Notes under the pieces: model-generated | What the model was told of the DNA's origin: nothing | What the model saw: only the letters and a program-made list of their open reading frames with translations | Databases searched by the model: none | Program-made: the position numbers and the translations under genes | Assembly: GCA_020891255.1 (NCBI GenBank) | Contig: BQFW01000003.1 | Span: forward strand, 1 to 64,000 | Direction of reading: 5' to 3' | DNA from: Entomortierella parvispora E1425 | Lineage: Eukaryota > Fungi > Mortierellomycota | Length of the DNA stretch: 64,000 nt | Part shown: one piece after another, positions 1-64,000 of the stretch | Layout of the letters: each line of letters starts with the position of its first letter | Numbering within the stretch: the stretch's first letter is position 1

Positions 1-12
1 GCCAAGGCTCAG

Positions 13-763
13 ATGACACACATTGTCAAGTCCATGAAGCCTCCAAGACCTTTCAGAGCACGCAAAACTGCTGCCGAGGCCGCAAGACCAACGATTGCTC
101 CTGTCCGAGTATATTTTTCTGGTGTTCAGTCCGGGCCTCTCAAGGTTTTCAAGGCAAAGTTGCGTGGTTTGAGAATTTGTACCTCACTGATTTACAACAT
201 CTCATTTGTTGGGAAGTCTATGTGCGAATTTTTGGTCGATGCTGCCTACCGAGCCAAGTTCATTGAGTCTATGAAAAGCTTCACTTTCAGACACTTGCCC
301 AACTATGACCCAGCCGTTCCTCAAGATCCCAATGTCACTGAAGAGACTGCAGAGCTTCTGAGAGGGGCGTACATTCGCCGCCTTGAAACAACGGCTTCAA
401 CGACCAACCGCGATTTCGTGCGAGATGATTTCCTGAGCATGCTTGCTGCAGCAGATCCCACAGCTCCCACATCTGCCACAGATCTCCCTGATCTCTCTGG
501 ACCGATGGACACTGGCACTGTTGCCGCGACGGCCTCTGCTTCTTCCGGGCTGGTGGAAACTGATATCCCTCTGACTGGTGCTGCTTCTGAAGCCGCCTCT
601 GCTGCAATGGATATTGATCCCCCTGGCTGCTACTGCAACCGCCTCTGATTCTGAGCTAGTTGACACTCATACGCATCCCGCTGCCGAAGACACAGCTGGT
701 GCCAGTGCTGACGCTCTAAGCGCTAATGAGGAACCCACACGCCCCGCTTCCTCTCATGAATAA
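13..763 (+). CDS. LINE ORF1 (putative nucleic-acid-binding protein), one frameshift near 600-650
   Basis: ORF 13-648 continues in another frame (..ATASDSELVD..PASSHE*) to TAA 761-763, overlapping the ORF2 ATG at 756. It lies directly upstream of the APE domain. Confidence 0.7.
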
Positions 764-3700
764 TCAGGTCCTCCGTACTGGTTACTTGAACTGCCGCGGT
801 CTTCAGGCAGGTTCATTTGACAGAATCGTTTCTTTCGTTTCGGCCCATCCCCCCCCCTTCGATATCATCTTCTTATCAGAGACATGGTATATCTGCCCTG
901 ACTATTACAGTCGCCATCCTCTCTTCCTTTGTTCTACGCCCATACCTGGAAGTCGACCAGTTAATGGCCGGCTTTATGGTGGTATCATCTGTGTTGTCTC
1001 CCACCAACTCAAGCGATCACACTGCACCTTTTCAGTCACTCGGCACTCAATTGACGTGTCCATCTTTGGCACCAACATCCGCGCCTTATATCTTCCTCCT
1101 TCTCTCAAGAACCCCAGCTTCCGTTCAGCTTTTGTTCGGATCCCGTCGCCCACCTTTCTTCGAGATCTCGTCCAGATATTCTTCTCGGAGACATCAACAC
1201 CAAGCTAGGAGAACCAAACCTTCCCCTATCGGTGAACGTGTCACCATAGTTCAGGAGCTGGTCCATCATTACCATTACAACCGAGTTTTCCCTCTTCTGT
1301 CTACGCCAAGAACCATCATGTATTGGCTCGCTTTCACCCAGACTTCTCTTGGAGGTATGAACGGGTTGACCCTCAGTATGGACAGATACGGACCACAGTC
1401 TCATGTCTTGCAAGTTCACGCCTCGTGATATACATGATACTGGCACTACCGACGAGTGTTACCGTATCAGTCTGAAGTACTTGGAACTAAAAGCAGTTCG
1501 TTCTCTGCTGTGGTTACTACATGGAACTGGCCAACCAATTCGACAAGTTTATCATGGACACTGTATCGCGCGTACGGCGACTCTCTGACGCGCGTTCTTT
1601 GGATGGAGTTTCTCCAAGACAGACAAGCAGTGGTGGATCATCTTGACGATTGTCTTTCTTCAGCTATCTTGACAGCGGCTGAAGAAGCATGCGGCTCTTA
1701 TGTCCCCAGCGTCATTCGTACTACTCCAGACAAGCTCTCTGATTCTTTGTCTTCGGTCCCGAAGATGAATGACGCCATCCGTATCTTCAAACGAGCGTGT
1801 CGCAGCCAGGTGGTGGCTCTGAAATCTCGGGACCCTACCATCTCTCCAGTGGCAGATGTTGTCTCGCACTACAGGTCTGTTTTCACTCAGCCCGATCCAC
1901 GATTCCTACCTGCGGCTCGATCCCCTTACCGTGGCATCTCCTTTGAGCCTGATCCTGGCTTGGACGATATGTTTACGAAGGATAACATGCAAGCAATCTG
2001 GAAGAAATACCCGACCAACGCCTCTGGTGGAGAGGATGGGATCCATGTCCAACTCCTACGAGCACTTCAAGGCACCGAGCTTCCAGAACACATTGCTGGC
2101 CTTTTCAGGATTTGCTGTTTGCTCGGTGTCACGCCATCATCATGGAATGTCTCCGTAATCAATCCTATTCCGAAGACAGAGGGTGCTACGACCATTGACA
2201 AATTCCGGCCAATTTCCCTTACATTGATGATTCGGCGGACCTTCGAAAAGTTCTTTTGGGACATCTTTTGGAGTCTGATGCCTCCAAGCTTCATCACACT
2301 CAAGCTGGCTTCCGTAACGGATTTTCAACTTTGACTCATGCATTGGTTGCTGACGACTGTGCTATCCGCGGACAAAAGTATCGTGTCTTTTACGATTTTG
2401 CCCAAGCATATGATACAGTCCCAGTGCCTCTGCTACTTTCAAAGATGAAAACCCGAGGAGCATCCGCTCAGATTTTGTCGCTCGTAGACGCCCTCTTTGT
2501 CGGCACATCTACTAAGGTTATCGTCAATGGGAGGCAGACAGAGTCTATTCCCTGAGCCGAGGCCTGCTCCAAGGCTCCATCTTGTCTCCTCTATTGTTTG
2601 ACATCTTTATCGACGACCTGGCTCACAAGCTTAACAAGGATACTCCGGACCCGAAGAAAATACCGCGAGCGCTGTTGTACGCCGACGATATAACAGCTGG
2701 ATCCCATGCACTGCACCACTTGCAAGTTACTTCCAATGACTTGGTCGACTGGTGCCACGAGAACGGTATGACGATCAATCTCGCTAAATGCGGGGTGGTT
2801 GGTCTGACCCATGGTGATCGTGACTTGGTCCTTCGCGGTATTGGCCCAATCCCTCGGGTTGAATGCTACAACTACCTTGGATTCCCATACAAATCCAGAG
2901 GGATCGACTGGGCTGAACACTTGAAATCCATGGCTTTAAAAGCATCAAAGACTCTGAAGTTCTGCGAAGCCAGGGGTAATTCCAAGTGGTCTGCAGGTCT
3001 ACGGCTAGCTTTGTATCGCGCGTTTGTCCGCTCTAGAATGGAATATGGTGCAGGCATCATGTACCACTGGATCCAGAATGACAGCAAGTCTAGGACAGAG
3101 CACTTGAAGGCTATAGCGACAGTCCAAGACGCGGCCCTGAAATGGATTTTGGAGTTCAAGGACCCTACAAAGGTTACTCACTCATTTCTTGCCTTGCCAA
3201 CTATCTACGTGCGATTCTCCGACTTGGCCTGCCTCCTTACGGACCACTTTATTGGAATGGATGGGAACAACCCAGCAAGAACCCTCCGTGATGTCCTCTT
3301 CGGCAATGTTGGCCGAAATAAGGACCGGATTCTTCCAAAGTGCCACAAGCACCCGGACCGCCTGTTGCATCAAAAATTATCTGGCAAGACTTAGAAGAGA
3401 AGAAAAAGTCGATTCATTGAAGGTCTGGCTGCGGAAGAGGTTCCTTGACGAGTGCTTCCGGACGCTGCGGCTTTGCAAGTATTTCGAGCCTCAGATGCGC
3501 ACGAGAGGTATAGGCCTGTTACCGCCATCTACTTCAAGTCACTCCGCCTACGCAAGAACGCAATTGCTTGGCACCTGAACAAATTCGCTTGTGGAGCGCG
3601 CTGTTCGGAATGCAACAACATTTTTCATCAAACCCATGTTGTCGATTGCGGCTGGCAAGAAAAGCTCCTTGATCGTGCCCCTCCGAAAGTTGTTGCCACC

Positions 3701-3846
3701 TTCTTGGCTCTGCCCCGCTTGCACCAAACAAGTGTCGTCCCAACTTCGTCGACTTCCTCCTCAAGGAGAGGCACCTTGCCTCCTTGGCCGAGGCATTTGG
3801 CTGGTTGGAATTCTGGATGCGTCCTCGGGAAAACTACGATGTATAG
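756..3846 (+). pseudogene. LINE ORF2 (AP endonuclease + reverse transcriptase + C-terminal CCHC), frameshifted as assembled
   Basis: Starts MNNQVLRTGYLNCRGL at 756. Motifs continue across frame changes (e.g. ~1150, ~2255, ~2553, ~3390, ~3510, ~3715). Ends ..NFVDFLLKERHLASLAEAFGWLEFWMRPRENYDV* at TAG 3844-3846. Confidence 0.88.
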
Positions 3847-6800
3847 TCTTGGATGTTGTCTGTCAGTCAGTCAGTCTTTTTTTTTTTTTTTTTTTTTTTT
3901 TTGTTCGTGCTCCCTCGCGCCAGAAAAAAAATAAAATAAAAAAATTGACTACAATTGCTGCCACCCTGCTCAGATCGTTGCTGCCCCATGTCTTCTCTCC
4001 TAGTAAGTGTTGATCATTACGAAAGAAGATATCTCATTCTAACGACCTCCATGGTCTTTATTGTCCATATTGTCCAGCAATTAGTCCATCCAGTTGATGA
4101 CATCTGCTCCTTTTGCCCGTGTCCTCACACTTCTCGTATTCGCTCCCTTGGTAAGCATCTGCTCTTCACGCCTACAATACCCCTTTCAATGGAAGAGAGA
4201 TAGAAAGAAAGAGCAATCGTTCTAACCATTTCAACTGCTTTGTCCATAGAGTTAAGAATGTCAATGGTATATATCTCCTCGGTCCTTTGAATCCTTGCTG
4301 TCAATTCAAGCGGCTGTCTCCTTTTCGCCTACTCTGCTCCCTGCTTCCGTGGCGGCGCCTTGCGGCCTTGACATGATCTGAACTGACAGGGGTTCTGGGG
4401 GTCGAGACTGGGCCTCTTTTTTTTATGCTCCAAAAAAACATTCAGCTTCCAAGCTGCAGATGGCGGCTGTTCCTGCCCGGTTGTTATATCTGCTCTAGTT
4501 TCAGTAAGTGCAGCCTACAATTCATACATTCGATGTTCCCTACTGAGGAAGATAAACGGAGAAAGTATTTCAACTGACGGCTTTAGTTGATTTTATATCC
4601 TACGTAGTCTGACCCAGCGTCTGGTCTTCGGTCCTCCATTCAGGTGAGATGTTTCCATTCTTCCGCCTCTTCCTTGCAGACCGTTGCCACATTGTCATTG
4701 TGATTGCTCCTACCATGTCAAAGGCGCCCTTTTCTGGTCTTTCTCTCCGGACTTCCATCCTGGCCAATTGGTCTTTTTCAGCCCACTCATACCTGCTTAC
4801 TCCTCTTGTAGCGGCAACTTGCGGTCTTGACTCAACTTTACGGTTTCCTGGGAGTAGACGTCGTAATTTCATCATGGCATGGACCACAGGAGCTTTGTTA
4901 CATGGTTTGGACACATCCTTTCTGTCTTGCTTCCATGTCTATTCCCTGCGGTGAGTGAAGTTGGCTTGTATGGAAGAGAGATAAAGAAAACTTATTCTAA
5001 CGCCCCTCTTGTTTCATCGTCCATGTAGTCGGGCATGTTGACAGCGTCTGCTCGCCTCGGCTCTAGCCAGTTCCATGTTCCTTGCGATCATTGCCCTAAG
5101 TTTTTGACTGACCGGAACTCTGGATCGGGCGCTGGTTCTTTTTGATGGCGAGGTCCGTCTCCGCTCAAAAAAGAAAGGAGGGGCAGCCGTCACAGTTCTG
5201 TTGTCCCATGTCTGGTCCGGTCCATGTCTTCCGCTGAATCGTTGAATACCAACTTTATGCTGGCCAGAAATCCCTCCTGCCCCTGTCGGGTCGGGGCACC
5301 AAGGGGATGAAACCACATTCACGATTCGCATGCGTGAGTCCTGGATCTGCTAAGGTCTGCCCTCGTTGTCGTCTATGGCTGCTTCCTGGAGTCCTTCAGT
5401 CGAATGCCTATCGTTGCCTGTCGACTCCATGCTGGCTCTTTCAATCAAGCTGTTGCATGTGTCATTACATGTCATCTCCAAGCCGCTCTTTCGATGAGGT
5501 TGATCTGCCCACCTTTGAAGAACCTCTCCTACTACCTCCGAGGACTGGGTGTTCAAAGGCTGAACCCAAAGCCCGCCCATATGGGTCTTGAGTTTTTGGC
5601 ATGAAAGACTGGCATTGTTCCTGCTGCTCCGCGGTCTCGACTCAAGTTTCTGGTTTTCTGAAGCGCTGGGAGCTACATCTTGGGTCTGTTTCGTGAACCA
5701 TATTCGCAAAAAAGAAACAAACTGGCTGTATCCTGCCGTTCCTACCGTTCCTGCAGTCCTGGAAGTTGCATCCGTTCGTATGGTAAGTTTTTTGGGGCGT
5801 GTCGTTGAAAAGAGACAAAGACGGATGGGCAGCTCCAACGAGGACGAGAATCGAGTACGAGATGGTTGACGCACGTGATGTGCCTTTTTTTCGTTTTTTT
5901 TTTTTTTTTTTTTTTGTCCGCAGCCAAGCATGTTCAGGAAGACAGGGTATCCTCAGCCTCAGACCTCACAGCACTGGTCTAGTCGACAGGAGTTCGGAGG
6001 AGGGGTCCTTGATTGTGTGGTTCGTTGCCCGCTTAGAAAAAAAGAGTTCCTGGCCTGCTTTGTTGCAAATCCCACTTGTTCAATCCGCTTCTATGGTAAG
6101 TGTTGTTCCTCACGCGTTTGAAAGCCTCTCGTGCAAAAAGACAAATGGAGGGACAATCGTTCTAACCCTTCCCATGTTGTCGATATAATCAGGCAGGCTA
6201 CTTATCTTTGTTCACACCGCCGTTTTATTCGCTCCTTTGGTAAGTGTCTGCCACGCCTGTGATACTGTGATATCCCTTTCGAGGGATAGAAAAAAAAAAA
6301 GCAATCGTTCTAACGACTTTAGCTGATTTTATTGTCGATATAGTCAAGAGCGTCAACGGTATCCATTCTCCTCGATCCTTGAGCTCCTTGCCGTCAATCC
6401 AAGTGGGCTGATTCTTTTCGCCTACTACGATTCCTGCTTTAGAGACGGCGCCTAGTGGCTTTTGCATGAGTCCTAGACAAACTCGCACACTTGACTAGGT
6501 GTGGTCTGATTCCACGCAAAATAGCAAGAGGAGAGGGCCGTTGCTGGGTCGTCGTCGATAAGTTCGTTCCAGTATTCCTTGGGGTCGAGCCGTTGAATAT
6601 TGCCTCCGTGATGATTTCTCAGTCAAGTTTATCACCCTCATCGATACCAAGGCGATGAAGGGTGAATCCATCACCCAATCGGTACTCAAGAATCCTGGAT
6701 CTCCGTTGAGAATTGCTACCGTTGTCGCCTGTGGCCGCTTCCTGGAGTCTTTCGGTCGAACTGATGCCTGTCGTTACCTGTCAACCACATGTTGGCCCAC

Positions 6801-7639
6801 TCAGTCACATTGTTGCCTGTCGCTGCCTGTCAACTCCATGCTGGTCTGCTTAGTCAAGTTGTTGCCAGGCGTTGCTTGTCGACTCCTGCCTGGTCTATTC
6901 AGTCAAGTTGCTGCATGTGACATTACATGTCATCATCATGCTGTCCATCCAGCCAAGCTGGATTGCCCTCCTTTGACCCTCCGCTCCTGCTCCTTCCGAG
7001 GACCGGATGTCAGAAGGATGAGCCCATAACCTGCACCTGTGGGTCTTGAGGTTTTGCATGAAAACCTGCGTTGTCCTGCTTCTGCACGGTCTCGATTCAA
7101 GTTTCTGGTTTTCTAAAACGCCGGAGCCATGCCTCGAGTCTAGTACTTTTTGTTGCATGGGTCCACATTCGCACAGAAGACATAGACTGGTTGCACCCTG
7201 CTGTCCTTGCTGTCCTGGATGTTGCATCCGTTCGTACGGTAAGTTTGAGAAGAGTATCTTTTGAAGAACGGGGAAAGAGTGATTTCTCAGAGCCGCAAAG
7301 GCAAAATGAAAGAAAATTGCGACAAGCCACGGACAGCGGAAAGGGAAAAAAAAGAAATGCATTCTAACGTGGTCTCTTCTTGCTGTTGCCAACCTAGCCA
7401 AGCATGTTCAGGCCAGCATGTCTCTTTTGGCTTGCGGACAAGGGTTTCCGTTTCCTTCTCCAGTGACCTTGACCTAGGTTCTGACTCGACTGAAGTTTCG
7501 AATCAGGTCGAGGTCGGGGGGTTTTTTTCTGGTTGTGTGGTCCGTCTGACGCTTTGCAAAATGAAACGACTTTCTGCACTGCCCGCTCCTCTGGTAAGCA
7601 AGGCGACTCTTCACGCGTCTGAAATCCCTCCCAAGGAAA

Positions 7640-7700
7640 GAAGAGAGAGAGAGAGAGGAGAGAGAGAGAAAGAGAGAGGAGAGAGAGAGAGAGAGAGGAG
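7640..7700. repeat. (GA)n microsatellite inside the intron module at 7594-7756
   Basis: Near-perfect GAGAGA run visible in sequence. Confidence 0.9.
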
Positions 7701-7767
7701 GAAGAGAAAAAAGAAACGCTCATTCTGACGTTCTCTTCGTTTTATTGTCTACGCAGTTAGGAAGTCA

Positions 7768-7985
7768 ACAGCGTCCTCTTCCTGGTCCTGGTCCTCTTCC
7801 TGGTCCTGGCCCTCTTCCTGGTCCTGGTCCTCTTCCTGTCCTCTTCCTGGTCCTGGCCTCTTCCTGGTCCTGGCCTCTTCCTGGTCCTGGCCTCTTCCTG
7901 GTCCTGGCCTCTTCCTGGTCCTGGCCTCTTCCTGGTCCTGGCCTCTTCCTGGTCCTGGCCCTCTTCCTGGTCCTGGTCCTCCTCT
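7768..7985. repeat. 17/18-bp minisatellite (TCTTCCTGGTCCTGGCC[C]), about 12 imperfect copies
   Basis: Direct inspection; same unit as 9285-9660. Confidence 0.9.
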
Positions 7986-8599
7986 TGGCTCATTATTCTG
8001 GCCAAACCCTCTATGGCCGGATCTAGCAATCGAAGGACTTTTCTGTCCGCTTCTGCCATGCCGTTCTGTCAGGCTGTGTCTGCCTCCGACCTGCTGCGGC
8101 CCTGATTTTTTTTTTTTTGGTTGCGGAGCCAAAAAAAAAAAAAGCTTCACCCCAGGCGTGTCGTTCTGTCCGCTCCTGCAGTAGGTGTTGCTCCTCAAGC
8201 GCTTGATGTTCCTTCTTGGAAAAAGAATCCATGCTGATGTCCTCTTGGTTTTTGTCCATATAGACCTAGCGCCTGCCCGCGCTTGCTTCAGTGGTATTTT
8301 GGTTGGGCCCCTTGCTTCCTTTGGTCCTTCAGTCGAGCAGATCTCCTCTGGTGGGTCTCCCCAGATTGTCCATTGTGGGCCTTGGGTCTTTGGGTCTGTC
8401 TGGTCCAGTTGTCGCTAGGGGCGCTCTCTGTGCTCCATCATTCAAGCCCATCGCCTGTCACCAATCTCCTTAGCCAGAGGGCACTTGCCCATCTCCCCCA
8501 CATGTGGGGGGATGGAGGCTGAGACTATGTGAGCTGGGACTAGGGCACCAGGACCGACTCTGTTGGCTTTTGCCCTGTGGCTACTTCCTGGAGTCTTTC

Positions 8600-8890
8600 G
8601 GTCGAACCGTTGCCTGTCTTGCCTGTCGACTCCATGCTCCTGGCCCATTCAGTCAAGTTGCTGCCTGTCGACTCCATGCCTGGCCCATTCAGTCAAGTTG
8701 CTGCCTGTCGTTGCCTGTCGACTCCATGCCTGGCCAATTCAGTCAAGTTGCTGCCTGTCGTTGCCTGTCAACTCCATGCTTGGCCCACTCAGTCAAGTTG
8801 CTGCCTGTCGTTGCCTGTCAACTCCATGCTTGGCCCACTCAGTCAAGTTGCTGCCTGTCGTTGCCTGTCGTTGCCTGCCGACTCAATGCC
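8600..8890. repeat. Tandem repeat of 40/50-bp units built from a 10-bp subunit (TTGCCTGTCG); diverged homologues at ~5410-5450 and ~6770-6910
   Basis: TTGCCTGTCAACTCCATGCTTGGCCCACTCAGTCAAGTTGCTGCCTGTCG recurs at 8761 and 8811. Confidence 0.85.
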
Positions 8891-8934
8891 TGTTGCATGT
8901 GACATTACATGCCATCATGAAGTTTCTGATTTCT

Positions 8935-9221
8935 GAAACGCCGGAGCCATGCCTCGAGTCTAGTACTTTTTGTTGCATGGGTCCACATTCGCACAGAAGA
9001 CATAGACTGGTTGCACCCTGCTGTCCTTGCTGTCCTGGATGTTGCATCCGTTCGTACGGTAAGTTTGAGAAGAGTATCTTTTGAAGAACGGGGAAAGAGT
9101 GATTTCTCAGAGCCGCAAAGGCAAAAAGAAAGAAAAGTGCTGCGAAAAGTCACGGACAGCGGAAAGGGAAAAAAAACGAAATGCATTCTAACGTGGTCTC
9201 TTCTTGCTGTTGCCAACCTAG
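8935..9221. repeat. Near-identical segmental duplicate of ~7115-7397 (includes an intron module)
   Basis: Shared ACGCCGGAGCCATGCCTCGAGTCTAGTACTTTTTG...GTAAGTTTGAGAAGAG...CATTCTAACGTGGTCTCTTCTTGCTGTTGCCAACCTAG. Confidence 0.9.
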
Positions 9222-9284
9222 CCAGTGACCTTGACCTTGGTTCTGAGTCGACTGAAGTTTCGGATCAGGTCGAGGTCGGGGTTT

Positions 9285-9660
9285 TCTTCTTGGTCCTGGC
9301 CCTCTTCCTGGTCCTGGCCCTCTTCCTGGTCCTGGCCCTCTTCCTGGTCCTGGCCCTCTTCCTGGTCCTGGCCCTCTTCCTGGTCCTGGCCCTCTTCCTG
9401 GTCCTGGCCCTCTTCCTGGTCCTGGCCCTCTTCCTGGTCCTGGCCCTCTTCCTGGTCCTGGCCCTCTTCCTAGTCCTGGCCCTCTTCCTGGTCCTGGCCC
9501 TCTTCCTAGTCCTGGCCCTCTTCTTGGTCCTGGCCCTCTTCCTGGTCCTGGCCCTCTTCCTGGTCCTGGCCCTCTTCCTGGTCCTGGCCCTCTTCTTGGT
9601 CCTGGCCCTCTTCCTAGTCCTGGCCCTCTTCTTGGTCCTGGCTCTTCCTAGCCCTGGTCC
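9285..9660. repeat. 18-bp minisatellite (TCTTCCTGGTCCTGGCCC), about 20 copies
   Basis: Direct inspection. Frames read LALFLV, SWSWPS or PGPGPL on + and EEGQDQ, RKRART or GRGPGP on -. Confidence 0.95.
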
Positions 9661-10071
9661 TCCTCTTGGCTCATTATTCTTGGCCAAACCCTCCTGACTG
9701 GATCTGACAATGGACGGACTTTTCGCTTCCCTGCATAGTTGCTATTCACTTCTGTCCTGCGGGCTTGATCTTTTTTTTTTTTTTGGCGGAAACAAAAAAA
9801 AAGCTTCACTCCAGCGTGTTGTTCTGTCCACTTCTGCAGTAGGTGTTGCTTCTCAAGCGCTTGGTGTTGCTCTCTTCTTGGAAAAAGAATCCATGCTGAT
9901 GTCCTTTTTGTTTTCTTGTTCACATAGACCACAGCCAGCCGGGCTTCTCGCTTCAGTGGTCTTTTTGGTTGGGCCTTCTCTCCCTTTGGAGACTGAGCTA
10001 GGAGGTCGATCTTGGTCTTTGCCTCTATTTGCTCTAGTTGTCACTGGTTGGCGCTCCATTCAATTATGACC

Positions 10072-10920
10072 ATCATGTCACTGCATGTCGATTCCCTGTG
10101 GCCAAGTTGTTGATCTCGGCGCGGATCTTCCCCCCTGGCCGGCCCCCACCCACTCCCCCCGAGGGACTGGGGGCCAGGGGGGTTTCTCCCACTTGCCCAT
10201 CCCTTTTGTGTGAGGGATGGGAGTTGGGATTGGGGGCTGATTCTGCAGCAGCAGCATCTATTGCTATTGCCCCAGATGTCACCGATGGACGCTTCCTGCG
10301 CGCCATCCACTCAAGCCCGTCGCATGTCGCTGCATGCTGATTCCCTTCAGCCAAGTTGTTGATCTCGGCGCGGATCCTCCCCCTCTGGCCGGCTCCTGCC
10401 CACTCCCCCCCGAGGGACTGGGGGCCAGGGGGTTTTCTCCCCACTTGCCCATCCCTTTTGTGTGAGGGATGGGAGTTGGGACTGGGAGCTGATTCTGCTG
10501 CAGCAGCCTCTATTGCTGTTGCCCCAGATATCACCGATGGACGCTTCCTGCGCGCCATCCACTCAAGCCCGTCGCATGTCGCTGCATGCTGATTCCCTTC
10601 GGTCAAGTTGTTGATCTCGACGTGGATCTTCCCCCCTGGCCGGACTCGCCACCCCACTCCCTTCTGAGGGAATGGAGTCCAGGAGGGGGGTTCTCTTCTC
10701 TTCTCTCCCCACTTGCTCATCTTCCTCACCTGTGAGAAATGAGATTTGGGGCTGACTCTGCTGCTGCTGCCCTCTGCCGCGGCTGCCCCAGATGCCACCG
10801 ATGGACGCTCCCTGCGGTCCATCCTTCAAGCCCATTGCAGACTGACTGCTCCAAGTTGGTCTGTTTTGCCCCCCCTCTGGCCGGCTTCCTCCCACTTCCC
10901 CCGGGGACTGGGGGCCAGAG
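10072..10920 (-). repeat. About 3.3 tandem copies of a 249-252-bp GC-rich unit, spanned by a 249-aa ORF (10073-10822, -)
   Basis: CAAGTTGTTGATCTCG starts at about 10103, 10352 and 10604, with a partial copy at ~10853. The periods are multiples of 3. Confidence 0.85.
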
Positions 10921-11638
10921 GAGGTTTTAGCAGCCCTATCCATAGCCCACTCGTGAGCCGTGGCAATGGGGCTCGGGAGGCCACTCGCCATCAGCTATCC
11001 CATTAGCTTGCACTTGCAGCTTCTTCTTGCGCCTTTCTGCTCACCGTTGCCGTTCAAGACTCTGCCAGCTTGCGCATCCCAGCTCGCCCATGCGAGCGCG
11101 CAAGCAAGGACTCCCCATTCCCCGCTCACCCCTACTTGGGGTGACATGGGCGGGGCTTTCCTCCCATGCAGGCAGACAAGACAAGACAAGGACACCCTAC
11201 TTTCCCCACCTTGCACCCTAACTTGGGTGCCCTGGGCATGGCTCACCCCAATCTGGGGTGTCCCCAGCGTAGGGTCTCCCCATTGCAGGGTTTCCCCATT
11301 GTAGGGTTTCTTCACCCTAAAGTCCGTCCACCCAGTCTCCCCCCAGAGACCCCAACTTTCCCCTGACCCCCACTCAGGGGGTCATTTGGGTGTGACCAAG
11401 AGACCAAGAGTTGGAGAATGCCCTCATGCATCTTGTCAGGGTCGTGGATGCATGCGATTGGTCCGATCGGGTTCCATCGATCACGCCATCGTCAGGGTGG
11501 ATTGAGATGGAGTAAGATGGAGCAAGATGGAAAAGATGAAAGAGATGCCCAACCCAATTTGGACCTCTTTCTCTTCTCTCCATTCTCTCCATTCCTCCAT
11601 TCCACCCACCCACCCCCACCAACAACAGCACTCCCACC

Positions 11639-12476
11639 ATGAACCGCCACGCTGCCCCCCAGCACTCCCCAGTGAGCTTCAAGACAGTTGTCCAAACCCC
11701 CAAGAAGGTCACCATCGACGACTTTGTTGGCGAGAATGGCCTGGTTCCCTTAACACAGGCCCACAGCCACCTTAAGGGCTCCATGATGAGTCCTAGACCC
11801 ATGAACCTCCGCCCCCGCCAGAGGCGGGCCTCCCCCACCCACACCGTCTTCGGCGGGTCCGATGACGAGGGGCAGGGGAGCGAGGACTCCAAGGAGGACA
11901 ACCACCAAGATGACGACGCCGAGATAACGGACCCTCCCTCGGGACAGGGAGGACGAGACGGGGCAAGGCCATCACGTTGCTGACACCACGTACGTGGCTG
12001 ATGCGGACGATGAGGCTACCCAACCATTGCCGGCGCTCGAGCAAGAACAAGACCTGTTGGAGATGGTGCCACAGAGCCCGCTGGAGACAATGGGGGGTGG
12101 ACTCCCCCCCCTGTCACAGGCAGCGACTGGCACTGTCGACCAGGCGCCCGTGGTTGACGTTCACCAACCACAAGACGCCCCAACCCCTATGCATCCGAGG
12201 CAATATACCCAGGCCCTGGAGACCTTCGTTCAGACTCTCCAAAGGCGCTTCGAGTATGTCGAAGCGCGCCTCAGGATACACGAGCAAGCCCAAGTAGGCG
12301 AACATTCGGCGATGCAAGGCTTGGATGACCTGGAGGACCAGTTCATGGATTTGAGTGATCAGATCTCTCATCACCTCTTCCGCCTCAGGCCACAGGCCCA
12401 TCCCAAGCCCAAGCGTGCCCACTCCCGCCCCAAACCATACCACTCCCGCCCCGCCTCCAGGCGTGGCCCCAGATAG
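11639..12476 (+). CDS. Orphan protein: acidic/disordered N-terminal half, coiled-coil-like segment, basic C-terminal tail; one frameshift near 11930-11980 (assembly error or pseudogene)
   Basis: ORFs 11639-11983 and 11994-12476 overlap as open frames over ~45 nt. CT-rich leader before the ATG, GC3-rich codons, AT-rich 3' flank. Confidence 0.55.
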
Positions 12477-12740
12477 CCCCGTAAACCATCAAGCATTGAG
12501 CCGACTGGCATACCCCATTAAAGAATTAAAACCTAAAAACCCTAAACCTTATTTTTGGGTTTATTGCCCTAAACTCGCGTATTTATACAGTTTAACGATG
12601 TCCTGGAGTGTCTGTGCATCGTTTGCGCTATTCAGACTGACCGTACGATGCGTTTTCTGTTTGTCCTAAAAAGGAAATATTCAATTTATTGGTGGCTTAG
12701 ACTTCCTGGACTATTAGGTGTTCCCTTTGTTTACTTTTGC

Positions 12741-12774
12741 TCCCGGGTTCGAATCCGGCTTCGGCCTCGCTTTT
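12741..12774 (+). pseudogene. Isolated tRNA-like 3' half (B-box/T-arm plus acceptor strand followed by TTTT)
   Basis: TCCCGGGTTCGAATCCGGCTTCGGCCTCGCTTTT. No matching D-arm or 5' acceptor strand recognised upstream. Confidence 0.4.
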
Positions 12775-13843
12775 CTGAAGATATAAAAACAATGTGTTTT
12801 TTTTCCTTCGTAGAGATATGAGATACAGTGCATTAAAGAGCTATCCTCATAAGTATTCCACCAAGCTAACAACATCGTCAATCCATAAGGTGGATCTTGA
12901 GCAATTGCATTTTTTAATCTCGTTTTTTTTGAAATTCGAACACTCTTTTCTCGATATCTACGTTGATGACCTAGGTGATTTTTATATGGGGAGGTGCCTA
13001 TTCATCAGAGGTCAATATTCATCAAGAAAAACTGGCGAGTGGTAAGGTGGTTGTGGTGTAATTGCTGTTCTTATATTTCGATTTTTTTTTTGAAAAAAAA
13101 ATTCTCTCTTAAGATGGAGGAGTGAAGTGGTGACAGGAGCCGAGAGCTATCCACTTACGACAATTCGTAGCTGCATTTCATGAAGTACGAGAAGGAAAAA
13201 GAGCAAAGTCTGCAGTTTTGGGTGATAGAACGACTGTTGGGCGCTTGAAAGGACAATCCACTAGCAACAGGAGAGTGTGAACCGTGCACATGCTTGCTCT
13301 CTCGAGACTTCAGCGAGGAACTTGCTGCTCTCTCAAACAGTCTTTACTCTCCTCATCGTGCATGTAGACAAGAACATCAGCTCGTGCAGTTGTCATGTAG
13401 TTTTTTTATTAAAACTTGTACACGCTAGACAAAAGTAGGAACAAGATGGCAGAGACGAGGGCGCAAAACACATGAGACTGCGGTGACTTTGCCCTGGAAC
13501 CGTCTCGTTCTTCGCTACTGCATGCTCTGCCTGAGGGCCAGAGAAATCTAGCAGTTGATGGTAGAGAGGACTTACTGAGAAGTGCGCGCCCCTGAATTAA
13601 TCACCTCATGCTTCCTGCTTGCATCTCGTTTGTCGCATGTCCCACTCTGGTTCATGGCTAGATTGAATGAGCGCTCTCCGTATGATTAGATGTAAAAGAA
13701 GTTGTGGTTGACGACAAAGGGAAGGAGTAGCGAGCAACGCGTGAGAAAGGAAGGAGAAAGCGAGAGGAAACGCTCAAGCTTGCGACAACACGAAAAGAAG
13801 AGAGCGAAAACAAAGACAGGGGCACAAAAGACCCGTTAATGTT

Positions 13844-14320
13844 TGATGCAAGAGTCGAGTTGGATGCAATGGGTCGGATGAGACGGCGGCTGCAAAAGGT
13901 GAAAGAGAGGAGTTGGATTCATGAGAGAAGAAGGATGCATGAGAGGACAGATGCAAGAGAGGAGAGATGCAGAGAGGAGAAAGATTCAAAAAAGAAGACG
14001 GATGCAAGAGACGGGAGGACAGGGGAAGGATGCAAGAGTCGAGGAGAAAGGAACGGATGCAGGAATCGAGAGAGGCGAGAGGAAAGGGATGCAAAAAAGA
14101 GACAAAAGAGAGAGAGGGATGCAGGAGACAAGAGAGAGGGATGCAAGAATGGTGGAATGCAGGAGACAAGAAGGTCGAACGATGCAAGAGACGAGATGGA
14201 TGCAAGGGACGACATGGATGCAAGGGACGAGATGGATGCAAGGGACGAGATGGATGCAAGGGACGACATGGATGCAAGGGACGACATGGATGCAAGGGAC
14301 GACATGGATGCAAGGGACGA
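13844..14320. repeat. Purine-rich minisatellite: about 20 RGATGCAR motifs resolving into an 18-bp tandem array (GGATGCAAGGGACGACAT), about 7 copies at ~14180-14320
   Basis: Direct inspection. Confidence 0.88.
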
Positions 14321-16584
14321 GAGGGAGACAGACGGGAGAAAAAGACACAAGTTCAGGGACGCTCCATCCAACAAACAACAACCGCCCGTTTCTCCCTGCC
14401 CTTCGGTCCTTTTTTTTTTTTTGACAAACAATGTCTTGGGAGGGAAGAGGACAGGAGGAAAGAGAAGAGGAGGCAAGAGAAGGAGAGAAGAGGGGGAGGA
14501 GAAGAGACGGACAAGAGAGAGGAGAAGAGACGAGCAAGAGGGAAGAGAGGTAGTTCCGAAAAGGAAGACGACCAAGAGAGAAAAGAGAGAAAGGAGAAAG
14601 GGGGAAAGACGACCATCAGTCCGCACGACAACAAAAAGAAACAGGAGGCTGAAAACTGCTCTTCCTCTCCCCCCTTGGATGGACATGCCCACCCTGAAGC
14701 GGAGATGGTTGCCACAACGGCAGCGCAACATCTTCTTCCAGATCTCTTCGTTTTGTTGCGCCTCGGGGAGTGGGCTGGAAAGGCGTCAGAACATGAGGAC
14801 TTTTGTCGACGTGTTTTTTTTTTTGAAGTTTCCTCTGCTGCTGAGGCTCAAGGACATTTGTTTCCAACAAGCCAAGGTCGAGTTAAGAACCCATCAGTCC
14901 GGCCATGAGCGAATGCTGTAAATGGAAAAGAAAAGAGGAATGGAAGAGACAAGAGGGGTGGAGGAGGCGAGATGGCAAGCCCAAGAGGCAGGAGACAACG
15001 AGAGATGGGAGAAACGTGCGTTGTTTTTGTTGCCATTTATTGGGACTCGTTTTCGGGCTCTTTTTCTCTCCCCTCGTTTCGTTTCTGCTATTCTCGCCCC
15101 ATCCAAAAGAACAATTATCTTGGGGTGGAGGAGAGGGAACAGAGAAAAGAAGGGAAGAGGGAAGAGAGAAATAGGAGAGAGAAGAGAGAAATAGGAGAGA
15201 GAAGAGATCATTGAGCCAAGCAAGAGAGAAGAGAGGTAGTTCCGAAAAGGAAGACGAGAAGAGATCATTGAGCCAAGCAGAATCCATTGCCAAACGATCA
15301 GTCGCAACGGACAGGGTGCAGGCACTTTCCCGACAGCGATTTTTTTTTTTTGTCGGCCAGCAGCTGGAAAACAATGTACCCTCCAAGGTTTGCGACAGGA
15401 GTTCCGTGTCTTTTCATTTTGGTGGACGTGGACAACCTGCTGTGCAGATACAGGGAGAGTTGCAAAAGCAGAAACCAGGGTCATTGTGGCCTGCCCCTTC
15501 AGATCTCCCCAACGGTCCGTTGCTCTTCTTTGGACGAAGAAGAATGGTTGTACTCAAACGCGTCCTAACATGAGAGGGACGTTTGTCGACGTTTATCCAC
15601 TATTGCCAATGAGCGAAGGACAATGATCCAAACCTAGCCATGAGTGATCCATTTTCATAGTCTCTTCTTGCATGTTCACCCACTAGCCACAACTTGCCCC
15701 CTGAGAATGCACTTGCGCTGATGCTCTTTGCTCAATTGCCATCTGCGTGTCGAACAAACCAAGGTAGCCATGCATGCACCACTGTAAAAGAAAATAATCT
15801 CTTCAGCGCCTTCCTACCTGGCTCTCGCTCTCTCGAAGCGCGTCCTTACGCGATTTTTTTTTTTTTTGAAGATCCCTTGCAATTGCTTTGAATTGCACAA
15901 CCATCTGCAAGGCCCATGCGCCCGGGTCTCATAGCATGATGTCAACTGGCTTGAAAAAGCAAAGCTAAGCCTTGTCCTGCAAGTATCCTTTCGTGCTCGT
16001 TCATCACTGTTCTCTGTTGTTCTTTTTCCAAGAAATACTTGATTCCCCTGAGACGATCAGCACATTGTTGTCTTGATACACTTCCACGGATATCCTTTGC
16101 GATCTTGAGGGTTCAATCCGCCCTACCTATTTTGTATCTTTAGTCCCAAATTTCAAGGAGACGAAAAGGGATCTTTGACAACTCCGCTTGAACGCTCTTT
16201 GATACTTGACATCTGGCAAAGGAAGGGGGGCAGCAAAGGCATGTCAATAATCAATGTTGAGGGATACCAGCTTTACCAGGGCCAATAGTAATCCCCTCAA
16301 TTGTTGCTACAATCTCCCTTGATTTCAATGCAGAGGCCACCCTTTCTCCCGCCCTGCTGTTGCATTGATCTCCGATAGCTTTGGACACTCCTTGACACGC
16401 TCCTTTCTTCTATCCAGTAGATTCATCTTTCCCTGCTTGTGCTCTCTCCTCTTGATTCTGTTTTCACCTTTGATCCCGTCTTCTTTTAACAGGGAGCAGG
16501 GTGGGGTCCAGTTCTTCACTCCTTTCCTCTCTTCTTTACCATCTCCTTCAGGCTTGTACTTAACAACCCCAACCCTAATCAACA

Positions 16585-16758
16585 ATGAAGCCTCAAAACT
16601 TGCTCATCTTTGGTATTCTTTTGAGTTTCGCAGCTGTGTCACCCGTCGTTGCAACAACGGCTTGCCTGAAGGTCTGCTGGTTAGAAAAACACAGGTGCAG
16701 CGCCACCTTCCACGCCGAAAAACATGGCCATTGTTGGACTTGCTGCGCTTCTCGATAG
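16585..16758 (+). CDS. 57-aa secreted cysteine-rich peptide (antimicrobial/effector-like), not in the ORF track
   Basis: Manual translation: MKPQNLLIFGILLSFAAVSPVVA-TTACLKVCWLEKHRCSATFHAEKHGHCWTCCASR*. Signal-peptide-like N-terminus and Cys spacing C-x3-C-x6-C-x11-C-x2-CC. Confidence 0.8.
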   Translation: MKPQNLLIFGILLSFAAVSPVVATTACLKVCWLEKHRCSATFHAEKHGHCWTCCASR

Positions 16759-17846
16759 TCCTTCGAGGCACCTGTCAAGAAGCATCTCTCTATTGCTCTA
16801 ATGCAAATGCAGCCGGATCACAAGTTAATCCCCCTTTTGACCGTGCTTTCATACGATCGCAAGCTGTATCGATGAAGCGTATTTGCCACGATGTAGCGCA
16901 TTTATTATCTGCCTTAAATCACTCAATAACAATGGATTGGACGTTTCTTGTACGAGACTCTCATGATATTAGAAAATTATAGAGGTTTTAGTTACTTACT
17001 GACTGCAACTGGGGAAGCGCCGCTAGCTCCAGAACTTGAGAACAGTAATGTACATTGAACAGTGGGTGAGAGTCATTGTAGCTCATATTCCTCATATCAA
17101 GAGCGTAAAAACGCCTCAAAAAGTAGATGGCGCGACGCGATTTTTTTTTTTTTTTTTTTGCAAGTTCCTGTTGCCCCTGCCACCGGTGCTAACGTTGAGC
17201 CCCAGTTACTTTCAAGAGTGGGTTGATGTGTCCTACCATCGCACAAATTGGATATTTACAATGCGAAGTCAATGCTCAATTCATGCAACAGACCCCAATG
17301 TGCCCAGCGTTTGTTCAGTGAAAGAAAGCCCTGCTGCAAATTTTGACACTTGACTCAGAGATGGCCCAAGAGACAACTCAGTCGTCAAAGATGAGCAGTT
17401 ATGGGATTCACATAAGCCACTACTGCAGACCACAAGCTGGAGGCACCAATTGTTTTAAGAAAGAGCCTGAACGATGAACCACGGGGAAGATCATCCCCAC
17501 AAGCGAGGACAAGGTTCTCACGGGCTTTTTACAGCGAAGTATGTGGCGAAGGGCTGGAGCGTGCTAAACGCCACAAGAACAAATGTGGTTAGCTTGCAAC
17601 GCACCTGCACTGTCCGCTGGTGCAAGCGCTGTGCCTTTCGTCATTTTTTTTTTTTTTTTTTTTTTTTTTTGGCATCGTCCCTGACCCAGCCCTCTCCGCA
17701 GCCCCACCCCCCTCTCTCACTATCGTCTGCACCACCCACCCCTTGATCTTTCCCGCCCAATTCTGTTTTTAGAACGTGAGCGCATCAAAAAAGTGTCGAT
17801 GGAGAATCCCAAGGGTTGTAGCCCCCCAAGTGTTCCCCCGATGCCA

Positions 17847-17854
17847 TATATAAA
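17847..17854 (+). promoter_or_regulatory. TATA box of the small secreted protein gene at 17950
   Basis: TATATAAA about 100 bp upstream of ATG 17950. Confidence 0.6.
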
Positions 17855-17949
17855 TGAAGGCGAACAGCTCCACACACTCCTCGTTCCAATTCTGACCCCA
17901 CCAAGGCTGTCACAAATCACTACTGCAAACCGCCCCAGAATTATCAACC

Positions 17950-18330
17950 ATGGTCAAGCTTGCATCTCATCTCACAGTTATTGCTCTCGTCGCACTCTTC
18001 AGTGTTGCCACCCAGGTGGAAGGCCAGAGTGGCAGAAGCATCAAGAGAGAAGTCGCATCTCAGCCAAGTGTCGACCTGATTCTTGTTAAGAGGGATGGCA
18101 CTGCCAATCAGAAACTGACAATTCCTCGCGACACTTGTCACTTTATGAGCTACGGGGTTTGGATGACTCTTTCCTCGGTCAAGATCGTCTCGCCTAACAC
18201 CAGCTGTGCTATTTATCAGGACGAGAATTGCAAACTAGAAATCCAACAGGGGACTACCTCCGTCGGAGTAGGTCATAAGGCCAACACGATTCGCTGTACC
18301 AGTATTTCTCAGCAGGAACTCTTAAGTTGA
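17950..18330 (+). CDS. Small secreted protein (126 aa) with signal peptide, KR processing sites and four Cys
   Basis: Intronless ORF with a hydrophobic N-terminus (MVKLASHLTVIALVALFSVATQVEG), SIKR and LVKR dibasic sites, and an upstream TATA box. Confidence 0.8.
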   Translation: MVKLASHLTVIALVALFSVATQVEGQSGRSIKREVASQPSVDLILVKRDGTANQKLTIPRDTCHFMSYGVWMTLSSVKIVSPNTSCAIYQDENCKLEIQQGTTSVGVGHKANTIRCTSISQQELLS

Positions 18331-19163
18331 TGATCCATTCCCCATACATAAACTTCAGTAAATCCAATGCAGCTCTGTCGATGCAATGAACGCTCACAAT
18401 GAATGAGACCATGTAACCCCACCTTGATCGTCCTTGGTCCACAATGGTAATCACATTGATGCAACCCTTGCCGCCTCCATGAAAAATCCAAAGGCACAGT
18501 ATATCGTCTCAAAACGGTGAGCTTTGTCGATGGGTTCAGCTCTGCCGTTTGGGTGAGGCAGCATCTGCCAGCTAAAACCTATTATCACCGCTGCTTTTTT
18601 TTTTTTTTTTTTTTTTTTGCATTCCTGAATCCAAGTTTACAATAATCTGTTCGACATGATATCAATAGAAAAACTTGAGGTCATGAACCTCGAGAGATTG
18701 AGAGTTGGAGAGAGAGTAGCAGAGAAAACCGGTTTTGTTATTTCCTGCATTGTGATACCCTTGGATTCTGTCGCGTTCAGACCGATATGTTTTCTTACCG
18801 CACGTCTCATATCGATTCTCCTCTCCTACCTGATTCCACACTCTTCCACACCTCTCTCCTTATATTTCACCCGAGTTTCCTTCAGAAACGCCAGCCGGCC
18901 CGCCCCCAACACATCACGGAAATGCGATTGCAACGAGGGTCAAGAAGCAACACCCATTAAGCAAGCCCGTCAATCAATTAAAACCTCTGGGCTTTGTCAT
19001 CCAGAGACACACCTGGACCCTTGAGGTATGGTAGATGAGGCCCTTACACGCCAGCGTGGGAAGGAGATGCACTAATCATTTTTAATGTTTGCCCAAGTAG
19101 GGTTTATCTAGCTACGGATCTCCATTTGCAACTTCTCTAATGTCATCCAATTCACTCTGTCCA

Positions 19164-20043
19164 TCACCGCAGTCGCTCGAGTCGCGAGCGAATGGCTCGA
19201 AGTCGTCGTACAATTCTGTCAGCCTTGCCCCTCACTTCCTGCTCGGAACCTCCCAAGTTTGCATCGAATGCTCCTGAGATGGGAGTAGGAGTCCAAGATG
19301 CTGACTCGAGGATCCGGATGTAAGCCTGAATTGCCCCCTCCACCTTTCGCGTCCTAAATTTATCTAATGTTCCTGAGGCTGATGACCCAAGAGCCATTGT
19401 TGGGGAAAGAGACTGACTCTGATGACGGCCACTACCATAGGTTGTCCACTCGTCTTCAGCAATTCCAAGCTCGCTATTGAGTTCGGTGATGATGCTGGCT
19501 CCATGACTCTCTGCCAACCAAACGCGCAGCAAGAACTCGATGTCTTGGATCAAAAACAATGAAGCCCGAGGTCCAATCCACTCATTCTTCCTAGTCTCAA
19601 TGAGACCATGGAAGCTGTCAAAGATGGCCTCGATCGGGAAGCCAATTTCGCGTAAGATCCGAACAGCCCATCCTGGAGAAGCCTGATAGCGAGCCGTCTG
19701 CTTCAAATAAGGATAGCGCTCCAGGGTCTGAACCAAAACTGAGATGGGCGTGACCTTGGCGGATGGGTAGAATCGTCGTCCAAGATCCTTGACGCGAACC
19801 TCGATTTCAGTAAGAGGGTTCCGTCCACTATCCTCAGATTCAACAAAGACTGCAAAAACAATACACGTCAATAAACAGAAGAATAACAGAAGTTTCATCT
19901 TTAGCAATAAAGTACCTTTTGCAATGAACCCTTCCCAGGCAGCCCGGACGTGGAACTCATCATCGATATCTGAGGCATGGTAGATTGCCAACATGGATTC
20001 GTAAATCTTAACAGGCTCGACGTATGAATGATACAACTAAAAC

Positions 20044-20078
<35 letters not shown>

Positions 20079-23000
20079 GGTGAGCCTTGGAGTCGTGTGA
20101 ACAGTTTTTGATTCGAGTTTGGAATGAACTTACGCTGTTGACGTCAAGAAGCTGGGTCCTGCAGTTTTGATACATTATCTCCAACGTTTGCGCTTGTTGG
20201 CGATTCTCTTGCCTGGCGGTTGCGTCGAGTGCTCCATTTTCTGACTGGCGGATACACCCTTCGATAGCAGACTTCAAATGTTGCAAGATGTCCAATTGGA
20301 TGTTGCCAACCTCTAGCTTTTCCTCCAGCTCAATGAGTAGGCGGCCATTTTCAGACTTGGGATCGGATCCTGCAGGGTAGCTCTTGGCGTTGCTGACAGC
20401 CAGTGATAAGTACTCGAGCCTAGACTCAAAATCCAACTTGTATCGAGTAGATTCTGCAATTCTCCCGAGCTCCTCTGCAGCATTGCCAAAGTCGTCCACC
20501 TTGACATAGTAGCGCCACAGCAGATCTCTCGTTCCGTCTAAAAGCGTGCATTGCTTGAGGTACTCCTCAATATACGGCGACTGGATTTCCAGCAGATAAC
20601 CCGTTCGGTTATGAGTGAGAAGCCAATCATAGAGCTGTGTGTGGAACAGGGAGTCATCAAACTCAAGTGCAGTTACAAGAGTATGGAATGCAAAGTTGGA
20701 TAGCGGACCCTGAGTAGAGTCCAGACCCAGCTCTTTCAACACTGCCAACACATTGTCATAGCAGATCATACGATGGGAAAACTGCTCCACTCGGACGTCC
20801 TAATTAGAGAAAAAGCTGAAAGGTCAACAACAAGGTTCGAATCTGATGATGGCTTAAGCCCATACGATGCTTTCATCAGTACCTTGGAGTTCATCCCGTC
20901 CTTGACATACCCCTCAGCTTTATTGCTGGGGTCAACATCTTGAGCGCAAGAAAGAGCAAGCTCGACAGCACCTAGTCACGCAAAGTCGAATTCAAACATA
21001 TAGTCAGTTCGGAGGGTCCAGGGCACCAAACTTCACGCTCAACACGCGATCAATTGTAGTCTTTGCAATACCTGGGAAAAACTTGAGATCCGTGTATTCC
21101 TTGCAGACCCCATTAAGTTTGTTACGACCATGGGTTTCGTCCACGAGCAGGAAAGGGACTTTTTTGAAGAGGCGAAGTGACTCCCGTGCATGATCCTCCA
21201 CATCCACTGGATCCAAAGATGACTTGGCCTGGCGTAAGTGCTCCGTTGCCTTGTAAAACAACACATCTCCGGGATTGCAAAATGATCCACAAATGCGTTG
21301 CAGGGTATCGCTCACAGCATCCACCTACAGCGAAGAGGGTGTTAGTTAACTGACATTGATTACCTCGTGCAAATGCCGTTGAGAATCGGTTCTCTTACAC
21401 TCATATGATGGCCCATTTGCTTGTTGATAACAGCGGTGACAAGTTCACGACAAAGATCGTGGCCTTTTGCGGTTGTCAACAGCGTCTCGTAGGTGATTCC
21501 AAGTAATGCCTGCTGGGAATCTGCCGAGATGCTAATATATCGGTGCCGGTTAGCCTCATTCATAGTATTGCCAAATGAAAAAAAAAGTATGAAACGACCA
21601 TTGGCAACTTACTTGGAGACTGTTTCCGACATCTTCGAGTCGATCAAGAAAAGCACAAATGCAATTCCTTCGATGCACTGTGTGAGCAACATTGCGAGGG
21701 CTTGAAGAGACTTTGTCTCTGCGTTGGCGTTTTCAATCTCGATCTGATCGCTTTCTCCGGGGGGGTTAGAGCTCACGACAGGGCGGGGCATGAACAGATC
21801 GACGTTGTTGCTCAGGAATGCACGGACCGCAATGAGGTCCTTCTGAACTGATGTCAACACCATATCCGGGATCTCAGAATCGACTTGGCCTCTAGCGGGG
21901 TTTGTCACTTTGATGACCTTGTGCTTCCAGATGGGGCGAAGAGTGCGGGCGAGATAAAGGCTCAATCCAGAGTGTCGGTACGTGTATTGCCCTGATGCGC
22001 TCTGCGAAACTGGTCTGCCCAACTCAGATCCCATCTGACTAACAGTGGTCAAACGTTCGTTCGCAGTACGCTCGGTTTGGTCACGCTTTCCGCCCCATTC
22101 CAGTAATGACCGCTCTGCAAATGCAGCAACTGGCCCTACTTCAATCGTACAAACTAGTGAGTGATCAAGAATCGTCATTATAGAATACACCGATATGGTC
22201 ACTCTGGTTACCTTGAGCTCCGTTCAGAATAGGTACAAGGCTAGGATTGGCACAGAGGATAGCAATGCACATTGCACATGCTTCTACATGCCCGTACCTA
22301 AAAAAGGAAAAGAGCTACAAGTAAGTAACTTTTGTTGGAGCCCTGTCAATTTCTCATGTTATACATACTGCTCGAAGAAAGCTGCAATCTCAGCCTCGGA
22401 ACCTTGTCCTTCAAGCAGTAGCTGTTGGAGAGTATCGACAGGTCTGCGCTTCGAAAAGATGTCGACTCCAGAATTTGTCAAAACCAGAAACTCGCGAGCA
22501 GTTCTAGAAAGTTGAACTGCAAGCTCGTTCCTCACAACTGAAGGATCAATAGGTCCAGCCAAGTCCACCCCTGGAACCTCGGCCATCGCCCAGATTTTTC
22601 CTTCCACGCCCGAGATCATAGCCATCTCCAACATTTTAGGAATGTAGGTATTTCCAACAGTCTAATAGGAAAGAACAAAAGTTAGTCGTTGTGATTTTTT
22701 ATATGTTTTGTCGATTAGAGTGGAAAGATCGGCTTGACCAATACCTTTGTGGCCGTAGAGGCTTTGTTAATAGGTCCTGAATCTGGAGCGGCTGCGACGA
22801 GTGCATCGGCAGCATCAGTCAGAGCATGTGCGGCCAGAAAGACGCCATTGCTGTAAAGAGACTGGTGGATTTGATATTGTCCTTGTGCCCCAAGGATTCC
22901 TTCAGGCGCTGACTCAAAGGTTGGCGGAATTCGAACATGCAGCAAGGTCGGTCCTGATAAAACCGCATCCGCTTGTCGTTGACTGTAGTCCATCGGAGTC

Positions 23001-24341
23001 CTATGGCCAAAATACAGGCGGCAACCTGTTCCAGTGACTGCCAGTAGACAGACATCCCTGGACTCTGTCGTAGGAATAACATGGATATCGACGATTTTAA
23101 ACGAGTTCTCATCCATGGTCCTGTGATGATTGCTCCTTCGTTTTCCTTCCTGCAAAATACTGCTGGCCTTCAATGTCCCGCGCTGCGTAGGGTTTCCAGA
23201 TAGCCCAATTACCTACAAAACAAACTGGGATCAGTTATCACCGCTTTGAAATAAGCACCGAAGCTGACATTCTTTTTTTTTCTTTACCTCAATGTTTGAG
23301 TTCTCTGTGAGGCCGTACATCGTCTGTCTCGATTGATCAAATATAACCTTCACAATCGCATCCACCCTGATCTTGTTCAGGAACGTAGGAATGAAATATG
23401 AAAGCGAGCTCCCAATGACTTCCTTCTTTGAGCACTTTTTGCTGAACCAGCCCTCCTCAGCCTGGTATTCGATCTCCCACAGTCGTCCGTCGCTGCCGTT
23501 CATAAATATCCTGCCTTCAGCCGTTCCGACGATGCTCTTCATTGCAACATTGTCGGTGGGTACACTCATGTTTGTGAGATAAAGGGTATGAGGTGTTGCT
23601 CCTGAGCCCTTTGCCAAGCCAAGCAAGTGCACTTCAATCGGTGTTGCGATGACAAGCAAGTATTCCACCTTGTCGTCGAAGGTATCTGATCAAAAGATAT
23701 GGCTGTGTTAATTCACCAGATTATTGTACAACTACTACAGATAGAGTCTAAGTAATCGATGCCACTGTTATTACCTTTCTTTGGCTTCACAAGAGCGACA
23801 TTCACGATGACCTGATCCAACTCTTCATATGATTCGTATTGGCCGCTAAGGTTCGATTGTAGGTGAATGACAGCTATTAGAAAAAAAAATCGCTCCATCT
23901 CATACAATAAATCCTGGATAGATGCTCACCCGTCAGCGTAATTCCAGAGAAAAAGGCGATGATCGATTGTAATCCACACACGATTAATTTCTGGGAACAA
24001 TCCCATAAAGCATCGACACTGCAGCACTAAGTCAACAAACAATGGTCAGTTCTCGAGTCTTGTTGCGTATATGGAGCTGGTACAATGAGTAGTGCAACTG
24101 GATCCCGATATAGCTTACAGTTGTATTGCTCAAAGAGTGTGTCTGGCAGGCTGATGGCCCGCTTGCGACGAAGAATCTGCTGACTAGAGTTTGGGGCGCT
24201 GTAGATAGCCGAGTACTCCGAGCTGAAAAACTCGCCGAGATCTGGATACTTCAGCTCTCTTCCCAACTGGTCATCCACGGTTTTCGCTGCGAGACGAAGT
24301 AAGGTCTCATTCGCCTCGGTATCGGCAGGTCTCTGGGCCAT
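19164..24341 (-). CDS. NUP170: Nucleoporin Nup155/Nup157/Nup170 (multi-exon)
   Basis: N-terminus ..YPDL..LPDTLFEQYN, EYLLVIATPIEVHLLGLA, GRIFMNGSDGRLWEIEYQAEEGWFSKKC, RHSGLSLYLARTLRPIW, LFHTQLYDWL, RLEYLSLAVSNAKS. Canonical minus-strand introns. Confidence 0.95.
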
Positions 24342-24636
24342 TCTGAAGAACTTTTAGTACGAGTGACAAGGAACGTCTGTTGGCGATCGAGTGGACTGGT
24401 TGATCAGACTCCACGAGATTCGCGTCGGTTCGAAAACAATTGGCGAGTGAGGCGCGCGATTTTCCACTTGCTTTTTCCACGAACGCTGTAGTCGATCGGA
24501 CGGTGCGAGGCGGAGGAGATGTCGTCTGGGCAGGAGTGGGAGCAATTAACAAAGATGGTTGTTGGCGATCAGTGGCCTCTTTGTCGTCCCATGGCGCGTT
24601 CTTGGGCCGTAACAAGAGCGATTCAGAAAAATCAGA

Positions 24637-24658
24637 GACGTCACTCATGATCACGTGA
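24637..24658. promoter_or_regulatory. Candidate bHLH (TCACGTGA) and CRE-like (GACGTCA) sites in the ~490-bp divergent NUP170/VPS16 promoter
   Basis: Palindromes at 24637-24643 and 24651-24658 between head-to-head start codons (24341 and 24831). Confidence 0.35.
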
Positions 24659-24830
24659 ATATTCGCGCCTGTTGTGGAGAAACTCGAGCCCAGCATGAGC
24701 GGCCATGGACACTTCTCGCCTTTCTCTGCCCGTTGAACCATCATTTGTGGCATCATCTTTTCACCTCCGTCATTGCTCATAACCAACATCACGACTCTCT
24801 TCTATTGCACCCTTTATTCACCTCGGAAAC

Positions 24831-27800
24831 ATGGCACCTCCAACGGCCGACTGGCTGGCTCTTCATGACCGCTTCTACAGGTTCGGCAGCGGTTCAACGC
24901 GCCATCTCTTGGCGGCTTGAATATCCTCGACCCAAGTTGCTAAAACTCTGACGCGTATTCTCACCTTCCCTCAATGATTATAGAAAGCAAGAGATATATA
25001 CCATGCTCTGGAAACAGGTTGATTTATCAAAATACATGATTGCAGCCGCTCCTTTTGGTGGCCCTCTTGGTAACTTCAGCAAACAGCCTAGGTTACGAGA
25101 AGTTGCACTCCGCCTCAAGCGAACAAAATTCCTGATTCCATGCTGATCTCTATTTTCTTTACAACGTAGCACTGGTGCGCGACGACCGCAAGGTTATTCT
25201 CGTTCAGAAGCAACAACCTGTCAAGCCCAGCATCTATCTGTATACCTCTTCTGGAAAACTCTTGGAGCCAATTCAGGTACGAGTTTTTTATGACCCTTTC
25301 ATAAGGAGTGATGAGATGGATGATGATGTACACCAGAGACTCTGATACCACCACTCTCATGAATAGTGGGACAAAGGAAGAATTGTAGGCATGGGATGGA
25401 CAGAGACTGAGCACCTGGTCTGCGTGTTAGAAGATGGCACCGTTCGCATGTACAACATTCTTGGTGAATACACGCAGTTCTCCATTGGAAAGGTGAGTTG
25501 ATAACAACGATGTATTACGTGATGTTCGGATGAAAACGAAACTAAACGAATGACGTTGCTGTGGCTCTAGGAGGCAAAGGACAATCGTGTGATTGACGTT
25601 CAGTTCTGGGATACAGGACTCGTCGCTCTTACAGGAAGCTTCCAATTGATTGCTGTCACCAACTTTGAAGAGCCCAGGCCTCTTCCCTTGGCTGATCCTG
25701 GCATTAACGAACCTCCTCATAGCTGGACCGTCATCCCTCCGAAATTCACGCTTAGTCGACACGTGGAAGTCCTTTTGGCTGTAAACTCAACTGTTCTTGT
25801 CGTAGACGCCACGGAAGCTAGGGACGAGGTGGGTTGGGATTGTGTTTGCACGACCTTTCTAATCTCTGCCAACTCCCCCTAATTACTGACTGATGTCGAT
25901 TTCATTGTATAGCGCTTGCAAAAAGGACCTTTCACAAAGATGTCTGTCTCTCCAGACGGCAAATTCTTGGCACTCTTCACTTCTGCAGGCAACCTCTGGG
26001 TGGTTTCTACAGATTTTCAGAAGAGTCTGTCCGAGTACGAGACAGGATCATCTGTTCCACAGCAGCTAGTCTGGTACGTTAGCACCCACGATGAAATAGC
26101 ATCCTATGGTCATACTGGATCTCACATATTCGCACTTTGCTCCAATAGGTGCGGTACAGACTCGGTCGTCCTCTACTGGGACAAGCTGGTTCTTGTGCTA
26201 GGACCATTCGGCGGATATAACGAGTAAGCTGGGATTTTCTGGACTTTATACTTGGAAGCGTAGCCATTTTGCCACTAACAACAACTTGATAGATACCCAT
26301 ACGACGAATCAATATTCTTGGTCCCAGAGATCGACGGTATTCGGATTATCAGCAGAGAGAAATGCGAGTTTCTGCAGAAAGTTCCAGGTAAGACCGTTAT
26401 GGTCATCCTACTTCTCTCAAGCAGCCGACTTGACACATGGACCATTCTTAACGTCATTTTTGTTTTGGTTTGATTGACAGATGTCACTGTGGATATTTTT
26501 GGAATTGGGTCCACCGCTCCTGCCGCCATGCTTTACGATGCTTTGGACCATTTTGAAGTAAGATAAATGTCATTTTGAAGCATCCTTTGACATGATCCTT
26601 ATTTTTTTTTTCCTTTTTTTTTTTTTTTTTTTTTTTTGCAGAAAAAAAGTCCAAAGGCGGACGAAAACATCCGCAGTATTCGCATGGAATTACCAGAAGC
26701 TGTAGAGGCGTGCATTGAGGCGGCAGGTCACGAAAATTCTCACCAACTTCAACGGTTGCTGCTCAAGGTACAGCAGGCAATCATTTTGGTCATTTGTTTG
26801 GTCCAGTGTTTCCTAATTGACTTACTTCCTTTTACAGGCTGCTTCATTTGGAAAGTGCTTTCTGGAGATCCATAATGCGGATTCCTTCGTGGAGATGTGC
26901 AAAGTTCTTCGTGTCTTGAACGCTGTCCGATATTACGAGATTGGCATTCCATTGACGTACGCTCAGTACCAACGACTTACACCAGAAGCGCTTATAGACC
27001 GACTGATCAGTCGGCACCAGTACTTGCTTGCGATCAGGATTTGTGAATACCTGAAGATGAGGACTGACAGGATTCTCATCCACTGGGCTTGTTCAAAAAT
27101 CAAAAAGTCGAACGACGACGAGGACACGATCTGCCGAATGGTTGTGGAGAAACTGGCGAACAAACCTGGTCTATCCTACTCTGAAATCGCAATGACAGCT
27201 CACAAGGCGGGACAATCCAAACTGGCCACGATGGTACTGCAGGAAAATTATGTTCGTTCGTGCTAGGCTTTTTCTTCCCAATCTTACATTTTATTTTTCT
27301 GGAAAATAGCTTCTCGACTATGAACCAAGGGCAGGAGATCAAGTGCCATTGCTTATGAGCATGCAGGAAGATGAAATGGCCTTGACAAAGGCGATTGAGA
27401 GCGGCGACACGGATCTGGGTATGTCACTATGTTCCCATCTCGATTATTTACTTTATTTGATATGTACTCATGATGCACTCTACTGTTCATTTCAATATCA
27501 CTAGTCTACCATGTGCTGTTGGACCTTAAGCGCAAACTGCCAATAGGAGAGTTCTTCAGACTTGTCAACAACAAGCCTCAGGCTTGCAATCTCCTGGAAT
27601 CGTATTGCAAGGAACAGGATCCAGAACTCTTGAAGAACTTTTATTATCAGGACGATCGTCTTGCTGATAGTGGAAACCTGTCTTTGCTTGAGAGCTTCCA
27701 TCAAAGAGACGTCGTTGATAGGATCAACAAGGTCAAAGTTGCACTCAAATTGTACCAGGAGGATAAGAACCACCCTTTTGAAGAAAAGGTAACCCGATTG

Positions 27801-28372
27801 GACGTTGAGGAAACATCTGAAGGACAAATCACTAACCAGCGCTTCATATTTGATCACACTAGGCAATTGAGGAGAATATTCGGCTTCTGCAGACGCAGGC
27901 TCAATTGGAGAAGGACTTCTCGGAAACCTTCACTGGCCTCTCCATTAGCAGTACTGTGTACAAGCTGATCATTATCAATCAGAGCAAACGAGCAGAGAAG
28001 ATCCGGAGTGATTTCAAGATGCCGGATAAGCGGTTCTGGTGGATCCGCTTGCGAGCCCTTGTTGAGATCGGTGATTGGGATGGAGTCGCCACCCTCGCAA
28101 AATCCAAAAAGTCGCCAATTGGATACGAACCCTTTGTAGAGGAATGTGTGAAGGCCAAACAATTCCGAGAGGCAGCAAAGTACATCTTGAAGTGCGATGC
28201 TCATCTCCGCGCCGGCCTCTTCCTCAAGATCGAAGCTTTTCAGGAAGCTGGTGAGCAGGCGTTCCTTCAGAAGGATATGGATACGCTGCGGGAGATCCGT
28301 GACAAGTGCCCGAACGCATTGATCCAAGGACAGATCGACGCGTACATTTCCCAGCTGGCATCAGCCAGATAA
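24831..28372 (+). CDS. VPS16: HOPS/CORVET subunit Vps16 (about 14 exons)
   Basis: [17 protein letters not shown]|[52 protein letters not shown] introns. Confidence 0.96.
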
Positions 28373-28831
28373 AATAAAATGTTGTCCCCTTAATTATTAC
28401 ACGTGACTACTGAGTTTTGCTGGGTGGCTTGCGCGCGAAAAATTTTCCCCATAAAGAAGGGCGAACTTTTTTTTTTTCTCGTCTCTCTTCCTTTTCTCCA
28501 CCATACCCTCCTCCATCATGTAAGTCCAATCCCTCCAAGTACCAATCTTCCAACACACCATCCAACACACATTTGCGAGTGTTCATTACCTGATGATCCA
28601 ACGAGACAATTTGCACGTCAGTCACAGCCCCTACTAGGGCAATGATGACCAAATTATATACCCAAATTTCTGATACTCAACATTCCAAAGCCACTACTTT
28701 TGAATGTATTCTCGCGTACACATCCGGTCATTGAGTTCTAACGCGCGTTTTTGCTTTGTAGATCCTGGTCAGCGTACACTCGATGCAATGTTCTCAATAA
28801 ATATTCCCTTTGCTGCAGAATCTCTTTTTAT

Positions 28832-30936
28832 TCAACTATTGGTGATCAAAAATGTTTCCATTCCCCCTGATCCACGTTCGAACTCGAAAGCAATGACAAG
28901 ACGCGGTGGGGAAGCTGTACTCCCTGTCTCGACATCTTCGTAAACCTGCACAATGGACAAATTGGTCAACGCCATATCCACCTCATCTGAGGCACCAAGT
29001 TTTTGGATGCCGCCGAGGAACGCGCTGAAAAACTGGTTGACAAAGTGAAAACTATACACGAATCTGTCGTCGACTGCTGCCGCCTGCTTCATTTCTGTTG
29101 ACTCGAGCACCTTCGTCCCAAATGAATAAATGGACGTTGTACAACAGATTGTCTGTCGATCTGCTGATTGCAACAAAAAGACGTTTTTGAAAGCACCTTT
29201 CATGGAGGGATCCAGATTCAACCCGATTCTGGCAAAGAGAACTGCACACACCGTTCTCTGGTAGAGATCGAACAATCCTGGAAACTTTTCCGGCACAAGC
29301 CGGTGAGCATCCATCGACTGAAACTTGTCCATTTCCAGATTAAGGGAAGGAACAAGAGCATGTTGAGACTGCTCATCATTCACGATAGCACATGATGGCG
29401 GTTTGGTGCTCTCGCTCTTTGTGATGATCCGGCTCCCTGTCTCAAGATATAATGCAAATACAATGGGTCGCAAGGACTGAGACCGATGACGGTGATTGGG
29501 CTGCAATGGTGGATGAGTCGAATCGGAGATATATTCTGCTCGAAGAGTAGGGAAAGGTCGTGATGGAAGGTCCTGTGCCAGTTCTTCAGAGGTCAAAGAA
29601 ACGATCGACTCTGTTGACGGTGTTCCCGAGTTGTGGAAAAGAGAGACTGTGCTTTCGCCCGATTCCGGATAGTCATCATCACCTGCAAGGTGGAGACCAG
29701 ACGCCTCGCCCTGAGTGCGCGAGTGACGTCGGAGGGATTGACCTTCTGAACTGACTGCCCCTGAATTTGGACTTGAAAGATCTGGTGCTGGAGTGCCTTC
29801 ATCATCATGACTTTGCCACGCGGCTTGGTTTGATTGAGTTGCTTTTGACGAGTGAGGTGGTGTCCTTGGACTAGGGGCTGTGGAGCTGAATCCTGTGATG
29901 ACGGCCTCAGTACTTGGGTCGTCCTCGCCATCCCCACCATCCATGAGTAGCCGTAAAACTAAGATAGCCCGGCCCGTTACAAAGATTAAACGTCAGATTC
30001 CAGAGGCGTAGGGCAACAGCGAAGCCATTGGTAGCAACATTGGACTTACACGCCGGATCGTTCTTTCGCGTGTTTTTCAAGACCTGGATATGGGACGAGA
30101 CTTGTTTGCGGGTTCTGACCTTGTTTGTTCGTCGAAAGATGTGATCTGCAATCAGCTCATTCCGTCCACATGGCTTTCCGTCGACAAGCACCTTCCTGCG
30201 TCCTAGTTTCGGAATTACTTCCAGGGCTGTGAACCAAAAAAAACAAAGGTATGAATATATGTCTAGAGGATGTCGTATCCTGATCAGCCGTTGATGCTTC
30301 CTGTTTACCTTCAAAGAAGATCATCTCGATATCGGTCGGCCACACCTGCTTGGAGACAACAACAGCGTTAGGAAGGATGTACACTAATCCATCATCGATC
30401 ATTTTGAACCATACCTCTTCACGGTCTGGCTTGGAGGATTCCTTCGTTGTTCGCCTTTTCCCCCCAAGCTGTGATGGAGACACACCTGTGTCCATGCTGT
30501 CGTAAAGAGATCCTTTGTCTGCAGTGCTCCTGTGCGTTGATGGGTATGACCTCTGTTGATATGACTTGGGACTGATGCTTGGATTCTTCCTTGAGGACTG
30601 AGACGTGCGGGGCGACTCTGTCGAAGGCACCCGACGACGGGGACGATGAGATGGATCATTGTATATCGCTGCAGACGCCAGTTCGTAATCTGGTACAGGT
30701 GAGTGGTCGTGTCGCTGGATTCTTCGATGTCGATTGGCATTCTTATCTTGCCATGGATGGTGCCCACTAATGCACTCTTGTTTGACTGTAGAGACTTCAC
30801 TCGAATTTGAATGCACTCGGGATTGCTCCAGTGGGTAGATAGGTGGGAGGTTCTCGGTGGATGAGTGAGTGAACTGCCGAGAATAATCCAGCCTGTTGCC
30901 GTCGGATGAGCGAGTGGCGGAAGAAGCGATGTTCAT
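28832..30936 (-). CDS. TEA/ATTS-domain transcription factor with a C-terminal TEAD YAP-binding-like domain
   Basis: [36 protein letters not shown]; C-terminal [33 protein letters not shown]. Confidence 0.9.
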
Positions 30937-32163
30937 GGTGTGGATGATAGGCGGAAGTAAGGAAGGGGGATGGATGGGCGGAAGGGCGGCGGAGAAGAGG
31001 GGAGTTGTCAAAGAAGAGGTGAAAGCAACGAGAAAAGAGCCAGGGATCCTCCCTGCCCTTGTGTCCCCTCCATTCCTTGACCATCTGAACTGATGCATGC
31101 TACCTGACAACCCCTTTCTGTGCCCTCTGTGCCCTCTGTGTACTCTGTCCCTCTTTCTTTCTCTCTCTCTATTTGTTCTTTCCATGCCACGAAAGGGCCA
31201 GCGCCTCCGTGTTTCCACCTCCCTGGTTTACAAGCAAGCAAACTAGCAAACAGTAACCAAACAGGCCATCAATCCTAGGCAAGTTTCCGTGAAGTGATCG
31301 GGGAGGACAAGAGACATGACAGATACTCTCCATCTCGCTCAAAGCGCACAGACGCCAGGGTGCGCACGCGCAGACCATAGTCTACAGAGAGGAAGAAAGC
31401 GCACGGATGCGGGCTCGAGATTGACGATCGCTCCTTTGCGCATGTGCTCTCTCTCCTCTCTCTCTCACGCTCTGTTTTCTTTTCCTCCCTTCACTCTAGT
31501 CAAAGTCTGTCTGTACCAGCAGGGCTGATCTGCGGTTGCAAAATGAGGCGCGGGACTGCGGACAGTCTGCTACAGTGTGATTTTGGTGTGATGGGTCGAG
31601 CCCTGCTGTTGGCAAGAGCGAAGCAACAGCAGCAGCAAAAAAAAAAAAAAACGGCCCGCCAGGGCGGATGATGGGAAGAGAGCCGAGCGGCTGTGCACCC
31701 CCGCGTCTAGTCATCCAGAACAAAGTCGTTTACAAAAAAAAAAAAAGAGGGACTGGATGAGTACAAATAGACTACAACAACACAACAGCCACCAGTGGGA
31801 GCGAGGAAGGGAAAAGGAAAAACAAGTGGCGGCTGTCCCTTTCGCTCCGCCCCATGACGACGGCATGGCCCTGTTGTGTTTTGCTCCATGGTGCGTGGGT
31901 GGAGCGTGCTAAAATAAGAAAAGATAGACTCATCTCACACGTCCCTCGCACACCCACCGTGTTAAAAAGGGTCCCTGGCCTTCCTTCCCTCCCCTTTCCC
32001 TCCCCTCCTCTCTCTCTCTCTTTGCTTCTTTTCATCCATCCATTCATCCATCCATCCATCCATCCATCCACCTTTTTTCATTCATTTCTTCATCCTTTTT
32101 TCTTTTCCATTTCATCCGTGTCCTATTTCCTTCTCACAGTTACTTCTCACATTCACTCGCTCA

Positions 32164-33877
32164 ATGCCTCGTCGCCGTGATAACTGCTGTTGGTGCATTC
32201 CTTTAAGAGCTGCTGCCTTTCTTGGTGGACTCTTCCTCGCTGTAGGCATTTGTTGAGCTCTCCCTCTTCTTTCAAATGTACTACCTTTTACTTTCGACTC
32301 ACGGTCCACATGTGTCCTTCTCCACTCTCTACTCGATTAGGCCTTTGGTGCCGCAGGGTGCTATCTATTCTTCACGCATCAAAACTTTCGTAAGAGAGAC
32401 AACTTGCTTGCCTTGGGTATCTTGAGTTTCCCGAGACTACACCATGCTGACCCTTGACCCGCTCTTCTTTCACTTGTTCATAGCAAACGAGACGATCACC
32501 GTGGAAGGTATCACACAACAGCTGCATTGGAATCGCGCAACAACGGGAAACTCTGGACGCGCCTGAAACTCACAAGGTCTTCCTTCCCGTCCATCTTTTC
32601 TTTTTTTTATGGTTTCTTTCTCCGCAAAATAGGAATCCAGTTGACGCCTTTCTCTTCGGCCCATGCGATTTGGTTTTTTGTTGCGGCAGTGAGCATCATC
32701 GCCGCTGCTGTTGGTCTTTTCGGCATGGGAACCGCCTTGGCTGCCAACCGACCAGCCGTGAAAGCTTTCGAGGCTTTTTATGTTCTTTCCCTCCTCACGC
32801 AGTTCGCACTCATTGTTTGGGCGCTGATCTGGTGCAAACAAAACCAGTCTCAGTGGGACGTCGTCTGCAGCGCTTCACAGGCTGGCCTAATCGACACAAC
32901 CTTCATTCCCGGCTTCGCCTCGGGCTGGTCCTGCCAAAAGATTTATACCGTGGGCATCATTGTTCTTGGCGTCGGTGGATTTGTGTGGCTCACCTTCAAC
33001 GTAAGCAGATGGTCCTCCTCGACAGATTGTTTTAGAACAACGCCAGGGCTGCAACTAACATCTTTCTCTGGCATGCTATTCTTAGTTCTACATGACCAAT
33101 CGAGTTATTCACTATGCCCGCGAGTTGTTTGAGGAAAAGGAGAATCGGTACAAGGTCCTCGGAGAGGCTGCAACAAAGGAGTTGGACCGTGAGCAACAAA
33201 TTCCTCTGAACTACACCAATGTTGGCGGCTCTATGGCAGACCGGGAAATCAGCCAAAACGATCAGGTTCCAGTCAGCTCCTACAGGGACGAAATCGAGTA
33301 CAGGGACTATCACGGCGGCGATGTGTACCAGCACCCACGTACGTCTGCCGCCGAAATCGGTGGAGGTGCGTATGGACAAGGCTATGTCCCAGATCAACAT
33401 TATGGACATATGCAACAGCAGCAACAACATGTTGCGCCAGGCTTCAGTCATCGTACTTCTGCCCAGGGGCTCGATCTAGTCAATCCTTACTATGGAGAAC
33501 AGGAAGTAGTCGTTCCAGGGCCCATTACCATGGCTACAACGCCTCAACATCTCCTTCATACCGCATCGTCAACTTTCCCCAGACAGGATACAGATCAATC
33601 ATTCACGCACACAAATGCACACAAGATTGCTTCTCCATTCGACGATGATGACACTGTCCCGGCCATCTCAACCGTGCCTGCACCCATCGCCACTTATGAT
33701 CACGATGTCAAGGTTCCCATGCCTCCAACCCCGATCGAAGCTAGTGGTAGTGGCTCAAAATCCCCAACTGGCACCGCTGCACCCGACTCGATTCTCTCGC
33801 CAATTTCCCCTCGTGTTCAGTCGCCGCCTGGAAGCAGCAATTACCATGCCAACAACGGGGGTGCATACCCTTTCTAA
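32164..33877 (+). CDS. Four-TM membrane protein with N-terminal CCWCIPLR and a long Pro/Gln-rich cytoplasmic tail (function unknown)
   Basis: Exons rebuilt from ATG 32164 (MPRRRDNCCWCIPLRAAAF..) through hydrophobic ORF 32527-33132 and tail ORF 33092-33877. Confidence 0.75.
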
Positions 33878-34078
33878 ATAGCCATGTTCTCTTTTACCAT
33901 GTAAATAAAATAAAATTTCTACTCGTGTTTATATTCGTATGCATTGCTCTTTGGAGTGTTGTCAAAAATATTTCTGCTGGATGATCAAAAGTAGCTATAA
34001 GCCATCGTGTATTCTATGTGGAGGGGGTATCCTTGATCGGGATATAGCAAAAATGAGAAAAAAAAAGGATCTAAGAGC

Positions 34079-36168
34079 TCAACTCCGGGTGGTGCGCGTT
34101 GCCATTGAGAGGTAAATGAGAGTAGCCACACCCACGAAACTTGAGAAGGCACCAAGAGCAAACGAAGTATGAAAGCACTCGACACCAAAGCACTCGAGGG
34201 TGTGCTCATGCTGAGCTTCGCGATCATACAATGAGCCAAAAACCAGGTTGAAAACCTGACCTCCAATCGCAGGAGCAATGGATATCCAGCCCCTAGATGA
34301 AGTTGGGAGTGAGAGAAGTATGGATTACCAAGAGTCAGTGGGAATCCAAGGATGAGAAGGTCATTACAGAGGTTTCCAAGAATCTTCATTCAGGAATAGA
34401 GTGAATAATATTACCAGTTGGTACCGAAGTTGGATACGCCAAACCACTCGCTCACGATCGTTGGTGCGACACCTGCACATTAAAAAGAGATCTCAAGAAT
34501 ATTAGAGGACACGAATGACAATGACAGCACCGGAGGCAAGTAAGTTTATCATCGTGGTTCAATGACATACCAAACACGCTTCCATATCCAAGCCCGACAA
34601 GGACCGAGACGGACGTCAGATCCTGGATGGACTCAACTCTGGATCCAAAAGTCTGGCCCAACCAAACACAGAGACCAGCGTAGAGCAAGAATCCAACTCT
34701 TTTAACGCCCCACCACTTGCTTCCACCTCGACGACCAACATCAGACATGAGTCCAACGGAGATACGGCCCAGACAAGAGCACAGACTGATCAGAGACACA
34801 TGAAAGTTCTGCAGCTGCTGGAGGCGGATCAGGTCCTCGTCCGAAGGAGGGACTGACGGGTCATCCATATGGTCTCGGTAGATTGAGCGAATAATATTGC
34901 CCGCGTTTGTCACATACATCAAGCTAGGACCGGACAGGAACAACACACTCAGAAGCAACATTTGAGCCACATGTGTGGTTCGAAAGAGTTGGAACCCGGA
35001 AGGCACTTGGTGAGCAATCGCAGTAGTCGTGGTCGGGTTTCGAGCATGGCCAGCTTGGTCAACTTGCAGCAGTCTTTCACGCTCTTGGGTTCTCCGGCGC
35101 CGATCCTCTGCATCCTCACTTAGATCAGTAGAGTCGTCATCCACCGCAGAGTGAGGAACCAAGACTACCTGTCCAATACCGGTCCCAACGCCGATGCTAG
35201 CAGGTGCAGCTTCTGACTGAACAACTGGCTCTACCACTTGAGTGGGGAAGACCGTGAGGAATAAAACTGACACCAGAATCGTCCCGCCAATGGCCTTCGC
35301 CACCAGCAGCAAGAATGCCTGTGTGTCCTCCTTGTAAAAGAGGTTGTTGATCTGGGCAAAGAGAAGGGCCGAGAGGCCAAAGCAGGCGATTGGTACACCC
35401 ATAGCAATCCCGCGAGCAGATTGAAAGTTGTGGGCATTCGTGCTTACGGAAGTCATGTATCCCGCCTGACTCCCCATTCCGACCAGGATCAGAAATAAGA
35501 ATGACGCGAAGAAGCCAAATGAGTAGAACAGGCCAGAGTATGTAAGAGACAGGCCTGCATAGCCTGTCATCAAAAGTCCCGAAGATAAGAGGCCCACGCT
35601 GGATTGCAAAAAGAGGAAGAGGATGGTCAGTCGACGGCATCTTTTTTTTTTATCCCTTGGCAGTAACAGATGAGGATCGGATGCGTAGTTATTTTTTCCG
35701 CTGCAGCTGCTTCTTCAGGGGTGCCTTACGTTCGAGGACCGCGACTATCCACAAGACGACCGAAGAGAGGGCCTAAATGTAAAGAGCGAGAGAGATGCGT
35801 CAGTGCCCTGCCTGCCTCCCTGACCTTACCCTGCAAGGAAATAAAAATCCGCGATTCCAAGGGTTACACCGGAGGTCGTGTCCTTGATCACTTACCAGAA
35901 AGAAAGAGGCCATAGTGGACGCCTGCGGCAACGATCTATGAAGGCAAAAGAAGGGTTTAAACGATATTCGCCAGAAAAGGACCCGTCTCGGGAATCATTG
36001 GGTATGGGGATTGGTTACATTGGATTGGATGGCGGTCAGTTCCAGCTTTGTGGTGAGCTGGTTGGCGTAGGTCGAGTACAGGTACGGTGTTCCTGAGACA
36101 AGGGCAACTGCACAAGCGGCCATGAAGGACAAAGCGCGAGCTGAGGTAGAAACATGTTTGGGGGCCAT
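34079..36168 (-). CDS. MFS transporter, nodulin-like/Mch1 family
   Basis: SGTPYLYSTY, ARGIAMGVPIACFGLSALLF, SCLGRISVGLMSD, GLGYGSVFGVAPTIVSEWFGVSNFGTNWGWISIAPAIGGQVFNLVFGSLYD. Confidence 0.88.
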
Positions 36169-36612
36169 GGTCGAGCTGTGTTGAGAGCAGAGAGGAGAGG
36201 AGAGGAGTGGAGGAGAGGAGTGGAGGAGAGGAGTGGCAGGTAGGGAGACGGGGTAAGGAAATGGAGCTGGGCAGACAAGAGAGTGATGAACGAAAAGGTT
36301 GGTGAGGTCAATTCATCCGGGGAGGATGACGACAGAACAATGCGAGGGGGTCAGACACGAATGGAGTGAATGAATGACGAGGGGATGAAAGGGAAAGGTA
36401 GGCAGAGATGCAATGGATGAAGGAAGGAAAGAAAGGAGCATTGCATGTTTTTTATTGCACATTTCACTCACACATACCGGACTCATTTCTCCGAGACCTC
36501 TGTATTTGCGTAATTGGAGACAGCTGGACTTCACCTCTGTAATCGCAATCTTGTCTTCTCGCCTGTTGCACGCACGCCATTCCTGCGTCGCGTGAGCCAT
36601 ATCAAGATCCCT

Positions 36613-38058
36613 TCAAAGACTCGACTGGACAGCACCGTGGCCTCTCCATCCAAGGTCTGTCTCTTCGATACCGTAAAACCGAGTAGCATTCTTCCACAGG
36701 ATGCGCTCCAATACCAGATCACTCGCAAGTGTCCTGGCCTGCCCTTTGGGTTTCTGCGACTTAGCAGACTCCACCGCCGATGCTTCTCCGTCCCCATCCA
36801 GCAAACTGATCAAGTTGGCCAGCTCGCGACACCAGTCGTAGGGAATGTTGGGCCAATCAGTGCCGTACATAATTCGGTCGCTGTACTTGATTAGCATGGT
36901 CCGGAGCATCTCTACTAACGGCTTGTTGACATCCATGGGCTGCAAAAAGGCAGCAAGAGTCATTGTCGTGTCCAAGTACAAGTTGGGGTACTTGTCCAAC
37001 AAGTCAAAAAACTCTTGGTGCTGATTCATTCCTAAATGAACAAATTTGGAAGATTGGAGTCAAGTCAACTCCTGCTCAGGGATAAGAAGTCAATCAATGG
37101 AAAGTCATATATCCTAGAGCCGCTCTTACCAAGGTGTGGCACGCACAACTGAAGGTTGGGGAATCGTTGGAGAACATCCTCCACAATACTGACGTCGCAG
37201 ATTTTGCCAGCGTCGGCCTTATACGCAGAGCTATTGGGTTCCTTGCCAGCGTGAATAAGACATGGTTTGTTGAAGCGGACACACGTCTCGTATACTTCGT
37301 CCATACTAGGATGGTTGGCCGCAATGGCTTGGACGTGGGAGTGCATCTTGATTCCTGAAAGACCCAGGGTCGTGAACGCCTCTGCCAGGATATCGGAGGC
37401 TCCAGGTTCGCCCGGCATGACTGTGGCAAGGCCAGATGCAACGCGCCGGCGGTTCTGACTAGATCCAACGCTCGCCTGTGAGTAACGTGTGTTCATATCG
37501 TTGACGATGTTGGCCAAAAACTTGTTGAGATCCCGAGCAATGCCGTTTTTGTGGGCGTACCTGTCGAGCGGAGACAACGATTAGTATAAACTCATCGAAG
37601 ATCAATCACCGACAAGCTGTCAATGGGCGAAGCAAAAGTTCAACCAGGCGACATTTTTTTACACAAGGAGCACGACGTGATTGACCCCCTGCTGAATTAG
37701 AAAATCTGCCCGAGTAGCAATATAGGTCTTCTTGTAGCGCACTGGCCAGTAAAAGTTGTCAAAGAACATCCAAACTGCATCCATCAGACGCTGAGGAAAC
37801 ACTGAAAGAGAGAAGTTCGTGTCAATTGGTTTTGTTCCAACAAAGACGTGCAGTAAAGCAAGTTGCGAGGATAGTACCGTGAACATGAGCATCAATGATG
37901 GGGCAAGGCGCGTCCTTGGCAACGGAATACTCGTTTGCTTCAGTGTGGGCATCAGGAGAGGCCGATTGGACCAAGAATCGGGAAGTGAGCAGGGCTGGGG
38001 GCAGCTCTGGTGGGCTATCCTTGAAGGTAAATTTTTCGGGCTGAGAACCTTGACACAT
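36613..38058 (-). CDS. Amidohydrolase_2-type TIM-barrel metallohydrolase
   Basis: IIDAHVH, GIKMH, LIHAG, VPHLG, YLDTT, YGTDWPNIPY and ILWKNA motifs across intron-separated exons. Confidence 0.88.
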
Positions 38059-38338
38059 GGCGATGGAATGGATGAGGTATGTAGAGGAGAGAAAGATGGA
38101 TGTGAATGAAATGTCGAGAAAGTGACCAAAGAAAACAAGCGGTCGGCACGGATGAGAGAGCACTTGGCGAAGTGTTTGAACTTTGAAATGAACCGACATC
38201 GATTTACAAGTCCGGGCCATGCATGCATTCAATTCATTTCATACAAAAAGAGTTAAGTTCCTGCTCATGTGCAACATCATCACTGCTCGCGTTTATTTGA
38301 AGTTGTGGCGTGGGGCCTGGCAGAGTAAAAGGGGGGTA

Positions 38339-39450
38339 TCAGTAGAGTAGGATGCCGACCAAGATCAGAGTGCCTAACATGAAAAACATTCTCGAAACGT
38401 AGGCCTGCATCGGTGTCTGGACTGTAGCACCACAAAGACAACAGGGTTAGTTTGCGCTTCTGGCTTACCATGAGCAACACAAGATGAGACGGGTATGAAT
38501 ACCTGCTCCGTTCGCGCCCAAAGTACCGCTGTATGTGGCGGCATAGTGGACCCCGAAAGGCGAAAACATGAACGGGGGGATCATTGTACCTGAGAACGAG
38601 ACTTGGCCGGCTGCCAGCATCCCACCACTCCTCATGGGCTCTGGCCTCTGGCCTGCTGGCCTTTTTGGGGTGGTGGATCTGAACGCGTTGAAGGGGATCA
38701 CAATCAGTTCAAAAAAATGGCCGCAGGGGAGTGTTCTTCCAATCTATTCACTTACCTTGGATCCAATTGTTCCTTCCCTCGGCCATAGATGGGAATGACC
38801 TTGTCCTGAGCACATCCGGCTTTGCAGACCGGGCAAGTGGGATTTTGTCGCTGGGAGTCAAGCCATTGGTGCAGACAGGACCAGCTACAGTGACATTAAA
38901 GACCAAGCGTGGATCGATTAGGGCATTTTGCACAGCAAGGATTGCGTTTGGGAGGAGACGACAATGATTATCCCGTTGTCACCTACCAGAACAAGTGTCC
39001 GCAAAGAGTCAGAACCGGAGACATGGAGGTGTCAAAGCAAATGTTGCATGAGAACTCAGCATTGGGCTCCTGATCCTGTACAGACTCGCTCTTCTGGGGG
39101 GTCACATCGTTCTTTGACAATGGTTCTGGGGCTGTGCATGTCGTCGCTGCTGGGGTGGCTCCAGAAGACAAGAACGATGCACTCTCCTCTGACTGTCTAT
39201 CTGAGGTTGCCGAGGGGGTAGAAGAGGGGCCATTTGCGGCACACAAGGCTGATGTTTCTGAGAGGGCCGAGTGCGAGTGCGAGTGCGGTCTGAAAGAGGT
39301 TGAAGAGCCAGTTGGAACACCACTGGCAGCGTGGCCTGCATCATTGAGCAGTGATGACGAAGTTGATGAGGAAGTCGAGGATATGGTCATTGAAGATATG
39401 ATGCGGTTCCGCATCCTGGCAGGAGGAGCGGGTTCCGGTGGGGACTCCAT
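38339..39450 (-). CDS. RNF5: RNF5/RNF185/RMA1-like ER membrane RING E3 ubiquitin ligase
   Basis: [18 protein letters not shown]|[35 protein letters not shown], and a C-terminal TM segment ([17 protein letters not shown]). Confidence 0.88.
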
Positions 39451-40632
39451 GGACGTTATGGGAAAGAGAGATTGAGTGATGAAAAGTGAGAAGTAGAGAA
39501 AGAGAGAGAGAGAATGAGTCAGGACTGAGCAGAACTGCATGAACATGCACATGGACATGCCAGAAAAAAAAAAAAGAAAAAGTGGTGTGCCAAAAAGAGG
39601 CCGTGTGAAGTTGCTGATCGAAAGCACACCGCCAGTGTGCATTCTACTTTGGTCATTTCTGCACACAGATCGGGTGAACCCCGACAGATTTCTTCGATCC
39701 CATGAACGAGCAAAGCTGAAACTCGTCAAAGAGCAGTCCTTGAGTGAATGACCTTCAGCCGCGGAGCGGGAAGACAGAGATCCTTACTTACATTACGCTA
39801 GGAAATAATACCAAGGGCTATTTCTCTCAAAGAAAACAATATCCTTACATGGACCCGAGCAAGAATCTGGGCAAAAGACCCGGGGACCAGCGCCGTCTTT
39901 GCGGACTCTTATTATGGGAGTTGGCATCAGACGCCGGTCCAGACACTCATTTTATCTCAAAAGAAACAACACTCAACCCATACACACACAGAGCAAAAAT
40001 TCAGCAGGGGAGGGAAGCGAGCGAGCCGTCTCTGCTCGGAGAAAGACAATAAAAAGTGCGGGAACCTTGTGTGTGACCACAAAATACTCCGTTGCTGTCA
40101 TCGTCCTCGTCATCGTGGTGGCTGTCGTCGTCTTGCTGGCTGTGTTGTATCCACGCAAACCCTGTCAAATATTGTTGCCTGTCTGCCCATCATCGACTCG
40201 AAGAGTGCCTTCTTTCGCCGGGAAGGATACAACTTGCAGACAACAGGATTGGATAACCATGGCCCAGCGCGCAAGTAACATTCGATTCTTTGTGCCATTG
40301 TGGTTCCTCTTCCAGCAATTGAAACGGACCATTGCGCGACCATTGATATACCATTGATATACCAATGGTACCATTGCAAAAAAAGCACAGAATAGTTGGC
40401 TTTGCTTTTCCCGCCCAACTCTGTCTGCAGTGCTACAATGTCATTCCTCCCCCTGCCTTCTTTGCCTTGCTTGCACCTACACACAGACAAAACACGCACC
40501 ACACTGTGAACACAACACTCGGCTTTGTCCCGGAGTGTTTGAAATGTGTGTGTTCAAAGAAAAGAAAAAAAATCACAACCATGGCCCATGGTCCGACTAC
40601 AAGCAAGCCAGCAAACAGGCCAAACAGCATAC

Positions 40633-40662
40633 CATGCCATGCCATGCCATGCCATGCCCATG
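40633..40662. repeat. (CATGC)n microsatellite upstream of E2F
   Basis: About six tandem CATGC units. Confidence 0.8.
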
Positions 40663-40908
40663 CACAAACAAAAGAGTGATCTCAAATTCAAAATTTTTCC
40701 CTCCGTCCTTCCCTCCATGGGACTGTGTCCCAATGATTGCATTGGGTATTGGGTGTAGCTGTCCCCTCCTCCTCCTCCTTCACTTACTTCACCTTCCTCC
40801 ACTTTCCTTCCTTGATCATCCGCGGCCACCATCCTCGTCTTCGTCCCCATCCCCCCCACCATTGCTTCCGCAACCACAGTATCACCTCTCGACATGGTCC
40901 CTCTCGGG

Positions 40909-40915
40909 TATAAAA
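40909..40915 (+). promoter_or_regulatory. Candidate TATA box for the E2F gene
   Basis: TATAAAA followed by a long CT-rich leader to ATG 41586. Confidence 0.4.
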
Positions 40916-41585
40916 AGCGTTGCGAGCCTCGCAACTCTCTTTTCCCTCTCTTTCCTCTCTCTTCTTCCTTCCTTCTCCCCAACCCTTCACACTCCAACCA
41001 CTCCTCTACTTCCAAGTCCACCTTCCACCACCGCCTCCAACACTCAACCCATAGCTCCCCTCCACCGCCAGCGACCCAACCCGAAGTATCCAACAACTGC
41101 CAGTTGGTCAAGAAAACTAAAGCCTCCAAGCCAAGCTCCAACCAAGTTCCAAGTCAAACCGTCTCGTCTTCCTCCTCAAGTTCCTGCTGTCCTTGACTCG
41201 CTCGACCCAACAAGACTCCAAGACCTTCCTCAAGACCCACTCTCGCTCGCTCGCTTGCTCGAGAACAAGGCCCACGCCCGCTCTTACTTCGACAAAAGCT
41301 GCACCCACCCGTTTGCATCATCTGCCTGTCCTTGAACTGCTCGCCACCGTTGCACTCGTTCCTTCTACGCTCGCCGACAAGATCGACTCGCTCTCGCTCT
41401 CTCTAAAGACCATCCGTCCTTCCCCTTTCTCGCCTCTGAACCTCCGGAGCTTAAACCAGCGCTCTCGCCCTCCGCACCCTTGCCGCGAAACCACAAAGCG
41501 ATCCAGCTGAACCTCGCCTCGATCCATCTCGAGAAGAACTTGAACACACACCTCATCCGCCGTTAGAATCCACCAAACAAGAACC

Positions 41586-44500
41586 ATGTCTCCCTCCACA
41601 CACGTCATGGCCAGCGCTATGCCCAGTCTCCCTACGTTCTCGGACCATGCCTGGGTCGAAAGAGAGGTAAGGGACGAATGTCCACCTTTTTTTTTTGTCT
41701 TGTTACTTTTGTACTCTTCTTTTTTTTCCCTTGTCTCGGGTTGAGGAAGGAGGCAGGCAAAAGGACCCTTGGAGGGGGGGGGGAGACAGCCTTCCCAACA
41801 CTGGAATAGTGCATCACGGACAAGGACGCCTGCATTGGACACATTGGACAGCGAATGGAGAGCGACAGGAATGGGCGCTGGCAATTCAGGACCAGATCAG
41901 TGCACGCGGCAACAGTGAAAGGGCTCCTCTTTCATTCGTGTTGCGACTTGACCTTTCGCCATTGACACTCCCGCGCTCTCCCTGATGGACCATGCCAACA
42001 ATGGACAGTGGGCTGGATGTGCTGCCATCCCGCCAGCGGCCAGTTTTTTTTTCTTCTTTTTTTTTTTCCCTCCTTCTTTTTCCCCAGTCGGTTGTATTCA
42101 TCAGAGGCGGGGTTCTTTTTACTTCTGTTGTTGTTTGCTGTTGTATTGTTGTCATTGTTGTTGTGCTGGTGGGTTGTTGTTGCCCCCTCCCTCCACTTTG
42201 TCCTTGCTCCACCATCCACGAGGGCTGCGGGTCAGAAAGAATGCTCACCATGGACGAGACGGAACTGTGACATGCACGCGGCGGCATTCCTCTGTTCATT
42301 CGTGACACCCCATTTCTGTTCCTTTCTTTTTTTTGCGTTTCGGACCCTATTGTTGCCCTCCTCGCTTTCTCTTCCTCTCTCTCTCCCTCTCTCCCTCTCC
42401 GGCTCTTTTTTTTCATTATCGACACTCGGTCTGCTGTCCGCTGTCTGAATGGCCTGGGAAGTGAAACGGAAGAGGGTGTGCGCGCGCTTCAGTCAACAGT
42501 GGTCAGTGGAACATGCAGCACACAGGGGGCGCGAGGTTGCAAGTGAGGGGTGCAGAAAGGACGCACGCCTGCAAGCATACAGGACAGGACCAGGATCGCC
42601 AATCTCTCTTTCACCCACCCTTGTCATCACGGAATGGGCTATCAACAATCAGGAGGGTATTTACGCAGCATCGGGCAGCGGGAAAGTCTGTTCAGTGTGT
42701 GAACAGCAATTTGACCAAAAAAAAAAAAAAAAAAAAGGGTTGCCGCTGCTCTTTTTTTCATTCCAATTGAAAAGAGACAAAGACAAGAGGGAAGGGAGCA
42801 CACAAAGGAGGGAGAAAGGGAGGGAAGGAGACAGTGAGCTGCTGCGTTTAGATTTTCCCGCCACTCTGCACCTGCAGGTCCGTCCAATGTTTATTTGCCG
42901 CGCGGGGCAGAGGGCAGCCAAAGCGAGAGTGCAAGGTGGACAAGGGGAGGGAACACAACAAATTCAATTGAATACAAGAGGGATGACAGATGTCCTGGGC
43001 TGACCACCCATGACCGTCAACACACCAACCACTCGATCGTTGAATTTCCCTCCCCGTTTGCGGTCATTGCACAGGGACCCTTTCTCTTTTCCTTTTTCTT
43101 TTTCTTTGAATCCGTCTATTTTAATTTTCCTGGTCGCCTTTTTTTCCTAGCGCAAATTCAATACTCGGCACTGACGCTCTTTTCCCTTTGGTCTAGAATC
43201 GTATCAACAACACCCAGGAGTCGCATGCCCCTCCCACCCAGCTGGCCAAGCCAGGAAAGAGAGGACGCAAGAGTGGTGTTGCGCCTGCCTCTGGCCCAAA
43301 GACCAAACCAGCTACCGCTGCCAAAGGTAGCGTTTTGTTCATGAATACGAAAGCATCAGGAGAAAGGCAATGGGATTCGACAACTGGAGTCAGCAGTGGA
43401 AAAAACATTACTTTGACTTTGGATGACCAGACAGGATTCGCAGCTGGACAATTGGACAATATGGACAATGGTGGAAACAAAAACTTGTGTGTTGTGGCAA
43501 TTCAGCGCAGGGTGGACTGTACTGGCGCTATGACCAACCTCGCAGCACATGTGAAGGCCACCTTGCTCAAATGTGCTCATTCTTTTTTTTTCCTTTTTTT
43601 TTGGACGTTAGATTCTAGCCGGGCTGAACGATCACTCGGACAATTGACGAAGCAGTTCATTCGCCTGTTGAAAGAGGAAAAGGGCACATTGGATCTCAAC
43701 AACACTGCCGATAAGCTCAATGTGCAGAAGAGACGCATCTACGATATTACCCATGTCCTCGAGGGTATTGACCTGATCGAGAAGTTCAAAAAGAACAATG
43801 TCCGCTGGAAGTAAGTAGAATCCCGATGGTGAAACTGGCGCACAAGGAGATCTACCTTCTTCTGAATCAAACTAACCGTGAATTGTTATCTTGCTTCAGG
43901 GGTATCACCAACAACTCAGATATCAACAGACCCGCTGCTGCAAACAAAGCCGAGATCAACCGTCAGCGCAAGGAAGAGTTGATGCAGGAGAGAGCTCGAC
44001 TGATGGCTGAAAAGGCTCGCCTCTCGTCTCTGCGATCTGACATGGATACTAACATGAAGGAGGTCCTCACGAACGACGAAACTGCTCGGTAAGCATCCCG
44101 GAGCAAAACAATGACCCCATGAACTCGAAACAACCCGTGATCGTAGCTAATCAAAGGCAATGTTTATAGATATGCTTACATCACCATGAACGACATCAAG
44201 AAGATCGACTCTCTGCAGGACTCTCTCATTCTCGCCGTGAAGACCCCTCATGAGACTTATATGCAGCTTGAGGATCCAGAGGATGTAAGTTTTGAAGACC
44301 ACTGTTACACAAATCGCCGAATGGCGCTCGCCTTTGGACTCGAAACTTACGGCTCTCTTTTTTTTGTCACCAATTAGTCGTCCAAGCCATTTGTAATGAA
44401 GTTGGAGCACAAGACCCGAGCTGGTGAGGTGCATCTCAGCTCCTTTGCTGTGCCACCCCGCTGCCCAGGCTCGCCCTTCTTGTCTTCAGACTCCTCCTCC

Positions 44501-44776
44501 GAGGGCTCGAGTGACTACTCCTCCATGGACGACTACTCTTCCCAGGACGACTCCACAGATGACTCTGATTTGTCGTCTTCTTCAGATGAGGACATGGACC
44601 AGGATTCGACCGACGACGATCTTTCTTCATCCGAGGATGAGGATGAGGCACCACTTCAAAGGATGATGGTTGGCCAGCGTACCATAATTTCCAGCTTACC
44701 CCCTCAGGACGTGGCCAGCATTTGCCAAGCGGCTTATGAGGAAGGACAAGACGAGGATGAATGCATGAGCGAGTGA
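41586..44776 (+). CDS. E2F: E2F-family transcription factor (winged-helix DBD + CC-MB domain + acidic tail); first exon tentative
   Basis: [49 protein letters not shown]; [15 protein letters not shown]. Phase-0 join of exon 41586-41666 to ~43198. Confidence 0.88.
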
Positions 44777-45455
44777 AGAAGTCTTTATGATTTTTCGATC
44801 CGCACAACATTCTTTCCTTTGTTTTCTGTCCTTTTCTCTGTAACTGTTTGATATTTGCCTTTTCTTCCTCACCCAATCGCCCAATTGGCCAACAGTGCGA
44901 ATCACACGCAATGGCCCTTCCGGCAAACCATGGGAAACCCCATCGGCCGGGAGTACAGACTCTCCTTCACCAAAAAAAGTCCGCATAGTCCTCATACCCT
45001 TAGTTACCCCCTTCTGTCCTTTATTTTGCATGTATCATAGTCCTTTTTTTCTACTTTACCATCCCGTCATTATCAATACGTCAATATACCAAACTTTCAA
45101 ATGAAATCAAAGTATGAATGTAGGAGAATTGGCCCCCTGTTTGTTCTCACGGTTGAGGTCGTTGCGTTTTTAACGTCTTGGTGGATCAAAAGGCGACATC
45201 CCGAAAAGGCAGGAGGGCATTGATAGGAACTTACAAATCAGGCAGACAATTCTTTTTTTTTTCTTCTTTCTCTGATCTCCCCGGAATTTTATTCTTCCAA
45301 AAGTTGGCCAATTGCTCTGACACATGCTTCTTAGCTCTTGAGAGTGGCATCACTGGGAGGTCAAGAAAGGAGAAGAAAAAGAAAGGGTGAGCAACGGGTA
45401 TTTTCTCTGCTCGTCTTGGTTGGCGGAATAAGTGAGAGTAGGAAAAAAAAACAAC

Positions 45456-47950
45456 TTACGATTCATCATCACTCCGGTCATCCTCTGCGCTTTCTCCCTT
45501 TAGGATTTTGACAACAATCCTCAGGATCATGGCGAACCAGTAAATCATCAAGATCTGTAGCAGAGCCAGTCCAAAAATGGGTAACCAGGCCAGCTCTCGG
45601 CAATACCACTTGCCCTGTTTGATATCCAGTTCGAATGGAATCATCTCGTACGCCGTGAACATGAATGCATGCAGAATATATCCGTAGAGGTAGTGCCGCG
45701 TGTAAAGCCAGGACACCATAAAGCATGCGAACGATGTATCACAGATTCGGTTGGCAACACCGAGATATTTCATAGCTTTTGAAAACTGTAAAAAGATGGG
45801 GAGGTTGGAACCAAAGTCAGTGTGCCATGCCATGACTCCAGAACTCAAAGTAACAGCAAGAGCAACATAAAAAAAGGGATTGGGCAAGACACACTTACAG
45901 CAAGGATAATGTCCGAGAGATCCATGACGACAAAGACCGCGTTGCCTGCACGCCAGAAGTTGGACAGGGCACTGCCTCCGATCAGGAGCAGAGTCACAGT
46001 ATGGTGGGCCATCAACGCCCAAAAGTCCTTTCGTGGGACCTCGACCTGAAGCACAAAGACCTGTTGGAGCCAAAAGGCCAATTGCACATAGTAGTACCAG
46101 AGCATGCTGTGGGGCAGTCGCGTGTGCGGGTAGCCCTCAAAGAAAGCCTCGGGCTTGAACCAAAAAGTCCAGTTGTTCCACACAGGCGACTGACGTAAAA
46201 CAGACTGTGATCCATGATAGAAGCGGTAACAGAGGAGAGAGGACAGGTCAGATCAGGGCTCGAATGACAAGCGTAAAAAAAAAAGATTGGTTCCCGCGGA
46301 AGAAAAAAAGATGCCGATGACGAACTGCGGCTAATGAACGAATGACCAGATGCTGCCCGCACGTCTGCTCATTCCCAACGCTTCATTACGCCCAGCCCCT
46401 TTTCAACCGGTTGTTTGTTGGCACAAGGTTGGTTTTAGCGTTCGGGGCACAAAAGGACGAGTGGCTGTCAGTGCGCCCATTCCCGGGAAAACATTGTCCT
46501 CCTCCAAGTCCTGGGCGAAGGTGTCGGTTGCACAAAGTATCGGTCCGTGTCTGCATGTGCGGCTGCCTCCTTTTTTCCGCCTCCTCTTGCCTGTTTGCCT
46601 CATCTTCTCTCCTGGGTCCTGCGTGGGGGAACAATGGCTTTTTTTTTTTTTTTTTTTTTTTTTTTTGGTGTTAACGGTATTGTCATCACCAGTCCATGTC
46701 CTGACGTCGTCATTCTCTAGAGCCATTCTCCATGCCATCGTTCCCCACCATTGAACTGTTCACCCTTCCCCTTCTGCTCCCTTGGCCTTTCGGGTCTCTT
46801 TCGGGGGACGGAAGATTCATGTTCCTGCACCCAAGAGTTCCTGCTGCCGTCATTTTGCGGTTGCCTGCTCAGCAATTCCATGATAGCCTGTGTCTTTCTC
46901 CTTGTCAATCGTGTCGTCTTTAGTTCTCTTGTTTGCTCTTACCATGCCCAGGCACCAACTGATGGTATAATACATGCAGACCCATCCCTCCTCCTGGAAC
47001 CGATTACGATTATGTTCCTTCTTAACCCCGGCATAGACCGCAATGGGGTTCAAGACAAAGGTCCTCATGAACGCTCTCAGGAACGTGAAGACGACGACCC
47101 AGAATCCGATAAAGTACAGATCAGTCCAAGCCTTGGAGTACAGTCCCGTCTCCGGATCCTTGTTCTGCAACACCAGGAACCGTTCTGCAACTGGGAGGTC
47201 CAACACAAAGTGACTAAAGAATACAGTCGTCATGATCATGGCCGGCACATCTAACACCCAGAAACAAAAGAAATAAAAAAAAATGGATAAAATGGTTAGT
47301 TCCGTTTTGTTTCCGCTGTGAACCCCCGTCCATGCATGCAGCAGTCTGCAGGCCCCCCCGCCTCTGATGTAGTCAATCTCTTCAACAACCACAGCAGGCA
47401 GCCACATGAAGAAAAAGAGCCTTTAGGAGGCCTGAGACCAAAACCAGAAAGGAAGGAATGAGAGATAGGATAACCGGGGGAAAAAAATTCACCACGACCG
47501 CGATCTGTCCAAAAGGAAAAAACTACAGTCCGAAACCCCCGGCGGAGAAATGGAAAAAAAAAAAGATAATAATACTGGAACGTGGAACCAAAAGACTTTA
47601 CCAAGTTGATGCCGGTACATGAACGACAAGGCGCCCTTGCCGTTACCCGCCGTTAGCTGTTGTTGCTTCCGTTTGGCCTTGTCATGGATCGCTCTCCGTT
47701 TTCCAGTCTTGGGCAATAATGGGTTGTGTTCTGACGATAGGTTGGCCTTCGGACTGTCAGGGGTCAAGGGCGGGGACAAAGGGGCGGTCACCGTGGCCGA
47801 GGTCGTCGTCGCAGAGTCCGTATTGATGGAGGTGGAACTGTTGGCGGCGAGGTTTCGTCGCCTTGATGTGCTCTCGCTATGAACGAGTGTGATGTTTGAA
47901 ATAGTGGAAGGCACCGACAGGAGCGGTTGGCTCGGGTCTGAGAGAACCAT
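45456..47950 (-). CDS. LAG1: Ceramide synthase (Lag1/Lac1, TLC domain)
   Basis: DLYFIGFWVVVFTFLRA, RFQEEGW, YYYVQLAFW, RKDFWALMAHHTVT..MDLSDIILA (Lag1p motif), EDDRSDDE terminus. Confidence 0.93.
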
Positions 47951-48499
47951 GGGGGATCAGGGCCGTGTGTCCAAGGTATTTAGAGAGTGCGAGTATGGTT
48001 GCGTGTGCGTGTTGCGTATGCTGTCTGTTACTGATGGGCAAAAGACGGGAGATGGGAGGATTGCGTTAAAGTAAAAGGTGAAAAAGAAGAAAAGAAGGAA
48101 CAGGAACGTGAGTGAGGAGAAAGGGGGCAAGGGGAGAAAGAGGAGGTTGTGCGATGGCGATGGATCAGATCATCCAAATCAAGAGGCAATAAACAACAAA
48201 AGAAAAGTGGAAGAAAAAAGTGAGCTGAGGTCTGTGAGGAGCACAAAAGTGAGAGCAGTAAAGAACGAGTCGTCAATGTAGTCTGGAGTAACGGGAGATG
48301 GATCGAATGACGACGATGATTGGGGAAGGAGGGAGGAAGTGAAAGAGAAAAAAAGAAAAGAAAGATGAAGAGAACACAAATATGAAATGACGAGCAGAGA
48401 GAACAAAAAGAACGAACGGGAAGGACCGAAAATGAGATTCCAAGACCGTGGGACACAATAATTATTCAAGTCTTTTTTACTTTTTAATCCTGGACGTTG

Positions 48500-50040
48500 T
48501 TACTGCCTGTCATTGCCTGGCAAGAGGGACCATACCTGCCGGATGACCCCACGTTCCCCAAAGATGGGCTCATACTCGGCACCGGTAATCAGCTCGGCCA
48601 GAATCCATACGTTAGTTGCATACATGAATGCAGATGCCAAAAACAAGTTCCAGAACGTGTTCAAGCCCAAGAACTCGAGATTGTAGGCCTGCGACAGCCA
48701 AAGGGCCTGAGAGACAACCCATCCCAGCAACATGTTCCGGCCCTGGGAGCGGAGACTCATCCGGGGATTCGATGCCAAGCAGGGAATAAGCAAGGGCAAG
48801 AATACGATGTACCACATGAAGTACTATTGAGTAAAGAGAGACATGAAGAGAGTCAGGAACAGTCGCATTTGATGCTTTTTTAAATGGTATCAAGAGTAAA
48901 CAAGCTTACCTGAGCGGTGCAGACTTTGTTCCAGGCCACAAAGGCAAATGTTTGCAAGAATGCACAGAAAAAGATGTCCTTTCCAAAACAGCAGCCAATG
49001 GCCAGCACGAGCGCAAGCTGTGGCACAAACGTGAGGACACCAACCAATGTGCCCGTGGGCGAGGTGAAGGTCAGGTAAATGTTGTAGAACCAGAACGAAA
49101 AGTTGTGGCGATGGTCCTTGCGCGTCACATGGTACAGATAGGTCTCGAACAAGAACTCGTATCCATAACTATCACAGAGTCAAGAAAGAGCTGTTAGCGT
49201 CTTCTCTGCTACAAATACAATGCCCAGACAAAAGGGAATGGTTGCCACTTACAAGTAGTACATAAGACCGGTGATGAGGAAGAACCATCCACCACTGAGC
49301 AGACCGAATTGGATACGGCGCCAAGTGATAAAGTCCACAGCATCCTTGGCCAACCTCACGACGAGAGACTGGTTCGAACGCTCGTCCTTGGCCGATCCAG
49401 AAGCACCCTCCGCACGTTGGCGAGATCCACGAGAGACTGCCTCGGTGCTGCCTCCGGTTTGAGCTCCATAGTTATCATCCAGCATGACCAATAGTGCGAT
49501 CGAGTAGATGATGGGGTAAGTCTTGAAATGCACACTGAGTCCATAAAAGAAGGCGCCCCAGCCAATCCTGCGCTTCATGATCAAGTAGAACGACCCAAGG
49601 ACCATGGCTCCAATCACACTCTCAGCATTGCCTCGCGTCGAGATGTTGGCGACCATGGGATTCAGGAGCCAAAGCGCCGTGAATTTGACTGCCCTGGATT
49701 CGGACATGCCTCGGAGTCGTAGAATCTTTTGAATCAAGACACCGATTAGGAGGTTGGCCCCTGTGAAAATCCACTTGCCGAAGGACTCGTGCAGATAAAT
49801 GTTGGGCATCAGCATCTGGGCCAAAAGAGGCGTGTATCGATAGGTAGCGCGTCTGTATGGTGAAAGTCCTTGTGTAAGGTATCGGGAGGCGTCCGTGAAG
49901 ACAACATAGTCAATGTCTGTGTATTTCACGACGAGATGGGTATCCTGCCAGTGGCCATAGATTAACAAGATGGCATGCAATGCCACGCTGGCGCCGATCA
50001 GTTGCCGGAACGTCACGTCGAAAGAAGGCAGTCGCAGCAT
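48500..50040 (-). CDS. GPI14: GPI mannosyltransferase I (PIG-M/Gpi14)
   Basis: VKYTDIDY.VFTDA, PYRRATYRYTPLLA, WLLNPMVANISTRGNAES, HFKTYPIIY, YLYHVTRKDHRHNFS, NKVCTAQ. Confidence 0.95.
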
Positions 50041-50330
50041 GAGCGTCGATTTATAGATTGTGAATTCCTTTTGTCTCTTCAATCCTGTGGAGTCTTGGGT
50101 TCAAGAGATGCAGTTGGGTATGAATCCTGGTCTTGACTCCTGGTTCCTGGTTCCGAGATGGTTGCAATGCTGGTTCTGGTTCAAGACAGGATGGAGCACG
50201 GCTGATCACCTTCCGTGTCACTTAAGGGGAGCCACAATCTGTGCGCCACTAATTTTTTTGGCCTTCGTTTTTTTTTCTGGTGATTTAATCATGGCATGGA
50301 CGTTTTACAAAACAACACGGTCTGCTAGAT

Positions 50331-53300
50331 CTACTCCTTCAAGCGACCATCCTGGCGCAGGATATTGATATCATAGAGAAGATCCAGAAGTGTCGACGAC
50401 GACCACGCCTGCGACTGGCATGCATCCATGCAAATGGCGCCATCCAAATTGGTCAACTCTGCCAAACCCGCCCAAGGACTGGTCTCCAATTGAGCCTTGT
50501 GAGGAAGCATCATGCGGTGCAGCTCGAAAACAGTGTCCTTGACCTGTACATCGTCAAAGAGGGAAATCAGAAAAAGAGGAAGTTAGGAAACTGTCTATGT
50601 TTCTCCGCCAGTTTAATATAACATTGGCCCTTCAGAAGTTTTACCTTGTCAGGTTCGCACATCAGTCTGAAGTGCAAATACGCGCGGAAAAAGTAGCCAG
50701 TGCACCAAAGCCATTCCTGAATACCATGAAAACTCGGGTGTGTTAGAAGTCAGATCTACAAAAAGGGGTACCAGGCTACGCATCGATTACTCCCTTAACA
50801 ACTTACAGGTCCTTGGTGATAGTTCCAGCCTTTTGCAACCATCCGATCGTCAGAATCGTTTTGGTTGTCATAGTTGGGTCTGTATGCCCAGTCGATAGAG
50901 TCCAATGTCCTCATACCTTTTTGACAGAAGAGACGATGGTTGGTTAGCGCTCAGTGTGTATCCATCACTCATTTGTCCATCGTTCATTGTCAAGAACCCA
51001 CCAAGTGGACCAAGAAGGACTTCCTTGGCAAGATTGAGAGCTCCCATGGCATGCTCCTTGTTGAAAAGCTCGGGCGCGACACACATCGCCACCGGGAAGT
51101 TGGGACGCATCTGGTAATCTGCGAATGGAGTGATAGATCCATACGTGTCCTTGTACATGCCGCGGCGATTCACAAGCTCAGAGTGAATCTTGTATTCGCC
51201 ATCCTTGGCTGAGTCTAAAGGCACATAAAAGTACTTTTCGAAGTTCTGCTGGATCAAGTCATTCCATTGCTCGATTGTAAGAGTCCGTGCCGGACGCTTG
51301 ACGCCCTTGAAGTGTGTCTCGCCAATCTGGATAGTGTCCAATCTGAACTTCTTCTTTTGATGAAGTTCAATCACCCAGCGCAACGAGGATTTCAGTAATC
51401 CGATGATTTCCACGTTGGCGCCATCGCGAGGAGTGGCAGGAACTCCCTTGGTGCCGGCCTTGGCGCTTTCTCCCATCTTGTCCATCCAAGTGCCGCAGTT
51501 GTAAACACTTCCTCCAGTGACAAATCCAGTAGTAAAGTCGAGATCCACATCCACCTGGAATCCCTTGTCCGACATTTGCTCATCCAATCTAGGACCGGCA
51601 TTCCATTCGCGATAGTGGATGCCATTGGCATGGGCCTCCAAAATCTCGACCAGGATGTCCTCAAGCGTAACTGTGGTCGAGTATGCCTCGGGGCTGGTGT
51701 ACTCGACAAAGCGTTGGCCGTCAGGGAACCGGCGGGCAAATGACTCTTGCAAGATATCCTCACCATTCGGGACTAGAGTGCAGTAATCTTGGACAGACTG
51801 GAAGAACCACCAGACAGAATCTCTGGAGTTGTATCGGGGGGATCTCAAACTGTCGAGCAAGTTTGGAATCATGCCATGCTTCAAACTACTAGCAAAAGCA
51901 AGGATGTGTTCCTTTGCAGCTTCGAACTGCCCTGTAACAAGCAGAATGCCACGCAAACTGATAAAGACATCGCGTCCCCATGTCCTCATGTGACGGTAGG
52001 TGAAATGAGGCAATCCTGCTGCCAAACTTGGAGTTTTGGCCGTTGGGTTCAAACTGGCAGAATCCACAAAGCTGTACACCTGCATCGCGGTCAGGCTCAA
52101 GGAGCGAGTGAAGTAGTCGCCCTTTTGAATCAGCGGTGTCATCAACTGGTACGCCCGCACCCTGGCAGCTTCGTAAGCGGTCATGACAGCTAGTGCAAAG
52201 TATCGGGGAACCAAGTAGTTTGGAAGCAACTTGATAGCACCCATGCGATCTTTGTACCATTCAAGCACGGAAGCCAACGCAGGGAAGATCGCCAAATGTC
52301 TAGAAATCGAATTCAATGAGCACAGTCAATACCATCAATAAATACTTTACAGGTGGCGGACAAATATTTGAATATATACCTTTGGATGCGGTCGCTGATA
52401 TAGTCCAATGCCCAGTGACCTTGACGCAAGTGGGCGCAGAAAGGGTGGCCAAGATCGTTGGATTCAATGATTGGCTTAAGAACCGAAACGTAGCCCTCCA
52501 ATCCGCAGTAGACCAAGGAACCATGACCAGGAATATTGTAAACACCATTGCCGGCTGATAACCATGAAATAAAAAAAAAGAGAGTTGATAAGTCATTTTG
52601 GTCTTTGCGTGCATTTGGTCAATGAACAGAGCTATCTGGAATAATGCACTCCACTTACGAGTCAAATCCTGCTCCTCGCCATCGCAGCGATAAAGGACCA
52701 CATTCAGCTCCATCCACCCAAGAGAGCCCATCACGCGTTCGGGGATGGTTCTCACCAAGGTCTCAATGTCACTTGGCACTTTGCTGTCGACAGAGGTTTC
52801 CAAAAGAATGATGCTGCCTCCAGGGAAACGCTCGGGGATTTCGATTTCTGTGAAGGCACCCTGGTCATCCGACAAAGCTGAAATCTTTGGCAAGGCCAAT
52901 TCGACAAGCTTGGAAGGCATTCCCTCCAAAAACTTGTCGTTCTTGTCCACAGTCCTAGACGCGATCTCCAATCCTACGGACATGATGACCTTGGTGGTGG
53001 TGTCACGAAGTCGAATAGGTTGGATTTCACCCCTCTTGGGATTGTCGTAAAATGAGGTGTGTGCAATCAAGATGTATCCTTTCAGCGTCTTTGGGTGCTG
53101 ACGATGGACAATGATATACTAGTGGACGTGGACCCAAGGCAAGGAAAGACCAGTCAGTTTAGGAACAAACAAATTGAATCCACTAGAACAACAGGGACAC
53201 GATTTCTTGCTTCTTTACCTCATTTTCGTGGTGGACGTGCGCCTCTTCATATCCTTCAAGTGCTAGCTCTGCATGCAGCCTGTTTAAACGTGCCTTCACA

Positions 53301-56300
53301 CTGCAGATTCCCACAGCCATGGGGTCCTCGTAAGTCACATAGTGGCGAGACTCTGTGACCAAGTTGAGCAATGTTGGATAGATCTCATCGTATCCCTTCA
53401 CAGAGCCGATGGCGCAAGAGGTCATGCACACAAGAGCGCCGTTGGAGAGGGTATCCTATTATGAAGAATCGAAGTGGCAGCTCATCAATACCACTTCATG
53501 ATCAAGGCAATGAGATCGTGTAATTATTTACCTCTGCACGTCGCTTTTGATTCGGGGTCTCGTTATCGTGCGTACAGTCCATGAAGAGTGCGTGAGGGTG
53601 GGAGCCCACAAGGGGTGATACTCTGCTACGAACAACCTTACCATCTGGTGTAACCCGGGATACATCCTCGCAAAGACTACTACGATCCATGCAACCTACA
53701 TCCAAAATCGATTAGATGGGGCTCGCTCCATAGATGAATCAAGAATGTGAATCCAACTGCCTTTTTTTTTTTAGCTTACCCACAGGCTTGAGACCATGTC
53801 TGTGAATGAGCCGGCTAAGTTCACGAGGTTCCCAAGCTTGCATAGCCTCACGAATAAGGGAGTTGATTCCGAGGCGACTGACGAAGCGAATGTCCATGGC
53901 TTCAGAACCCGTAAACAATTCAGCTACAACATATAGATTTGGCCTGACTGTACGAGCCGCATCGAGCAGATATTGAGCCAAATGGATTGGGGTCGAATGG
54001 CAATTGTCGATGCGGAAGCCATGGAACAGTCTTGCGGATTGCATTGTGTACTCTTTCATACGCTCCCACAAATACGGCACATCCTCCTATACAATGACAA
54101 GAATTCAAGGCCGTTGTTAGATCGGCTTTTCAAACACAAAACTCGTCGGTCTTCAATGTGTCCTTGCATATGTCAAGACTTACGGGTCCATTTCCATATC
54201 GTAACTTGACACAATCCCCCCAAATAATGACCTCTCTTCGAAGGTAGGCATGGCTTGATTTTCCTGCAAAGTCCTGGAGGGGATCAGCATTCCAAATCCA
54301 GCCATTGTTAACGAGAGCAAGTGAGCCAGGAGGATGAGCAGCGGTCCTTTTGTTTTCTGGCAAACGAGTGAAGTAAGTCTCCACCAAAGGGTTCCTAAAG
54401 GTTGAAGGGGATGGCTGAATGAGCTACAACGTCTGCAGTAGGGTCAACACGTTCTCTTGAGCAACACCAATTTACTCTTCTGTGACAGGTCCGAGTCTAG
54501 GTCCATGTTCATCAAGACGAATGTACTTGACACGGTTCTCAATGTTGGAGATGATAGTCGCCACGTCTTTATCGTACGACTTGTAAAACTCCAAGTTGAC
54601 CTCGTTCAAGATGGCCTTATAATGATCACAGATAGTGTCAATAGACTTGGGGCCTGAGGTAGTGAGTTCCTGATTCAGCAAGGCCGCCATAAATGACATC
54701 GCAACGTCTGTGATGATCTTTTTGTGATAGCGTGCTCCATGCTCATCCGCTTCAATCATAGCGGCATCGCGAAGGGTATCGGCCTTCTCTTTGAGTGTCA
54801 TCTTTTTCAGCTCCTCATGCTTGAACAGATCCAAGCGGTACTTGACCTTTGTAAGGATGCTCGACTCGAGTTCCTTCAATGAAGTGAGGACGTCAACGAC
54901 ATAAAACTCCCACAATTTGATCTCGGCAAAAACAACGCGTCGAAGTTCTGTCATGACGATTTTGAGCTCGGCTTCCGTTTTGATGTTGGATGGGAGCGAC
55001 GTTGCTGGGTCTGCAATGGATGCCGAAAATTTCAAAAGAGCGCTATCCAGTTCGAACGCGGGGATCAAGTGAGGTGAGTTGTGGAGATTGTATCCTAGAT
55101 CATGAAAGAAAGAAAAAAGATATTAGCTGCTGCTCTTTGGTAGTATAGACCTGATCCAGACGTATCCACCGGATACATACCTGCTTCAGGATGATCCCAG
55201 AGCCAAGTCGAGTTGCACGCCGTGTGGTTCCAGACAATGTCGGTCAGGGACAAGGCGCCATAGTCGTTTTCGATCCTTGTGAGCATAGCTTTGACAATGG
55301 CTCGCTGCTCGTCCTCGGATTTATCCTTATCCTTGTTCTCGAAGAGATGAGGGTCAAATTTGAGCTGATCAAAGATGGAATAGGGCGAGTTGGAGATGCC
55401 TCGATATTGCAAAGGGACAAAGTGGATCATGTTGTAACCACTCTTGGAGATGGTTTCGAGGTGAGGAGTCCATTCTGAGAGTTTCCCCATCCACTTTGGC
55501 ACGACCGATTCGATGACGAGTGCCTCCAGTGGCAATGATCCAGCGGCGCTAGATCCGTCCTTGCTTTCGACCTTCAATTGAGGGTCAACGACAAAATATC
55601 CAGTCTTGGATCGACCCCACACAACGGTTCCATTCTCGACGTATGGTGAATGCTCAACGTAGTACTCGAAGGCTCCTGCTCCTGTAATTCGAAGATCACA
55701 TTCTACCTCTAGCCCGGCAAGTCTAGAGCGAAAGATTGGTGAAAGCATTAGGTGCATGCATTAGGTCAGGACGTCGATTCATGGTGACAGGCATGTATCA
55801 ACACACGCCACTCTGGCAAACCTACGCGTGCTGGTAAAACTGGCTGCGTTGGAACGGTGTCCTACAAGAGCAACAGGCAAGAGAAAAGTAGGTTGCGTCA
55901 GTGGACACAAGAAATATCCCAACAGCGCGCATGACGACACGAAAAAGAGGACGGGGTCCTTCAGGTCTTGGACCGTGGGAAGGGGGCAAGGGGCTCCTCT
56001 CTTGTCATTGGTACTTACCCCTCTGGGGGATAGTTGGTCCACACGCTACCCTGGTTGGAGGCCAGGGATCCGGCAATGACCTTGAATTGAAGAATGTAAG
56101 GCGCGTCTGGCGGTGGCAGGCGATAGTACTATATGATCAAGATCGGGAGATCGGAGTTAGCTATCATGAAGAGGCACCTGTACGCATGAACAAGTATGGA
56201 TCCAGGAAGGATACGCACCGAGGAGGACTCTGCAGGAGAACCATCGTCGTCGAGCTCAATACGTAACACGACTGTGGGCTCTGCTTGGTCCGACATGAGC

Positions 56301-56302
56301 AT
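50331..56302 (-). CDS. GDB1: Glycogen debranching enzyme (4-alpha-glucanotransferase/amylo-1,6-glucosidase)
   Basis: [84 protein letters not shown]. Confidence 0.97.
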
Positions 56303-56883
56303 GGAGTTAGCGTGCAGCAGCAATGCGGATTGACGGCCTAGGAAGAAATGATGGGATTGGAGAATGAGGATGGAAGTGAGGACGAGCGATGGAGATTAGG
56401 CTCGGAGATTGAGCGATGAGAAAGAGGTGAGAAGATCAAAAGGCGAATAGAATGTTGAAACGATGGAGAAGAAAAGAAAGACTGGTGCGGGATGAACAAA
56501 GGTGCGCGTCTGTCCTGTGCGGGCTGAAGAAAAGAGAAGCGAGACGGGGACAGGCACAGAAGCGCGTCATGATGCCTCTGGTACAACACCTGCACCTCGT
56601 GCCACAACCACAGATAGCACAGCGAGCATGGAGGGCGATGTCAACACAACAAAAGACCCATGAGATCCAAGCGATCCCGCAATCAGCCTGCCTCCCCAAA
56701 GGATATCTCTGTTATCTTTGTTCAGAGAGCACTTTCTAAGTGCTCTCGACTGGAAGGAGGAACCTTCAGGAAAGAGGTGGTCCAAGACCCCCAGAAACCT
56801 AAATTATTTAGTCTACTATTTTCAGAGATACGTCACTCTTCATTTTCAGGAATAAAAATTATACAAATCTATTATAAATACTT

Positions 56884-57395
56884 TTATTTTTTATCCAGAG
56901 CGGGATCATCGCCAATGGTCCAATTGGTGGCGATAGGTCCGTGCCTCGTTCCCTCCTCAATTGACGCTCTCCTTGCCATGTAGAAACGCCATCTCGCTGC
57001 AGCGTAAGCCGTACACGCCCACACTTTCCATCCCTGCCTCATCGCTTGTGCCACCAATGCAGACATCCTCCCCAACTTCATCCCTGTGTTAATCAATGCA
57101 GTCATATTTTCACCCCTTGATGCCCGCTCAACGTTTGTGATCAAAACCCCGGCCGGAGACCACACACTGATGCACGGCATAACAGAGGAAAACAACATGC
57201 AACAACAAATAACAAAGCTTTCAAATTACCTGCTGGATGGAGAACCAAGCCCTTTGCTCTTTCAATCTCCCCCCTCACCCTCTCCGAAAAGCGCGCGCAG
57301 GAGCCCCATCTCCATCTAAAACTTGACGAGGCGCAAGCGTAACACAAACGTCCATCAAGCAAGCCGTCGTATGTAGTGGAAAATGGATACATCAA
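56884..57395 (-). CDS. Possible small orphan gene (one or two exons)
   Basis: ORF 56884-57198 ends just before an AT-rich, polyA-signal-like stretch. A possible intron at ~57229-57085 would join it to ORF 57141-57395. No recognisable motif. Confidence 0.25.
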
Positions 57396-58728
57396 TGGAA
57401 AGGAAGGAGTTCTTCAACGGGAATTAAGACCAGGATGCACATGCACATCTACGCCTCATTGTCGCCCCACCTTTTTCTTTCTCTGTGCAGGACGCCAAGG
57501 GCCCAACGAGCAAGATGCTTGCTTGCCTTTACTTTTGATCTGCCCACATTCTCAATGGTCATTACAAACAAACACGAAACCAACACGAACTCGAAAATCA
57601 CGCAAGAATGATCGCTCACCTTGTGCATTTTCTCTCACAAATAAAACGCGACAACGATAAAGAGGATCGAACCCCTTGGTTCGTCTTTCCTCTGTTTCTC
57701 TCGAACTCTCTTCTCGGCCTTCATTCTCTTTCTCGTTCTTTCTCTCTTCCTTTTTTGCTCTGTGTGCGCGTCCCTCTTTCCCCGCATCCACTCCGCACCG
57801 TGTGACATCTTGGTGTGTCGCAGCCAGTCCGTGTGCTTTTGCATGAGTTTGTACGCGTTTGATATTGTATTTTTTTTTTTTGACCCTGATCTAAGCAGCC
57901 TCAAACAAGGAGAGACAAAGTAAGCCGACAGAGCCTGCAGCAGCGGGACACAAAAGACTCTGAGCACGGCAAACCTCCGGCCAACGTCTTTGAAGGAAAA
58001 AAGGGGGTAGAAGGGGAACGAGGGGATCCCAATAAATAATATTGCGATGCTCCATGTACTACTCTATGTCTGGTGCATTGCATGTCACCAACACACCTGT
58101 TGTTTGCCCCCCACCCTCTTGGCCAACTTGCCTTTAGACACTTTGTCTAGTCTTTCCCCTGACCCCTCTGGGCTCTCTGTTATTTCTGATTCCTTTTGGT
58201 GACAAAAACCGGCATCTAGGTCTCTCTTTGTCTCTCTCGGTCACTATTCACCCATCCCCTCTTCAAACGCCCCCATGATTATTGGCTTTGTCAACCCTCA
58301 AACTTAACCTCAACTTTGTTATCGCCCGTGGCATTTCTAATCGTCAACCCCGTTGCCTCATTGCTTGGTTCAACAGAAAGAAAGAGAAATAAAAAACAAA
58401 AAAGAAACAGCACTTTTGGTCCAGAAACAGGAACAATCAACGGAGGTCCTAAATCACGCCTTCTCCTTGAGCCAGCCGTCCTCCTCCCCTATGAACCCCC
58501 TCGTCGCTCCTGACAAAAGAACTGATTCTTGGTCCAAAGTGGACATCTTTGATCCATTGGCTGCTACCCCGAACAACACGGATCGAGGCAGTGCCGCGAT
58601 CCTGGGGTAGGAATCAACACCAATGCTTCGCTCTCTCCTTGGCTGCCCGTTACATTGGTCCTAAAGGAACAAAATAGAGGGGAAAATAGGCCCATTTCTC
58701 TCTCTTTTTTGCTTTCAAGACGATCGTT

Positions 58729-58760
<32 letters not shown>

Positions 58761-59441
58761 CAAGGGCGCGTGTTCGCCAGGAAGGAAATAAAACACCACA
58801 AAAAGAAAGAACGACCTCGGGCTGCGACACTTGGACGTTGGCAACGAGCGAGAGCAAGCGAGAGAGACAATGTGAGCAAAGGGCGGGCGGCGGTTAACGC
58901 GAGAGGGAGGGGGGAGGATGCGCGACCTAAACGGTGGTGGTGGCCGTGGTTCCTTGCTCTCCCTCCCTCTCCCCAAAGGTGACGAAAAAAAACATTGTAC
59001 GACTCAGGAGGATAATTCGCCATTGATTGCATTCAATTGCTTCTGCTTCGAATTGGAACGCCATTCAGTTCTCGCGCGTCTTTTCTTTTTTTTTTTTTTT
59101 TTTTTTTTTGGATCGATGCGCGCCTTGACCCATGGTCAATCGCTGCATTATCGTTGGGTCTTTGCCGCCGTCGGTCATCATGCCCAAGGCCATGGGCCGC
59201 TTCCTTCGTTTCCCTTTTTGGTCTATTGCGCTCGTATATAAAGACTCATCTTTTTGCGACAAAGTCCTCCGATTGTGCCCTTCTCCTCCTTCCTTGCAAA
59301 AAAAAAAGAACGACCTTCCTGCATCCCATTCCTGAAGCCTTTGCCAGGTGTCCCTCCTTCCCTCGCTCTATCTTCGCCCTCTTCACTCCCATTCCTCACT
59401 CACGCTCTTTATTTTTTTGCAAACGTTTTTGATAATCAACA

Positions 59442-60962
59442 ATGGCGTCCGCCCCTGATGTCTCCGGTAATTAGATCCCCATCTCTGGCTACACACATCT
59501 AGCCTCTTAGCCCTTTTCTCCACCAGTCTATCGCCCCCCCTCCCTCCCCTTCTGCCTTTGTTTTCTAGCCGGCCCCTTGCCGCCCTCTCTCGGATCCCCC
59601 CCGCCCTACATATACACTGCACCCCTCTCTTGTTTGTCCAACAAAGATAGAAAACCCCAACTGATCCGCAAAGAATCTGAACCCTGAAGATTGACCCCAT
59701 CTCTCTTTTTTTTTCTTCCTTTTCTTCCCTACTGTATTGATAGAGGTCATCTCGCTTCTGGTCTCCTTGTTTGCCATCTCATTGATGTCGGTTCTCTTTG
59801 GTCGAAAGACCTCTGGCACGAGTCTGGCCAACATCAACTACGCACGTGGCTTGGTCGTGGCTCTATACATTGTCTCTTGGGCTTTCACAACCATTGCGGC
59901 CGTGTTGACATCGACCAACTATGGCAACATTGTGTCTTGCACAGTCTCTATTTTTGTTTGTCTTTCCTTGTACGCCGCCTCAAAGATCATCATCTATCTC
60001 TTCCTGATCGAGAAGGTCTATGTCGTGTCCTCTGTCGCCAGTACCAGAATGAAGACCACGGTAGGTTAATTCGATCGAGACCCTCGGACCCCTCTTCCCC
60101 TATTCCATCAACAAACCATCCTATTCATCCGTCCATTTGTCACATTATCCGTTGCGCTTGGGTCCCGCGTACCTCTTAATAAGATTACCTGGCTAGCCCC
60201 TCACCCCCCCTCACCCCCCCTCACCCCCCTCTCCTTTGTAATGCAACCGTTTCATCAATGCACTTTCCTATGCAGCTCACTAACGCGCACCATCTCCCCC
60301 CCCCCCCTTCTTTGTGTGCTTTTGTCCTACGTTGTCCAACCAATGAAAACAATCCATCCATGCAACTTGGGGGGAACGCTTTCTCGACCATCTCATAGCT
60401 GTACAAGGTCAACATTCTGCTCTTGACCCCTTACTCCGTGATCTTGGTCCTCATGATCCTCAGCCGCGTCGCCGTCATCAACGACAAGGATGAGTGCTAC
60501 ATCGGTCTGAAGCCCCTGGCCTCGATCACCCTCATCCTGTACGATATCTTCATCTCGTGCTGGTTGACTGTGCTCTTCATCCGCCCCTTGATGTCCACCA
60601 CCTCTGTCCTCCAGGGTCCCTCCAAGATGAAGCTCCGTCAGGTGGCTCAACGTACCTTGATCGGTTCCGTCGTCGCCTTGATCTTGAGTTCCGGCAATGT
60701 CTTCACGCTCGTCTACTTCCGTGGTTATGAAGACTCGGTTCTCTGCTTGCTCTCTTGCACCCTCGATGTGACCTTGAACGCCGTCACCGTCCACTGGGTC
60801 ACCTCACGTGCTCGTGGCTCTCACCCAACCGAGAAGGCCTCCCAGAGACACATGAACGCCAACACCAACAACAACAACACCTCCACGACCGAGAAGCAGG
60901 TGGCTCCCTCAGACACCCACATCTCGGTCACGGTCGAGTCCTACACCGAAAACAACTATTAA
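59442..60962 (+). CDS. Orphan 7-TM GPCR-like membrane protein (3 exons)
   Basis: MASAPDVS|EVISLLVSLFAISL.. gives seven hydrophobic segments, with a Cys at the top of TM3 (IVSC) and one in ECL2 (DECYIG). Confidence 0.78.
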
Positions 60963-61164
60963 TTCCTTCATTTCTTGTTGGAATCAAGAGTCTCGACCGA
61001 TATCATCCAGGGGTGTTGATGAAATAGAAGAAAAAAAAACTTCTTTTTTTGATGAAGAGCCATCGAAAGAGCCGCTATTTCTCCCTCCCCCCTCTTCTCT
61101 TTTTCATGTCTACCATCTTCCCCTTATAGCTCCTTATTAAACACGATAATATGTATATACAGTC

Positions 61165-61195
<31 letters not shown>

Positions 61196-61400
61196 GACAG
61201 CAATCTATCTTGGGCACGGTGTGGACATTTCTGAAAGAAAACAAAAACGAGTTTTAATTGCATCCTCCACATGAACGAGGGCTAATCTGATTCGATCAAA
61301 AACAACAGTAATGACAACGACAAAAAGAGAGAGGGTGATAGAGTCTGTGGGCGATGTTTTGGAGACAGCAGGAGGTGGCTCTTCATTCTTGTGAGGTCCC

Positions 61401-63878
61401 TCAATATGACCCCTCCTTGCCATCTGCTGTGAGGCTAGATCTCCCACCGTCCATAGAGATGAGAAGACCAGAGGTGTTGGATTCTGTCAGTCCCTCCCCC
61501 TCATCGCTTGGCGCGCTATCCACTTTTATCGTCAGTCCAGAGTCAGTTTCATGATCTGCCGGTGTTGCTGGTGATGAGGATGCGGCTGAAGCTGGCGTCG
61601 CGAAAAGAGAATCACTCGAAAGGCCTGGAGTGGCATCGCTCCGCACAACAGCCGCAGCGCTGCCGTTCATCATAGCGGTCTCTGAGGCCAGTTCTTGACG
61701 AATTGCATCCAATGAAATGTAATCTCTTGCAGTGTTGCTCGATCTAGAGTCAGATGTGATCTATAACAGTCGAAAGAGGGAAAGAGCAGAGCACTATTTC
61801 AGCTATTGGGAGCAGATTATGATGAAGTTTGCTTTTTTTTTCCAACATACCTGAAATTCCAAAGATATTTTCTCTTTGGCCAGATCCAAAAGTCTGATGA
61901 GTCTCTTTCTATTGTCAAGCGATCCATAGTGAGTTTCAAGTAATCGCGGTGCACGGCAGGCGGCAATGGGAGAGTATTAAGCGAAACTTACCCAATGCCA
62001 TTGACTGCATCCACGTTGTCCTTTTCCCGCACCCACACCGCTAACCGATCGGCCTTTGTCCGTCGAGAGAGAACTAGTGTCAACACCAGGAACAAACTGT
62101 TAGTTAGCATGCATTCGTCATCAAGTTAGACCAACAATGAAGAGGGCAAGACGCTGAGCACTTACCAGCTCCACAGATATCGTCTCCAGCGTCCAATTGC
62201 TCGCCCACAAGGGCGTATGCCAGCTCCATCCAACAGCGATCAAGCAGTTCTGGGTTTTTGGTCAACAGAGTGAGTATCCAGCGACCGCCCTATTACCAAG
62301 TTGCGTTCAGTTAATCAAGCCATACACTTTCAACAAAACACGATTCGGACTGAATGCGGTACCTTTGAATTTGCCGGGTCCTCCCACATGGGCTTGATGC
62401 CATCCTTGAATAAGTGGTAGTTGGAGCTGTTCTCAATCTTGTGTGGCTTTATAATCCAGTTGAAGTATTCAGCAAAGCGCTTCACCTATAGGATGATACC
62501 AAATCACGGTTGTGTTGGGGAAACGCTGTCAGCTTGGACAATGATTGCTCTGTTTGGGCGCGAATTGATATGAGCGATACGTACAGTTGTAAAGGAGCCT
62601 ATTTCTCTCAGGCCGCTTTCAAAGTTGGATTGAGATGATCCCTGCCGGTTGTAAGCACTTGTAGTATCAAAATATAGTGTCCTGGAAAAGATTGAACATA
62701 TAAACATATAAGTTGTGGTCCTTAGCAGTAGACAACATTGATATATGGAAATGGTAAAAATAACATACCAAGGATGTTGGAGCGGAAGCTTGTCTGCGAT
62801 GGCGGCCGAAACTGACGATGATGCAGATGCATGGTCACCCTGACCTGAAGAGCTGGGTTCCTGTGGATTAAGTGAAGACCTGCGTGGTGAAGACCTGCTC
62901 AGAGTTGCCAGAGAGAAAGGAGCATGACTTGATTGTCCATTGCTGGAACCTCCCACTGAGGAACCGGTCGAGTCCATGTGTGCGCCATTGGAAAGAACGG
63001 GGGATCCCAGTCCAGAGGAAAAGGCGTTGTTGTGGCTCGCTGTTCGTCTCATATCTGTTCCCTGCGAAAGATGGCTGGACTGCGTCTTCCCTCCGAGTCC
63101 TGCATGGGCCAAAAAAATAAAATAAAATTATATCAGAAAATAGAAATCTGGTCAAAAAGTTGCCAATGACCTAAAACTTGTTCGCTGCTAGGCCCGATCC
63201 TTTCACCCCCTCATTCTCAGTACCTTTTCCCACCGGGCTGGGCTGCGGGCTACCTGTCAGACTGGCAGTCCGCTGCACCTTGATATGTGCCATGTGCGTC
63301 GAGCCCGGAGTTCCAAACGCACTGGGGGCTCGCCTCTCCTTGTCCCCCAAATGAAACGACGACGACGCTGAAAGCGCAGGTGAGAGCTGGACTGACGGGT
63401 GCTTTTCCTTGGAGGAGAATTTGGCAGCCAGGTCCTCCATCTTCATCGCGGACATGACTGGCGGAGTGGATACACCGTGGGACGGTGTCCCAGCGGAGAG
63501 GCCTCTGTTGGCCGAGGCGGTATACGAGCTGGTCCTCGCTGGTGAACCAAAGGCACGAACCTCGCTCTGCTCATGGCTGCTCGGTCCTTGCTCTGATGAC
63601 GAAGCTGGGGTATTTGTGGTTGGGGTCACCCCTCTTGCCGAGGGGCTTACCCATGCGCCGCCTGTGCTTGTCGACGTCGACGGCGAGGAGGAAGACGACG
63701 GCCGTGGATCACTGTCCTTGAACAAGCCCGATGCCGGGGGTGCAGGCGAGCTCCTGCCTGTACGGGAGGATGCACGCCAAGGGCCTGGCGCAGGTGAGGC
63801 AGCGCGTCCTTCTGAAGACGGGGTCCCTTGTCCATGAGGCAGGCCCACGGCATCAGCGGCCGAGGCACTTGCAGACAT
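61401..63878 (-). CDS. eIF4E-family cap-binding protein with a long S/P-rich N-terminal extension
   Basis: LPLQHPW|TLYF, YHLFKDGIKPMWEDPANSK|GGRW, RCWMEL..LVGEQ..DDICGA, DRLAVW. Confidence 0.9.
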
Positions 63879-64000
63879 GGCAGCGGAGGTTGGAGAAAGA
63901 GAACGCGGGGTTGGAGAATGGGAGCAGCGGCAGCAGGATGCGGGCGCTGACTAGAAAGATGTTTGCTTGGGGTAGAATGCAGCCCTCCGTAGCGAGAATG

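Follow-up and report, generated by a model that had tools for sequence, protein, structure and literature searches.

Introduction

UHG, GAS5 and other non-coding host genes of snoRNAs give rise to multi-intron transcripts in which the exons are unconstrained and the intron features are kept. The Y' and TLH regions of yeasts are large, low-copy subtelomeric blocks that lie at several ends in one orientation and as near-identical copies, and to our knowledge a multi-intron non-coding array is no described component of subtelomeric repeat blocks. Introner-like elements, as described in 2012, reportedly have an unusually stable predicted fold. By definition, introners are present as many near-identical copies dispersed in unrelated genes (PMC4457414). 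Introns may also be duplicated by tandem genomic duplication (e.g. PMC4974935), which has been called a rare route (PMC4457414).

Here we describe a locus of the soil fungus Entomortierella parvispora E1425 in which a 6-kb non-coding stretch holds twelve related, complete-looking introns with common short flanks, analysed within a window of 64 kb (the whole stretch of DNA studied, 64,000 nucleotides). Our preferred reading, which we hold with moderate confidence, is a non-coding, nested tandem duplication of an intron-plus-flank cassette within a four-copy repeat block, with a + strand that would give rise to a spliced RNA under selection, now or recently.

Results

Each cassette consists of an upstream flank of ~30 nt, an intron of 75-163 nt and a downstream flank of ~20-60 nt (Table 1). 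An earlier note, drawn up from the sequence alone, had listed twelve + strand units; all twelve were re-located at its coordinates, and the exons between them measured 47-895 nt, the spacer range it had given. The run-rich segment at 3877..3945 gave weak hairpin-type Rfam matches only, and similar pairs of T-runs and A-runs also lie upstream of i3, i10 and i12.

Table 1. Positions in the window of the modules, the larger duplications and the neighbouring features
Feature	Position	Strand	Description
Module i1	4003..4077	+	GTAAGT, TTCTAAC, CAG; positional partner i6
Module i2	4151..4249	+	GTAAGC, TTCTAAC, TAG; sister i7
Module i3	4504..4607	+	GTAAGT, AACTGAC, TAG
Module i4	4951..5028	+	GTGAGT, TTCTAAC, TAG
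Module i5	5783..5923	+	GTAAGT, weak TTGAC branch, T tract of ~30 nt, CAG; older sister of i8/i11
Module i6	6096..6192	+	GTAAGT, TTCTAAC, CAG
Module i7	6240..6343	+	GTAAGT, TTCTAAC, TAG
Module i8	7239..7397	+	GTAAGT, TTCTAAC, TAG; 92-96% identity with i11
Module i9	7594..7756	+	GTAAGC, TTCTGAC, CAG; expanded (GA)n tract
Module i10	8181..8263	+	GTAGGT, TGCTGAT, TAG; sister i12
Module i11	9059..9221	+	recent copy of i8
Module i12	9839..9927	+	copy of i10
Macro-unit 1 (older copy)	4137..5930	+	self-BLAST; 71-73% identity with macro-unit 2
Macro-unit 2	6226..8324	+	self-BLAST
Macro-unit 3	8574..9989	+	self-BLAST; 81-96% identity with macro-unit 2
17-nt minisatellite in spacer	7775..7981	.	period not a multiple of three
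18-nt minisatellite	9285..9662	.	21 copies; paralogue of the 17-mer array
50-nt minisatellite in spacer	8620..8870	.	49-nt version at 6765-6914
T26, GC-rich core, A-rich run including AATAAA	3877..3945	.	read from sequence
Non-LTR (LINE) retrotransposon, 3' two thirds	1..3876	+	cut by contig start; array directly 3'
252-bp GC-rich tandem repeat	10051..10860	+	GTGAG...CTGAY...YAG pattern in each unit
Orphan ORF	11639..12476	+	probably a single frame (~278 aa) interrupted by 1-nt indels; found in each of the four block copies

What distinguishes the array is homology between its units, not the count of intron-like patterns, since a loose intron pattern, taken by itself, is found no more than about twice as often as in dinucleotide shuffles (12 against 5.4 +/- 2.7). 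MAFFT alignment displayed both the internal blocks and the flanks that had earlier been described as common to the units, and an nhmmer profile of the twelve matched exactly those twelve within the window. With leave-one-out profiles, from which near-identical twins were also excluded, every unit was recovered (E 3e-24 to 4e-3), against a best match elsewhere in the window of E 0.026; the units are thus far more alike than other introns of E. parvispora, the opposite of the possibility, named in the earlier note, that they resemble each other no more than random introns do.

This homology is confined to one kind of locus. Dispersal of the module consensus, for which the earlier note had proposed a check, was not observed: profile matches fell only in the array and its three block paralogues, and beyond the array neither the window nor ~60 kb at other loci contained a module copy. 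Comparison of the strain E1425 contigs with the array over 3960-7770 revealed no extra depth over i1-i7 at a likeness of at least 80%. No target-site duplications were found at the modules, and the E1425 DNA contigs contained neither intron-less copies nor intron-precise joints, which indicates that spliced RNA was not the template of the copies. Insertion into protein-coding sequence with unrelated host flanks, as in introners, was not found either, the flanks being shared and the context non-coding. The module introns fold no more stably than shuffled sequence (z -0.53 to +1.27, mean +0.17), and no intron matched Rfam at the gathering threshold, with only chance-level hairpins at E-value thresholds, a comparison that covers small RNAs of described families. 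An introner identity for the modules is unlikely.

Every one of the twelve units opens with GT, has G at +5 and closes with AG, as fungal U2-type introns do. The donors (GTAAG in nine, GTGAG in one, GTAGG in two), the branch sites (TTCTAAC in seven, CTGAC in two, CTGAT in two and only TTGAC in i5) and the YAG ends of every unit are as the earlier note had reported them. A CTRAY branch is present in 11/12 units with its branch A 24-35 nt from the 3' end, the TTGAC of i5 lying at 54 nt, and in the alignment the GT, G+5 and branch T columns are invariant, with the branch A kept in at least 90% of units. Identity at signal positions in positional orthologues was 27/32, 7/9 and 16/16 over a background of 0.70-0.77 (aligned without anchoring on signals), and signal conservation, tested pair by pair, is weakly supported (p 0.046, 0.52 and 0.015); the four block copies are too similar to each other for selection tests. 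Modules were recognised partly by their splice signals, and about half would escape detection if those signals were destroyed, so that decayed copies could hide in the long spacers. Among the half that would remain detectable, ~5 detections of signal-less copies were expected if these were as common as intact ones, and none was found. A single acceptor loss was seen between block copies, where the AG of i6 has become AA in the copy L004. Taken together, the long module branches and the retained splice signals suggest selection for splicing, with modest statistics.

The module tree contains the supported clades (i5,i8,i11), (i2,i7) and (i10,i12), and its other branches span 0.28-0.76 changes per site. 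The copies all lie on the same strand and follow one another head to tail in nested fashion, accompanied by neighbouring spacers that were duplicated with them, as in a tandem array. Repeated duplication, by which the earlier note had a modular gene family arise as one option, is borne out by self-BLAST and by the tree; a protein-coding family is not, for the paralogues lack codon periodicity. The counterpart of i9, flanks included, is absent from macro-unit 3. In L004 the array holds nine modules, with i8 joined to i11 and the breakpoints lying in paralogous units, as expected from unequal crossover.

Neither strand of the array looks coding, given the many 1-nt indels that separate paralogous spacers and the lack of codon periodicity among them (no bias in mod-3 mismatches, p 0.38-0.90). 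Splicing all twelve introns yields no long ORF, in keeping with what had been noted earlier for the junctions, and this is equally so once the indels of Illumina contigs are applied. A junction frame with I-R-S-Y before and A-K-H-V after the intron can be read at i5 and i8. Splicing, indel correction, junction frames and codon periodicity revealed no coding signal, whichever strand was considered. Exact-protein look-ups of two in-exon ORFs, aimed at RNA contigs, gave no match.

The array forms part of a repeat block that spans at least 17 kb and is present in four copies in E. parvispora E1425, a context beside a LINE that the earlier note had lacked. The block runs from an upstream region through a full-length LINE, the array and the 252-bp repeats to the orphan ORF, and window positions 4-13147 share 98% identity with block copy L003, 99.2% with L005, and 99% and then 91% with L004. 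Upstream of the LINE promoter, the high identity goes on for 1.8 kb or more. Three of the four copies are cut by a contig start, which the 5' side of the LINE always faces; this shared orientation suggests a subterminal position of the block, the contig ends not being proven chromosome ends, and no telomere repeats occur in the first bases of the contigs with L004 or L005. An internal (A5-6 CCCTA)n minisatellite lies at 12530-12580. A telomere-targeted retroelement was considered and finds no support: this CCCTA repeat is a 10-11-mer and not a telomere array, and block identity runs well upstream of the LINE.

The LINE carries a TATA box, and its 5' leader, which contains four introns, ends 15 nt before the ATG; its stop codon at 3844-3846 is followed by (TCAG)3. 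The module profile finds no match in these leader introns, and the region upstream of the LINE has no similarity to the window. Metagenome relatives of the LINE, at no more than 37% identity, are found on short contigs and are not accompanied by modules. The 252-bp repeats were rejected as diverged modules, local alignment being at chance level (z at most 1.8). No homologues of the orphan ORF were found, and it is unrelated to ORF1 of the LINE. In three runs with the same species label no contig matched the array over 3960-7770 at a likeness of at least 80%, which is weak evidence of absence.

Discussion

The comparisons presented here support an array of non-coding, homologous intron-plus-flank cassettes built by repeated duplication. 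The cassette multiplied singly at first, by nested tandem duplication through unequal crossover or slippage, and groups of cassettes were later copied as macro-units of ~2 kb, with the 17/18-mer and 49/50-mer minisatellites expanding in the spacers during that copying. On our reading the cassettes would not be self-moving and would spread only along with the surrounding DNA. We further propose that the + strand gives rise, or until recently gave rise, to a spliced non-coding RNA, with selection maintaining the spliceability of every copy. GT, G+5 and YAG persist in all twelve units and CTRAY in 11/12 despite a divergence of ~0.3-0.8 changes per site, and judged on sequence features the best guess at a function would still be that of a non-coding precursor that undergoes splicing. 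A more specific version, to which we attach little weight, is an "intron-first" non-coding gene in subterminal repeats, in which the exons drift freely, splicing alone is conserved and what is useful would be splicing itself or the introns it releases. Were it true, roles may fall to intron-derived RNAs, or spliceosome engagement on run-out transcripts of the LINE may mark or tame that element.

Rather unlikely, in our judgement, is a neutral relic, in which a piece of a dead gene or UTR was passively multiplied in a duplication-prone subterminal block and is now neither transcribed nor spliced, its complete signal sets reflecting detection bias and chance. Such a history would sit well with the marginal per-pair signal tests, the half of signal-less copies that would escape detection, the acceptor of i6 lost in L004, and a minisatellite-rich region that at a likeness of at least 80% is absent from the contigs of three other runs under the same species label. 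It has to contend with the retention of GT, G+5 and YAG in 12/12 units and of CTRAY at 24-35 nt in 11/12 over branches of 0.28-0.76, with the detection of no signal-less copies against ~5 expected if these were equally common, and with a probability that we estimate at ~1e-4 that the three strict donor sites were kept by chance (~0.65 identity per site, ~seven independent lineages). The array may alternatively belong to a coding transcript, either as a very long, intron-rich 5' leader to the orphan ORF or as a read-through 3' UTR of the LINE. The LINE, array and ORF share strand and order in all four block copies, the four-intron leader of the LINE itself shows that multi-intron leaders exist in the block, and the ORF, with 1-nt indels set aside, is probably intact; we nevertheless consider this arrangement improbable, as an A-rich run containing AATAAA separates the LINE stop codon from i1, GC-rich repeats fill 1.7 kb between i12 and the ORF, the ORF is without homologues, and the LINE leader introns are unrelated to the modules. 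As a 3' UTR of the LINE, the array with its many introns would be expected to make the message prone to nonsense-mediated decay.

We regard as very improbable the self-propagating, introner-like mobile intron that the earlier note had offered, in which intron and flank copy themselves into new sites. Related introns with full signals are what such an element would leave; the lack of copies beyond the array, both in the window and across ~60 kb at other loci, the lack of extra contig depth over i1-i7 at a likeness of at least 80%, the single strand, nested tandem order, co-duplicated spacers and shared flanks, the lack of target-site duplications and the ordinary folds (mean z +0.17) all speak against it, and copy number varies instead by unequal crossover, as in the nine modules of L004. 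We give scarcely any credence to a modular gene family that codes for protein on one strand or the other. Many frames stay open on the pyrimidine-rich + strand, a junction frame can be read at i5 and i8, and AUGUSTUS predicted small single-exon genes in the array, but those calls vary in strand and position between near-identical block copies, the paralogues show many 1-nt indels and no codon periodicity, a minisatellite has a period of 17 nt in one paralogue and 18 nt in the other, and indel correction still yields no long ORF.

If the twelve introns are spliced, the array would offer a clear natural case of plain tandem duplication multiplying introns and flanks together, and of splice signals kept by selection in a transcript without coding function. 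The array bears on the origin of new introns without a mobile element. If spliced, it would also give the repeat blocks close to the chromosome ends of fungi an unusual component, a non-coding unit of many introns next to a LINE with introns of its own. Should it lack transcription, the array would be no more than repeat DNA that evolves fast. Stranded RNA-seq of E1425 exists as DRA013164 (PMC8759367).

Set beside the systems described to date, the array has in common with the introner-like elements of Dothideomycetes and the introners of algae (PMC4457414) that it is a family of related spliceosomal introns within one genome, and it differs from them in its twelve diverged copies at one locus, its shared flanks, and its lack of dispersal and of a special fold. 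As interpreted here, it resembles the snoRNA host genes UHG and GAS5 in being multi-intron, with unconstrained exons and kept intron features, whereas no snoRNA or other Rfam family, and no evidence of structure, is found in any of its introns. The block that contains it is strain-variable, rich in minisatellites and accompanied by a retroelement, as the Y' and TLH regions are, and differs from those in having no telomere repeats at the contig starts and no helicase gene. Tandem genomic intron duplication likewise copies intron and exon flanks head to tail on the same strand, keeps working-looking splice sites and shifts copy number by unequal crossover; the array departs from it in comprising at least a dozen duplications in nested rounds, with variable spacers, in non-coding DNA within a multi-copy block.

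Results

All twelve intron-like units of the + strand at window 4003-9927 (i1-i12, hereafter modules) described in the earlier note are present, with the donors (GTAAG in nine, GTAGG in two, GTGAG in one), branch sites (TTCTAAC in seven, CTGAC and CTGAT in two each, only TTGAC in i5) and YAG 3' ends (12/12) that it ascribed to them, and the exons between them span the 47-895 nt it reported for spacers. Introns are 75-163 nt long; in 11 of the 12, the branch A is placed 24-35 nt before the 3' end. The internal and flank likeness also proposed there was recovered by MAFFT, whose alignment of the units takes in the intron together with approximately 30 nt of flank upstream and at least 20 nt downstream. 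Profile tests agree: a profile of the twelve matches just those twelve in the 64-kb window, and in leave-one-out tests each unit was regained (E 3e-24 to 4e-3), with a top match elsewhere of E 0.026. A loose intron-like pattern occurs 12 times versus 5.4 ± 2.7 by chance, an approximately twofold excess; the distinctive feature of the array is homology among its units, not the density of such patterns.

Coordinates of features in and around the module array and of the copies of its repeat block
Feature	Position	Identity to window	Modules	Remark
LINE, 3' two thirds	window 1-3876
Macro-unit 1	window 4137-5930			self-comparison
Macro-unit 2	window 6226-8324			self-comparison
Macro-unit 3	window 8574-9989			self-comparison
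49/50-mer minisatellites	window 6765-6914 and 8620-8870			spacers
17-mer minisatellite	window 7775-7981			spacer
18-mer minisatellite	window 9285-9662			spacer; paralogue of 17-mer array
252-bp tandem repeat	window 10051-10860			GC-rich
Orphan ORF (probable)	window 11639-12476
Block, window copy	window 1-13147			matching span
Block copy L005	BQFW01000015.1:1-17129	99.2%	12	matching span L005 3287-15841
Block copy L003	BQFW01000015.1, 34.3-55.5 kb	98%	12	matching span L003 7963-21080
Block copy L004	BQFW01000010.1:1-17896	99%, then 91%	9	matching span L004 4219-16853

Self-comparison of the array revealed three macro-units of approximately 2 kb, each a group of cassettes (an intron with its flanks), with identities of 71-73% between macro-units 1 and 2 and 81-96% between 2 and 3. 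The module tree upholds the groups (i5,i8,i11), (i2,i7) and (i10,i12) and leaves the remaining modules unresolved on long branches (0.28-0.76 changes per site), showing that an old round of single-cassette duplication preceded the duplication of groups of cassettes. The counterpart of i9, with its flanks, is missing from macro-unit 3. By eye, the 17/18-nt minisatellite (CCTCTTCCTGGTCCTGG; 7757-7981) looks like the cassette downstream flank (tctcctcggtcctt; 4250-4300, 6344-6400). That flank may be the source from which this minisatellite expanded.

The segment running from the LINE, a non-LTR retrotransposon 5' of the array, to at least 12.5 kb of the window is found three more times in assembly GCA_020891255.1 of Entomortierella parvispora E1425, which was built from Nanopore reads and Illumina-polished (PMC8759367). 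Two copies, L003 and L005, are separated by 38.9 kb on one contig; in L004, i8 is fused to i11, a join that is the signature of an unequal crossover. Upstream of the LINE promoter, high identity between copies extends at least 1.8 kb more, so the repeating unit is a segmental block of at least 17 kb rather than an element delimited by the LINE. This block comprises an upstream region, the LINE, the array, the 252-mers and the ORF, and its four copies are 98-99% alike. Because window coordinates are identical to those of the BQFW01000003.1 record, the array lies 4-10 kb from the contig start. A contig start cuts three of the four block copies, with the LINE 5' side outward every time, as would fit a subterminal position; no telomere repeats were seen at the contig starts. 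To the right of approximately 12.5 kb in the window, L005 identity falls to 76-82%. An (A5-6 CCCTA) minisatellite containing telomere-like CCCTAA (window 12530-12580; L005 15826-15910; L004 14947-15030) coincides with this fall from 99% to 82%, and is present in two copies in the window and L003, six in L004 and eight in L005.

Differences between block copies are mostly 1-nt homopolymer indels, at sites including window 4110, 4397, 4740, 5002, 5348, 5402, 6135 and 6414, and the 'variants' in Illumina contigs mostly match the L003 version. Many of the 1-nt differences may be residual assembly errors, the homopolymer indels probably being Nanopore errors left in multi-copy DNA that artificially break the LINE and orphan ORFs. 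Contigs of three other runs bearing the same species label held no match at ≥80% likeness, which weakly suggests a block specific to strain E1425.

Downstream of the array, each 252-bp repeat unit carries its own intron-like pattern of approximately 141 nt (GTGAG, CTGAY, YAG) and inverted G/C runs; its similarity to the 12 modules is not significant. Beyond it, ORFs of 114 and 160 aa merge into one frame when a single G is deleted, as in L005, and probably represent one orphan ORF of approximately 278 aa. Its predicted product is acidic, proline-rich and partly coiled-coil-like, with no homologues among 5.8 billion proteins. Further right, window 13800-15300 is purine-rich and of low complexity and includes short tandem repeats, 18-mers among them. 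Both of its strands yield long ORFs that are spurious, and its likeness between block copies is only 66-83%.

Discussion

That the array arose within a multi-copy block, through nested rounds in which an intron cassette was duplicated in tandem, is well supported and very probable. The function of the array is more finely balanced: there is about an even chance that a + strand transcript is spliced into a non-coding RNA whose spliceability is kept by selection, and we lean slightly towards the statement that combines this duplication origin with a selected, spliced non-coding RNA. In the unanchored module alignment, with a mean column identity of 43%, GT, G+5 and the branch T are invariant and the branch A is found in at least 90% of units. 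Given branches of 0.3-0.8 changes per site, we estimate the chance of three strict donor positions surviving in approximately 7 independent lineages at ~1e-4. The array could instead be a neutral relic, which we consider unlikely. A profile search of the 64-kb window found no signal-less module copy; about half of the modules become undetectable once their signals are scrambled, which means that the spacers could harbour decayed copies. Among positional orthologues, also unanchored, signal positions are identical in 27/32, 7/9 and 16/16 cases versus a background of 0.70-0.77, a modest conservation only (p 0.046, 0.52 and 0.015). The i6 acceptor is AA in L004, with another AG 4 nt downstream, and Rfam detected no small RNA in the introns. 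It is improbable that the array is the leader of the orphan ORF or a read-through UTR of the LINE. The complete LINE in L003 has a TATA box (ggtataaatac), a four-intron 5' leader (GTACGT/GTATGT; L003:5518-6330, BQFW01000015.1 ~39.8-40.6 kb), a first ORF of 796 aa and an RT; its last leader intron stops 15 nt short of the ORF1 ATG, and all LINE copies found lie within the same duplicated block. Pairs of a T-run and an A-run around a short GC core occur at window 3877-3945, 4417-4440, 8107-8145 and 9770-9808, 30-65 nt upstream of the i1, i3, i10 and i12 donors, the first including AATAAA directly past the LINE stop codon. These pairs could form long A-U hairpins or serve as poly(dA:dT) promoter-like tracts.

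That the array encodes protein, on either strand, is highly improbable. The peptide formerly read across the junctions (IRSY-AKHV and similar) does exist, but it carries no coding meaning and reflects mere DNA similarity on a pyrimidine-rich, stop-poor strand. The earlier note had no long ORF at the junctions it spliced; none appears in any frame once all 12 introns are removed, nor after correction of the array for indels seen in Illumina contigs. Many 1-nt indels between paralogous spacers, together with mismatches lacking mod-3 bias (p 0.38-0.90), disfavor coding on both strands, antisense reading included. Small genes annotated in the array vary in strand and position between near-identical block copies, a pattern typical of ab initio noise. 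The suggestion that the modules propagate themselves in the manner of introners, prompted by their layout of intron plus flank, has fared no better, and we give it very little credence. In the window and block loci searched, module copies were confined to the array and its paralogues in the other block copies, and contig depth showed no extra-copy pile-up over i1-i7. DNA contigs of strain E1425 contain no joints at intron borders, so the copies were not made from spliced RNA. Compared with shuffled sequence, module folds show no added stability (mean z +0.17). Confined, on a single strand, in nested order and with co-duplicated flanks, the modules form an array that falls outside the definition of an introner.
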